From Octopus vulgaris (taxonomy: Eukaryota): a DNA stretch of 64,000 nucleotides. Location: contig OX597831.1 of NCBI GenBank assembly GCA_951406725.2, forward strand, positions 44,640,001 through 44,704,000, given 5' to 3'. The notes beneath the pieces were generated by a model. That model saw only the letters and a program-made list of their open reading frames with translations. It made no database searches and had not been told where the DNA came from. Every line of letters begins with the position of its first letter. Positions within the stretch are counted from its first letter, which is position 1. Positions 1 to 64,000 of this stretch are shown in pieces. Made by a program: the position numbers and the translations under genes.

Positions 1-278
1 AGCCATGTTATGAGCTTAGAATATAATAATAATAATAATAATAACATGGATCAAATTCATATTTTATAATCCAACAGTAACGAATAGGTAAAAGTGTAAA
101 AACTGCCACAGCATTCAAGTTGATTATTCTCCTCTGAATATTCTTATAAGATTTAACAGGTTCATGGTAGATGTAACTCATTAATGAGTTTAATTTGGTT
201 GATGATTAAAACATCAGAAAAAAAAAAGGGGGCAGAGAGAGGGGATTTTTAAAAAAAACAATGAAGTGTTATGGGAGG

Positions 279-314
279 CTATAATACATGGCGACAGACA
301 GGGCACGTACCAGA
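279..314 (-). CDS. Coding exon 7 (RING-H2 end and stop; 3'UTR continues toward position 1)
   Basis: ttttcttctctttctag|TCTGGTACGTGCCCTGTCTGTCGCCATGTATTATAG translates to SGTCPVCRHVL*. Confidence 0.93.
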   Translation of the reverse strand, partial: SGTCPVCRHVL

Positions 315-3300
315 CTAGAAAGAGAAGAAAATAGATAGGATTTAGTTACTTTCACAATTTCACATATTTATTGAACATGAAAAACAAATTATAATTTTTT
401 GATAACATAAAATGGTAAAATATTTATAAATTTTTATATATAAAAAAAAGGTAAAATATTTAAAAAATTTTATATATAAAAACAAATAGTAAAATATTTT
501 AAAATTTAAATATAAATATTTGGTCGACCTGGGGTCATAGTAGAAGACACTTGCCCAAGGTACCATGCAGTGGGACTGAACCCAGAACCATGTGGTCGGG
601 AAACAAGGTTCTTACCACACAGCCAATCCTTCTTATAATCCAGTTTTTGTTTTTCTCTCGCCCACTTGTGCTTCACTATTCACACACATACACACACACA
701 CACTAACATGAAGCAAGCTCATCACATTACTTTGCATTTAATAATGCTCCATGTTTTGCTACCATGCAATACCATACTTCATATACAAAGTGTCATGCAG
801 TATGCCTGATCTGGACAGAAAATTCCCTTGTTGCCACAAGAGGCAACACCGGAAATTCTTTCTATCCCGTCCTAACTCTGGCTAAAATTCTTTCATTGTT
901 TATTAGATTATCTAAATAACAGAAACTGTCAATTACTTCGACAGAATATTCCAGGCACTTTTTAAAGAATTCATTTCATGGGATTGCTCTTAGTGCTACC
1001 AACTTCTCTATGCATCTACGACATATGAATACCTTCTATTCTATCAGCCAGCCTATGACCCCACACCATGTCTTCTACAACCATTGTTTACAACCATTAT
1101 ACAACAGCAGAGGGTTCAACCTAAATATTTTATGTATTTGTGAAAGACAACTATCTCAAACTGCCGGCATCGGTTGTTAGTTGTCGGAGCACTGCATCCA
1201 TCAAAACTTCCATGCTTCCTGAGATTCGCCAACACTACACTTGATTTTCTCCCCTCCATACACACACAAGCATGTATCTAACTCATACATTGTTCGCCTT
1301 CCAGACATTTCTACATTACTGCATGTACTTTATATGCACTTTCTGACAAGTTGTGGTGCACCTGAGCACTGTATACAATAATTTCATTATTATTTTAATT
1401 TGGAAAACTAAATATGAAAGAAGAAAAAGTTTCAAAGCTCTTTAAAAAAACAACATAAAAAATAATTGGCTTTATTCAATTTGTTACATTAAAAATAAAA
1501 TTGAAATTTTCAAGTTAGAAGCAGTACTATAATGTAAACATTATCAATGTCACATAAGGTATGTGTGTTGTTAAATACTTTCTGACTGCAGTATTTCATC
1601 CAGGGGTAAGTCCCTTTAGTATTTAAACAGGTCATACCTAGCCAAAATATCCCAGCTGTTTTATATTCAAACTAGCCAGATCTGGCCCCTCCCCCTCCAA
1701 CCCTACAATATCATTCTCGAAATTAGCAGTTACCTCATCAAAATCTCAAAGCTACAAGATGATGCATGATTTAATTTAACCCTTTAGTGTTCAGATTATT
1801 TTATCAAATATAATGCTTATTGATTCCCATTGATTTGAATTAATCATGCATTATCTCATATCTTCAAGATCTTGATGGTGTAATTACTTAATATAGAATA
1901 ACATTGTAGGGTAGGTGTGAGGGCCTGGATCTGGTCAGTTTGAACATAAAACAGATTAAATATTTTGGCCGGATATGGCCGGTTTAAATACTAAAGGGTT
2001 AAAACAATGTGAATAAATAAGCATTACTTTTGACAGAATAATCTGAATGCTAAAGGGTTAAAGACATAGAATGTTAAAAAACACGGATTGTATACTTTGA
2101 AGCCAGGTGAAACGAACTGCTTTTGAGGCGAATGAGAATGACCTGTTAATATTTTTTGTTTCAGCTAGTTGGTGCCACATACTCAATTTGACTTTGAGTT
2201 GAATTCAAACTGTCGACCTCAAATATATACATATAGCATATAATCTATCTGCTAATGTTGTACAAATAAAAGAAAATTTTAATTCTGAATCAGAAGTAGC
2301 TCTAATAACCTGAATATTATTGAGGTCACATATCTGAAGCATGCGTGTTATTAAACGCTTCATGATTGCAGTATTTTGTACAGGGAAGGTCCCTTTAAAG
2401 ACATACGATGTTAAAAATCACACATTGTATACTTCAAAGGCAAGCAAGACAAACTGTTGCTGAGGTGAATGAGAACTACAGACATTGATATTTCAATTAT
2501 TTCGGCTCATCATATATTTGATTTGAACTCTAGACAAATTCAAACTGTTGGCCCCAAGTATATACAGATATCATAAAATCTATCTGCTGATGTGCAACTG
2601 TGCTACACAAGTAAAACAAAACTCAAAAATTTGAGTTAGAAGCAGCTCTATATTGTGACATTATCAATGTCACAATCTTGATGTATGTGGGTTGTTAAAT
2701 ACTTCCTGACTGCAGTATTTCGTCCAGGGAAGGTCCCTTTAAAGATGTACAATGTTTAAAAAACACACATTGTATACTTCAAAACCAGTTGAAACGAACC
2801 ACCTTGGAGGCAAATGGGAATGATACATCAATATTTTGTTTTTATTTCAGCTAACTGGTGCCACATACTTACATACTTAATTTGACTTTGAGTCAAATTC
2901 AAATTCCTGGCCTCAAGTATATAAAGATAGCATAAAATCTATCTCCTGATGTGAAACTGTGCTACACAAGTAAAACAAAACTCAAAATTTGAATCAGAAG
3001 CATAACAAACATTATCAATGTCACAATCTTGATGTATGTGTGTCGTTAAATGCTTCATGACTAGTATTTCATCCAGGGAAGGTCTCTTTAAAGACACACA
3101 GTATTGGTATTTAACAACACTCATAAATGAAGTACCTTAAGACATTGATAAAATGAAAATAGAAATCAATGTATTTTATCAGTCTGAGATTAAATCTGAA
3201 CAAGAGGAAAATTACTTGTATAATGCTTACCTTTATAAGCCATGCCCGAATACATAACATGTGGAAGAGATGATGACATGGTAGTTTAGCCATTTTCTCT

Positions 3301-6300
3301 TCTAATTCCCATGGACATAAACAGATTGGACAGCTGGCTTCTTCATCTTGAAATGAAAATAACTCTTGGTTAGATAACTACACACAACCGATTAGGCATA
3401 TTCATATGAACAAAATCATAACCCATACATTTTTGAACCCTCTACCATTAGATTATTCAGGATCAAAGGAGATAAATCCATCCATGAGTATTGACTTCTA
3501 CTTGGTACCAACAAGATCCAATTCATGTTATGGCAAACTAACAAGGGAACCTGTACATGGTAACCCAACCTGTTAGAAATAGCAGTCAAACCTCTTTCAA
3601 CTCATACTTTGTCTTAACCTTTTAACATTTAAACTGGATATATTCAGTTGAAGTATCCTACCTGTTTTATGTTCAAACTGGCCAGATTTGGCTTATCATA
3701 CCTAGCTGACAATGTCATTCTAAAAATAAACAATCACATCATCGAAATCTCAAAGCTATGAGATGATGCAGGATTACTTCAAACCAATATGAATAAATAA
3801 GCCTCGCCTGGCCCCCGTGCCGGTGGCACGTAAAAGCACCATCCGTTCGTGGCCGTTTGCCAGCTCCGTCTGGCTCCGTCTGGCTCCTGTGCGGGTGGCA
3901 CGTAAAAAGCACCCACTACACTCGCGGAGTGGTTGGCGTTAGGAAGGGCATCCAGCCGTAGAAACACTGCCAGATCAGACTGGGCCTGATGCAGCCTTCT
4001 GGCTTCACAGACCCCAGTTGAACCGTCCAACCCATGCTAGCATGGAAAACGGACGCTAAATGATGATGATGATGATATACTTGACTGAGTAATCTGAATG
4101 TCACAGGGTTAAAAGTAGGGTTGATTCTAACAGAGACTGAGCTCATATTCTAGAGAAACTAATTCTAAATATTACAAAGCATTTGATCTAACATTCTACT
4201 GCCAACATCAAACCATTATACTACAAATATTCCTCTTTCCTTATGCAGAAGAATCCACTTAAGACTTTTTTAAAGTAGAGTATATTATATAATCTCAACA
4301 TTGTCTGTCATCTCTATCTCTCTCCCTTGCTCCCTGAGGTGACATATTAGGAACAATATCAACAAAACTTGCTGGATTAAGATCCTTTATGAGGTAGCAA
4401 ACCAACAAGAATGGGGTGACCTGGCTTTCTAAATATAGCCTCCAAAATCCCTCTACTTCCTTAGATACACTATGTTTCTAAAAAAAGGATAATTTGGGCA
4501 TGGCTGGAATATCCTTGATCTTAGGCTAACAACAACAACTATTAATGAATTTTTCATTTTCTAAAATGTGAGTAGCTATGTAGCTCCTCTACAACAAAAA
4601 ACTTTATCCTACTTTACTTTCTCTTTGCATAAAATTTTTTCCTTGGAGTTAGTATTTGTGCAAGGTGATTAATTTGAACAAATATTGAAGGGCAAAAAAG
4701 AGAAAGCGTACATTAAATAATAGGACTTTGGTCTGAATAAAAGACTTGATAGTCCCAGTCAGAACGCTTTTGTCGATATATATCTCCTTAGTCAGAGCTG
4801 ACCTCGAGTCAAACAACAACAACCACTGTTCTGGTTACACCCACAAAAGGGAACTAAACTCAAAAATCAGTAATGCAAACTTGAAAAACAACTTGTCAGT
4901 TTAATATTATTCTTCCTGCTTCATGTGGTGAGTTGCTTTGATTGTTGTACATATTTACAGATAGGCAGACTGAGCTACATCAGAGTTTAGTATGTTTAAA
5001 TGACAAAAGGTAATAGCTGTTTCAAATTTTGGCATGAAGCCAGTAATTTTAGGGGGCGGGGGCTTAGTTTGATATTAATCCCCCACCCCCACACTCTGTA
5101 TTTAACTGGTACTTTATTTTATCAGCTCTGAAATGATGAAAAGCAAAGTTGATCCTGGTTGGATTTGAACTCAGAACATAAAGTGCAAGAAGAAATGCCA
5201 CACACTAAAAGCATTTCGTCCAACATGCTAAAGTCTTTGCCAACCTCCAGAAGACTAAAACACAAAAATGTACATTATACACACACACACACACAAAAAA
5301 AAACACATTTATAATTATCATTTGTACAAGAATACAAATTTAGAATTGCTCTAAAATAATTCTGGAGTTAGAAAGAGTTTGTACAAACCAAGCAACTAAG
5401 GTATTGTGATACTGACCGAGTTGGCTTTTATCAGCTTTGACACATCTTATCAGAGTGTATTTAAGTTAAGAATAGAAAATTTATCATCTAACAATGTATA
5501 AAGGTTATATCTCCGATTGCCCAGGACTTTGAGAAGGATGATTCCTAATAATCACTGGCGACATTGTTGTCAGATTATTCAGTGCATGAAGGCGGCGAGC
5601 TGGCAGAAATGTTAACATGCCGGGCGAAATGCTTAGTGGTATTTCGTCTTCTGTTATGTTCTGAGTTCAAATTCCACCAAGGTTGACTTTGCCTTTCATC
5701 CTTTCGGGGTCGATAAATTAAGTACCAGTTACGCACTGGGGTCGATGTAATCGACTTAATCTGTTTGTCTATCCTTGTTTGTCCTCTCTGTGTTTAGGCC
5801 CTTGTGGGTAGTAAAGAAATAGGTATTTTGTCTGTCTTTACGTTTTGAGTTCAAATTCCACCAAGGTTGACTTTACTTTTCATCCTTTCAGGATCGATAA
5901 ATTAAGTACCAGTTGCGTACTGGGGTTGATCTAATCGACTGGCCCCACCTCCCCCAAAATTTTGGGCCTTGTGCCTAGAGTAGAAAAGAATTATTCAGTG
6001 CATTGATACAATCGTTAGTGGTATTTAGTTGTATGTTCTGAGTTCAAATTACACCAAAGTCAACTTTCTTTTTGTTGTTCCAGGGTCAATAAACTAAAAT
6101 GCCAGTAAATACTAGGGTCAATTTAACCAACACCACCCCACAAATTTTTGGCCTTGTGCCTGAATTTGAAAGGAAAGTGTGATGTTAAGTTAGCAAAATT
6201 GTTAGAGATTTGAATAAAATGGTTTGCAACATTTAGTTATGTTCTCTCTGAGTTCAAATACTTCGCAGGCCAGCTTTGCCTGTCATCCTTCTGGGATTGA

Positions 6301-9300
6301 TAAAATCAAATATCAGACAAGTGCTGGAATCAATGGTATCAACTATCCCCATTTCCTCAAAACTGCAAACCTTGAGCCTGAATTAGAAACCGCATTATTA
6401 AGACAGTAAGCTAGTAGAATTGTTAGCACATCGGATGAAATATTAGAAGTATTTTTTCCTTGATCTTTACAGTCTGAGTTCAGCTTTGCTTTTCCTCTTC
6501 CTAGAATCAATAAAATATCACCTAGACTGGCCAGGCTGTCTAGTGCTGAGTTGGATCTGTGGGCCACAGCATTTGCTCAATTTTGCTTGTGTTCTTGCAA
6601 TAAGTTTACTGTTATTAGTGGCCCTTTTTTTTTTCGCCTTTAACCCTCCAACGTGGAGTATAGGCCACTTATAACTGAATTCCATGTCGCATAATTTTTC
6701 GCTTCTGTACTTATACTCTGCCATGAATGTCCCCCTTTCTCTAGTTCCTTTTGTGTTGATCTACGCCATGATTTCTTAGGCCTACCTTTCTTTCTATATC
6801 CATCCGGATTCCACTGTAAAGCACTTTTCGCTACATTTGGTGTGTCTTTTCTAATTGTGCTACCAATCCAGTTCCACTTTTTTTTAAATATTTGCTCCCT
6901 AATCGAAACTCGATTTGTTCTTTGCCATAGCTCCATATTGCTTATGTGTTCTGGCCATCTAATTCTAAGTATACTACGCAAGCATCTGTTGATGAATGAT
7001 TGTATTTGATTATTTGATTAAACTGTTGTTCACCATGTCTCAGCCCCATACAATAACACCGCTTTTATGTTAGTGTTAAAAATTCTTATTTTGTTCTTTA
7101 TTGAAATTACACTTGCGCTCCATGTGGGTCTTATAATTGTAACAGATCTATTTTATCTTTCTTGGAAATGAACGACGTTGCTTGTATGACAGTGACACTC
7201 ATTTACAACTTAAAGTATACCGACAGTTCGAAAAAGAAAGCAGCGAACTTAGGCTTTTATTTGCTTACAATTCGACCAACTCTTGAAAACAATATACACA
7301 TTTTAATTTACACTTATTCGGTAAGATACAAATATACACTATCAATATCCAGCCAAGTCCATATATTCAAACAAAAGAAGAGCCTACATATTTAAACAAA
7401 TGAACCAATATATTCACCTGTTTAATATTGAATCCACTCATTTTTAACTTTCCATTTAATATTCTAATAACACTTTATTATAATTTACAAGCACAAAGTC
7501 AGATGAAACGGGTTCAAATCCTATGGCTATTTTAGGGAATCAAATGACTGTATCTGAAAACTATAAAATACATCAGAAAGCCTTTCTACAATCTACATAA
7601 TTGCTTAAAATCACAACACAACTATGGAGAATGGCGAAAGCACAATAAAATATAGTACCAGTTTAAGTATTGGAGTCAATGTAATTGATATGCCCCTCCC
7701 ACTAAAAACTGCTGGCCTTTTACCAAAATCAGAAAGATAACGAAAAGATTTATTATTTATTTATTTTTGGAGTTGCCAGAAACATGTGTTTTATACAAAT
7801 TTAAGCTCACAAGTTTCTGCAAAATATTGGATTACTTTCTAAATTGTATTTACAGTAATCACTTGCCATATTGCAGTCTACCTATCATGTCCTCAGTACA
7901 TTGTGGATTTTTCTGGCTAATATATGTAAATTTATACCACAGACTTCTCAGTATATTGCGGGTTTCTGCAGCCAATAGGTATTTATATTTGTTTAGATTT
8001 TAATTATTTCTCTGATAAAATAAGCATTTTCACACCTAAAAATTAATAAATAAAAATACTGTACAGTATTACACTGTATAACACATTAATTAAAATATTA
8101 AAAGAAAATACTATGAGTACCATAGGTGAGTAAACAAAGAATTTCACATAGTGTATGGAAAACGAAACACGGGAGGAGAGTGTGCGGTGTTGTTTTGCTT
8201 TTGTGTGTAAAATTGTGAATTTATTTCAAGCCCTATGTTCTGCACCGTCTAAGACTTCTAGCAGTCAACCCAAGGACCAGAGGAAGATGCTTACTATAGC
8301 AGAAAAGGTGAGACTCCTCGACATGCTTAAAGAAGGTTGAAGGCATGCAGATGTAGGCTACCATTATGGTATCAATGTATCTACCGTTTGCTACATCAAG
8401 AAGGACGAAAAAATATAAGGGTGACAGCAAAAGTGACTTTTAATAAGACAGTGAAAAAGGTGGTAACGTCCTGCAATAAGGCCATTGTAAGAGGGCCAGT
8501 CGGGCGGTTCTGGCAACGACCACGCTCAAAAGGTGTTTTTACGTGCTACCTGCACGGGAGCCAGTCCAGCGGTACTAGCAACGACCATGCTCAAATGTTG
8601 TTTTTCACGTGCCACCGGCACACATGCTGGTAAGCCGACGCTAGCAACAATAACGCTCAAATGGTGCTTTTCCCGTGTCACCGGCACAGGAGCCAATCCA
8701 TGGCCCTGGCATCGATCACGCTCGGATATGCTTTTAACGTTCCAAGGGCACGAGTGCCAATCATAGGGTACTGTCATCGGCCACGTCAGCGATTTTGATT
8801 TGTTTATATTATCATATTTGTATCTACCATATAGCTTATTTTTTAAAAAGTTTAGTCAGGGAGAGAAGCCTGACGTCCATGGATCTTTGTCATGGTCACT
8901 AAGACTGAAGGGACAAAGAAGACGGATCTCGATATCTTCAAACTAGAGAACAAGTCTTATGCTACACGTTGGACTCTACAAAAGCGACTGATAGGCCAGG
9001 TAGTGGTGTTGAAATAGGCGACAACTAAGGGCAATCTTTCGTCTCTAGTAGACCTTTCCGTCGATTTCCGTAAAAAAATTTTTTTTTTTACATATGGGCT
9101 TGCGGGAACTTTTGAAGTAATGAGAGCGAAAGAGACTAAGAGAAAGCGATTGTATGACGAGGGAAGTTCTTTTGAAGTTACCGTGCATGGCAAGCATTGA
9201 TGTACATGTGTGTGTGTGTGTTTGATGGGGTGTGGGAGACAGACAGTATGTTGTGTAAGTGAAGTACTTCTGTTAGTGTGTGTGAAGAGACAGAGAGAGT

Positions 9301-10180
9301 AATGTGTCTCTTTCGCTCTCATTACTTCAAAAGTTCCCGCAAGCCCATATGAAAAAAAAATTTTTACGGAAATCGACGGAAAGGTCTACTAGAGACGAAA
9401 GATCGCTCAACTAAGTCTTTTACCCTTATACCACCATAGCTAAAATATGACGATCCACAGAAAAGTGAGAGTTTCAATAATTTACAAAAGGTGATAGAAA
9501 CGACGGACAATACGCGTTGAAGTCTCCTCTCACTCTCCTCTCTCAGTGTGGTTTGCAAGTCGATCGAAGGGAAGTAACTCACTGAAAGGACAACTCGGGT
9601 GAATCGAACCATTTGATAAAATAAGCGAGACGAGTAATTGGGTTAATTATAAAATGACAAAATATCATCAAAAGCAGTGTTCCATCATGGTTGCGGTCTA
9701 ATGACTGAAACTAGTAAAAGAATAACTTACGAGATGTAATGAAGAATAGGAAAACTAGAGAATATTTATGATTAGGACAGACGCAGGTATGATCGTGTTG
9801 CGAAGTTTGCTTCCTAAACACATGGTTTTGGGTAAACACGGCATGGCACTTTGGGCAAGTGTCTTATACTACACCCCTGGGCCAATAAAAGCCTTGTGAA
9901 TGGATTTGGTAGGCAGAAATTGAAAGAAGGCGACGAGCTGGCAGAAACGTTAGCACGCCGGGCAATATGCTTAGTGGTATTTCGTCTGCCGTACACGTTC
10001 TGAGTTCAAATTCCGCCGAGGTCAATTTGCCTTTCATCCTTTTGGGGTCGATAAATTAAGTACCAGTGACGCACTGGGGTCGTTGTAATCGACTTAATCC
10101 GTTTGTCTCTTCTTGATTGTCCCCTCTATGTCTAGCCCTTTGTGGGCAATAAAGAAATAAGAAACTGAAGGAAGCCCAAA

Positions 10181-10224
<44 letters not shown>

Positions 10225-11024
10225 AGTGAATTGAAGAAATGGAGTTGAACGAAGATTGAACAGAAATCGTTTTATTGCATTCTACACGTGTTTCGAAAGG
10301 CACAATTTACCAAATTCCGATTGAATAATGAGACCATATTGTGTCTTTCTCTTCAGGAAGAAATAGGAAATCCGTTGGAATAAACAAAAACAGAACAGAG
10401 GCGGAGCAAAACAAATCGAACGAGGCTCCTAAGAGCCCATGGCCAAACTGTTTATCAATGTATGTTGAAAACGGGTGGTGGGTGCGTTGAAGATTTTAAC
10501 GGGTCAGGCAGCGGTCATTTCGGTGGGTGAGGGCACGGGGTGCGTAGATGTTCTTTGTGACCGAGACTAAAGTTCTGACTATTTAAAGAATATTAGGTGT
10601 ATTATATGGGGCGAGACAAAATCTACTTAGAGACATGTGTGTGTGTACTGTTCTATATATGTGTGCGGCTGCAAGTTGGTAAGAAGCGCTACATTCTGGT
10701 CACTGCTGAGAACTCCGTCAAGGGGTAGAAAATATTTTATGTGTACGTGTGTGCATTTGATCGCGCGGCCGTCAGTTGGTAAACAGCTCTACCCAATGGT
10801 CACTGCTGTAGAATGCAATAAAACGATTTCTGTTCAATCTTCGTTCAACTCCATTTCTTCAATTCACTAATAATATTAAAATTCAATTATCCGCACTAAC
10901 GCACGGTTGCAACACCATATGGTTGTACCTCCAACCGTGCTGTCTTCTGCTGTGATTTTTGCTACCAAGGTATCGGTTAAACTTTTGATTAATCTGCAAC
11001 AAGATTATTCATCTTTCTATTTCA

Positions 11025-11060
<36 letters not shown>

Positions 11061-11873
11061 TCCTCATTTAACGTCTGATTTCCATGCTGGCATGAGTTAA
11101 ACGGTTTGACGGCAACTGGTAAACTGGAGAGCTGCACCAGGTTCCAGTCTGATTTGGCATGATTTCTACGGCTGGATGCCCTTCCTAACGCCATCTACAT
11201 ATGTACATACATGCTTCTGTCTCTTTGTCATGGCTGTAAATGAGTGTCATTCATTTCCAAAATAAAAGAGATATGTTACAATTATAAAACCCACAAGTGC
11301 CACAAATAACAGTAACCTTATTCGTATATATTTTTTTTTTTTTGCTCAATTTGTAATAAAGACAGGCTTACTGATATCTTCCTGTGTCACAACGACAGTC
11401 TGCAAGTTGTCAATGAGAGTCAGAGGAGCAGGGGGTGGGGCTTGATCATTGAGTAAATCTGGATGGACAGCCAGCATCTGCAAAATAACATTCTGTTAAA
11501 GAGAAAAATACAAAGCAACTTTAGAAGTAATTAAGCAAAAAAAAAAAAAAAGGACAAGATGAGTTCATAGTTGATTAACATGGAAGAGGACAGAAGATTA
11601 AATACTATGATAAATCATTGTTGTTCTCCCACTAATGCTAAAGAATGAGACAGGACGTTTTGTAAAGCGACCCTGATTTAAAGTGTTAATACACAGATGG
11701 CAGTTAATATTCTGAGAGAGGCTGTGTGGTAAGTAGCTTGCTAACCAACAACATGGTTCCGGGTTCAGTCCCACTGCGTGGCATCTTGGGCAAGTGTCTT
11801 CTGCTATAGCCTCGGGCCGACCAAAGCCTTGTGAGTGGATTTGGTAGACGGAAACTGAAAGAAGCCTGTCGTA

Positions 11874-11923
<50 letters not shown>

Positions 11924-14313
11924 CACTCGTGGAGTGGTTAGCGTTAGGAAGGGCATCCAGCCGTAGAAACACTGCCAGATCTGACTGGGCCTGACGAAGC
12001 CTTCCAGCTTCACAGACCCCAGTTGAACCGTCCAACCCATGCTAGCATGGAAAGCGGACGCTAAATGATGATGATGATGATGATGATGTATGTGTGTGTA
12101 ATGTTTGTGTGTCTGTGTTTGTTCCCCCAACATCGCTTGACAACCGATGCTGGTGTGTTTACGTCCCCGTCACTTAGCAGTTCGGCAAAAGAGACCGATA
12201 GAATAAGTACTGGGCTTACAAAGAATAAGTCCCAGCTACAGTATAATACTATAACAAAAATGTAGATGGAGACTTTCTTTAAATTTCATTGATTGCGTGA
12301 AAAATAAGGAAAGGACACTCAAAATAAATATTATGAATGAATAGCTAAGATTTCTATATTTAGTAGTAGTAGTTGTAGCAGCAGCAATATAGTCCCAGAT
12401 CAACTCTAATTGAGCAGACCTATGATCAAAGGCATTCCTGTCAAGACCATCCTGTCTTCTTAGGAATCTCTAGAATTACATGGTTTAATGTGCCTGTTCA
12501 TTTTTTTAAGATGGCAGACAAAGGAGATTTAGCTATTACTTTTAGTAGATCAAACAACCATGAAGCAGCACACTTACTGGTTCATTAGTGGGAGTTGTTG
12601 TTTATGTTGCTGTAACTGAAGTTGTAGCTCAGAACCCCAACTTGGTTCTATTGTAGTTTAAGCTAGTCATGGACACAAAGACGAAACTCATGACTTCTGC
12701 CTGTGCAGGACCTCCCAAACTGGTAAGACTGATGTTCAGCTCGAATATCTGGAGGTTAATGCTCGCAAGAAAAGTGTAAACTGGTGGAGGGCAGAGTACC
12801 ATAGTTTTAAGGGGTAGCGCCTGTTTGGTATGAGGTATTTGAGTTGGGTATAAAAGGTACATGTGTTGAAGATTAACCCTTTCGTTACTGTATTTCTATT
12901 GAGATGCTCTGTGTTTCTTTCAATTAATTTTAAATACGACAAAGAATTTAGTGAAATAACTTAGTTATCATTAAGTTAGTGTTAGGAACATAAATTGTGA
13001 CTAAGGTTTGGTGGAAGATTTTAATTCAGAACTTATGAAAGCAAGACATTTGTACTGCAGAGCCAGAGGCAGTTTCAGCCGGGTTGGTATCAAAAGGGTT
13101 AAGGAAGAATGAAAGGTAGTATCATTTGCATTGGAGTGTGTGTTGTTAGAAAGGACAGCAAGTAGATGGTTAATGAACAGAGAAGGAAAAGTGCAGGAGA
13201 CATGACTTGACCTTGGGGTATGCTAGAGTTGACTTCTGACCTCTATTGTATAATGCTTGCTTGCAATATGTGATGCTGAATGGAAATTAGATGTGGAGAC
13301 TGAATGTAGAGGAGGAATGAAGCTTTGAAAGAAATGAAGCAAGCACTACTTGTTGCATGTGTAAATGTTATTGTGCATAAGTGATGTGGTATGGATGAGC
13401 AGAGAGAAAAAAACCCCAGAAAATAAGAGGAATCAGATACAGTGTACAAGAGAGACAACTGCATTGATAATAACATGTTATGCATACAGATGATAAGAAA
13501 TGGATAAAGTGCCAAGAGATCCAAATGGAAGGAAACTGAAAGTGAAAGACCAAGGAAGACATAAACAGAATTGATGAAAGCTGATCCTAGGATACTGAGC
13601 CAGGAGGTGACAAAGAAATTCAAAAAATTATGACATTGTGGATAAAGGACCAGTCCAACCCATAGGAGCCTAGAAAAGCAGATGTAAAAATGATAATAAT
13701 GATTCTTGAACACAGAAGTAGCCAGCCAAATATGTAGAAAGTAACAACAAATCTTGAACTGCAAATATAAGCTATTAGACATGTTGAGTTCTAAAATTTG
13801 TTGTATACTGGGGAGTTTTGCTGTTGTCCCATAATATCTTTTGTAGACATACAGTCCAGAGGTTTAGGAATTATATTAAACAAATTTTCTTACCTGAAAC
13901 ATCAGTTCCAACATATCTCTCCGTGCATCTTGGCGCATCAATAATAAGTCTAAGGGATTCAGTTCAGCAATGTCTAACTGACTATCTTCTGACAACGCAG
14001 TTGACCTGAAATTTATATTTAAATAACATCAATAGATTTTTTTTTTCTCAAGTTGAAATAATGTCAACAACACAAAAGATTTAACTGAATCGGCCTGTTT
14101 TAAATTTCAATATTCAACAAGTAAATGTTTCTTTTTTGTTAAATTAATATAGTGGCTGTGTGGTAAGTAGCTTGCTAACCAACCACATGGTTCCGGGTTC
14201 AGTCCCACTGCGTGGCATCTTGGGCAAGTGTCTTCTGCTATAGCCCCGGGCCGACCAATGCCTTGTGAGTGGATTTGGTAGACGGAAACTGAAAGAAGCC
14301 TGTCGTATATATG

Positions 14314-14346
<33 letters not shown>

Positions 14347-14814
14347 CTGTGTTTGTCCCCCTAGCATTGCTTGACAACCGATGCTGGTATGCTTACATCC
14401 CCGTCACTTAGCGGTTCGGCAAAAGAGACCGATAGAATAAGTACTGGGCTTACAAAGAATAAGTCCCGAGGTCGATTTGCTCGACTAAAGGCGGTGCTCC
14501 AGCATGGCCGCAGTCAAATGACTGAAACAAGTAAAAAAGTAAGTAAAAAGTAAAGTATGAACTGTATTCAATATAACGATATTCATTAGAAAGAAAAATC
14601 AAGTATCTGAGAAAAATAAATGCATGGTGAAGACTGAGTGAAGTGCAGGAGTGGCTGTGTGGTAAGAAGCTCACTTCCCAACCACGTGGTTCCAGGTTCA
14701 GTCCCACTGCATGGCACCATAGGCAAATGTCTTCTACTATAACCTCGGGCCGACCAAAGCCTTGAAAGTGGATTTGGTAGATGGAAACTATAAGAAGCCC
14801 ATTGTATGTATGTA

Positions 14815-14879
<65 letters not shown>

Positions 14880-17800
14880 ATGCATGCATGTATTTGTGTG
14901 TCTATGTTTGTCTCCCTACCATTGCTTGTCAACTAATGTTGGTGTGTTTACATCCCCATACCTTAGCAGTTCAGCAAAAGAGATTGATAGAATAAGTACT
15001 AGGCTTACAAAGAATAAGTCCTGGGGTCGATTTGTTCAGTCTCTTTTGCCAAGCCGCTAAGTTACGGGAACATAAACACACCAACACCGGTTGTCAAGGG
15101 ATGGTGGGGAGACAAACACACAAACACAAATACATATATATCATCATCATCATCATCATCGTTTATATATATATGTTTCCGTCTACCAAATCTACTCACA
15201 AGGCTTTGGTTGGCCCGAGGCTATAGTAGAACATACTTGCCCAAGGTGCCACACAGTGGGACTGAACCCAGTACCATTTGGCTGGAAAGTAAGCTTCTTA
15301 CCACATAGTCACTCCTGCACCTATGAAAACATTTTTATCGATCCGTCCTTGATGATGATGATGATGATGATGGTGATGACATATAATAACTACCTATGTG
15401 ACACAGTAAGTCAATCCTATGAAGCTGCTATGCTATGAAACAAAGATGGAAAATCAAGAAAGTGGCAAATTTACCAGTGGTTATGGTCTTGGTTTAAAGG
15501 TGTTGACAGTCTCGTAGCAAACTGGAGCGACGATGAAGTGGACATAGTGTAGGGCAGTGAGCTGCTGTTGGCAACGATTGCTGCTGTTGTAGTTGTGAGA
15601 TCAGAGTCACCTCTGTCAAAGCTTGCTCCCTCAGAGTTGTGTCGGTGACCGAGTACTTCCCTCATCTGTAAACAATGGATGCAGTCACACTCAAACTCAT
15701 CATCAGCGTCGGCACTGTCAGAGTCTCTCTCGAGATCTGAATGCGTATCAGACTGCAACGGGAAAAACCACAACAGGTACAATTAACACAGGGAAAAAAA
15801 CAAAAAAAAATAATATAAAATAAATAAATAAATGAATGAATAAACCATTTAGTTGGCTGGAGCAAAAATTTATTACAAGAAGTGTGGTAGGTGAATCTTT
15901 GCAACTATTGCTGTACCTGGTTCAAGCTGATACTGAGACCTGAGACAGACCTTGAGACTTCTTGCCTTAGTTTTAGATTTAATATCACACTAGATGATTT
16001 GACTATTTCAATCCATCAACTAGTCTTGTTGTGAGAGTGAGAATACCCTGAAAAAGGGGTTTACTGTGACATTTTCTGGGCTTATTAAAAAGATTCAATG
16101 GCAGTGCTGCAAACTTGACAAAATGACTTCACCAAATGAATTATAAACTCCTCATCATGCTTAATCCTTTCGATATCAACCCGGCTTAAACTGCCTCTGG
16201 CTCTGTAGTACAAATGTCTTGCTTTCAAAAGTTCTGAAGTAAAATCTTCCACCAAACCTTTGTTACAATTTATGTTGCAAACACTAGCTTAATGATAACG
16301 AAGTTATTTCGCTAAACAGAAATACTGTAACAAAAGGGTTAATCCTTCACATGATTTCACACCACTATTTTTACTGGAGTCCAACTCAGCAGCATGCATT
16401 AGGGATTAAGTCTACCATCCGAAAATACCTCCCTTCAACTAATTTCAGATTCCCTGTAAGGAATCAATTCACTAACCCTGTCCAAACTGGACAATAAAAA
16501 CAAAAATCCACAGCTAAGTAAACTAGACTATGAAGATCACACAGCGTTTCCAGTGACAGGACACAAAATGGCTTTTACTTACCCCAGCCCCTACAGTTTG
16601 AATGCACAATAAATCTCTGATATCCAAGTAGCTGAAAAATGTCAGCAGAAGAACACCTAGGCCTGGCCAACACCTTAGAGTGTAAGATGTTAAGGGCTTA
16701 CCTGAAGGGGTTTTCTTCTCTCTGAAGACGTTCTGTTGTTCAGCTCTCCTAAGAGTTTCTTACCACTGTATAGACTTAGTAAAATGTGGCCGTATGCCAC
16801 AATTTACCTAATTAAAAATGTGTTCTACCCTAATTGGTTTACACACACATACACAAAAAAACAAACAAGTCTCTAATTATTGCAATAGTTGAAACAAAAT
16901 TCTTAAATTTGTAGACACATTTAACCAGCATAAATATAACAAAAGTAAAATAAATTATAGATATATATTTGAGTAGGTATGTAATGTTCATGCCTTTCCT
17001 AAGAACATTAGTGTTGTAAGAGTGAAAGTACATGGCGCAGTAGTTATGGGTATTCGGCTCATGATTCTAAGGTGCTGAGTTCAATCTCCGGCGATGCATT
17101 GTGTCCTTGAGCAAGATACTTTATTTGATGCTGCTCCAGTCCACTCAGTTGTCAAAAATGAGTAGTATTTGTATTTCAAAAGGGCCAGCCTTGTCACACT
17201 CTGTGTCATGCTGAATCTTCCTGAGAACTATGGTGAGTACACGTGTCTGTGGAGTGCTCAGCCACACGCATGTTAATTTCATGAGCACGCTGTTCAACTG
17301 GAACCCTTGGCATTGTAACCAGCAGAGTGCCAGGGTTGTAAGTGAAATAAAATATCTTCAATTAGGAAATAAAACTGCATAGCAGCAATAGGGATCTCTT
17401 ACTTCACATCCCTTCAAAGGTGCAAAATGAGTGGTGATTTGTTGACAGGACAAGTGAGGACAATTCCACTTGTAGCTCATGTGAGTATGTGTGTACATAT
17501 ATGTGTATACATGTATATACATGTATGTGTATATATATATAGAGAGAGAAAGAGAGCAATAAGAAAATGGAGGGGATCAATAGGTGGTATTCATCAACTT
17601 TTAGACATTACATTATGTCAATTTATTTACTAAAAGGACAATTATAACAATATACATACATGTATAACATATTATGCTTTACATATATAATATATAAAAT
17701 ATAAAAATATCGGTAATTATTAAAATATATAACATAGAGCATGTGTACTGGTGAAAGATATATGCTTTATCAAGAAATTTCTGATTAACTAGTGCGTCAA

Positions 17801-20800
17801 ACAAAACACCTTGTCATACTTATTCTGCCCAGGCTGCATAGACACTCCCTTGTCACTCTCAAATCAGAAACATAGTAATTAGTCCATAAGATGTACATGA
17901 ACTAACTTCTGGACAATATGAAAAAAAAAATCAATTTCTGGACTTCTGTACAATAATTAAAAAACAAAAGCACTTCTGACAAAAAAAAAAAACACTTCTG
18001 ACAAAAAAAAACACTTGGGGACAATAAAATAAAAAACAAATTCTGGATTTCTGTGCAATACGTAAGCAGATTAGTTTCAGAATGATTCTATTAAGGTACT
18101 TACTTCACTATGGCAGTCAGCATCGATTGCAATGTCAATTAATGTTGACTCACTGGGGGGTAAATCCCAGAAATCCCAGGTAGATGGTTTGCATTTATTA
18201 CAAGCACAATGTGCTTGATTGAGTCCTGTATAATCATCCTCATCCGAACAATGTACATCGTTTTGACTGCAACCCACATTAATTAAACTGGAAACGTTTT
18301 CATTGGAATAACTATATAAATCGTCTAATAAAGGCCAAGTTCGTATCTGTGACTTTTCTGTGTTTTTCTCTTGGTCACAGCTATTGAAGTCTTCGGCGAC
18401 TCCCCCGGTTGGCAAAGCTTTGCTTGCTTTATCTGCCTCTGTGTTTAAACTATCAACAATGTTCCAAGATGGAGGTAGAGCTTGGTCAGGATCACAAACA
18501 TTTAAAATGTCCAAGCTGCTTGAACTGCTGTAATTAACAAGCGACGGCCGAGAGCTCTGTAAATTACCCAATACAGGATCGGTGGGGTTACAGTTGCCCA
18601 ACCGTTCCTTAACAGGAGCACTGTTTCTCATGTATCTCCGATTCCCTTTTGCACCTTGTTTTGAAGGCAATGGTGGCAACTTGAATTCTTCATTGTCCTT
18701 CGAGTTATTTTCTGTTGTATTTTCATGTCGTTTAGATACAATTCCAGAACGTTTCCGTAACCTCCAGTGAGGAGTCACAGTTTTTGCTGCGGCGTCTGAA
18801 TCAGTTTCACTCGAGTGACTCAAACCCAAACAGGGTACATTAGAATGTAACGCAGCTAAGCAGCCACCGGCTATTAATGGTACATTTTCAACTGTTTCTG
18901 AAGAAGAAAGAAAACCTAAGTGTTACTCATTTAACCAGTGGTTATATCTTCTAACAACAACAACAGCAACAACAACATATATAACTTAAAATCAATTCAA
19001 AATCATAGAAGTGGTTACAGTTTGAAGATGAATAAATAACGTAGATTTATTTCAAAAGAATAAAACTAATGGCTAGGTATTTGTAGAAAATGCAACTATA
19101 CTGAGTGTGCAAGTGACTGCGTGTGTGTGCATGTACAGAGGAGTACTTTTGGTTCCATATGTATTTGAAGACTCTTATAGAATAGTGAGTATATATGTAT
19201 ATAATGGCTATATGCTGTGCTTGAGAAGACTTGCCAAGCCAAGTGAGATCGTAGTTGTAGCTGATGTCAGGGTCATGTAACTGGCATGTAAAAAGCACAC
19301 TCTTGGAGTGGTTGGCATTAGGAAGGGCATGCCAAATCAGACTGGAACTGGGCACAGCTCTCCAGTTTCAGTCAAACTGTCCAACCCATGCCAGCATGGA
19401 AAGGAGATGTTAAATCGTCGTCGTCATCGTTTAATGGCAGCGGCAACAACGATGAATGCCCTGATCATCATCATCATCATCGTTCAACGGCGGTGGCAGA
19501 GACGACGGCGAATGCCCTGATGCAGTACCAGACAGTGGCTCTGATGGCTTCTGATCTTAGCTGACTGGAAGTGTTATCATGTAGATTGTTTTGTCTTGGT
19601 ATAAAAGATGGGCTTCAGCAAATATTCTGCTCAATACCAGATTTGCTTGACCTAAACCAATCGAGCATGTCCCTTAGTGGCTGACAATATGTGCATCTTT
19701 GATCACGAGCAGTGGGGAAGCATCAAAGCCAAGTGTTGAGAGGAATTTTGGTGGGTTTGAATAATTCACCTCTGGAAAAATGGGTGTTTTGTTCATCATC
19801 CTTAAACAACCTTCATTCAGGGACCTTTTGAGCAGGATAGGCTACTCAACCCGAAGAAAATTCTAACAGGGTCCCACCTGCAAGGTCATGTGCAGTTTAT
19901 CTTGATACAAGGTCACCATTTCATGCACATATGATTGTGATGCATGTGCCTGATGTACCCTTATCAGATGGGTATACTGGGCTTTGTATATTTGTACCCC
20001 AGTGTCACTTTGATGGCATACATTGCTCTCTCACTCAATAATAATAATAATAATAATAGTCAAGATGAAGAGCGTGATTCGATCGTAAGATATTTTATTA
20101 GTTGAATGATATTTCAACAGTACGTCTGTCTTTGTCAAGTTCAAAATATGAAGTGACAAAGACAGACGTACTGTTGAAATATCGTTCAACAAATAAAATA
20201 TTTTACAATCGAATCGTGCTCGTCTTGACTGTTTACCTTTGTGAAGAGTTACTTCAATCCTTTTCTAAAATACAATAATAATAATAATAATAATAATAAT
20301 AGTCCTTTCTGTTCAAGACACAAGGCCTGAAATTTCGGGGAAGGGAACTGGTTGATTACAGCAACTCCAGTGTTTCACTGGTACTTAATTTATTGACCCT
20401 GAAAGGATGAAAGGCAAAGTCGACTTTGGTGGTATTTGAACCCAGAATGTAGCGACAAATGAAATATCACTAAGCATTTCGCCCAGTGTGCTAACGAATC
20501 TGCAAGCTCATTGCCTTATAATAATAATAATTATTATTAATATTATTATTAAATAATAATCATAATAATAATAATAATGTTTGTTGTAACTCGGGAGGGT
20601 CATTATGTCAATAACAAACACATGCACAAGTTCTATTTTACTTCTTTATTTTCATTTATCAGTTGGTTAACTAGATAACTACTTAACTAATCAATTGATA
20701 TAACCTTTCAGTCAATCAATCAATCAATCAATCAGCTAGGCTTGTCAAAGTCCTTCAGTCACTATTCCTGACTTCATCAATATAGAATCTGAACATGTGT

Positions 20801-22385
20801 TTATTATTAGCACAAAACCATTCTGAGATTCGACAAAATATATTCCAACACATAAGTTCACATCAAGAATCTTCGAAACCAAATAAAATAATGAAATAAT
20901 AATGATAATGTGAGAATTCAATAACGATACAGGTAACAACAAACACATTCAGATTTTACCTTCTAATCCACCTTTCATTTTCTTCTTCTGTCGTAAGTAA
21001 TTTTTAGTTCCTTCGTGTATGGAATCAGATGAACAAGCAGTTTCTCCATTGCGGTGCTTTCTTAAAGTCTGAGATTTTCGTTTCTGTTTCTTAGGTTCTT
21101 GTTCCTCGTTTTGAGCAGTTCCCCGGTATTGCTGATGTGAAGAATTCCGTATGTAATCATCTTCGAATATTGAACTACAATCGGTTATGTCTGAATCACT
21201 ACTGGACAATTCAAAGAAGCTTTTATCATCACTACTTATGAGACGGCTCAGCCTACATTCCAGCATTTTAAAGGTCTGAGCTTGAATACTATGTGAACTG
21301 TCTTCGAAGGAACATACAGGCGACGTTGATATTTTGGTGACGGCTGTAAAAGGAGCCGATGTAGTCTTCAGCTGATGAGGGTAAGAAATAATTTGTTTCT
21401 GATAACGACTTAGATTTAAGTCTGTGTGGGAAGAAGACAACATGCAGTTTGAGTTATTGTGGTCTGTGGTTTGGGTTAGGTCACAATCATCTGCACGTAA
21501 ATTAAACATTCCAGGGCTTCGTTCAAGCATGCAACTGTCAGTCTTTAGATCAATTTCATTTTCAGATTTTGAACAATTATCATCTTTTTGGTGTTTAGTA
21601 TAAGGCGTTGGTTTGGGCAGTGAAATAGCAACAGAATTTTTTAATAATTCTGCTTGGTTATCTATATTTATATCGACATTAGCAGAGTCTACTGTTGACA
21701 ATAAGGGCATTTTATTTGTAGACAGAATAGGAGAAGGTATAGGCATATCATTTAGAAGCTTAGATGTTTCACAAACGGCAATCGAATCATTATCCATTAA
21801 ATTTCTTCTTGCCAAATGGTAGCGACTGTTTCTCATTGCCCCCTTACCTTTCAGTGGCAAGGTTTGTGTTGAAAAGTGAAATGTCTGATTGACGTAACTA
21901 GTTAAGGGAGATGACACAGCGAAAGATGAAGTTGAAGACGATAAAGCTTTACGTAAGGCCTTTCCTGCATTTTTCCATCTTTGCAAAGGTTCATCTTGGT
22001 CGCAAGGATTCTCTTGAATAGAATTTAAAGGTTTTATATCTGGTAAAATGGAATGACGGTTCGACAGAAAGCTGCTTGACGTAGTCAAGGAAGAAAAATT
22101 TAAGTCTACAGAGGTGTTTTCCTGACAAGCATTATCTTGCCCTTCATCAGTTTTCTGACTGAAACGTGCTGACTTGGACTTACTTAACGTTAAAAGAGAT
22201 GAGTAAACTTTAGGTCTTGCCCCTTTTATAGTAATTGAAGTGGCAGTAACATTGCTGTGGGGTAAATCATCAGGATTGTCTGTGCCACTTGCATCATCTG
22301 AAGAATCAGATGCGTTTTCATTCATAGATAAATGTTGCTGTGGATTTTGATGATTATCCTGCATCTTAGCAACCCAAAACAACAT
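279..22385 (-). CDS. Spliced gene model (7 coding exons, ~960 aa): RING-H2 E3 ubiquitin ligase, Praja (PJA1/PJA2)-like architecture
   Basis: Hand-assembled exon chain; every intron is GT..AG, phases 1,0,2,0,1,0 are compatible, and the total of 2883 nt equals 961 codons including TAG. C-terminus: ...QAPPPAPLTLIDNLQTVVVTQEDINEEASCPICLCPWELEEKMAKLPCHHLFHMLCIRAWLIKSGTCPVCRHVL*. This is a C3H2C3 RING-H2 preceded by PPPA, as in the Praja/RNF126/RNF115 group; the long disordered N-terminus favours Praja. The start is ATG 22385 (MLFWVAK) or 22364 (MQDNHQ). Confidence 0.88.
520..625 (-). mobile_element. tRNA-derived CORE-type SINE fragment
   Basis: Reverse complement of the ggctgtgtggtaag...ggttcagtcccactgca...ccttgggcaagtgtcttct family. 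Confidence 0.8.
1130..1395 (+). mobile_element. 3' end of a CR1/L2-like LINE
   Basis: Reverse-complement match to the 3' part of the element at 49660-50350; ends cacctgagcactgtatacaataatttcattattatt. Confidence 0.65.
1500..3100. repeat. Diverged tandem array of a ~350-bp unit (about 3.3 copies) in the last intron
   Basis: The landmark agaagcag...cattatcaatgtcac...gtatttc.tccaggg..ggtccctttaaagac recurs at about 1517, 2292, 2638 and 2996; the first copy is interrupted by MITEs. Confidence 0.85.
1612..2057 (+). mobile_element. TTAA-type (piggyBac-like) MITE family A, carrying a nested inverted copy at 1780-1998
   Basis: TIRs CCCTTTAG...CTAAAGGG. The inner copy is flanked by TTAA (1776-1779, 1999-2002); the outer copy ends in TTAA at 2058. 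Confidence 0.85.
3231..3346 (-). CDS. Coding exon 6 (RING-H2, first six ligands)
   Basis: tttcatttcaag|AT ... AAG|gtaagc. Reads EEASCPICLCPWELEEKMAKLPCHHLFHMLCIRAWLIK. Confidence 0.93.
3618..4108 (+). mobile_element. MITE family A copy interrupted by an RTE-tail repeat (3800-4077)
   Basis: ttaa|cctttt...aatctgaatgtcacaggg|ttaa; the insert ends in (gat)n. Confidence 0.75.
5588..5989 (+). mobile_element. Dimeric tRNA-derived SINE (second family; central gcctttcatcctttcggggtcgataaa domain)
   Basis: Head ggcggcgagctggcagaa with B-box-like gagttcaaattcc. The body module is duplicated. A 14-bp TSD attattcagtgcat lies at 5574-5587 and 5990-6003. Older copies follow at about 6010-6600. Confidence 0.85.
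6640..7140 (-). pseudogene. 5'-truncated RTE-clade LINE ORF2 C-terminus
   Basis: ...LRIRWPEHISNMELW...KWNWIG...ALQWNP.G.RKKGRPKKSWRR is typical of RTE ORF2 ends; the upstream part encodes FNTNIKAVLLYGAETW. Confidence 0.85.
8230..8490 (+). pseudogene. Tigger/pogo transposase N-terminal HTH remnant
   Basis: RKMLTIAEKVRLLDMLKEG*RHADVGYHYGINVSTVCYIKK is a psq/CENP-B-type HTH with an in-frame stop. Confidence 0.8.
9030..9407. mobile_element. Young fold-back MITE with ~105-bp TIRs and 8-bp TSD
   Basis: Arms at about 9030-9137 and 9305-9407 are nearly perfect reverse complements. CAACTAAG is duplicated at 9022-9029 and 9408-9415. Confidence 0.85.
9782..10180 (+). mobile_element. CORE-type SINE with a second-family SINE nested at ~9927-10160
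   Basis: The host motif agaaa(t/c)tgaa(a/g)gaag is repeated on both sides of the insert. Confidence 0.8.
10217..10876 (-). mobile_element. Penelope-like element remnant with inverted pseudo-LTR ends
   Basis: ~70-bp inverted arms (10217-10286 and 10807-10876) next to (TA)n, plus an internal hammerhead motif. Confidence 0.7.
10280..10359 (-). ncRNA. Minimal type-I hammerhead ribozyme, intact core
   Basis: Minus strand: UUC-CUGAAGA-[GAAAGACACAAU...AUUGUGCCUUUC]-GAAA-CACGUG-UA^GAA. Stem II is 12 bp with one mismatch; stem III is the palindrome ACACGUGU. Confidence 0.75.
11372..11492 (-). CDS. Coding exon 5 (PPPA pre-RING motif)
   Basis: ctctttaacag|AAT ... ATCA|gtaagc, 121 nt. Reads NVILQMLAVHPDLLNDQAPPPAPLTLIDNLQTVVVTQEDI. 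Confidence 0.9.
11718..12232 (+). mobile_element. CORE-type SINE with an RTE-tail repeat inserted in its (TA)n tract (11925-12087)
   Basis: Family consensus head and CORE (ggcatcttgggcaagtgtcttct); the body resumes after (gat)n. Confidence 0.8.
12877..13098 (+). mobile_element. TTAA-type MITE family B
   Basis: ttaa|ccctttcgttactgtatt...ggttggtatcaaaaggg|ttaa. Other copies at about 16165-16338 (-), 22502-22721 (+) and 57828-58047 (-). Confidence 0.85.
13894..14005 (-). CDS. Coding exon 4
   Basis: tttcag|G ... CAG|gtaaga, 112 nt. Reads (W)STALSEDSQLDIAELNPLDLLLMRQDARRDMLELMFQ with no stop. Not in the ORF track. Confidence 0.85.
14151..15035 (+). mobile_element. Two tandem CORE-type SINE copies
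   Basis: Copies at about 14151-14535 and 14645-15035, with a tRNA-like A/B-box head and an internal (TG)n. Confidence 0.85.
15036..15320 (-). mobile_element. CORE-type SINE, inverted relative to its neighbours
   Basis: Reverse complement of the same family. Confidence 0.85.
15475..15752 (-). CDS. Coding exon 3 (acidic, CxCxxC-containing)
   Basis: Acceptor tttttcccgttgcag|TCT; donor CACTG|gtaaat (phase 2). Reads SDTHSDLERDSDSADADDEFECDCIHCLQ...NH. Confidence 0.85.
17033..17330 (+). mobile_element. Distinct tRNA-derived CORE-like SINE (reverse copy at ~25085-25310)
   Basis: tggcgcagtagtta...gagttcaatctcc...tgtgtccttgagcaagatactt. Confidence 0.65.
18104..18897 (-). CDS. Coding exon 2
   Basis: Acceptor ttttctttcttcttcag|AA; donor GAA|gtaagt. 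Reads ETVENVPLIAGG...DADCHSE, in frame with the 250-aa ORF. Confidence 0.88.
20058..20230. repeat. Long fold-back hairpin (PLE-type inverted end) inside (AAT)n
   Basis: Arms 20058-20137 and 20154-20230; the inner 30 bp are perfectly complementary. Confidence 0.85.
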
Positions 22386-22394
22386 TGAAACGCC
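20960..22394 (-). CDS. Coding exon 1 (large Ser-rich low-complexity exon; ATG at 22385 or 22364)
   Basis: 493-aa ORF. Acceptor ttctcatttcag|GGCG at 22394; donor GAAG|gtaaaa at 20960 (phase 1). Confidence 0.88.
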
Positions 22395-22962
22395 CTGAAA
22401 TGAGAACCAAAGCTTATATAAATAAAACAAATCATATGGTCAAAGATTATATATTAAAATGTCAGTGTAAAAAGAAATAATTAATTTGCCCTAATATTTA
22501 ACCCTTTCATTACTGTATTTATTTTGAGATTCTCTGTGTTTCTTTCAATTACTTTAAATATAACAAAGAATTTAGTAAAATAACTTAGTTATCATTAAGC
22601 TAGTGATAGGAACATAAATTGTGACTAACGTTTGGTGGAAGATTTTAATTCAAAACTTATGAAAACAAGACATTTGTACTCAGAGCTAGAGCCGGTTTCA
22701 GCCGGGTTGGTAATAAAAGGTTTAACACTGAAACAAAACCAAGCTTTCACTACCAGCATAACATAATTACAACTAACAGTATTACAACATTATTATTGAC
22801 TGACAGTTAAGCTAGGATTGAATACAGAATGCATCTGTATATTTGAATAATGTAGGGATACAAGAATGAAAAATTAGGGAAATATGAGATTTGAGCCTGC
22901 ATCCTTTAATATAAAATCTTGGAATACTAACAAATACAAAGTGGTATTAAAAAGTTCCTGCA

Positions 22963-23400
22963 TTAGTTCTGTGAGAGCTGGCAGCAACCTTCATGGGGCA
23001 GTGTGTTGTGTGACATCACTGTGTTTACTCCGCATGTTGTGAAATTTGTGCTTTTGTGATCACATGTATGCTGTGGTCTGATTTTGGTAATGGACAGGAA
23101 CAAAGAGCCAACGTGAAATTTGTCGTTAAACTTTGGAAGTCTGCTACAGAGACATTGACCATGCTTTGACAAGCTTACAGTGACGAGTCGTCAACAATGT
23201 TTCAAGTGGCACGGGTGCTTCAAAAGTGGAAGGACATCCCTGGAAGACAATAAGCAATCTGGAAGACTCGTCACGAGCATCACCCCTGGAAATGTGGTAC
23301 TGTGCATTGAGAATTTATCCCCCAGGGCCAAACCATAAATTGAGAGTTCTACTGCAATGTTTTGAAGCATCTGAGGGAGAACAATCAGCAAAAGTGATCA
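22963..23400 (+). pseudogene. Mariner transposase N-terminal remnant
   Basis: Frameshifted EQRANVKF..KL.KSATETL.ML...AY...QCFKWH..FKSGRTSLED...SGR matches the mariner HTH. Confidence 0.75.
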
Positions 23401-23404
23401 CAGA

Positions 23405-23583
23405 TGTAGGAGTGACTGTGTAGTAAGTAGCTTGCTTATGAACCATATGGTTCCAGGTTCAGTCCCACTGTGTGGCACCTTGGGCAAGTGTCTTCTACTA
23501 TAGCCTCGGGCCGACCAAAGCCTTGTGAGTGGATTTGGTAGACAGAAACTGAAAGAAGCCCGTCGTATATATATGTGTGTGTG

Positions 23584-23636
<53 letters not shown>

Positions 23637-23855
23637 GTGTGTGTGTATACGTTTATGTGTATGTGTTTGTCCACCCAACATCGCTTGACAACCGATGCCG
23701 GTATGTTTACGTCCCTGTAACTTAGCAGTTCAGCAAAAGAGACTGATAGAATAAGTACTAGGCTTACAAAGAATAAGTCCTGGGGTCAATTTGCTTGACT
23801 AAAGGCGGTGCTCCAGCATGGCCGCAGTCAAATGACTGAAACAAGTAAAAGAGTC
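23405..23855 (+). mobile_element. CORE-type SINE, full length
   Basis: Family head, (TA)n/(TG)n interior and ...ctgaaacaagtaaaaga tail. Confidence 0.85.
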
Positions 23856-24244
23856 AAAGAGCATGATGATGATGATGATGATGATGTATAATCTAAAGAA
23901 ACTAGGGATGATCAGTGCAGGCAAAACTGATTAGTATAAAAGTCTGCAAGATGAAACAGAGCATGACAGCTGAATATGTTGTATAGCGGAGAACTGTATA
24001 GCAATAATGGTGATGATGATGATGAAGAAGACACTGAAAAGAAGGAGGAGGAGGAGGACAACACTGTTTTAACTAATGGTCAGCAGTGTAAATATGCCTG
24101 ACTAATATGTACTGGACAGTTGTAATTATATCTAGGCCACTTAACAGCGAACGAAACTATCAAATTACATCCACGGATGTAATTGAAGCAGTCCAATAAA
24201 GCGACTGGAATAAATGTCAATGATATTCATACATATGCTCCGAC

Positions 24245-24284
<40 letters not shown>

Positions 24285-26464
24285 GTAAAAAAAAGAAAGA
24301 AAGAAAGAAACCAGGACAGGATAAGTTCACAATCAAAATTATCAGATTAATACGCAAAGAAATAGAAAGTGTTGATTATGACACTGGCCATAATTCTTTG
24401 GAATAGGATGTAGAATGGAAAAAATAAGGGAAAAGTGATAAGAAGATATAAACCATGTGTGTTTGTGTGTGTGTGTGTGTGTGTATGCTTGTATGTGTAA
24501 ATAGGTATGTGTGTATGTATGTGTATATGTGTGCATGCATGTTCGTATGTGTGTGTGTGTAGGCATATGTTTGTGTGTGTATGTCTTTTAATGACAGTGT
24601 ATACAGGATTGGTATAGGGTTTGGTATATAACATTAATTTAGTACATATTCTGGTATGTATCGTCCTCTTCACTATCATCATTTAACATCCACATTACGA
24701 TGCTTGCATGGGTCGGAGAGAATTTGTTGAGGCAGATTATTCTCTATGGCCCGATGCTCTTGCTGTCACCAAACCTCACTTGTTTCCAGGTTAAGTAATA
24801 TTTCGCCATGGAAGACAGGAAACAAGCATCGCTTGTATAATGGCGATGCTCATTTACAATCATTGCATGACATCAAGACAAGTGTACATACACACTGTCA
24901 CACAAGCTTCTTTCAGTTTCTATCTGCCAGATCTACTCTCAAGGCCTTGTTCAGCCTGGAGCTCTAGTAGAAGACACTTGCCCAAGGTGCTGCACAGTGG
25001 AACTAAACTCAAAACCCCATGGTTGGGAAGTAGGTTTCTTAACCACACAGCCATACCTGTGCACAATGATAAAAATCCTTTCTGAGTCATATAATCTCAA
25101 AGGGAAGGTTCCCTGATTCCCATGTCATATATACTCCCCACCTGGATGGGACACTGGTCCATCGCAGGGTTACACATTTCTGCCAGCTGAGTGGACTGGA
25201 GCAAAGTGAAATGAAGTGTTTTGCTCAAGAACACAACACGCCACCCAGTCCAGGAATTGAAACCACAATCTTCTGATCATGAGTCCAACACCCTAACTAC
25301 TAAGCTATGCAACTCCAAAGGCTGATCTCAAGACACTGAGCCATATGAGTATATGTACATTTCTATTAATATTTGGCAGAAGCAACAAAGAGACTCAAAG
25401 GCTGAGAGTATAACAAATATATAGATAGATATGTATGTGCATGTATACATACACACACACACACACATATTTATATATAGGAAATAATTGAGTTTTGGTA
25501 GAATTAGGTACTTAAATTGAGGCACCAAGGCAGTTTGGTAAAGTCCACCCAGCTTGAAGTTAGTTTAACAAATACCATTAAGGTTTTTTGCCTCTTTTTG
25601 TTTTCAACCTTAAGCTCCTTTTATTTGATAATCTAAATATATTTGACCACCCCTTCGTTCCTTAATCTAGTTAACATCTCCCTCTGCTTCTGTCATTCTC
25701 TTATTTTTTATGTAGATAAGACTAGACTTTTGGTCCTAATAAAATAAGGGCTGGGGTGGGGGAACATATATATATATATATATATATATACAAAATAAGA
25801 AAATGGAGGAATAGATTTCTTTCAATCATCTGTCTACCAAATCCACTCACAATGCTTAGGTCGGTCCAAGGGTATAATAGAAGACACTTGTCCAAGGTGC
25901 CATGCAGTGGGACTGAACCTGGAATTATATGGTTGGGAAGCAAAATTCTTACCACAAAGTTATGTCTGTGTCTATGAACATATTCATAATATCATATACA
26001 TACAGTCACTGCTAGTAGGCTGAATGGCCGCATACAAACTCTGATGCAATCTATTCATCTACCTATCTATCTTTCCATCACACTCACTCTATTTTACTAT
26101 TTCACTCCTTACCTCATTACCTACAACACCCAATCCCTTCCACCTTTCTTGCTCTCTCTCTCTCTCTCTCTCTCCTTATCTACCTACCGATCTATCTTAT
26201 CATTTGACCTACTATATTTTATGGCATATTAAATGCACCAGGGACAAAAAGTATTTGGTGCTTTAAAGCCTGTATTATAAAGGCAACTTAGCATACAAAA
26301 CTCAAGGTGATCTTTTTTGGAACATCATTTTCAGAAAAAGGTGAGCCCCATATGCCATCATATATGACACTTGGAGTGCAAATGATTGCATTGTATCTGC
26401 AAGGAATTACCCAAAGAAGTTGGTATATTAACAGTACTGATGTATATACATACACACAAATGGA

Positions 26465-26812
26465 AATTGGAAATTGTAGTTGTGATACCTGTGCCGGTGG
26501 CACATAATAAGCATCATCCGAACGTGGCCGATGCCAGCGCCGCTTTGACTGGCTTCCGTGCCGATGGGGCATAAAAAGCACCAACCAATCGTGTCTGTTG
26601 CTTGCCTCCCCTGGCCCCTGTGCCGGTGGCATGTAAAAAGCACCCACTACACTCACAGAGTGGTTGGCATTAGGAAGGGCATCCAGCTGTACAAACACTG
26701 CCAGATCAGACTGGAGCCTGGTGCAGCCGCCTGGCTTCCCAGACCCCGGTCGAACTGTCCGGCTCATGCTAGCATGGAAAATGGACGTTAAACGATGATG
26801 ATGATGATGATG
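26465..26812 (+). repeat. RTE 3'-tail repeat
   Basis: gtgccggtggcac...ggttggcattaggaagggcatccagc...acccatgctagcatggaaa...(gat)n. Many copies, e.g. 27310-27790, 31278-31521, 35412-35650, 38385-38925, 48920-49275, 59685-60035. Confidence 0.85.
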
Positions 26813-28101
26813 ATATATATATATATATATATATATATCATCATCATTTAACGTCTGTTTTCCATACTGGCATGGGTTTGACAGTTTGACATAGAGCTGG
26901 CCATGTTCCGACTGTATGTTGTGGCATGGTATATATATATATCAAATAATATTTGTTTTTATGTTCAGCTATATAAAAACGATTTTACATTAATCTGATG
27001 GGTTACTCTATACTTTTGTAGAATACAAATTTACTATTCTTACTTACACAAGAATGTTCTTGACAGTGACTGTGAATTTTTGGCCAGGGCCACCTAAACC
27101 ATCATTCGATGATGGCTTAGCTAACCGAAACTTCTAAGTCAGTGACAACAACACTGTTCTACAATATATATCAGTGCTCCGCAACCGGTATGTTGTGGCA
27201 CACTGATGATGCTAGGTGTGCCGCAGTGCACATAATTTGTGAATATAATTTTTTTCCTCTTGAATTATATTTTTACTTCAGGTGTGATATATATATATAT
27301 GTAAATATCAAAATTGAAATCGAAATTGATCAACATCAATGCAAATTGTAGCTGTGATACCAGTGCCAGTGGCACATAAGCGAATCATTCGAACGTGGCC
27401 GTTGCCAGAGTGCCAGTGGCACGTAAGCGAACCATCCGAACGTGGCCGTTGCCAGCGCCGCTCCGACGGGCCTCTGTGCCGGTGGCATGTAAAAAGCACC
27501 ATCCGATCATGGCTGTTGCCAGCCTCGCCAGGCCCCCATGCCGGTGGCACGTAAAAAGCACCATCCGACCGTGGCCGTTTGCCAGCCCCGTCTGGCACCT
27601 GTGCCGTTGGCATGCAAAAAGCACCCACTACACTCACGGAGTGGTTGGCGTTAGGAAGGGCATCCAGCCATAGAAACATTGTCAGATCAGACTGGGCCTG
27701 GTGCAGCCTTCTAGCTTCCCAGACCCCAGTTGAACCGGCCAACCCATGCTAGCATGGAAAGCGGACGCTAAATAATGATGATGATGATGATATATATACA
27801 TAAACAATAATGTTTGGTTTATGTTGTTGACAGTGACTTGGAACATTCAGCCAGCTAAGCCATCATTGGACAGTCTACAGTGAACACTGACACACACAAC
27901 AATGCTTGCACCATTATGATGACATTAAGGGGAGGGGTGGAAGTCAACATAGAAAATAAATAATTTTAATTCAGTACACAGATGTGCTTCTATATTTGAT
28001 TGAGTGTTTGAATGACTGATTAACTGACTGACAAACAGACAGATAAAAAACAATACATGTACATACACAATGCTGAACAACCATACAACACTATACATAC
28101 A

Positions 28102-28146
<45 letters not shown>

Positions 28147-28148
<2 letters not shown>

Positions 28149-28968
28149 GTAATACCTTGATACACAAGTTAATTTGTTCCCAGCGACCATTTGTAAAGCG
28201 AAAACTCCTAAAGTAGAGCAATAATTTCACATAGTAGCAATGTTATAAATCATAATTCATTCCCAGGAAAATAATTTTACCTATATTTATAATATTTGTA
28301 AATAAATGGCAATAAAACAACAGTAGAATGTATTTTATGTGAAGTAAAAAGAATGTCAAGATCATTTATGATAAAAAATATTATTATTCCTGAATCACTT
28401 TCACTCACACTAGACTTGCGCACTTCATCACTTTTAGATGTGATTGCCAAATCACAAGCACTCATAAATGGACTTGTAGATTTCTTTTTAAAAAGCAAGT
28501 CTAGAATTGTTTACTTAGAAGAAGCTTTTTTTCGCTCTCTATAAATTTCTTAGTAACATGCAGAAGCATTTGTTACGGTAGTAGAAACTTTTGCACCTTA
28601 AGGCAGTGAGCTGGCAGAAACATTAGCATGCTTGGCGAAATGCTTAGTGGTATTTCGTCTGCTGTTACATTCTGAGTTCAAATTCCGCCGGGGTCAATTT
28701 TACCGTTCATCCTTTTGGGGTCAATAAATTAAGTACCAGTTACACACTGGGGTCGATGTAATCAACTTAATCCCTTTGTCTGTCCTTGTTTGTCCCCTCT
28801 ATGGACAATAGAGGGGGCAATAAAGAAATAAGAAACTTTTGCACCTTGTTCAAAATTTGGATCTTGTGCTTGAAAAATTTCAGCTCACCATACAAAAGTG
28901 AGCTGAAAAATAAAACTTGTAAACCCAGGGTCTCATAAAGCAGGTCCTCATAACGTGAGGTATTACTC
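28147..28968 (-). mobile_element. Internally deleted Tigger/pogo element with a SINE insertion (28600-28830)
   Basis: TIR-like ends cagtaatacct / aggtattact. The minus strand encodes FQAQDPNFEQGAKVS..TTVTNASACY.EIYRERKK...TILDLLFKK (Tigger C-terminus). The SINE has a 17-bp TSD agaaacttttgcacctt at 28583-28599 and 28831-28847. Confidence 0.75.
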
Positions 28969-29529
28969 TCTATATATATACAGTCATACGCAGTGCATTC
29001 TCAAAAGTATGCACATACAGACTCTGTCTCTCGCACATGCATAATCACCGGTCTACACACACACACAGTGCTTATTATATTTACACAAATAGACAGATAC
29101 AAGACTTATCCTAACGCTAAAATGTAGAACAGTTATAGAAATCAATAAAGAAAGAGAGTTGAAAACAATCTGGGAACAATCAATACATGATATAATATGA
29201 ATGTGTCATTTAATTTTTCTTTTTTTCTTTCTTTTTCCCTCCTTTGCCTTCAACTCAGTTAACTCTGCCAAGTAGGTCCTTTGTTTCTGAATGTGATGGT
29301 TTAAGTCTGTTTATCCCGCCTCACTTGCAGAAGCGACTATCTCTATTGCTTTCACAAATGTGAGAGAGAGAGGGGGGGAAGGAGAGAGGGAGAGAGAAGT
29401 AGAGGGAGAGAGAGAATCAGAGATATGGGGTTGTAAAAGAACATAACTTTCTATATTCTTGTTTGCAAATGAATCTATTCAATTGAAACAGAAAGCAAAA
29501 AAAAAAAAAAATGAATATTTTAGGTTAAT

Positions 29530-29770
29530 TGATACATATATGCATACATACATACATACACACATACATATATACATGCATACACACACACACATATATA
29601 CACAAACACACATACATATATACACAAACACACATATATACATGTATACACAAACACACATATATACATACATATATACATACATATATACACATATATA
29701 CATACATACATATATATATACATGTATCAGTTCATGCATGCATACATGCACACTCACACACACATATATA
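29530..29770. repeat. Compound (CA)/(TA) microsatellite
   Basis: Directly visible; similar tracts at 24245-24580 and 52750-52980. Confidence 0.95.
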
Positions 29771-30765
29771 TGACTGTACGTATGTTGTGGTTTACGGGCA
29801 TGAAGCATAAAAGTGCATGCACAATATTCACTTGTATCTAGTTTGTTTGATGTCTGTGTCTTTAATATAGGTAAGTGTATAATTAACTCCATACACCATT
29901 TCTAAAAATGCTTTAAATCCAGCAAGGATCACTAACATCCACTTAGATGCAAGCTTCCATATCATTTGATTTAATTATATAATGGCTTACACATAAATAC
30001 ATATAGTTTTTTACAACTTAGTCAGGAGGCAAGGAATAGTGCTTGTGACCTTCACAGGCTCTCCGAGACTAGTCAGATCGATGCAATTTATATTCAGCTT
30101 AAAACATCTGTGAAGTCGATGTCTGATTGCAAATATGCTTGTAAGGAGGAAATTCCAGAAGCATGACGCTTTAAGAATGGAAAGAATTGATGTAGTGCTT
30201 GGTGCTAAGGGAAGAGACTGGGGTGAGGTGCAGTGGGGAGGGTGAAGTAGTGTACTAGGTGAGCTCCAGTGGAAATGGTATGCAATGAGCTACTGCAGAA
30301 GAACAATGGCCTTTGTAGTAGTGACGGAACAGGCAGAAAGAGGAGCTAATGCATCTGTGGGCCAGAGGTGTTGATTGTTGGTTGCTGAATGACTCTTTCC
30401 AAATTGGTTGGATGGCCTTCTGCCCGGTACAGTCTAAAATGTTTCGTAAGCACATCATACACATATGTACACACAGACACACACACACACAAATTTTAAA
30501 GAGGGTTGCTGTATAAGGCTAGAAGAGTGTAAGAAGGTACAAATTAAACTAGAAAAGGAAAAGAAAACTGTTTTGTTTTTTGTTTTTTTCCTTTTGTAGT
30601 TACCTTTCTGTAAAGTTGCAGTTTTACCTTGTATTTCTATATTTCGGGGTAAAGGCCCCTCCTCCAGGACATTTTAAAAAGCGGAAGTTGGAAAAGGTCA
30701 TTGCTCCTGGCCTTACACAACAACATTCCTTAAAGTTATACTACACAATGATCTACCAAAAGTAC

Positions 30766-30803
<38 letters not shown>

Positions 30804-30807
<4 letters not shown>

Positions 30808-31279
30808 TGTCTACTCTTTTAACCCCCCTCTTCAATACGCAATTTCACCATGCATTACCCCTCTCTCGATATCCTACGTTCTACTTGCCTAGAACCTGTC
30901 CTCTGAACCACCCCTCCCACTGGTGCTCCCCTATATTTCTGCACCCCCCACCACCATTATAGGTGTCTACTCTTTGAACCCCCTCTTCAATACGCTATTC
31001 ACCATGCATTACCCCTCTCTCGATATCCTACGTTCTACTTGCCTAGAACCTGTCCTCTGAACCACCCCTCCCACTGGTGCCCACCCCTCCCACTGGTGCT
31101 CCCCTATATTTCTGCACCCCCCACCACCATTATAGGTGTCTACTCTTTGAACCCCCTCTTCAATACGCTATTTCACCATGCATTACCCCTCTCTCGATAT
31201 CCTACGTTCTACTTGCCTAGAACCTGTCCCCTGAACCACCCCTCCCACTGGTGCTCCCCTATATTTCTGCACCCCCCCC
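30804..31279. repeat. Young three-copy tandem repeat, ~156-bp unit
   Basis: taggtgtctactcttt starts at 30804, 30960 and 31133; copy 2 has an internal duplication of ccacccctcccactggtgc. Confidence 0.9.
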
Positions 31280-32174
31280 ATAAAAAGCACCATCCGAACG
31301 TGGCCGATGCCAGACCCCTCTGGCACCTGTGCAGGTGGCACGTAAAAAACACCCACTACACTCGCGGAGTGGTTGGCGTTAGGAAGGGCATCCAGCTGTA
31401 GAAACACTGCCAGACTAGACTGGAGCCTGGGGCAGTCCCGAGCTCCCCAGACCCCGGTCGAAACCGTCCAACCCGTGCTAGCGCGGAAAACGGACGTTAA
31501 ACGATGATGATGATGATGATGATATATATATATATATACACACAAGCAAAATGCCCCCCATCCAATGGACGATGCTGAATCATATCTGCTGAATAAAAAG
31601 CAATCAGTGTTTTCTTTTCATTAAAAAATAATTAAGCATGCCTTTATTTCAATAAAATTTTTGGTTTTGTTAAACGAAGTTAAGGCAAAAGAAAAAGAAC
31701 TTGTTGAGAAACCAAACAGTCTTTCCTTCCTTTAAGCCAAGTTTGAAGAAAATATCTTTTGCATCTTACTTTTTTGGTTTCTTAAAATATACTGCACATT
31801 TTGTGGCATTATTTCAAGCCAGTCAGCTTTTTTTGTGCTAAACTGCACGTGCATTTTTCTCGTGCACGCGTAGTATTGATCGTAACAGCTGATGTACTTG
31901 TGCATACAAATGCACGTTGCCATGGCTTTATCGATCGCATTCTCACCTGGAATCGATTTTTGTAATTTTTTCAAGACTTATACAGGCCTTGATACTGTCA
32001 GTATCTACATATCAAATTTGAGCACAATTGGATGGAGGATGCCTGAGATCCTGGAAGACACACACACAGACAGACAGAACGAATTTTATATAATATATAT
32101 ATACATGAAGAAAATAAGAAAATGGAGATATACCATTTAATAAAAATTTATTATCTGCAAAAATCAAACATAGT

Positions 32175-32258
32175 CTCTTACAGCTGTTTCAATTAAACCT
32201 AAACAGATTAAATAGCAATTATTAAAATCATTATATTAGGCAAAATCTCTTCAGAGGG
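32175..32258 (-). ncRNA. Minimal type-I hammerhead ribozyme motif (PLE-associated)
   Basis: Minus strand: CCCU-CUGAAGA-GAUU..CCUAA...UUAGG..AAUU-GAAA-CAGCUG-UA^AGAG, with the palindrome ACAGCUGU. Confidence 0.65.
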
Positions 32259-33170
32259 GTAGAAAAAAGATATACAGTTAGGTTTTTATGTGTTGTATTT
32301 TAGAAACATCACAGCTGACTGAATATTATTTTATGGCTAACTAGCAGAGATACCCAGCATTGGCTGTGTCACATGGAATTAGACTTTTCTTTTATATTTT
32401 CTCTAATGAACTGGAATACCTACAATTCGAATTTCATCAAAATTGGAGATTAAGAATTTTAATTAGGGTTCTTTCCCTCTTTATACACCCTAAAAAAATT
32501 CTAATCATGACATATTTATCCCATACTACTCATCTCTGTACCCAGATTCCAAAATCCGAATTTTATAAAACCTATTCAAAGGATTTTGCTCTTGAAAAAT
32601 GGAGCACACGGAGCTCTAAAATGTGGGAGTTAAGGCTCCTATTGGGCAGGGGGTGTCTTAAAGTCAACCAGAGAAGTTGAATTGTTAATTATATCTATTG
32701 TTGAAATTTCTTTGAAATCAGAAATATATGAATGTTCACTGGGTTTGTAAAAGAGAGCAAAGCTACAGGAAACCAAAAGATGAATGATCACAATAAGCAG
32801 TCAGCTACCCTACTCTAGTCGTTACCACTCCCCAATGTAAGATTCCTCATCATAAAGGTGACCAGCACAGCCGTAAGATGCATTACGGATCTATAGCTAT
32901 TGGAAGGGTGTGACTCAACCCAAATAAACATTAACAACTGTGTGACGTGAGGGCTAAAGAAATGAAAGTGTCATCTCTAGAGTTTGCCAATGATCACTAT
33001 GCCGATAGGCAACTGAACAGAATAAATTTGCAATCTATAAATCTCTTTGAATGACCAATCACTTATCTGGAAAGGCCTTGAAATCAATGTTACCATCTGG
33101 GGGTTATCTCTGACCCAGTGATAATAAAAAGACTCAAAGGAGGTCTGCAACCAAATAACTTTACTCAAAA

Positions 33171-33564
33171 CTAGCAGTATCGCCTGGCGTTGCTCGGGCT
33201 TGTTTCGACCCTTTAGAATTGGAATTTTTGAAAAGTAAAAATTTTGCATTATGTAGCTTGTTATTCTCTTTAAGTGAACATTTTTCTGGTTGAAATACAC
33301 CGTAAAATGGCAACACAGCAGTCAAAACATCGTAAAAAAATAGGGATTTTCATAGAATAAAAAGCACCTTTTTGATGTAAATAATTTTTGGTGTTAACAT
33401 GGTCCAATTTGAATTTTTTCTTCTTCGGAAGGAAGAGCAAGCCTTTTTCTAACATACTCTCAATTTTGGTCAACTTGCTCCGCAGGGTCTCGGAGGAGAT
33501 AGTGTTAGTTGAAGGCTGCCAAACCTGCCATACACAGACAACTTCAGCTTAATATATAGAGAGA
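33171..33564 (-). mobile_element. Non-autonomous Helitron
   Basis: On the minus strand it begins TC and ends with a GC hairpin (gcccgagcaacgccaggc) plus CTAG. Same family as 60704-61100. Confidence 0.8.
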
Positions 33565-34374
33565 TAACACTTTGCAACTGAATCAGGGGAGGTAAAAATG
33601 CCTCTCCTTTACTTGATAATTTATGCACCACATTGCAGAAATCACAATCTAAATATATCTCAAAGCAAACTCTTACACTGTTGTACCATTGAATTACAAA
33701 CAATACTCATCTTGTATGCTCGGGTGACTCACAGCTTCCAAGACCACAATTGTATTTGTCTTGGCTAAGGAAAAATGACTAAATTGTGGGTGTTAGGCCC
33801 CATTAAGAAGTTGAAATTTTAGGAATATTACTTCATTTGTGTCTAATATCTATGGTTAAAATTTCATCAACAGCAAAAATATATGAATTTTCATGGGGGT
33901 TATGGCCTCATTAATGAACCCCACTTACTTTCAAACATAAACTGCCCTTATGCATAAAATATAATTTCCAAATTTCATAAAGATCTATTCAGTACTTTTC
34001 ATCTAGTTTTGGATCATAAAAAATGACTAAAATTTGTGAGTTAAGGCTCCCATTAGGAGGTCTTAGAACCCTCATGAGAAGCGGAAACTTTGGGGATACT
34101 TCTTGATGAATGTCAATTATTTGTGGTTGAAATTTCATCAACATTGGAAATTAATGAATTTTCATAGGGGTTCTGCCCCCTTTAAGAAGGGCATTCAACC
34201 TTGGACCTATTGGATCCTGTCAAACTATCCAGCCTGAATGTTAAATAATGATGATACTTTCACATAAATATACACATGTAACTGCATGTACACAATCATC
34301 AATGAGTATGGTTGTGTACTAAATTATAAAAACTGAAAGTATAGTTTCAAACAACATGAAACAGAGGTTCCTCC

Positions 34375-35040
34375 TCATCATCATTTAACGTCCATTGTCC
34401 ATGCTGGCATGGGTTGGACGGTTTGACCAGTGCTGGTAAACTGGAAGGCTGCACCGGGCTCCATACTCCAGTTTTCTATTGCTGGATGCCCTTCCTAACA
34501 CCCACCACTCCGAGAGTGTAATGGATGTTTTTATGTGCCACCAGCACAAGTGCCATTTGCGTAACACCAGTATCTGTCACGACTGCAGTTTTGCTTGGCT
34601 TGATGGGTCTTCTCAAACAAGACATAATGCCAAAAGTCTCAGTCATTGCCCCATGAGGCCCAGCACTCGAAAGGAACTCAGCCACTTTGCCTCCATGAGG
34701 CCCAACGCTTGAACGGTGCTCTTTATGTGCCACTAGTATGGATGCCAGTTACGTGATACCAGTATTAGCCATGACTATGATTTCACTTTATCTGACAGGT
34801 CTTCTCAAGCACAGCATATCGCCAAAGGTCTCAATCACTAGTCATTGCCTCTGTGAGGCTCAAAGTTCAAAGAACATGCTTCACCATTTCACCCCATGTC
34901 TTCTTGGGTCTACCTCTACCATAGGTTCTCTCCACAGCTAGAGTTCAGCACTTCTTTACACAGCTGTCCTCGTCCATACGCATCACATGACCATACCAAT
35001 ACAGTCGTCTCTCTTACACATCACATCTGATGTCTATTAT
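34375..35040 (-). mobile_element. RTE LINE 3' end plus tail
   Basis: Reverse-complement similarity to 51530-52352. Confidence 0.75.
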
Positions 35041-35379
35041 GCCATAAGTCATACAGCCAGCAAAACACTGAGGTTACTGTCAATAAAATTATGATTAATT
35101 TTAGACTCAACATTTGTATTCAGTCGCATATATATATTCAGTCACTGTTCACTGTTTTTAAGCATATTTTTTTATCTTTAACCCTAACCCCATGGAATGG
35201 GGCTATGCTGGGGCACTGCCTTGAAGGTCAAACAAATTGAACTTGGTGTGTTTTATTTCCTTTTTCAAGCCTGGTACTTATTCTACTAGTCTCTTTTGTC
35301 AAACTGATAGCTTACAAGGACATAAACTAACAAAGGGTGTCAAGCAACGGTGGGAACAAATATAACAATGATACACATT

Positions 35380-35410
<31 letters not shown>

Positions 35411-36002
35411 TCATCATCGTTTAACGTCCGCTTTCCATGCTAGCATGGGTTGGACGATTTGACTGAGGTCTGGCAAACCAGATGGCTGCACAAGACTCCA
35501 AGCTGATCTGGCAGAGTTTCTACAGCTGGATGCCCTTCCTAATGCCAACCACTCCAAGAGTGTAGTGGGTGCTTTTACGTGCCACCGGCACGAGGGCCAG
35601 TCAGGCGGTACTGGCAACGGCCTCACTCAAATGGTGCTTTTTATGTGCCACACACACGCTAGCATCAAAGAGTGAAAATTAGTGTTCAAATACTGCATTG
35701 GTAGATAAATAGTCTATGACAGGCTTCTTTCAGTTTCCATCTACCAAATCCACTCACAAATCTTCAATCAACCCGGGGCTATAGCAAGAAGACACTTGCC
35801 CAAGGTAACACACAGTGGGAATGAACCCAAGACCAAATGGTTAAGAAACAAACTTCTCAAGCACACAGCCACAACTGCACCTATATAAGAATACTTTTGA
35901 CATTTTCTTTTACTTGCTAGGTCCATAGTAAGGGGCAGGCCCATGATCTTAAAAGGTTCTCTGAGACTGGTGAGTCTGATGCCAGTGATACTTCATTTAA
36001 AC

Positions 36003-36352
36003 TAAGGCTTCTTAACGGGAGTTCATACAGCCCCTAAAGGTCCATATAAGATTTTGGGGAACCACAACAGAATAGTAAATTGGGGATCTACAATAGTATT
36101 TTAAGAGTCCTTGAAAACATTTTGCTTTAGATGTATGAAATGGTATGTATTGCAAGAAATAACTAGGTTTCTTTCTCTAACATTTTTTGTAGTTCATCCT
36201 AAACAAGTTAATGTGAGAAAAACAAAATAGGAATTTTGAAAGAAGTTTCTATAAAACTAGTTTTTAAACATTGAATGGCTATGGGGGTCCACCAGAATAA
36301 AATAGTAATCAAAGGGGTCTATAGATAAAAAAAAAATGGTTGAGAACCCCTA
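36003..36352. mobile_element. hAT-like MITE
   Basis: Right end ggttgagaacccct is a typical hAT-like TIR; the left end aggcttcttaac is degenerate. Confidence 0.5.
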
Positions 36353-39092
36353 ATTTAAACTCTTCTAGGTCAAAACTTGCAGATAGACATAAGCACAGGG
36401 CTGATGCTCTGGGAAGGAATAAGTGAATATAGTGGTTAGTGTCAGGTTAGTTTAGGAGGAGGATGTAACAAGGGTGACAGGAGGTGGAAAGGAGAGTGGG
36501 TAGGAGATACCTAAACGGTAGAGAAACAAAACCAGCTAGCTCTGAAGAACAGGAGATAGAAAGGACAGAGAGAGATGAGACAGCATGTCTGCGGGTCAGA
36601 GACTAAGAGACTGTTAGTAATTCAATTCTAAGGTGTCAAATGGCTCTTCTCTTGATGTACCATAGAAAGCTTCTGCTTAGCAGCAGGACTATTTCAGATG
36701 TGGGAGCAGCATTTCACTGCAGGCCCCCTAAAGTCTGTTGGCAGCTGAAAGATTTTCTGGCCCTGTGAAGACGAACGAGCATTTGAAACGTGGTTCTGGC
36801 TCTTCCAAGGATGTGTTTCTACTAGGAAGGGATCACTGGTGATAGTTGAAGCCCAGTATTTGGAGTACCAGTGAGGGTTGAGTGTCACTCATGGTCAGTG
36901 AAGGGAGATGTGCAATGGTGTTTTCATGGCAGGAGCAGTACTTGAGTTGTTATTTGTTGTCAAAAATGACACTGTTAGAAAGGACCCACTGAAGGATGCT
37001 CTCAAGGAAATCTGTTCATGGAATCAATGGAGGTTTGATATGTGGTATATGGGTTGCATATGGATTATGCATGACTGGGAAAAGTTAAGGAGGAATGAAA
37101 AAGTTTTGTCATCAACATAAGAGGGGGCATTGCTGGACATCCTGGTACATACGTATTGGTGTATATAATGCCACTTCGCCTCTCAAAGGATCTTTGTCTT
37201 GCAAGTTACTTGGTGACCCTGCTAGTGCTGGTGCTATGCAAAAAGCATCCAGTCCACACTGCAAATGGTTGGTGCTTGGAAGGGCATTCAGTTGTAAACA
37301 TCATGCCAAAACTGACCTCGCCTGTGCTTGTACCACATAAAAAGTACTCAGTCCACTCTTCTGGATAGTTGGTATTAAAAAAGGCATCCAGCAGTAAAAA
37401 CTATGCCAAAACAAACACAGAACTCTGGTGCAGGTTCCTGCCTGGCCATCTCCTGTCAAAACGTCTAACCAAAGCCAGCATGGAAGGTGGATGTTAAAAA
37501 ATGACAATGATGATGATGATGAAGAGAGTGAAAGATAAAAATCAAACCCAGAGGAACACCAGAGGTGATTCAGGGTAGGGCAGAAAAAACACCATTAGCA
37601 AACACCATGATGATACAATCTGATAGGAAGCTACCATTCTGAGAGATAAGAGATGAATGGAAGCTGCAAGCAAGTGGTTTTGAAAGAAGATTTGCTGGAC
37701 ACAACTAAAGGTTTAACTGATTACTAAAACAACAACTTCCTTTCATTGGACTTCTGTAAAGCAAGAATGAACCGATTTATGACATAGTAGAGTAGGTCCC
37801 TAGTGGATGGTTAAGAAGCTTGCTTTGCAACCATAGCTCCAGCATGACTGATGCCTTGTGAGTGAATACAGTATGCAGAAACTGTGTGGAAGCCTGCAAC
37901 ATATGTGTATGTGTATGTGTAAGTATGTGTGTGTATTTTTGTGTTTGTCCCTCATCATCGCTTGATAACAGATGTTGGTTTATTTATATCTCTTTAACTC
38001 AGCAGTTTCACAACAGACCCCAAGAAAACAAGCACCATGTTTAAAAATAAGTACTGGGGTTGATTTGTTTGACTAAATATCCCTTCAGGATATCCCTTGG
38101 AACAATTAAAGGTGAAAGATAAAAGAAATCAATACTTTAACATACAAGGAGAAAGGATCTCTAATCTAATCAGGTCCTAACTCAATCAGTTTTGCCACCA
38201 TCACAGCTGTGGAATTACCATAAACAGCTAAAGCTAACAAGAGCACAAACATTCTCAGTTGATGGCATTTTATATTCAAAAGGGTTAACTTAGATTGGAC
38301 ATGATTCAAGAAGACCAAACATTCTTCTGGCTTGTCTTTTGTATGCACAAAGACCTGGCAAGTAAAGTAAGATCACATCTGTAGACAACACCAGTGAGCA
38401 TAACCAGCCCATTTAAAAAGTACCTTTGAATTGTCGGGCAACATGCTGTGCTTGAGGAGACCTATAGAGTCAAATAAATCAAAATCAAATGGAAATTGTA
38501 GTTGTGGCCGATGCCAGTGCCACCTTTCTGGCTCCCGTGCTGGTGGCATGCAGTAAGCACCATTCATACGTGGGTCATTGTCAGTGCTGCCTAACTGGCT
38601 CCGTGCCGGTGGCACGTAAAAAGCACCATCCGAACGTGGTTGATGCCAGTATCCCCACCCCGGCCCTGACTGCTTCCTGTACAAGTAGCACATAAAAAGC
38701 ACCATCCGAATGTGGCCAATGCCAGTGCTGCCTGACTGGCTTCCGTGCCGATGGCACATAAAAAGCACCCACTACACTCTTGGAGTGGTTGGCATTAGGA
38801 AGGGCATCCAGCTGTAGAAACATTGCCAGATCAAATTGGTGCAGCCTTCTGGCTTGCCAGTCCCCAGTCAAAACGTCCAACCCATGCCAGCATGGAAAAC
38901 AGATATTAAACAATGATGATGATGTAAGATTGCATAACAAAGAGTGGCATTCCTCTTAAGTGCCAGAAAAAATGTCAGCCCCTAACAGTTATTAAGCCTA
39001 ATACTCAATTAATTACTGTTTCCACATCTGAAGCAGTGCTTGCTTCTACACATACAGATATCCTAAGCCAGGCATAAGCAACTTTTGTTTAA

Positions 39093-39313
39093 CCCTTCAG
39101 CATTTAAACTAGCCATATCTGGCCAAAATATTCTACTTGCTTTTATGTTCAAACCAGCTAGATTTGGCCTCTCACACCTATCCTACAATGTCATTGCAAA
39201 AATAGACAATCACGTCATTGAAATATCAAAGCTACAAGGTAATGCATGATTAATTCAGGACAATGTGAATGAATAAGCATTACATTTGACAGAGTAATCT
39301 GAAAGCTAAAGGG
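39093..39313 (+). mobile_element. MITE family A (another copy at ~40144-40351)
   Basis: ttaa|cccttcagcatttaaac...gctaaaggg|ttaa. Confidence 0.8.
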
Positions 39314-42300
39314 TTAAAAAGCAAACTGCATGAGACATGACTCATCATCGGACAGACTGCACTACTAAAATAATTCAACATAATTGTTTCATTAGGCGTG
39401 CCAGTCAGAGAGCCCTGTGGGCCACAATTTTTCTATGTCTTAGATCATATTAAAAGTGGACTGGCATGAAATCACGCTCGACTACACTCCCAACCTACAG
39501 CCCACAAAAGGCTGTTGCCTCGATCTTCTTTTTCTAACACTGCCATAGTGGGCTTTGTTTCTCAGAATTGTGCTGGCCTAGTGCCAACTCCATTCAGACT
39601 CTTGATTCAATTGTCCCTTTGAGTCTCATCACCCATATTGAGTCCATACCCCTAGCTTGCAGACCCTGAACTAACTACTTTCTCCAGTCTCTCATTTTCA
39701 GATTGCCAAACCCTTGGAAATTTATTCCTGCCCACTTTTTTTTTTACTGCAGCTATTTATGAGGAGCATTAACTGTTCAATCTCACCATTCTCAAAGAGC
39801 CTATGTAGGCCACTGGTACACACATCTTTTGAACCAAATAATTAAAATACTCTGAATAAACAAATAGAAGCTCCCTCTTTGGCTGTAGAGTCTTTCATAA
39901 AACATATTTACATATAAACTGGAGTGGTTTAACTCTTTCAACACTATCCTGCTTGAAATATCCGATATCAAAATATTTATATTTAAATTCAAATTTGAAA
40001 CTGGAATATCATTATTACATGACAGATAATATCAACTTTCAATAAACATTTGCATTTTATCAATTAAGATACCATATTTTATAGAAGAAAAGACACATGG
40101 GCATATTAAATGCATTCTGATTTTAGCAATGCATATTAATTAACCCTTTAGTATTTAATCTGGCCAAAATATTCCACCTGCTTTTATATTCAAACTGGCT
40201 ATATCCAGCCTCTCACACACACCCTACAATGTCATTCTAAAAGTAAACGATCACGTCATTACAGTCTCAAAGCTATGAGATAATGTAAGGTTAATTCAAA
40301 GCAATATGAATAAATAAGCATCACATTTGATAGAATCTGAATGTTAAAGGGTTGAAGCTTAAAGGAGGCCCAACTTCACATTTAGGGCCCTAGATGGTAT
40401 TTTTTGAAACTTCTTTTGAGAAAAAACTATGCTTCTTATATGCCATCAAATTCAGCTGTTATTTCATTACCTTTCGAAATTGTTGATAATTTTCAAAATT
40501 AAAACGCTAAGGCAGAAATTTAGTCACTAAAGGGTTAATCACATTAAGTTCTTATTAAAATATTTAGGGCACTTATTTTGGTAAAGAACTCATGGAACCC
40601 ATTTTCCGAAAATTACAGAACCTATAATTATAGTTTACAGATAATCCTACCACTATCATCACCACCCTAATTTTAATAAGATATTAAATGAAACAAAACT
40701 TGTTTTAGACAAAGAAGATATTCACACACACACACACATATAAAACAGAACTTGTTTAAAATGGTGAACAGCATTTGTTTTATAAAATAAATGAATGCCA
40801 AATCTTATTCAAAAATACTTTATATTGTAGAACCCCAGAAATTTTTTCCTGAAACTCACTTTTGAGAAACAAATTTAGGGCAATGGTCATGCAACTCATG
40901 GTTAGCAATCATTGTAAACCAACCACTTTATAAAACAAAAAAGCTGTCTGATTCATTAGTAAGTCTTTTCTATCAATGTTCTACAAATCACTGTCCCACA
41001 GACATCATTTCTCCTCTTTGGCTCTCCTGCCACAAACTACTGCAACAGTCTCTGCACTTCTAAACTAGCAAGCTGCATACCACCTCCACCCAAGTTCACC
41101 AATCTCTGCTACTTATCATCTTTACTGCATCTCACAAATCACCCCTATCACTACCACAAATCATACACTAAACAAGTTTCAGAATAATTCTTCCCAAAGG
41201 TTGTAGCTCTCTGAAATTCCCTTTCCATCTATGTTTTTAAAAAATTTTTTTTGTCCTTCCTTTTATCACTACAAATATCAACTTATGTACATGCATAAAG
41301 AGATGAAATTTGTAGAAGCCAACAACATCTTTGTCTATGTGCGTATGCCGTATTTGACAGCAGAAAAGATGCACCCCAATTTCTGTAGCACATATCTAGG
41401 AAGAAAAAATGTTTAGAACACTAAAGCACGTAACATTTAATGCAACTTTGCATATAGGACCCAGGGTAATATCATTTTTTTAGAAAAAACAAAAATTCAT
41501 CTTATATATTGTACTTGTTTTTGACATGCTACAACAAACAGCAGCTTAATTTACCTTAAATTACACTCAGCTATTTTAACATAGAAAGGACATTCAGATA
41601 ACGTAATCCAGAATATGCTAAACCTGAAAAGATAAGAAGGAAAGGTCACAGCTGTGGAATACCTTTAATCATTGGTTAGCGCAGCGGTGTATTGGCTGAG
41701 TCATTAGTGCGACAGACAAAATGCCATGAGGTATTTAGTCACAGCCCTTTATGCTCTGAGTTTTATCGGTAATCAATAAATAATGTATCGATCAATTTAA
41801 TATACCTATAATGCATCCTAGATGTGACTGGAATTGTAGTAGAAGATTTAGGGTTGAATAACAAAAACTGAGATTTGTGCATCGGTTATGACCGGCTTCA
41901 TCGCATAAGGTAACTTCATCTGCTAACAGATGGTGTGAACATGTCTGCTTATTGATACTAATAGAGGTGCACCAACGAAACTTTTACGAGCAAGCTACCA
42001 GTTCCGCAATCATGACTGTCACGCTTCAGTCTTGTCTGTGATAACATTGCATAACTGTATATGCAGTGGTTTCTTTGGGGTGGAAGAGAATGGGAACAAA
42101 GCCAAAATTGTTGGTGGTGCTGCTGTTATTGTTGTTGGTAGCTATATAACCACAGGCTGGTTTTTTGAAAGCAGGCCAGTAATCAAACACGCTCCAACTG
42201 TGACCAGCTCGTGTATACATGTACACACCCACACGTATGTGTGTGTGTGTGTGTTTGTTAGACTTCATTAACCTAGGTAACGCATAATTATTCAAGGTTA

Positions 42301-42813
42301 GATTTGATTTAAGGGATTTGAGGGAGGTTTTTGCTATTTCTGAGCAGGTTGTACAACCGTATCCTAATTGAGGTGCAGTATGAGTGGCATTATTTTTATT
42401 TGTCTATTTATTTTGGTTAGGTGCATTGAAGCAGTCTCCGCATTAACCTGACAAACTCTCAGAAAAAAAAAATTAACTGCTTAACATAAAACTGACTTAC
42501 AAACACATTTTCTTAAAAACAGACAAGAAAATAAAACGTCATATGCCCAATGGCAGCAACCCATAAGTTTTCTCTCTCTCTCTCTCTCATATGTGGTGTG
42601 TGTGTGTGTGTGTACAGACGGGAGAAAAGTACTCAATACACGCATTAGAGTTTATACATCAGAACCTGATGATTCAGTACGTCGCAACTCAGTGTTTCTG
42701 GCTATTTGCGACCCTTTCAACCTTGCCATTTGCGGTCCTTTAAATAGCAAGAAACTATTGAGTTACGATGGAAGGAATTATTAACTTGAAACGAGTATCT
42801 GTGTGCATGTGCA

Positions 42814-42855
<42 letters not shown>

Positions 42856-44095
42856 CTTCCAAAACTGATAAATAAATAAAAACAAATATTATGCAGAGAT
42901 TAATATAAAAGAAACTAACCACAAATTACAGCAAACCTGCAATATATTTCCTGTATATTTACAGACTTCTATAAGGAAACAGTCAAGCAATGAGTGACTT
43001 AATCGCATGGTGAAACCAGGCTGATCAAACTTATATTATCAAAGTCATTCTAGTCGTGGCCATCCCAACTTTTCCATTGCAGCATATTTGGGAGATATCA
43101 TTATTTAAAAAGACGGCGGGGGATATAATTTGAGGGAGATTTATCTGCTATTTCTAATAAGTGGAGCGAACACATAACAGGTTCTTCGGACGGTCACAGA
43201 AAAGGTGATGGCGGGGCGGTTGGAAATGGTTTAGATTTTTGTAAATAGCAACTGTAGCTGTATTTTATTGTTCGTTCGTCTTTTGTCTTTATATGCTGAG
43301 TAACATACATAAGATATTACATACATTTATGTACACGATATTTACACAAACATTCACATAAATCACAGACCTGATACATGTTCTATACCTGCCATTAAAC
43401 ATATTCTAGACACCTGTCTACACGCGATGTCTTATATACACATTAGATACATTTGTAAACGCATTCAACATGTATGCACATCAGAAAAATACTCCTTTTC
43501 GAGGAAGTCCTCGATGTAGACGGTAAACCTGCTAGAAAGAACAGTCAAATATTCCCAACGAAGTAGGAGACATTGGAAAGAGTTGTCCAAAGAAATGGTC
43601 ATCTTTTAAAATGTGTAACCGTAGGTCTGCTCGATAGGTACGGACACGGAGCTAAACGACAACTTGCCAAGTATTTATACTAGATATATACAGAGAAGCC
43701 AGCTACATACACCAGCCTTTACGTAGGGCGATGCATCCAGGATGTATATGACGATGGATCTGGCATCGATGTTTGGCGAGGTGTTCCAGTTCGTTTGTTC
43801 GATGACCGAAACCATTACATCATAGAGAAGTGATTGAGTATTCTAGAGACACCTGTATCTCTTAATGTAACTCTCAGACAAAATTTAACATGGCACAATG
43901 CTTGACAGGCCTGGGCCATTTGAATTATAAGGCACAGTCCCACACTATGTTGCTATCTGCAAAATTTTGCTCACAAGATCTGTGTCAAATCTAAGGATAG
44001 TGTAAAAGATACTTCGTCCAACAAACACATCTACACAGACGTACATACGTGTTCGTTATGTACGTGTATGTTTGCATACACATACATAAGGATGG

Positions 44096-44127
<32 letters not shown>

Positions 44128-44488
44128 AATGTATGTATGTATATGTATATATGTATATATATATACATACATACAAACATACCGGTTTAGATATATTCCA
44201 CGAGATGACAACAATCAATTACCCTTAATAATAAAGATCGAATAACACTGTGACAATATATAGCATTCAGTAATGTGCACGCTGGGCCATTTACATGACT
44301 AACAAGTTGTATTTGATGCTAAAACAAGCAGCCGCCAGGTTTGGTGGATGGAGTCAGCCATTAATAAAAGCAATGCGAACTATCAACATTTAACTAAGTG
44401 CTAAGCCAAACAACAACAGATAAAGGGATCAAAATACAAGCTGACACTCTTGTGCACAGGGTAAATTTAGAGAAAATATCAAACTTAC

Positions 44489-44590
44489 AACGCTTCGCTT
44501 AAATTATGCGTTACGGTAAGACTATATCCACGACAATAGATGACTTTCTTCCAAGAGACAGATGCTAAACCGGAACAACATCCGGTTTGA
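44489..44590 (-). promoter_or_regulatory. Candidate promoter / first non-coding exon of the RING gene
   Basis: Non-repetitive, CpG-retaining stretch. Inverted ETS-like pair AAACCGGA-n6-TCCGGTTT at 44567-44588, followed on the minus strand by a GTT|GTAAGT donor at 44488. No transcript evidence. Confidence 0.35.
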
Positions 44591-44908
44591 AATCATTAAT
44601 GGGAGGGAAGAAAAAAAAAAACATTACATCATTGAATGATGGAGATGTCAGGTTCTAACCTGGACAATTAACGGTGGAAACGTTTATTGTATATAAGTTT
44701 TCCCCTGTGTTACTGACTCAGATTTAAGTAGGAAACCTGAAATTTATTAATATCTAAATATAGTTTCATATATCTTAGATGGGTAAAACTGAGGGGTTTT
44801 TTTTTATTATGTTTATATGTAAAGAAGATAAACATTTTTTATTATTTTAAGTGGATGATGAGAAATTGATAATAAAAAAAGGTATTTAATATATGCTGGC
44901 GAAAGGTG

Positions 44909-44961
<53 letters not shown>

Positions 44962-45259
44962 TTGTGTGTTTATATAGTGACAGACAACGAAAATAAAAGT
45001 GGAAAAATATCGGAATATATGTCTTTTAAGCTATGCTTATATTTTCTTCTGTAAATGTATGAATACATGAATGATTGGAAATTATCCTTATCCATACACT
45101 CCGAAAGGCTGAAAAGCAGTATTTTATTGATTGCCTTTCAATTTGCGGGGTCGATGAAATTAGGTACCAGTCAAGTACTGAGGTAGATGTAATCGATTAC
45201 CCCTCTCCCCTAAAACTGCTGGCCTTGAGCCAAAATTTGAAACCATTATTATATTCTGA

Positions 45260-45642
45260 CTAGCAGTATCGCCCGGCGTTGCTCGGATTTGTAAGGGAAA
45301 TAACTATATAAGCATTTTTAGAGAGTTATAGCAAAAAAAAATGCATTAAAAATGGAAAAAAAATGATGGTAATTTTTTTTTTTAAATCGTTGACTCATCG
45401 TAGACATTTTTAGAGAGTTACTTCCCTTATATAATAGCGAAAAAATGCATTAAAATGGAAAAAATGATGGTAAATTATTTTTAAAATCGTAGACTCATCG
45501 TAGACGCGCGCTAATACCCAGAAGGGCTTGATATGAATCACGACTATAAGATACCCGGTTTTGGTTAAACTGCACCGCAAAATGTGGGAGTAGTTAGGAA
45601 CCTAAATCGTAGGAGACAGACACACAACTTCACTTTTATATA
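45260..45642 (-). mobile_element. Non-autonomous Helitron (second subfamily) with an internal ~100-bp duplication
   Basis: ctagcagtatcgcccggcgttgctcgg end shared with 33171; gcatttttagagagtta...gactcatcgtagac is duplicated. Confidence 0.7.
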
Positions 45643-45717
45643 TTCTGATATACTCGGACACACACACACAGGCAGATGGGGCGAGTGTGTGTTTTCGTGT
45701 ATACTGGTCGTTTTGGT

Positions 45718-45756
45718 CACAAACTTTCGGCCATACCTTCGGCCCTTCTTCAGGTG
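45718..45756 (-). ncRNA. Ultra-minimal hammerhead motif (PLE pLTR)
   Basis: Minus strand: CAC-CUGAAGA-AG-GGCC-gaagguau-GGCC-GAAA-GU-UU^GUG. Stem I is CAC/GUG and stem II is GGCC/GGCC. Confidence 0.55.
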
Positions 45757-46040
45757 TTTACATTGTTTGGCAACTAAAACAATCAGAAATAGTTGATCAT
45801 TTATAGAGGGGAAAAGGAAAGACAGGATAATATATAAGAAAGAATCAGTGCAGGTGCTGCACTTCGACAAATCCTTCTGCAGATCTAGCATAGACATGAA
45901 CACCATATGGGGTCTTTAATTTAAAAACGAAGAAAGAACATTCTATTTATGACTATATAAAAAAAGAAGTTAGATTTAAATTTCCTAGTATTTATCAACT
46001 CTGCAACCAATGAGACAGGGAAGATATTATATAACAATCT

Positions 46041-47018
46041 AAGATGGTGAGCTGGCAGAATTGTTAGTAGACCGGAGAAAGTGCTTAGCGGCATTTCGTC
46101 CGTCTTTATGTTCTGAGTTCAAATTTCACCGTGGTCAACTTTGCCTTTTATCCCTTCTAGGTCGATGAAATAAGAACCAGTTGAACACTAGGATCGATGT
46201 AATCGAATAGCCCCTGCCCCGTCTCGTACCTATTCTTTTCTACTCTAGGCACAAGGCCCGAAATTTGGGGGGAAGGGGCCAGTCGATTAGTTCGACCCCA
46301 GTACGCAACTAGTTCCTAATTTATCGACCCCAAAAGAATGAAAGGCAAAGTCGACCTCAGCGGAATTTGAACTTAGAACATAAAGACAGGCGAAATACCT
46401 ATCTCTTTACTACCCACAAGGGGCTAAACATAGAGGGGACAAACAAGGACAGACAAACGGATTAAGTCGATTCCATCGACCCCAGTGCGTAACTGGTACT
46501 TAATTTATCGACCCCGAAAGGATGAAAGGCAAAGTCGACCTCGGCGGAATTTGAACTCAGAAAGCAGTGGCAGACGAAATACCCCTAAGCAGTTCGCCCG
46601 GCGTGCTAACGTTTCTTATTTCTTTACTGCTCACAAGGGGCTAAACATAGAGGGGACAAACAAGAACAGACAAAGGGATTAGGTCGATTACGTCTACCCT
46701 AGTGCGTAACTGGTACTTAATTTATCGACCCTGAAAGGCAAAGTCGACCTTGGCGGAATTTGAACTCAGAATATAACGGCAGACAAAATACCTATTTCTT
46801 TAGTACCCACAAGGGGCTAAACACAGAGTGGTCAAACAAGGACAGACATAGGTATTAAGTCGATTACATCGACCCCAGTGCGTAACTGGTACTTAATTTA
46901 TCGACCCCGAAAGGATGAAAGGCAAAGTCGACCTCGGCGGAATTTGAACTCACAACGTAACGCAGACGAAATACCGCTAAGCATTTCGCCCAGTGTGCTA
47001 ACGTTTCTGCCAGCTCAC
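46041..47018. mobile_element. Cluster of second-family SINEs: one + copy (46041-46215) facing a four-module - array (46232-47018)
   Basis: The block ...ccagtgcgtaactggtacttaatttatcgacccc...gtcgacctcggcggaatttgaac recurs about every 190 bp. Confidence 0.85.
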
Positions 47019-47405
47019 TGCCCTAGGCCTCGTACCTCTTGTAGAAAGGATTATATAACTCCATGCTAAATCAGACTGGAGCTTGGTGCAGCTCCTCAGC
47101 TTGTCAGCTCAGATCAAACCATCAACCCATGCCAGCATGGACAACGGCAGTTAAATGATGATGGTGTTGATGATGATGATGTGTTTGTGTCTTTGTGTCT
47201 GTGTTTTTTCCCCATCACTGCTTGACAAATGATGTTCGTGTGTTTACGTCCTAGTAACTTAGTGGTTTGGCAAAAGAGACTGATAGAATAAGTACCAGGC
47301 TTTTAAAAAAGTACTGGGGTCAATTCATTTGACAAAAAAATTCTTTGAAGCAATACCCCAGCATGGCCACAGTCTAATGGCTGAAAGAAGTAATAAAAAA
47401 GATAG

Positions 47406-47792
47406 AGGCGCAGGAGTGGCTGTGTGGTAAGTAGCTTGCTAACCAACCACATGGTTCTGGGTTCAGTCCCACTGCATGGCATCTTGGGCAAGTGTCTTCT
47501 GCTATAGCCCCGGGCCCACCAATGCCTTGTGAGTGGATTTGGTAGACGGAAACTGAAAGAAGCCTGTCGTATATATGTATATATAAGTGTGTGTGTCTGT
47601 GTTTGTCCCCCTAGCATTGCTTGACAACCGATGCTGGTGTGTTTACGTCCCCATCACTTAGCGGTTCGGCAAAAGAGACCGATAGAATAAGTACTGGGCT
47701 TACAAAGAATAAGTCCCGGGGTCGATATGCTCGACTAAAGGCAGTGCTCCAGCATGGCCGCAGTCAAATGACTGAAACAAGTAAAAGAGTAA
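47406..47792 (+). mobile_element. CORE-type SINE, full length
   Basis: Starts ggcgcaggagtggctgtgtgg. Further copies at 58949-59350 (+), 62612-62961 (-) and 63285-63452 (+). Confidence 0.85.
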
Positions 47793-48012
47793 AGATAGAT
47801 AAATAGATAGATAGATAGACAGATAGATCGACCCCAAAAGGATGAAAGGCAAAGTCGACCTCAAATTCCGCCGAGGTCGACTTTGCCTTTCATCCTTTCG
47901 GGGTCGATAAATTAAGTACCAGTTACGCACTGGGGTCGATGTAATCGACTTAATCCGTTTGTCTGTCCTTGCTTGCCCCCTCTGTGTTTAGCCCCTTGTG
48001 GGTAGTAAAGAA

Positions 48013-48038
48013 ATAGATAGATAGATAGATAGATAGAT

Positions 48039-48089
<51 letters not shown>
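48013..48089. repeat. (GATA)n microsatellite
   Basis: Directly visible. Confidence 0.95.
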
Positions 48090-48883
48090 TGTGTCTATTT
48101 CAAGATTTCTTGCCAATAGAGAAAGAGCTGGTTTCTAACCTAGATCCAAGGCTCTTCATTGGAATTTCAACATCAACAACAGGGTATTTTTTTTGTATGT
48201 ATGTATGTATGTATGGATGAATGGATAGATGGATTTATGGATGTATATGTATACAAACACACACTCAGACATGTAGTTCATAGATGAGAATCAGATATTC
48301 TCTGTATAGAATACACTTAATATTGCTCAACAGATTTAAACTTGGACGGGTATAGAAATAAATGTAGGAATAAACAAGTCAGAAAGATTAATATATAAGG
48401 TATATTAAATACATCAAATGCAAAAAGTGTATATATGTTTACATATGAAAAAATCTAGCTTACACAGAATACAAATGATATAGAGAATGAAAGGGGCTGA
48501 AAAAAAAGTATTACCAATCCAACAGCTGTTTGTATGTAAACATATATACAATTTTTTGTATTCCATGTATTTAATATACTTTATATATTAATCTATCTAA
48601 CCTGCTTATTCCTACATTTTCGCCTGGAAGATAATATGGTCTTGCTAAATTATCTATTAAAAGATAGCAAACGATATTATTCTGCTTAAGTAATCCGAAA
48701 CCATGGTATAACCATTATATAACAAGGTAAAGGTTTTTATTTTTCATTTACTTCGAAATTTGCTATAAAATTGTGGTTTTTTGGCCGTGTTGGCTGCTAT
48801 TTCTAGCATGTAAAATTGCCTTTTAAAGGATAATTTTCTATTTTGAAATACGTATATACATATATATATATACATATATACAT

Positions 48884-48919
<36 letters not shown>

Positions 48920-49602
48920 GGTGGCACGTAAAAAGCACCATCCGTTCGTGGTTGTTGCCAGCGTCGCTCCGACTGGCCTCCGTGCCGGTGGCACATAAAA
49001 GCACCATCCGTTCGTGTCCATTGCCAGCCTCGTCTGGCCCCCATGCCAATGGCACGTAAAAGCACCATCCGTTCGTGGCCGTTTGCCAGCTCCGTCTGGC
49101 ACCTGTGCGGGTGGCACGTAAAAAGCACCCACTACACTCGCAGAGTGGTTGGCGTTAGGAAGGTAGAAACACTGCCAGATCAGACTGGGCCTGATGCAGC
49201 CTTCTGGCTTCCCAGACCCCAGTTGAACCGTCCAACCCATGCTAGCATGGAAAACAGACGCTAAATGATGATGATATAAATATATCTTTGTTTTAATAAC
49301 CACTTTTCCATGTGTGGGTCAAATGAATTCCATCGTCATTATCCTCATTTAACGTCCGTTTTCCAAGCTGGCATGGGTTGGACAGTTTAACGAGCTGGAA
49401 AGCTGCATTAGACTCCAGTCTGATTTGGCATGGTTTCTACAGTTGGATGCCCTTCTTAAAACTAACCACATTACAGAGTGTGTTGGGTGGTTTTATGTGG
49501 TACCACAGGAGTGCGCTAATGTGTACGAGTAATTTTTATGTGGCTCCAGCACAGGATTCTTTCAGGCTAATCCTCTTCACCAGGAAGAGTGGTCTTAACA
49601 CT

Positions 49603-49638
<36 letters not shown>

Positions 49639-49659
49639 TAATTCTTTTATAATAATAAT

Positions 49660-50350
49660 AATAATAATAATAATGAAATTATTGTATACATTGCTCAGGT
49701 GCATCACAACTTGTCAAAAGTGCATATAAATCATATGCAGTAATGTACAAATGTCTGGGAAGTGAACTGTGTATGAGTCAGATACATGCTTGCGTGTATA
49801 TGGAGGGGAGAAAATCAGGTGTAGTGTTGGTAAATATCAGGAAGCATGAAAGTTTTGAAGGATGCAGTGCTCCGACAACAACTGATGCCGATAGTTTGTT
49901 CCATGCTTCAGCAACTCTTAGCATGAAAAATGTTTCCGAAAGTCATGGGAGCTGTGCTGTTTTCTGACTTTGTAAACATGTCCACAGGTGTTAGACAGGT
50001 GGAGTTTGAAAAGGTGCTCAGAGTTATTATTAGTAAGATGGTTAATAATTTTATGAGTGTCTGCTAAGTCAGCTACCAGACATTGGAGTTTCAATGTATC
50101 CATGCCCAGGGAAGTAAGGAATTCAGAATATGGCAAATGCCTGATGGAGGGTATGCTCTTGGTTGCACGTCGCTGAACGGTTTCCAGACAATTAATATCC
50201 TGGGCAAGATAGGGGTTCCAGACCGGTGATGCAAATTCCAGGTGAGGCCACACCATAGCTATATAAAGCCTCTGATAGATACCCGGAGAGCAGCTCACAA
50301 AGGACTTGGTGAGTGATGGCAAGACACCCTCGGCCTTCATGGCAATTTTA
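49660..50350 (-). pseudogene. CR1/L2-type LINE ORF2 3' fragment
   Basis: LYIAMVWPHLEFASPVWNPY...LETVQRRATK.IPSIRHLPYSE.L..LG, a CR1-like C-terminus, ending at (AAT)n. Confidence 0.85.
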
Positions 50351-50878
50351 GCAACTTCTGCTATGGAGTATGAGTCTTCTTGAGTACAACAAGGTGATAG
50401 GTATCTCAGTCCTTTGTCATAATTTGTTACGGAAAAGTTTTCACTGCCAGATGCTTTTCTTGGCAAACCTTTATCTATTTCCAAATAAGGTAATATTTTC
50501 TCAAATCCATTGAAAATGAACACAAAAATGAGTGGATATGTTTTAACAGAAGACTGCAAGAAAGGAAAAGAAAAAAATATTCTGTCTTCTTTTTCTTAAG
50601 ATATAAAATTTGTAAAAGCTGGCAGAAACATTTGCATGCCAGGTGAAATGCTTAGCAGTATTTCACCTGTATTTATGTGCTGAGCTCAAATTCTGCCAAA
50701 GTTGACTTTGCTTTTTATCCTTTTGGGGGTCGATAAATTAAGTACCAGTTGCACACTGGGGTTGTTCTAATCAACTGGTCCCCTCCCCAATAATTTCAGG
50801 CCTTGTACCTAGAGTAGAAAAGAATATATAAAATTTGTACACCACGTCAAACAATCTATACATACACACATACATACG

Positions 50879-52352
50879 TTAGAGAACAAGTTTCAGGTGT
50901 GGAAGCAAGGTCTAGAATCGAAGGGCCTTAGAGTTAACTTAGCAAAAACCAGTCTTAGTAAATTGCGAGGTGGACAAATCACAAATCCTTTCAGGTAGAT
51001 GGCCCTGCTTGATCTGTGGAAAAGGCATAGGCAGAAACTCCATAAAATGTACCCAGTGTAAGCTATGGACTCATAAGAGGTGCAGCAATATCAAAGGAAG
51101 GCAGTTTTTGAATGTAAAAGGTGCATGGGTACAATAAACAGCAAAAATGTACAGAAAATAGATTCCATCACATGCCATGGGACAGAAACTAGAAGTACTC
51201 AATAGCTTCCATTACCTAGGTGCCCAAGTCAGTAGTTGGGGTGGATGCTCTGAGAGCATAGCTGCTAGAATAAGAATAAGTTGAGCAAAGTTCAGAGAGC
51301 TCCAACCTCTGCTGGCAACAAAGGGCCTCTCACTCAGAGTGAAAGGCAGACTATATGGTGCCTGTGTACGAACAACCATGCTACATGGCAGTGAAACATG
51401 GGCTGTAACTGCTAAGGATATGCATAAGCTTTCAAGAAATGAAGCTAGTATGCTCTGCTAGATGTGTAATGTTAGTGTACATGCACGACAGAATGTAAGC
51501 ATCTTGAGAGAAAAGTTGGACATAAGAAGCATCAGATGTGGTGTGCAAGGGAGATGACTGCACTGGTATGGTCATATGATGCATATGGATGAGGACAGCT
51601 GTGTGAAGAAGTGTCACACCCTAACAGTCGAGGGAACCTGTGGAAGAGGTAGACCTAGGAAGACATGGGATGAGGTGGTGAAGCATGATCTTCAAATGTT
51701 GGGCCTCACAGAGGCAATGACTAGTGACCGAGACCTTTGGAGATATGCCATGCTTGAGAAGACCCATCAAGTGAAATAAGATTGTAGTCATGGCTGATGC
51801 CAGTGCCATCTGACTGGCACATAAAAAGCACCACTTGTGTGTTGGGCTTCATGGAGGCAGTGATGTCAAGCCAAGTGAGATCATAATTGTGGCCGATGCC
51901 AGTGTTGCATAACTGGCCCGTAAGAAGCACCCTTCAATTGTTGGGTGATATGCTGTGCTTGAGAAGACCTGTCAAATCAAGTGAAATCATAGTCATGGCT
52001 GATGCCAGTGTTGTCTGATTGGCATGTAAAAAGCACTGTTAGAGTGTTGGGCCTCATGGAAGCAGTGGCAGATGACCAAGACCCTTGGCAATACACCATG
52101 CTTGTGTTGACCTATCAAGCCAAGTGAGACCATAGAAGTGACCAATGCCAATATCAGGTCAACGGCACCTGTACTGGCAGCACATAAAAAACACCCACTA
52201 CACTCTCAACATGGTTGGTATTAGGAAGGGCATCCAGCTGTAGAAACTTTGCCAAATCAGATTGGAACCTGGTGCAGCCCACCTGCATACCAGTTTTCAG
52301 TCAAACTGTTCAACCCATGCCAGCATGGAAAGCGGAGGTTAAATGATGATGA
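50879..52352 (+). pseudogene. 5'-truncated RTE LINE (RT C-terminal part, ORF end at ~51779, then the 3' tail)
   Basis: LESKGLRVNLAKT...FHYLG...RVKGRLYGACVRTTMLHGSETW...WYGHMM...RGRPRKTWDEVVK, with stops and frameshifts; joined to the abundant tail repeat. Confidence 0.88.
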
Positions 52353-52469
52353 TATATATATATATGTATGTATGTATGTATGTATATATGTATAATTCAA
52401 AAAGACAAAGACAGGTGAAGGAATAGCAAGCAGGTGTATTAGTTTGATGCTCAGGAAGAATGGAAAAGT

Positions 52470-52505
52470 CTTTGACATTTCAAGCCTACACTCTTTAACA
52501 GAAAG
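52470..52505 (-). ncRNA. Decayed PLE-type hammerhead motif
   Basis: Minus strand: CUUU-CUGUUAA-AGAG-uguagg-CUU-GAAA-UG-UC^AAAG. Stem I is intact; the core is altered by transition-type changes. Confidence 0.45.
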
Positions 52506-53019
52506 AGGTGAGAAGAAGAAATAGAGATAGAAAAAAAAAATTGTCAGGATTAACAGTTTAACATAATGAAATGACTGGAAGAAAGAGGCCAAATGAAGGG
52601 GAGATAACAGTGACCAGGCTGAACTGGGGAGTGCAAGTGTGTGTGTGCATGTGAGAATGGTGTGTGTATGTGTATGCATGTGTGGGTGAACTTAAAATTA
52701 TGTCAACCTGTGTTTGTGTGTGTTGTGTGGGGCGATGTGTTCCATGTATTTATGTATGTGGACATGTGTATGTATGTATGTATATATATGTATGTATGTA
52801 TATATATATACATACATATATATATACATATATACACACTTATACATATATATGTGTGTGTGTGAATATATATGTATGTGAGTGTATACATATACACACA
52901 CACACATACATATATACATACATATACACGTGTGTGTGTACATATATATATATATAAATACACACACACACACACATACGTGAAGATGAGTCATTAATTA
53001 GCATCAATGTACTTTTTTT

Positions 53020-53400
53020 TCCAATTGGTTGGAAATTTAGTTGTGTTCTGCATCAGTGAATTAAGGTCTCCTTCTAGCTGCAAAGATGCAGGTCTGAAAC
53101 ATCAATTAAGTTGATGTTGTTATTGCTTTGAATATGATTGCTGCACTGCTTTCTATTTACCCCAAAGCAGAGTGTTTAGTAATTAACTTTTTAGCAAATT
53201 TGTTACAACAAAACAAGTCTTGACAATGTATGTATATCATTTTCCATCATATTCATTGGCTGTTATACTTGTGTAGTATCACATGATGGCATTGCATCAC
53301 AGCCTCTGTTGGGCAGGATCCTCCTAGAGGGCAGTTGGTGTGATTTCGGAATTTACAAGTTGGAATGTGGGGTAGAGAATGTGAGGGATATGCTTATTTC
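53020..53400 (-). pseudogene. Highly decayed Penelope-like GIY-YIG region
   Basis: The minus strand gives CKFRNHTNCPLGGSCPTEAV, resembling the PLE CxCR..CPL.G.C linker upstream of GIY-YIG. The remainder is heavily frameshifted. Confidence 0.5.
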
Positions 53401-53553
53401 TGTTGAAGTGTACAATTTTTGAAATGATATTAACTAAAGTTTAGTAACTAACTTTGATATTTTGAGCAGTAAAGAGTTTATGATACTTACATGTTGTTGG
53501 GAAATGATCTAATTAGGGACAAGAATTTTCTAGCTTTCTGCGGGTCTGACTAT

Positions 53554-53596
53554 GCTGCATTGATAAAGGGCAACAACCCTGAAACATGTCTGCAGC
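53554..53596 (+). ncRNA. Type-I hammerhead motif with two core mutations
   Basis: GCUGCA-UUGAUAA-AGGG-caacaa-CCCU-GAAA-CAUG-UC^UGCAGC. Stems I (6 bp) and II (4 bp) are perfect; the canonical CUGAUGA reads UUGAUAA. Confidence 0.65.
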
Positions 53597-55519
53597 TGTC
53601 TGACTAGCAGGATGAAGCGGCTGACCTCCCCTGTTCAAAGGTTTGTAATGGACGCAGGTTGTGTGTCAAATAGCTAGCTAGAGGCGGTGGCCTCTTGGAG
53701 CTAATCAGCGACAGCTTTAGTCTTATATTCAGCGGTGGTGCCCCAGCATGGCCGCGGCCTTCGGGCTAAAACATTTTTAAGGATTTAAGGATATGAACAG
53801 GTACATCTAAATTGAATGAAAGACCTCTGCCATTCAAAAATGACAATTGAGTTGTTTATTCAACTGAATTATCTGCTCCTGCATTAATGCATAATTGGTT
53901 GAGCATCCAACAATTCATCATCATTATCGTTGTCATAGTTGTCATCATCATGGTCGTTATCATCATCATCATTTAACATCCACTTTCCATGCTGGCATGG
54001 GTTAGATGGTTTGACTCATGCAAGCATGGAAAAGTGAATAAATGATGATACAGTACTTATGACTTAAGACAATGGTAATTTCCTTAAAGGATTCCTGCAG
54101 CAATTATACCTTATAAATTTCTATTATTACATCATAGTCTGACAACGAGCTAGCAGAATTGTTAGCAGGCTGGGTAAAATGCATAGTGGCATTTGTCTGT
54201 TCTTATATTCTGAGTTCAAATTCGGCCAAGGTAGACTTTGGCTTTCATCCTTTCAGGGTCAATGAAATAAGCACCAGATATGCACTGGGGTCAATGAAAT
54301 AAGTATCAGTTATGCACTGGGGTCGATGTAATTGACTAACCCTTCCCCCAAAAATTTCAGGTCTTGTGTCTTTAGTAGAAAGGATTATTACATCCTAGTC
54401 CATTGGCTACAGAACAGATGCTGTGCAGAAGCATATAAACTACATTTACTTTAAGCTTTGTTTGAACTTCATCAAGATTTGGACAATAGCCAGAAGCATT
54501 GTTTGACAGAGGAATAACTTTGGGTAGCAAATCAATAATGATGCAGAAATTGTACACAACAATGTAAAACTGGTTTGTATCCTTGTCTGAGAATCATTCC
54601 TGCCTGACATACTTCTTATTCAACTTCCAGTAAATAGGCAACAGTAAGTTATTTCTCCCTTTCAATGCACAAAGTTTTTTTTTCCAAGAGCTATACTAAT
54701 TTCAGAGCTCCCAAAACATTACCACCAAGAAGCCATGTTAGTTTATCCTTCTGAAAACTTTTCTTCAATGGCAATAGAGGTCTTGAAGGCATTCTCTACC
54801 AATATAATCTGCCACTGCTACTGCTATCAATGTCATGATCATCAATGATCATCATCATCACCATAATGTATGGTTTTCCATGCTAGGCATGTTGAGACAT
54901 ATTTTCTGTGGATGGATGCTCTTTCTATCTTTTCAACTCAAAGCACAAGGCCCGAAATTTTTGGGGAGGTGGGGCAGTTGATTAGATCAACACAGTATGC
55001 AACTGGTACTTAATTTATTGACCCCGAAAGGATGAAAGGCAAAGTCGACGTCGGCGGAATTTGAACTCGGAACATCAAGACAGACGAAATACCGCTAAGC
55101 ATTTTGCCCGGCGTGCTAACGATTCTGCCTGCTCACACTCACCTGTTTCCAAGCAAGGTAATGTTCCTCTATAGCCAGGCGTGTTTTACATGGAAAAGTG
55201 GAAACAGTAGTGCTTGTATGCTGGTGAGCCTCACTGACATCCATCATCAAAAATCAAGCCAAAGATACACAGACATATTGGTTTCAAATTTTGGCACAAA
55301 TTCAACAAGTTCAGGGTTAGGGATAAGTCAATTATATTTGACACCAATGCTCAGCTGGTACTTATTTTATCAACCCTGAAAGGACAAAAGGCAAATCAAC
55401 TTCAGTGAAATTTGAACTCAGAACGTAAAGACAGATGAAAAGCCACTAAGCATTTTGCATGACATGCTAATGGTTCTGTCAGCTTACTGCCTTAGACACA
55501 TACATACATTATATAATAT

Positions 55520-55922
55520 GGACTGAACCTTGGTGGGCCCCTACTTCTACCTGGAATTCTTCACTGTACTCATTTCCAACTCTCATCTTACTGACAGCAT
55601 CCCTGTACATGGCTTGCACAGCTCTCACTAACCATTCATCTATCCCTAGTTTCCTCATTGACCACCGGATAAGGGATTGGGTGAACCTGTCAAAGGCTTT
55701 CTCCATGTCAACAAAAGTCAGGTACAGAAGTTTATCTTTGGCTAGGTATTTCTCCTGCAGCTGTCTTACCAGAAATATAGCATCAGTGGTGCTTTTCCCT
55801 GGCACGAACCCAAACAGCATCTCATCTAAACTGACTCTCTCCCTAATTAGTTGGGCTATGACCTTCTCCGTGACCTTCATTACCTGATCCAACAACTTGA
55901 TACCTCTGTAATTATTTGTATC
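55520..55922 (-). pseudogene. RTE reverse-transcriptase fragment
   Basis: FGFVPGKSTTDAIFLVRQLQEKY...FVDMEKAFDR...V.VGAHQGS are RT core motifs. Confidence 0.9.
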
Positions 55923-57644
55923 TAAAATTATAGAATATTGTATATATATATATTAGATTGTTTCGCATGACATGTTGTATTTGAAAGGTAACAATGAAAT
56001 GTTTCAGAAGTGTTAGAGAACTGATTTATTTAATCAAAGTATGATCCATGTTTGTTTATGATGTTTACCCAACGTTTCTCTATATCATATATTCCATCTT
56101 TAAAAAAAATTCCTCTTTTGCTGTGATAAACTATCCAAATGCTTCAATTACCTCTTCTCTATTTAAGAATGTTTTATTGCTTATGAAAAGCTCAAAACTA
56201 CTTTTATATATATATATATATATATATCATCATCATCATCGTTTAACATCCATTTTCTACGCTAGCATGGGTTGGATGGTTGGGGGCTGCACCAGGCTCC
56301 AGTCTGATCTGGCAGTGTTCTATTTCGCATATCCTGCTTTTCTGGTTCCAAAACATTTGTTTATCAGTGGCATATGGTGGTTGTTGTACTAGGTGTGCTG
56401 CCACACCCAATGCCACCAAATTTCAAGCAGGGGTATAACTAAAGATTTCCATTAAGATTTGTGATTAAATTAATGAGTATGGTTAATATTTATAACGAAT
56501 TTGCCATTTTCGATAGGTGTGCAGTGCACTCCTAGCACACACAGAATATACGCCCCTGATTTTTATTGTTGTTCCCTATATTTTTTTGTAATGGGTCATT
56601 GGTTCTTAGTGACAGTCTTTCTAATATCCTGTTTATTTACCCTTATCTAATTGCTATTTATTCTACCTAGGTGTTTCACAAATTGTTTTATTGAAGCATT
56701 TCCTGTTTTTTTCGTTACAGTTCAGTGATTAAGTCGTCATGATTCAGTAGCTTCATATCATGTTATTATTTCACCACTACCATCATCATCATCACCATCA
56801 TCATCATCATCTTCATCATCATCTTCATTATCATCGTCATCATCATCATCATCATCATAATGATCATCATCATCATCATCATCACTATCACCATCATTTA
56901 ATGCTCATGTTCCATGCTGTCATGGATCAGTGGGTCTAAGGAGTGCATTATGCATCGGCAAGGTTTCTATGGCTGGATGCTCGTCCTAATACAGACCACT
57001 TTACAGTGTGTATTGAGTGCTTCTTTTTTTGTGTTATTGGCATTTGTGAGGTCATCATGTAGCTTGCAAGCCTACAAAATCTGAGGAGGGGATGTGTCCT
57101 TATGCTAGTTGGGGTTTAAGGTATGAGAGGAGTTGGGGGAGTAGAGCAGGTTCTTGTAGAGAAAATACATGGCTATTCACATTTAAGGGAGAGATAAATA
57201 GTCCTGATGAGGTATCCAGGTGGCACCTCAAGGTGCAAGATGAGTAGTTGTCAGTGGGGACAGAAATGCTAGGGGTGTGTGCATGTAGGGATTTGCAAGA
57301 ACGCATTGGGTGGGGGAGAGGCAAGAGCTTGGGGAGAACGAGAAAGGGGAGGTAGGCAACATCTGTAAAGATTGGGGTAGAGTTGGAGGGTGGATGGAGG
57401 AAGTGGTGGATACAGGGGTTGGAAATGGCCAATGGTGCCATGTGCTGAGGATAATGATAATGATGATATTTTTGACAGTGAGTGAGAAGACAAGAGAGAG
57501 AGAGATGATATGTGTTTGGATAGGCTGCAGGAGAGAGGCACACAAAGTGCATGAAGAAAGATAATTTGGAGGTTGAGTGGAAGAAGAGGATCTATTCATT
57601 TACCATCTTTTTTTTCTTGTTAGCATGGATTGAATGGAGATTTG

Positions 57645-58351
57645 CTGTAAATCCTTGAGTATAACCTGCATTTTTTTGCCAAAATTTAAAGGTCAAAATC
57701 CCCAGTGCGTATTATACACAAAGTTAAAAATGAAAATCATTTTCTAAGCAATGTTTGAGTCTCTATTTGCTGTCCGGCAATGTTTATTCAGACGCATTTT
57801 GTGATGTTGGGCACGAAAATACCTTAACCCTTTTGTTACCAACCCGGCTGAAACCGGCTCTAGCTCTGAGTACAAATGTCTTGTTTTCATAAGTTTGGAA
57901 TTAAAATCTTCCACCAAACCTTAGTCACAATTTATGTTCCTAACACTAGCTGAATGATCACTAAGTTATTTTACTAAATTCTTTGTTATATTTAAAGTAA
58001 TTGAAAGAAACACAGAGCATCTCAAAATAAATACAGTAACGAAAGGGTTAAATCATCCATAACTTGTAGTAAGCAACATTTATCAAACATTATTACTGTT
58101 ATTTCTTTATTTTCTGCAAACAAAATGGACAAAAATGCTACGCGTTTGCATTATGTTATATATATAATAATAATAATAATGTACATTACCGTATACATTT
58201 TTACAAACCAAGGACGTTATATAGACCTCCTTGACTCAAGATACAGAAGGAGTGCGTATTATACAGAAGGTTTAGGTTTTTCAGAGGCACAGCCTCCTAA
58301 AATTCCTCTGCATATTATGCTCAAGGGTGGACTATACTCGAGGATTTATGG
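57645..58351. mobile_element. Tc1/mariner-pogo-type MITE with a nested family-B MITE
   Basis: TIRs ctgtaaatccttgagtata / tatactcgaggatttatgg followed by TA; TTAA-flanked insert at 57828-58047. Confidence 0.75.
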
Positions 58352-58674
58352 TATTAAAGGCAAGGTTTAACATCCAGGATGCTCTTCTTGTCCCCAACAC
58401 TTGCCTGTTTTTCAAGTAAGGGATAACTTACTTTTCAAGTAAGTTATTTCACAGGTCTTTGAAAGCTCATAATGACTTGTCATAATATCGACAGAGAATG
58501 TAAGAATAATGTCACTGGCAGTGACAAGCAAAGCCATAGAATGTCTACATTGGTTTCAAATTTTGTCATAGGGCCAGCAATTTATGGGGAGTGGGTAAGA
58601 CGATTACATCAACCCTAGTGCTCAACTGGTACTTATTTTATCAACCCTGAAAGGGTGAAAGGGAAAGTTGACTC

Positions 58675-58947
58675 TCAAGTTTCTCACTAAAAACATGGTA
58701 TCACTTCCACACTTGCCCTATTCACCAGATTTAGCATCTGCAGACTTCCATTTCTTCCCCAAGGTGTAAATGCAGCTCAAAGATTGCTGTTTTAACATTG
58801 TTGTCGAGATCCAGAGCAAATCACAGAAGTTTCTCAAATCCCTTACAAAAAACGACCTCTAGGCCAGATTCCAAAAGTGGAAAGAACACTGGGACAGGTA
58901 TATTGTTGCTCAAAGTGACTATTTTGAAATAGATGATGTTAAAACAT
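58675..58947 (+). pseudogene. Mariner transposase C-terminal remnant
   Basis: LPHLPYSPDLASADFHFFPK...FQKWKEHWDRYIVAQSDYFE, containing the YSPDL motif. Confidence 0.85.
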
Positions 58948-60703
58948 AGGCGCAGGAGTGGCTGTGTGGTAAGTAGCTTGCTTACCAACCATATGGTTCT
59001 GGGTTCAGTCACACTGCATGGTACCTTGGGCAAGTGTCTTCTACTATAGCCTTGAGCTGACCAATGTGAGTGGATTTGGTAGACGGAAACTGAAAGAAGC
59101 CCATCGTATATATATATGTATGTATGTGTGTGTGTGTATATGTTTGTGTGTCTGTGTTTGTCCCCCCTAACATCACTTGACAACCAATGGTGGTGTGTTT
59201 ACGTCCTTGTAACTTAATGGGTTCGGCAAGAGAGAACAATAGAATAAGTATGAGGCTTCCAAAGAATAAGTCCTGGGGTCGATTTGCTCAATTAAAGGCG
59301 GTGCTCCAGCATGGCCGCAGTCAAATGACTGAAACAAGTAAAAGAGTAAAGAGAGTAAAGAGCATATAAGTTAGTTTTTATTAAAGATAACTAGTTTGGG
59401 AACTTTTTGATATCACCTCATATGCATGAATATATGTACATGCAAATATATGTACATGTATCTGAGTGAAGGGGATTTGCTCTTGCAGGCTTCATGGTGA
59501 CCTCAGTGCTGGTGTCATGAAAAAAAGAACCCATTACAAGCTGTAAATTGGTTATTGTTAGGAAGGACACCCAGCTGTAGAAAGCAGTCACCAAAGCAGT
59601 CATTGGAACATGATGTAGTTTATGAAGCTATCAGAGTCTGTTAAACCATTTAACCCATGCCAGCATGAAATATGGAACGTTAAAATGAGTGCTTGAGGAG
59701 ACCTATTGAATCAAGTACATCAAAATCAAAATCAAAATGCGAACATGGCTGATGCCAGCGCCGCCTTGACTGGCCTCCGTGCCGGTGGCACATAAAAAGC
59801 ACCAACTGATCGTAGTCGGTGCCAAGCCCCTCTGGCCCCTGTGCCAGTGGCATATAAAAAGCACCCACTACACTCTCGGAGTGGTTGGTATTAGAAAGGG
59901 CATCCAGCTGTAGAAACACTACCAGATCAGACTGGAGCCTGTTGCTGCCTCCTGGCTTCCCAGAGCCCAGTCGAGCCGTCCAACCCATGCCAGCATGGAA
60001 AACGGACGTTAAACGATGATTATGATGATGATGATCTCAGTCCTTCTGGGTTTAAATTTTGTATCTTCAGATACTCTAATTATTTTCCTCATTTATTTCA
60101 TGAAATGATTCAGACATTATTTGCCATTGAGCTTATATTGTTTGGGGTTTTTTTTTTCTCTCTGCAATTATAATTATAATTAGTTTTTTGATGCTCACTG
60201 CATTTAAATGTTAACCTTATCTTTTGTTTTCATACAAATGGCATCTCAGTTTTAATTAACTTTTTGATGCTTGCTCCAATAAATATGTTAACCCTGTTTT
60301 GTTTTCTTACAGATGACATCTCTGCGTAATTAATTTTTCTCAGTGATTAATTATTGTTAATTATGCTAATTTTCGTGCCTGAACATGCACAGTATTGTAA
60401 ATCTTTGTGATTTCCTCATTGTAAATTCTTGCTATTACAGTGAAGCACAGATTCCTCTGAAGATTTCCAACGCTATCAAAACATATCAAGAGTTAGCTCC
60501 CATGCTTACCAAAATTATGCAAATAAATTTACTCATTGATCTAATGATGTTTTTTGCTTCACCAAGTAATTATTTTTAATGCCTACTGCATTAAATATAT
60601 TACACTAATTTAGCAACTGTTGCACAAAAACATTGGAAAAATCACGGCAACACTTTTATCTTAGCATTCATAAATATCATAATTCTATCTGTAGTTTGGT
60701 ATA

Positions 60704-61100
60704 TCTCTATATATATAAAGCTAAAGCTGTCTGTGTATGGCAAGTTTGGTAGCTTCAATTAACACTATCTCCTCCGAGACCCTGCGGCGCAAGTTGACCA
60801 AAATTGAGAGTATGATAGAAGAAGGCTTGCTCTTCATTCCGTAGAAGAAAAAATTCAAATCGGACCATGTTAACACTAAAAATTATTTACATCAAAAAGG
60901 TGCTTTTTTTCTATGAAAATCCCTATTTTTTACGATTTTTTTACTGTGGTGTCGCCATTCTTCGGTGTTTTTCAACCAGAAAAATGTTCACTTAAAGAGA
61001 ATAACAAGGTACATAAAGCAAAATTTTTACCTTTCAAAAATTCCAATTCTAAAGGGTCGAGAAGAAAACAAGCCTGAGCAACGCCAGGCTATACTGCTAG
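60704..61100 (+). mobile_element. Non-autonomous Helitron
   Basis: a|TCtctatatatataaag... then the hairpin gcctgagcaacgccaggc ...CTAG|t. Inserted at AT with no TSD. Confidence 0.85.
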
Positions 61101-63453
61101 TAATTATATAAAGTAACATTATTATTTAGCTCCATGTCAGCCAGCATTGAAGGGACCTATGATCAAAGACTTTGCATCTTATCCATCTATTCTTGTTTTC
61201 AGCATAGTATCTAGGACTACATTATCCAATTCTTTGTTTCTCATGGACTTTTTTTCTTTATGGGATATGATTTGAATAAGACTAGACTGCTATTTCTAGC
61301 CGAGTGAGATAGACGAGGAATGTTTCTAATTTGTGCAAGCTCCACCAGACTAAATTCTTTAAGTCAGGAGCAATTGTTCGTCAAATCAGGGTTCTTGAAG
61401 TGACCCAGTTTCGGAATGATGAGAAGCAACTTAAATTAAAGATGGATAAAACTAAATACCATAGCATAGTCTCAAAGTCTGAGTTGTGTGAAGAAAATGG
61501 CTATAAATGGAGTGGCAAGAGCCATAAGGCAAGTTTCTTACAATTTGTAGGAAACCTACTCCATGGAAAATATTGGCTGTCAGACCTGGAGTAAAATGGG
61601 TTCTGATATGTTTAGAAACACAAGACACATAGTTAATCTCACTTTGTTGCCATTTATGAACATATTTCATTAGCCATCTCAGACAAGATGCATTTCACAT
61701 AATCTCATATCTCTCTATCATAGGTCAAATGATTAAAAAGAAAGATTAGACAGAAATATAGGGGAAAAGTCAATAAATTTTATTCATCACTGAAGAATAG
61801 TTCAATCCTTTATTGTTAGAATTTTGGCCCTTAACTCTTACAGAATACTTAAAGGCGTCATTGAAGCTTATGTGTCTTCAGCACCTTTAATATATTGGAG
61901 CCTGTCCTTTTCTGAGTATAACTACAGCATATTTTTTTCAATGTAGCAAGCTTCTTACAAATTAGAAGCTTTCCTGGCAAATGTAAAGGACATGTACAGC
62001 ACCTATTTCTGGTGCTGTACATAAGAGAATATGATTCTGCCCCAAAACCATGTTTCCGAAATTTTAATTTCACCCCCCCCCCCCCACCACCAATTTATTA
62101 ATTTTAAACTTTTTTTTGAATTTTTAATTTTTTTAATCCAAGTAGAAAATTATAGAGATTAAGAATCTGGGAATTTATTTTTTTTAATTTTAATTTTTCC
62201 TTAAGAAACACTCAATGCCCCTTCCCCCACGCATCACCTCCCCACTTTCAAAAAACTAAAAACTCTGATGTTTCACACATGTAGAATTCTACTGAAATAG
62301 CAGACGTAAAAATATCAGACCACCACTGGAAAACCCAGCATGCTAGAAACAACAGGTAAATGACATTATTTCTGGAAAAACTTCTCTGCTTTCTAAAAAG
62401 CTAAAAGTGAAACATTTGGAGCTGATGGGTGGAAGTTGGGGAAGGGGATTTGAATGTTTCTTTAAGAAAAGCTATTTTAAAAAATTCTTGTACACATCCT
62501 TTACTTCTGCCTAAAATTAATGATTACCCAATAAAAAATAGTTTTTAAAAAATATTTTACCCCACACTCCTAATTCCAAAATTTTCCCCTACCAAGTCTT
62601 TCGTGTTTCTTTTATTCTTTTACTTGTTTCAGTCATTTGACTGCAGCCATGCTAGATTACCGCCTTTAGTCGAACAAATCCACCGCAGGACTTATTCTAT
62701 CGGTCTCTTTTGCCAAACCGCTAAGTTACAGGGACATAAACACACCAGCATCGGTTGTCAAGCAATGTTGAGGGGGACAAACACACACATACATATATAT
62801 ATACGACGGGCTTCTTTCAGTTTCCATCTACCAAATCCACTCACAAGGCTTTGGTTTGCACGAGGCTATAGCAGAAAACACTTGCCTAAGGTGCCACACA
62901 GTGGGACTGAACCCGGAACCATGTGCTTCGTAAGCAAGCTACTTACCACACAGCCACTCCTATGATTATATGTTTTACTAACAAAAAATTATGTTTTCTG
63001 GTTTTCGACGAGAAACAAGTTGAATGTAACCCTTCTTTCTCATTTGCAATGAGACTGTTCTCTGCCAAGAAAATTTATTAAGAATTACAAAATATGCACT
63101 CTCTCTTTATCTCTAACAAAACAGAACCTTGTGTTTTTAGAAATGAGAGTGACCCCTAGCAAGAAGATCACAAATTGAAATTTGAATTGTACACTTTATT
63201 GGTAAGTTGTTTGAGTTTTAATACTTTATCGACAATAATTTAAAGGTAAGTTACAGATAGTTTTTTTTCCATAACATAATTATAGGCGCAGGAGTGGCTG
63301 TGTGGTAAGTAGCTTGCTAACCAACCACATGGTTCCGGGTTCAGTCCCACTGCATGGCATCTTGGGCAAGTGTCTTCTGCTATAGCCCCGGGCCGACCAA
63401 TGCCTTGTGAGTGGATTTGGTAGACGGAAACTGAAAGAAGCCTGTCGTATATA

Positions 63454-63900
63454 TCTCTTATTATAAAAGGCAGATTTTATCTGCCTCCCTTTGTCAGTTA
63501 TAGAAATCTACAATATAGGATTTCTTCAATTACAATTTACCTAGCATTTTTAAGAGTAGAATGCATCGGGTTTTGCCAGGTCCAGTTTTTAAAATTTAAA
63601 CTCCAATTAAGCAAAATTTACAGAAAACTCACATTCTGGTGTGTATGTCAAATGCTTTTCTTAGTCTGGTTTACAGCACACGCAAACGCACACACACAGT
63701 GTGCAACGAATAAAGTGAAACTAGATGTAATATTTGTTTCTGTCTATCACGCTGATAGATACATGAGTAAAATGTATGGCAAGCTAAGAGATAAGAGTGA
63801 GTGAAAATGTTCTTGGAAGAGAGTAAATAGTGACAGAGTGATTTGAGGAAGACTAAACTGAAAGTATGAAACAGTGTTTATGTATAAACAGACGACACTT
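63454..63900 (+). mobile_element. Probable Helitron-type 5' end inserted into a SINE (TA)n tract
   Basis: a|tctcttattataaaagg interrupts the SINE at its TA tract; the 3' end is not seen in the window. Confidence 0.4.
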
Positions 63901-64000
63901 ATATAAACCCTTTCGTTACCAAACCGCCCGAATTTACCTATTCATATTTAAATGAGAATATCAGAGTAAATCTCTTTAGTACATTCGTGAAAACACGTAT

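What the first reader, a model, noticed from the sequence alone, without database searches (positions are those of the whole stretch)
10280..10359. Intact hammerhead ribozyme, sense-oriented, in the intron separating the RING exon from the rest of the E3 ligase
Seen: the minus strand, which is the pre-mRNA sense strand, has the complete core CUGAAGA...GAAA...GUA. Stem II is 12 bp, stem I is 3 bp (UUC/GAA), stem III is the palindrome ACACGUGU, and CpGs are intact. Established: minimal type-I hammerheads with palindromic stem III are typical of Penelope-like element ends and cleave best as dimers. Inference: if active co-transcriptionally, it could cut the 8-kb intron between exon 5 (PPPA) and exon 6 (RING). 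That could lower full-length mRNA or give RING-less products, making it a TE-supplied RNA switch on a ubiquitin ligase.
Basis: partly seen in the sequence, partly recalled or inferred. Interest (0 to 1): 0.72.

Follow-up and report, generated by a model that had tools for sequence, protein, structure and literature searches.

The report
Retroelement's hammerhead ribozyme, self-blocked in intron
This is a real self-cutting RNA motif, but it is one of about 1,850 copies carried by a young jumping-gene family, and here the element's own reversed half is predicted to pair with and block the cut site, so it is likely a passenger rather than a switch on the host gene.

Summary
The motif is real: a minimal type-I hammerhead (minus strand 10359-10280, cut after A10283), sense to the pre-mRNA, in an 8,025-nt intron of a RING-H2 gene. 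It is not special to the host gene. It is the 3' ribozyme of a young Penelope-like retroelement (Hydra clade), with 1,849 intact-core copies in this genome. Full-length units (3,624 nt, RT plus GIY-YIG) lie in tandem elsewhere. The window holds a 5'-truncated inverted pair inserted in (TA)n. Its second arm (10807-10876) is transcribed first and is 70/70 complementary to the cut site and stem I; folding pairs them with probability 1.0. The copy also lacks the partner ribozyme such motifs need. The 'RNA switch' reading is therefore unlikely. Side results: the family's 'tail' is about 150 nt (30-40 in print) and one arm per pair carries it (28 of 28 pairs asymmetric). The CxCX5C linker is lost, yet (TA)n targeting is kept. 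One copy elsewhere is fused to 18S rRNA at the cut site, a hint of cutting in vivo. Earlier notes of this scan found other Penelope-borne hammerheads in this genome, but no look-alike of this stretch.

The parts
10280..10359 (-). Minimal type-I hammerhead: stem I 10359-57/10282-80, core 10356-10350 and 10294-10291, stem II (11 of 12 pairs, 31-nt loop), palindromic stem III 10291-10284, cut after A10283
   Evidence: sequence; descriptor scan, 1 hit against 0 in 50 shuffles
10217..10814 (-). Arm 1: 5'-truncated 3' end (3' UTR/pLTR) of a Hydra-clade Penelope-like element, ending about 66 nt after the cut site (short end)
   Evidence: 95-98% matches over about 598 nt to long copies, including L062, which carries a 908-residue RT/GIY-YIG frame; mean 97.6% to 63 distinct aligned copies
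10807..11028 (+). Arm 2: inverted second copy, starting within an 8-nt microhomology at the cut site and running to about +216 (long end); it lacks the ribozyme core
10807..10876 (+). Part of arm 2 that is 70/70 complementary to 10286-10217; in the minus-strand pre-mRNA it comes first and is predicted to pair with the cut site and the 3' strand of stem I
   Evidence: pair probability 1.0 at 10285-10280, duplex -111 kcal/mol, stem I probability 0
10877..11028 (+). About 150-nt 'tail': the sequence between the two preferred 3' ends, which in tandem arrays runs on into the 5' UTR of the next unit
   Evidence: bimodal 3' ends in 100 arms; tandem unit sequence
10184..10220 (.). (TA)n target microsatellite, left half
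11029..11058 (.). (TA)n target microsatellite, right half
11372..11477 (-). Host exon encoding the PPPA-containing segment (ends in phase 1)
3347..11371 (-). Host intron, 8,025 nt; the cut site lies about 1,090 nt from the donor and about 6,940 nt from the acceptor
   Evidence: splice sites and phase
3231..3346 (-). Host exon with six of the eight RING-H2 ligands
   Evidence: Pfam zf-RING_2 E 3.4e-9; PDB RING-H2 ligases
279..314 (-). Last coding exon, with the final CxxC of the RING (SGTCPVCR)

Best explanation
The hammerhead is the terminal ribozyme of a young Hydra-clade Penelope-like retroelement, left in this intron as part of a truncated inverted pair, and in the host pre-mRNA it is predicted to be held shut by the insertion's own antisense arm, so it likely has little or no effect on the ligase gene. 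Shown: copy number, element anatomy, coding relatives, tandem arrays and the 70-bp complement. Inferred, step 1: in multimeric element RNA two neighbouring ribozymes would pair their palindromes to build stem III and cut the precursor, probably helped by the element's protein. Inferred, step 2: the element's endonuclease would cut a (TA)n tract, and both DNA ends would prime reverse transcription at two internal sites (about +66 and +216 from the cut), giving a head-to-head pair with one short and one long end. Predicted, step 3: read-through transcription makes the antisense arm about 450-520 nt before the cut site, and the duplex excludes stems I and III.
For: 1,849 exact intact-core matches, control 0. 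44 of 50 listed matches, the window itself included, cover at least 194 of 196 nt at 99-100%. Long copies carry one frame with RIRW, DKT, RT motifs, a C-terminal GIY-YIG-like region, CxxC and CxH, matching the Hydra definition. A tandem array has four ribozymes at 3,625/3,624/3,624-nt spacing. 94 of 100 3' ends abut (TA)4+, and 28 of 28 inverted pairs have unequal ends, 25 of them long plus short. The same architecture with different stems and different palindromes occurs in 7 of 78 related metagenome loci, sense only, 0 antisense. Fold of the whole insertion at 37 and 18 C: cut site paired to arm 2 with P=1.0. No second copy of the motif in 64 kb. Literature.
Against: No cleavage assay and no RNA reads from this intron. 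Folding is an equilibrium model; helicases, A-to-I editing or a brief co-transcriptional window could open the duplex. The descriptor found 0 sense hits in 30 loci of other Hydra families of this genome (their flanks were short and many may not reach the 3' end). Pfam and NCBIfam did not recognise the element's protein, so the RT/EN call rests on motifs and alignment. Presence or absence of the insertion in other individuals is unresolved. One chimeric copy suggests that the family's ribozyme does cut in cells.
Confidence: 0.85

Rival explanations
1. Leaky, unselected cutting: the intronic ribozyme is occasionally freed from the duplex and completed in trans by one of the many family RNAs or by the element's protein, shaving a small fraction of pre-mRNA.
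For: The palindrome duplex is -10.3 kcal/mol; at least 1,849 potential partner loci; protein-assisted cleavage in a lizard element (PMC11167929); an 18S rRNA-element chimera joined at the cut site.
Against: The designed trans dimer is -23.4 kcal/mol against -36.5 for the best co-fold and -111 for the antisense duplex. Even without arm 2 the stem I probability is 0. Slow intronic hammerheads left splicing intact, as reported in PMC2995048.
Confidence: 0.1
2. Co-opted RNA switch: regulated co-transcriptional cleavage lowers full-length mRNA or yields RING-less products, as the CPEB3 intronic ribozyme tunes its mRNA.
For: Intact core, sense orientation, position about 1.1 kb after the donor of the intron before the RING exon; precedent in PMC10919898 (abstract).
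Against: Identity to dispersed copies leaves no sign of locus-specific selection; the antisense lock; no partner in cis. A cut fragment has no poly(A) site of its own and would be expected to decay rather than encode a RING-less protein (established knowledge).
Confidence: 0.03
3. The insertion matters to the host, if at all, as a 70-bp intronic double strand (A-to-I editing substrate or splicing modifier) rather than as a ribozyme.
For: Perfect 70-bp duplex 0.5-1.2 kb from the donor; editing correlates with double-stranded RNA across animals (PMC5625713, search listing only).
Against: Not tested; such duplexes are common (34 of 72 sampled intact-core arms have one), and intronic editing is usually without effect (own knowledge).
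Confidence: 0.07

Closest known systems
Hydra-clade Penelope-like elements and their hammerheads (Craig et al. 2021, PMC8557442; Hydra-1_Obim in supplementary files S1/S2)
   Same: RW and DKT motifs, C-terminal endonuclease with CxxC and CxH, (TA)n targets, 3' type-I hammerhead with palindromic stem III, inverted 5'-truncated copies, tail at one end; an octopus member with a hammerhead is already listed.
   Different: A different family: 3,624-nt unit and about 900-residue frame against 2,507 nt for Hydra-1_Obim; different ribozyme sequence with a 31-nt loop 2; tail about 150 nt against 30-40; CxCX5C linker lost in 4 of 4 frames examined. Four short search strings from this family gave no further hits in that supplement.
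Minimal PLE hammerheads (Cervera and De la Pena 2014, PMC4209133)
   Same: Core, long helix II, short helix I, palindromic helix III, thousands of dispersed single copies, opposite-strand pairs 100-700 bp apart.
   Different: No extra base between core position 9 and stem II; much lower sequence diversity (young family).
PAc/Poseidon element of Anolis (Frangieh et al. 2024, PMC11167929)
   Same: Two internal reverse-transcription start sites that define a tail; AT-rich targets; hammerhead near the pLTR-ORF junction.
   Different: Different clade; here the two ends lie about 150 nt apart and upstream of the start codon.
CPEB3 intronic ribozyme (PMC10919898, abstract only)
   Same: A self-cleaving motif in the sense strand of an intron.
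   Different: CPEB3 is a single-copy, HDV-like, monomer-active ribozyme with shown effects (class recalled; effects from the abstract); this one is a high-copy, dimer-type transposon motif with a predicted antisense block.
U6/LINE-1 chimeras made by RtcB (PMC6789731, abstract and outline)
   Same: Model for the 18S-element chimera at L101: a cyclic-phosphate RNA joined to a 5'-OH RNA and then retrotransposed.
   Different: Here the 5'-OH would come from a ribozyme; one case only, with a 2-nt microhomology that also allows template switching.

Membership tests
Type-I minimal hammerhead ribozyme | Core CUGANGA, GAAA, UH triplet | tested here: met
   core unchanged in about 60 aligned copies except one change at G10294
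Type-I minimal hammerhead ribozyme | Stems I and II can form; stem III palindromic | tested here: met
   stem II pair probability 0.13-0.83 depending on context
Type-I minimal hammerhead ribozyme | Architecture kept with changed sequence in relatives | tested here: met
   7 of 78 related loci (5 distinct sequences), sense only, four different palindromes
Type-I minimal hammerhead ribozyme | Match to an Rfam hammerhead model | tested here: not met
   no match; the long loop 2 and open stem III probably fall outside the models (inference)
Type-I minimal hammerhead ribozyme | Self-cleavage | not testable with these tools
   Only indirect: one chimera at the cut site; no clear excess of 5' ends there
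EN+ Penelope-like element | Single frame with RT and C-terminal GIY-YIG endonuclease | tested here: met
   motifs in P0001 and alignment to 11 of 417 homologues; no Pfam or NCBIfam hit
EN+ Penelope-like element | Tandem units, 5' truncation, inverted partner, tail at one end | tested here: met
Hydra clade | RWK-type and DKT motifs; CxxC and CxH around the conserved E | tested here: met
   RIRWL and SDKTR in the 3 frames that reach the N-terminal part; CNLCVSE in 4 of 4; CPH in 3 of 4
Hydra clade | CxCX5C linker | tested here: not met
   one Cys only at that place in 4 of 4 frames; present in 9 of 11 aligned homologues, the other two ending early. The family is therefore called Hydra-like, with a lost linker
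Hydra clade | (TA)n insertion preference | tested here: met
   94 of 100 ends
Hydra clade | Placement in an RT tree with reference clades | not tested
   no tree built; reference sequences were not held as data
Non-LTR retrozyme | Short non-coding tandem units of about 170-400 nt, each with a hammerhead | tested here: not met
   the unit is 3,624 nt and coding; no tandem repeat at this site
Host-regulatory intronic ribozyme (CPEB3 kind) | Locus-specific conservation across species | tested here: inconclusive
   no sign of locus-specific selection; other individuals unresolved
Host-regulatory intronic ribozyme (CPEB3 kind) | Able to fold as an active monomer in the pre-mRNA | tested here: not met
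   computed only: stem I probability 0, cut site in a 70-bp duplex

The most novel reading that the evidence does not exclude
This family's ribozyme does cut in germline cells (recorded by the 18S rRNA fusion at the cut site), and the head-to-head way it inserts supplies each ribozyme with its own antisense lock. That would let hundreds of live ribozymes sit in introns unpunished, with unlocked sense copies purged, and opening of the duplex by A-to-I editing could make some of them, this one included, conditional cutters of host pre-mRNA.
Probability: 0.1. Interest if true: 0.55.

Novelty: new member of a known kind. Interest (0 to 1): 0.22.

Why it matters
As it stands it is ordinary transposon cargo: hammerheads in Hydra-clade elements, including an octopus one, are in print. 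The useful points are a caution and a test bed. An intact, sense-oriented intronic ribozyme should be judged with its flanks, because the insertion geometry can silence it. This young family, with tandem full-length units, two sharply defined 3' ends 150 nt apart and a lost linker motif, is good material for the open questions of what these ribozymes do for the element and what directs (TA)n targeting.

Tried and rejected
Rfam at gathering and at E<=10 found no hammerhead. Pfam, NCBIfam and PDB sequence searches did not name the element's protein; five homologues gave only sub-threshold Pfam noise. The PPPA exon has no PDB match, so the ligase subfamily is not settled.

Insertion polymorphism is inconclusive. 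(4 of 24 listed runs, contigs) was swamped by repeats. At two letters private to this copy (10670, 10755) runs X1 and X3 showed no depth for the window's letter, while X2 kept about single-copy depth. But no listed piece bridged the arm junction in any of X1, X2, X4, X8. Holes in contigs prove nothing. No RNA run was laid.

Excess of copies starting at the cut site is not established. With an anchor at the cut site, 7 of 100 arms began within 0-2 nt. With an unbiased downstream anchor it was 8 of 77 truncated arms (97 of the first 100 of 368 rows recovered, 20 dropped as indels or continuing); P=0.04 against a flat rate and 0.14 against the local rate, and the peak at -16 (9 arms) is as large. 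Whole-genome patterns gave 19 at the cut site, 5 downstream and 14 upstream, with unequal pass rates. All 19 join element sequence, none foreign RNA.

A retrozyme reading was rejected (coding 3.6-kb unit). The second loose core at 22107-22150 is at chance level. Paper searches for octopus + hammerhead ribozyme, Penelope + hammerhead + inverted repeat + antisense and Penelope + inverted + ADAR + octopus showed no title or abstract start on antisense blocking; only listings were seen. One supplementary file of PMC4209133 could not be searched, bioRxiv supplements are closed, and Repbase was not available, so the family may already be catalogued.

Full report
Observation. Stem II has 11 pairs and one A.C mismatch around a 31-nt loop. 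Stem I is 3 bp next to the core and, by eye, continues beyond a bulged U. A loose core pattern is common by chance, but a full descriptor finds this site alone in the window and nothing in 50 shuffles. Rfam does not detect it. As an isolated strand it does not prefer the hammerhead fold (z +0.74; stem I pair probability at most 0.02). The host gene runs on the minus strand: exon 11477-11372 and exon 3346-3231 have compatible splice phases and frame an 8,025-nt intron, and the RING-H2 domain is completed by an exon starting at 314.

What it is. The motif lies in an 812-nt insertion (10217-11028) between two (TA)n tracts. The 196 nt around it match 44 of 50 listed genomic places at 99-100% over nearly their whole length, among 1,421 first-look candidates of which 40 were scored. 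A stretch 450 nt upstream has 257 candidates, as expected from 5' truncation. An exact pattern for the intact core matches 1,849 places, control 0. [quoted passage not shown] It has 417 homologues at up to about 43% identity, the best named one from Argonauta hians. A tandem array on C1 has four ribozymes 3,624-3,625 nt apart, each followed by the 5' end of the next unit. RIRW, DKT, CxxC, CxH and (TA)n targeting fit the Hydra clade as defined in PMC8557442; the CxCX5C linker is missing; no tree was built. That paper's supplement already lists an octopus Hydra family with a hammerhead, different from this one. Related elements in metagenome contigs carry the same architecture with other stems and palindromes in 7 of 78 loci, never on the antisense strand; 30 loci of other Hydra families in this genome gave 0 sense hits and 1 antisense hit, with short flanks. 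The species was not determined; the genome is 2.8 Gb.

Insertion anatomy. Among the first 100 of 668 exact matches to the 24 nt after the cut site, 53 end 54-68 nt downstream, 43 end at 212-216 and 4 end between; 94 abut (TA)4+. Of 28 head-to-head pairs, 25 join a long to a short end and 3 join a short to an intermediate end. The window copy is such a pair: arm 1 (10814->10217, short) and arm 2 (10807->11028, long). This fits the two internal priming sites and two-strand extension shown for a lizard element (PMC11167929). Applying that mechanism here is inference.

How it most likely behaves in the host transcript. Three things argue against cutting. First, the palindromic stem III needs a second ribozyme and the window has none; a single minimal motif showed no cleavage in PMC4209133, and the lizard ribozyme cut only with protein, with no RNA-seq ends at its site. 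Second, arm 2 is 70/70 complementary to 10286-10217 and is transcribed first. Folding the whole insertion at 37 or 18 C pairs 10285-10280 with it at probability 1.0 (duplex -111 kcal/mol), whereas the designed trans dimer is -23.4. Without arm 2 the site still tends to pair with 10370-10389 (P about 0.5-0.7), and stem I stays at 0. Third, slow hammerhead cuts in introns left splicing intact while a fast ribozyme aborted it, as reported second-hand in PMC2995048. Intact CpGs and core need no selection: the copy is about 2% from its relatives. The lock is common: 34 of 72 sampled intact-core arms have an antisense partner over the cut site in the upstream sequence held (up to 1.5 kb, often less). 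All of this is computation; no cleavage or expression data were obtained.

Does the family's ribozyme cut at all? Following leads from earlier scan notes, I tested whether copies start at the cut site. There is at most a mild excess (8 of 77; P 0.04 or 0.14 depending on the null; 19 against 5 and 14 in genome-wide patterns), and the 19 are all junctions with element sequence. One locus stands out. At C1:121058559-121059110 both arms begin at the cut site and are joined, at the same point, to a sense fragment of 18S rRNA, with a 2-nt microhomology. Ligation of a cleaved 5'-OH end, as for U6/L1 chimeras (PMC6789731), or a polymerase jump from a cleaved template end would explain it; an ordinary template switch would too. 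It is one case.

Polymorphism could not be settled from public contigs (see Tried and rejected).

Papers seen: PMC4209133, parts 1-2 of 4 and a supplement search (one file not searchable); PMC11167929, parts 1-2 of 4; PMC8557442, passages, outline, section 11, supplement part 2 of 59 and supplement searches; bioRxiv 10.64898/2026.07.22.740005, part 1 of 5 and passages (supplements closed); PMC7229834 and PMC2995048, passages; PMC10919898 and PMC6789731, abstract and outline; PMC5625713, listing only. The likeness of the host protein to Praja/RNF126-type ligases is recalled; the calls show only a RING-H2 domain with best PDB hits to ARK2C, Arkadia and RNF126.

Verdict. A real but ordinary transposon ribozyme: a new Hydra-like family, with this copy likely silenced by its own inverted arm. 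The host-switch reading gets about 3%. Interest 0.22.

Noticed in passing
L101 1526-2076 (G000:C1:121058559-121059110): Both arms of an inverted insertion start at the ribozyme cut site and are fused at the same point to a sense fragment of 18S rRNA (2-nt microhomology); a possible record of cleavage in vivo.
   Followed up: yes
window 10877-11028 and 100 sampled arms: Two 3' ends about 150 nt apart; 28 of 28 inverted pairs are asymmetric. Published tails are 30-40 bp.
   Followed up: yes
L062, L152, L154 frames: The CxCX5C linker, suggested in print to be tied to (TA)n targeting, is lost and replaced by a long low-complexity stretch, yet 94 of 100 ends abut (TA)n.
   Followed up: partly
equivalent of window about 10417-10458: 5' truncation hotspot: 30 of 100 arms begin 134-175 nt upstream of the cut site. 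Unexplained.
   Followed up: no
equivalent of window 10299: 9 of 77 short arms end at -16, several as fold-backs at an 8-nt palindrome overlapping the ribozyme's GAAA.
   Followed up: partly
L152/L153 (G000:C1:119514364-119525313): Tandem array of four units, period 3,624 nt, with long open frames; it belongs to a second subfamily, about 89% alike in the 3' UTR, in which the U.C mismatch of the extended stem I is a U-A pair.
   Followed up: partly
L320-L349: About five further Hydra-type families with open frames of 680-850 residues in this genome.
   Followed up: partly
L248, L270, L272, L280, L282, L315, L319: Hydra-like elements in metagenome contigs with type-I hammerheads and 6-10-nt palindromic stem III; hosts unknown.
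   Followed up: partly
window 9927-10160 and 11059-11193: The insertion sits between two very high-copy SINE-like repeats, which hampers genotyping.
   Followed up: no
G000:C20:23.96-24.08 Mb (L356-L361): rDNA array with a period of about 18.4 kb; the 18S gene is GC-rich and longer than the model.
   Followed up: no
window 10370-10389 with 10291-10270: Without the antisense arm, the element's own upstream sequence tends to pair with the cut-site region (P 0.5-0.7), a possible built-in off state.
   Followed up: partly
window 6640-7017, 49918-50595, 55509-55952: Frames that look like fragments of LINE reverse transcriptases, the first inside the same intron (recognised from recall).
   Followed up: no
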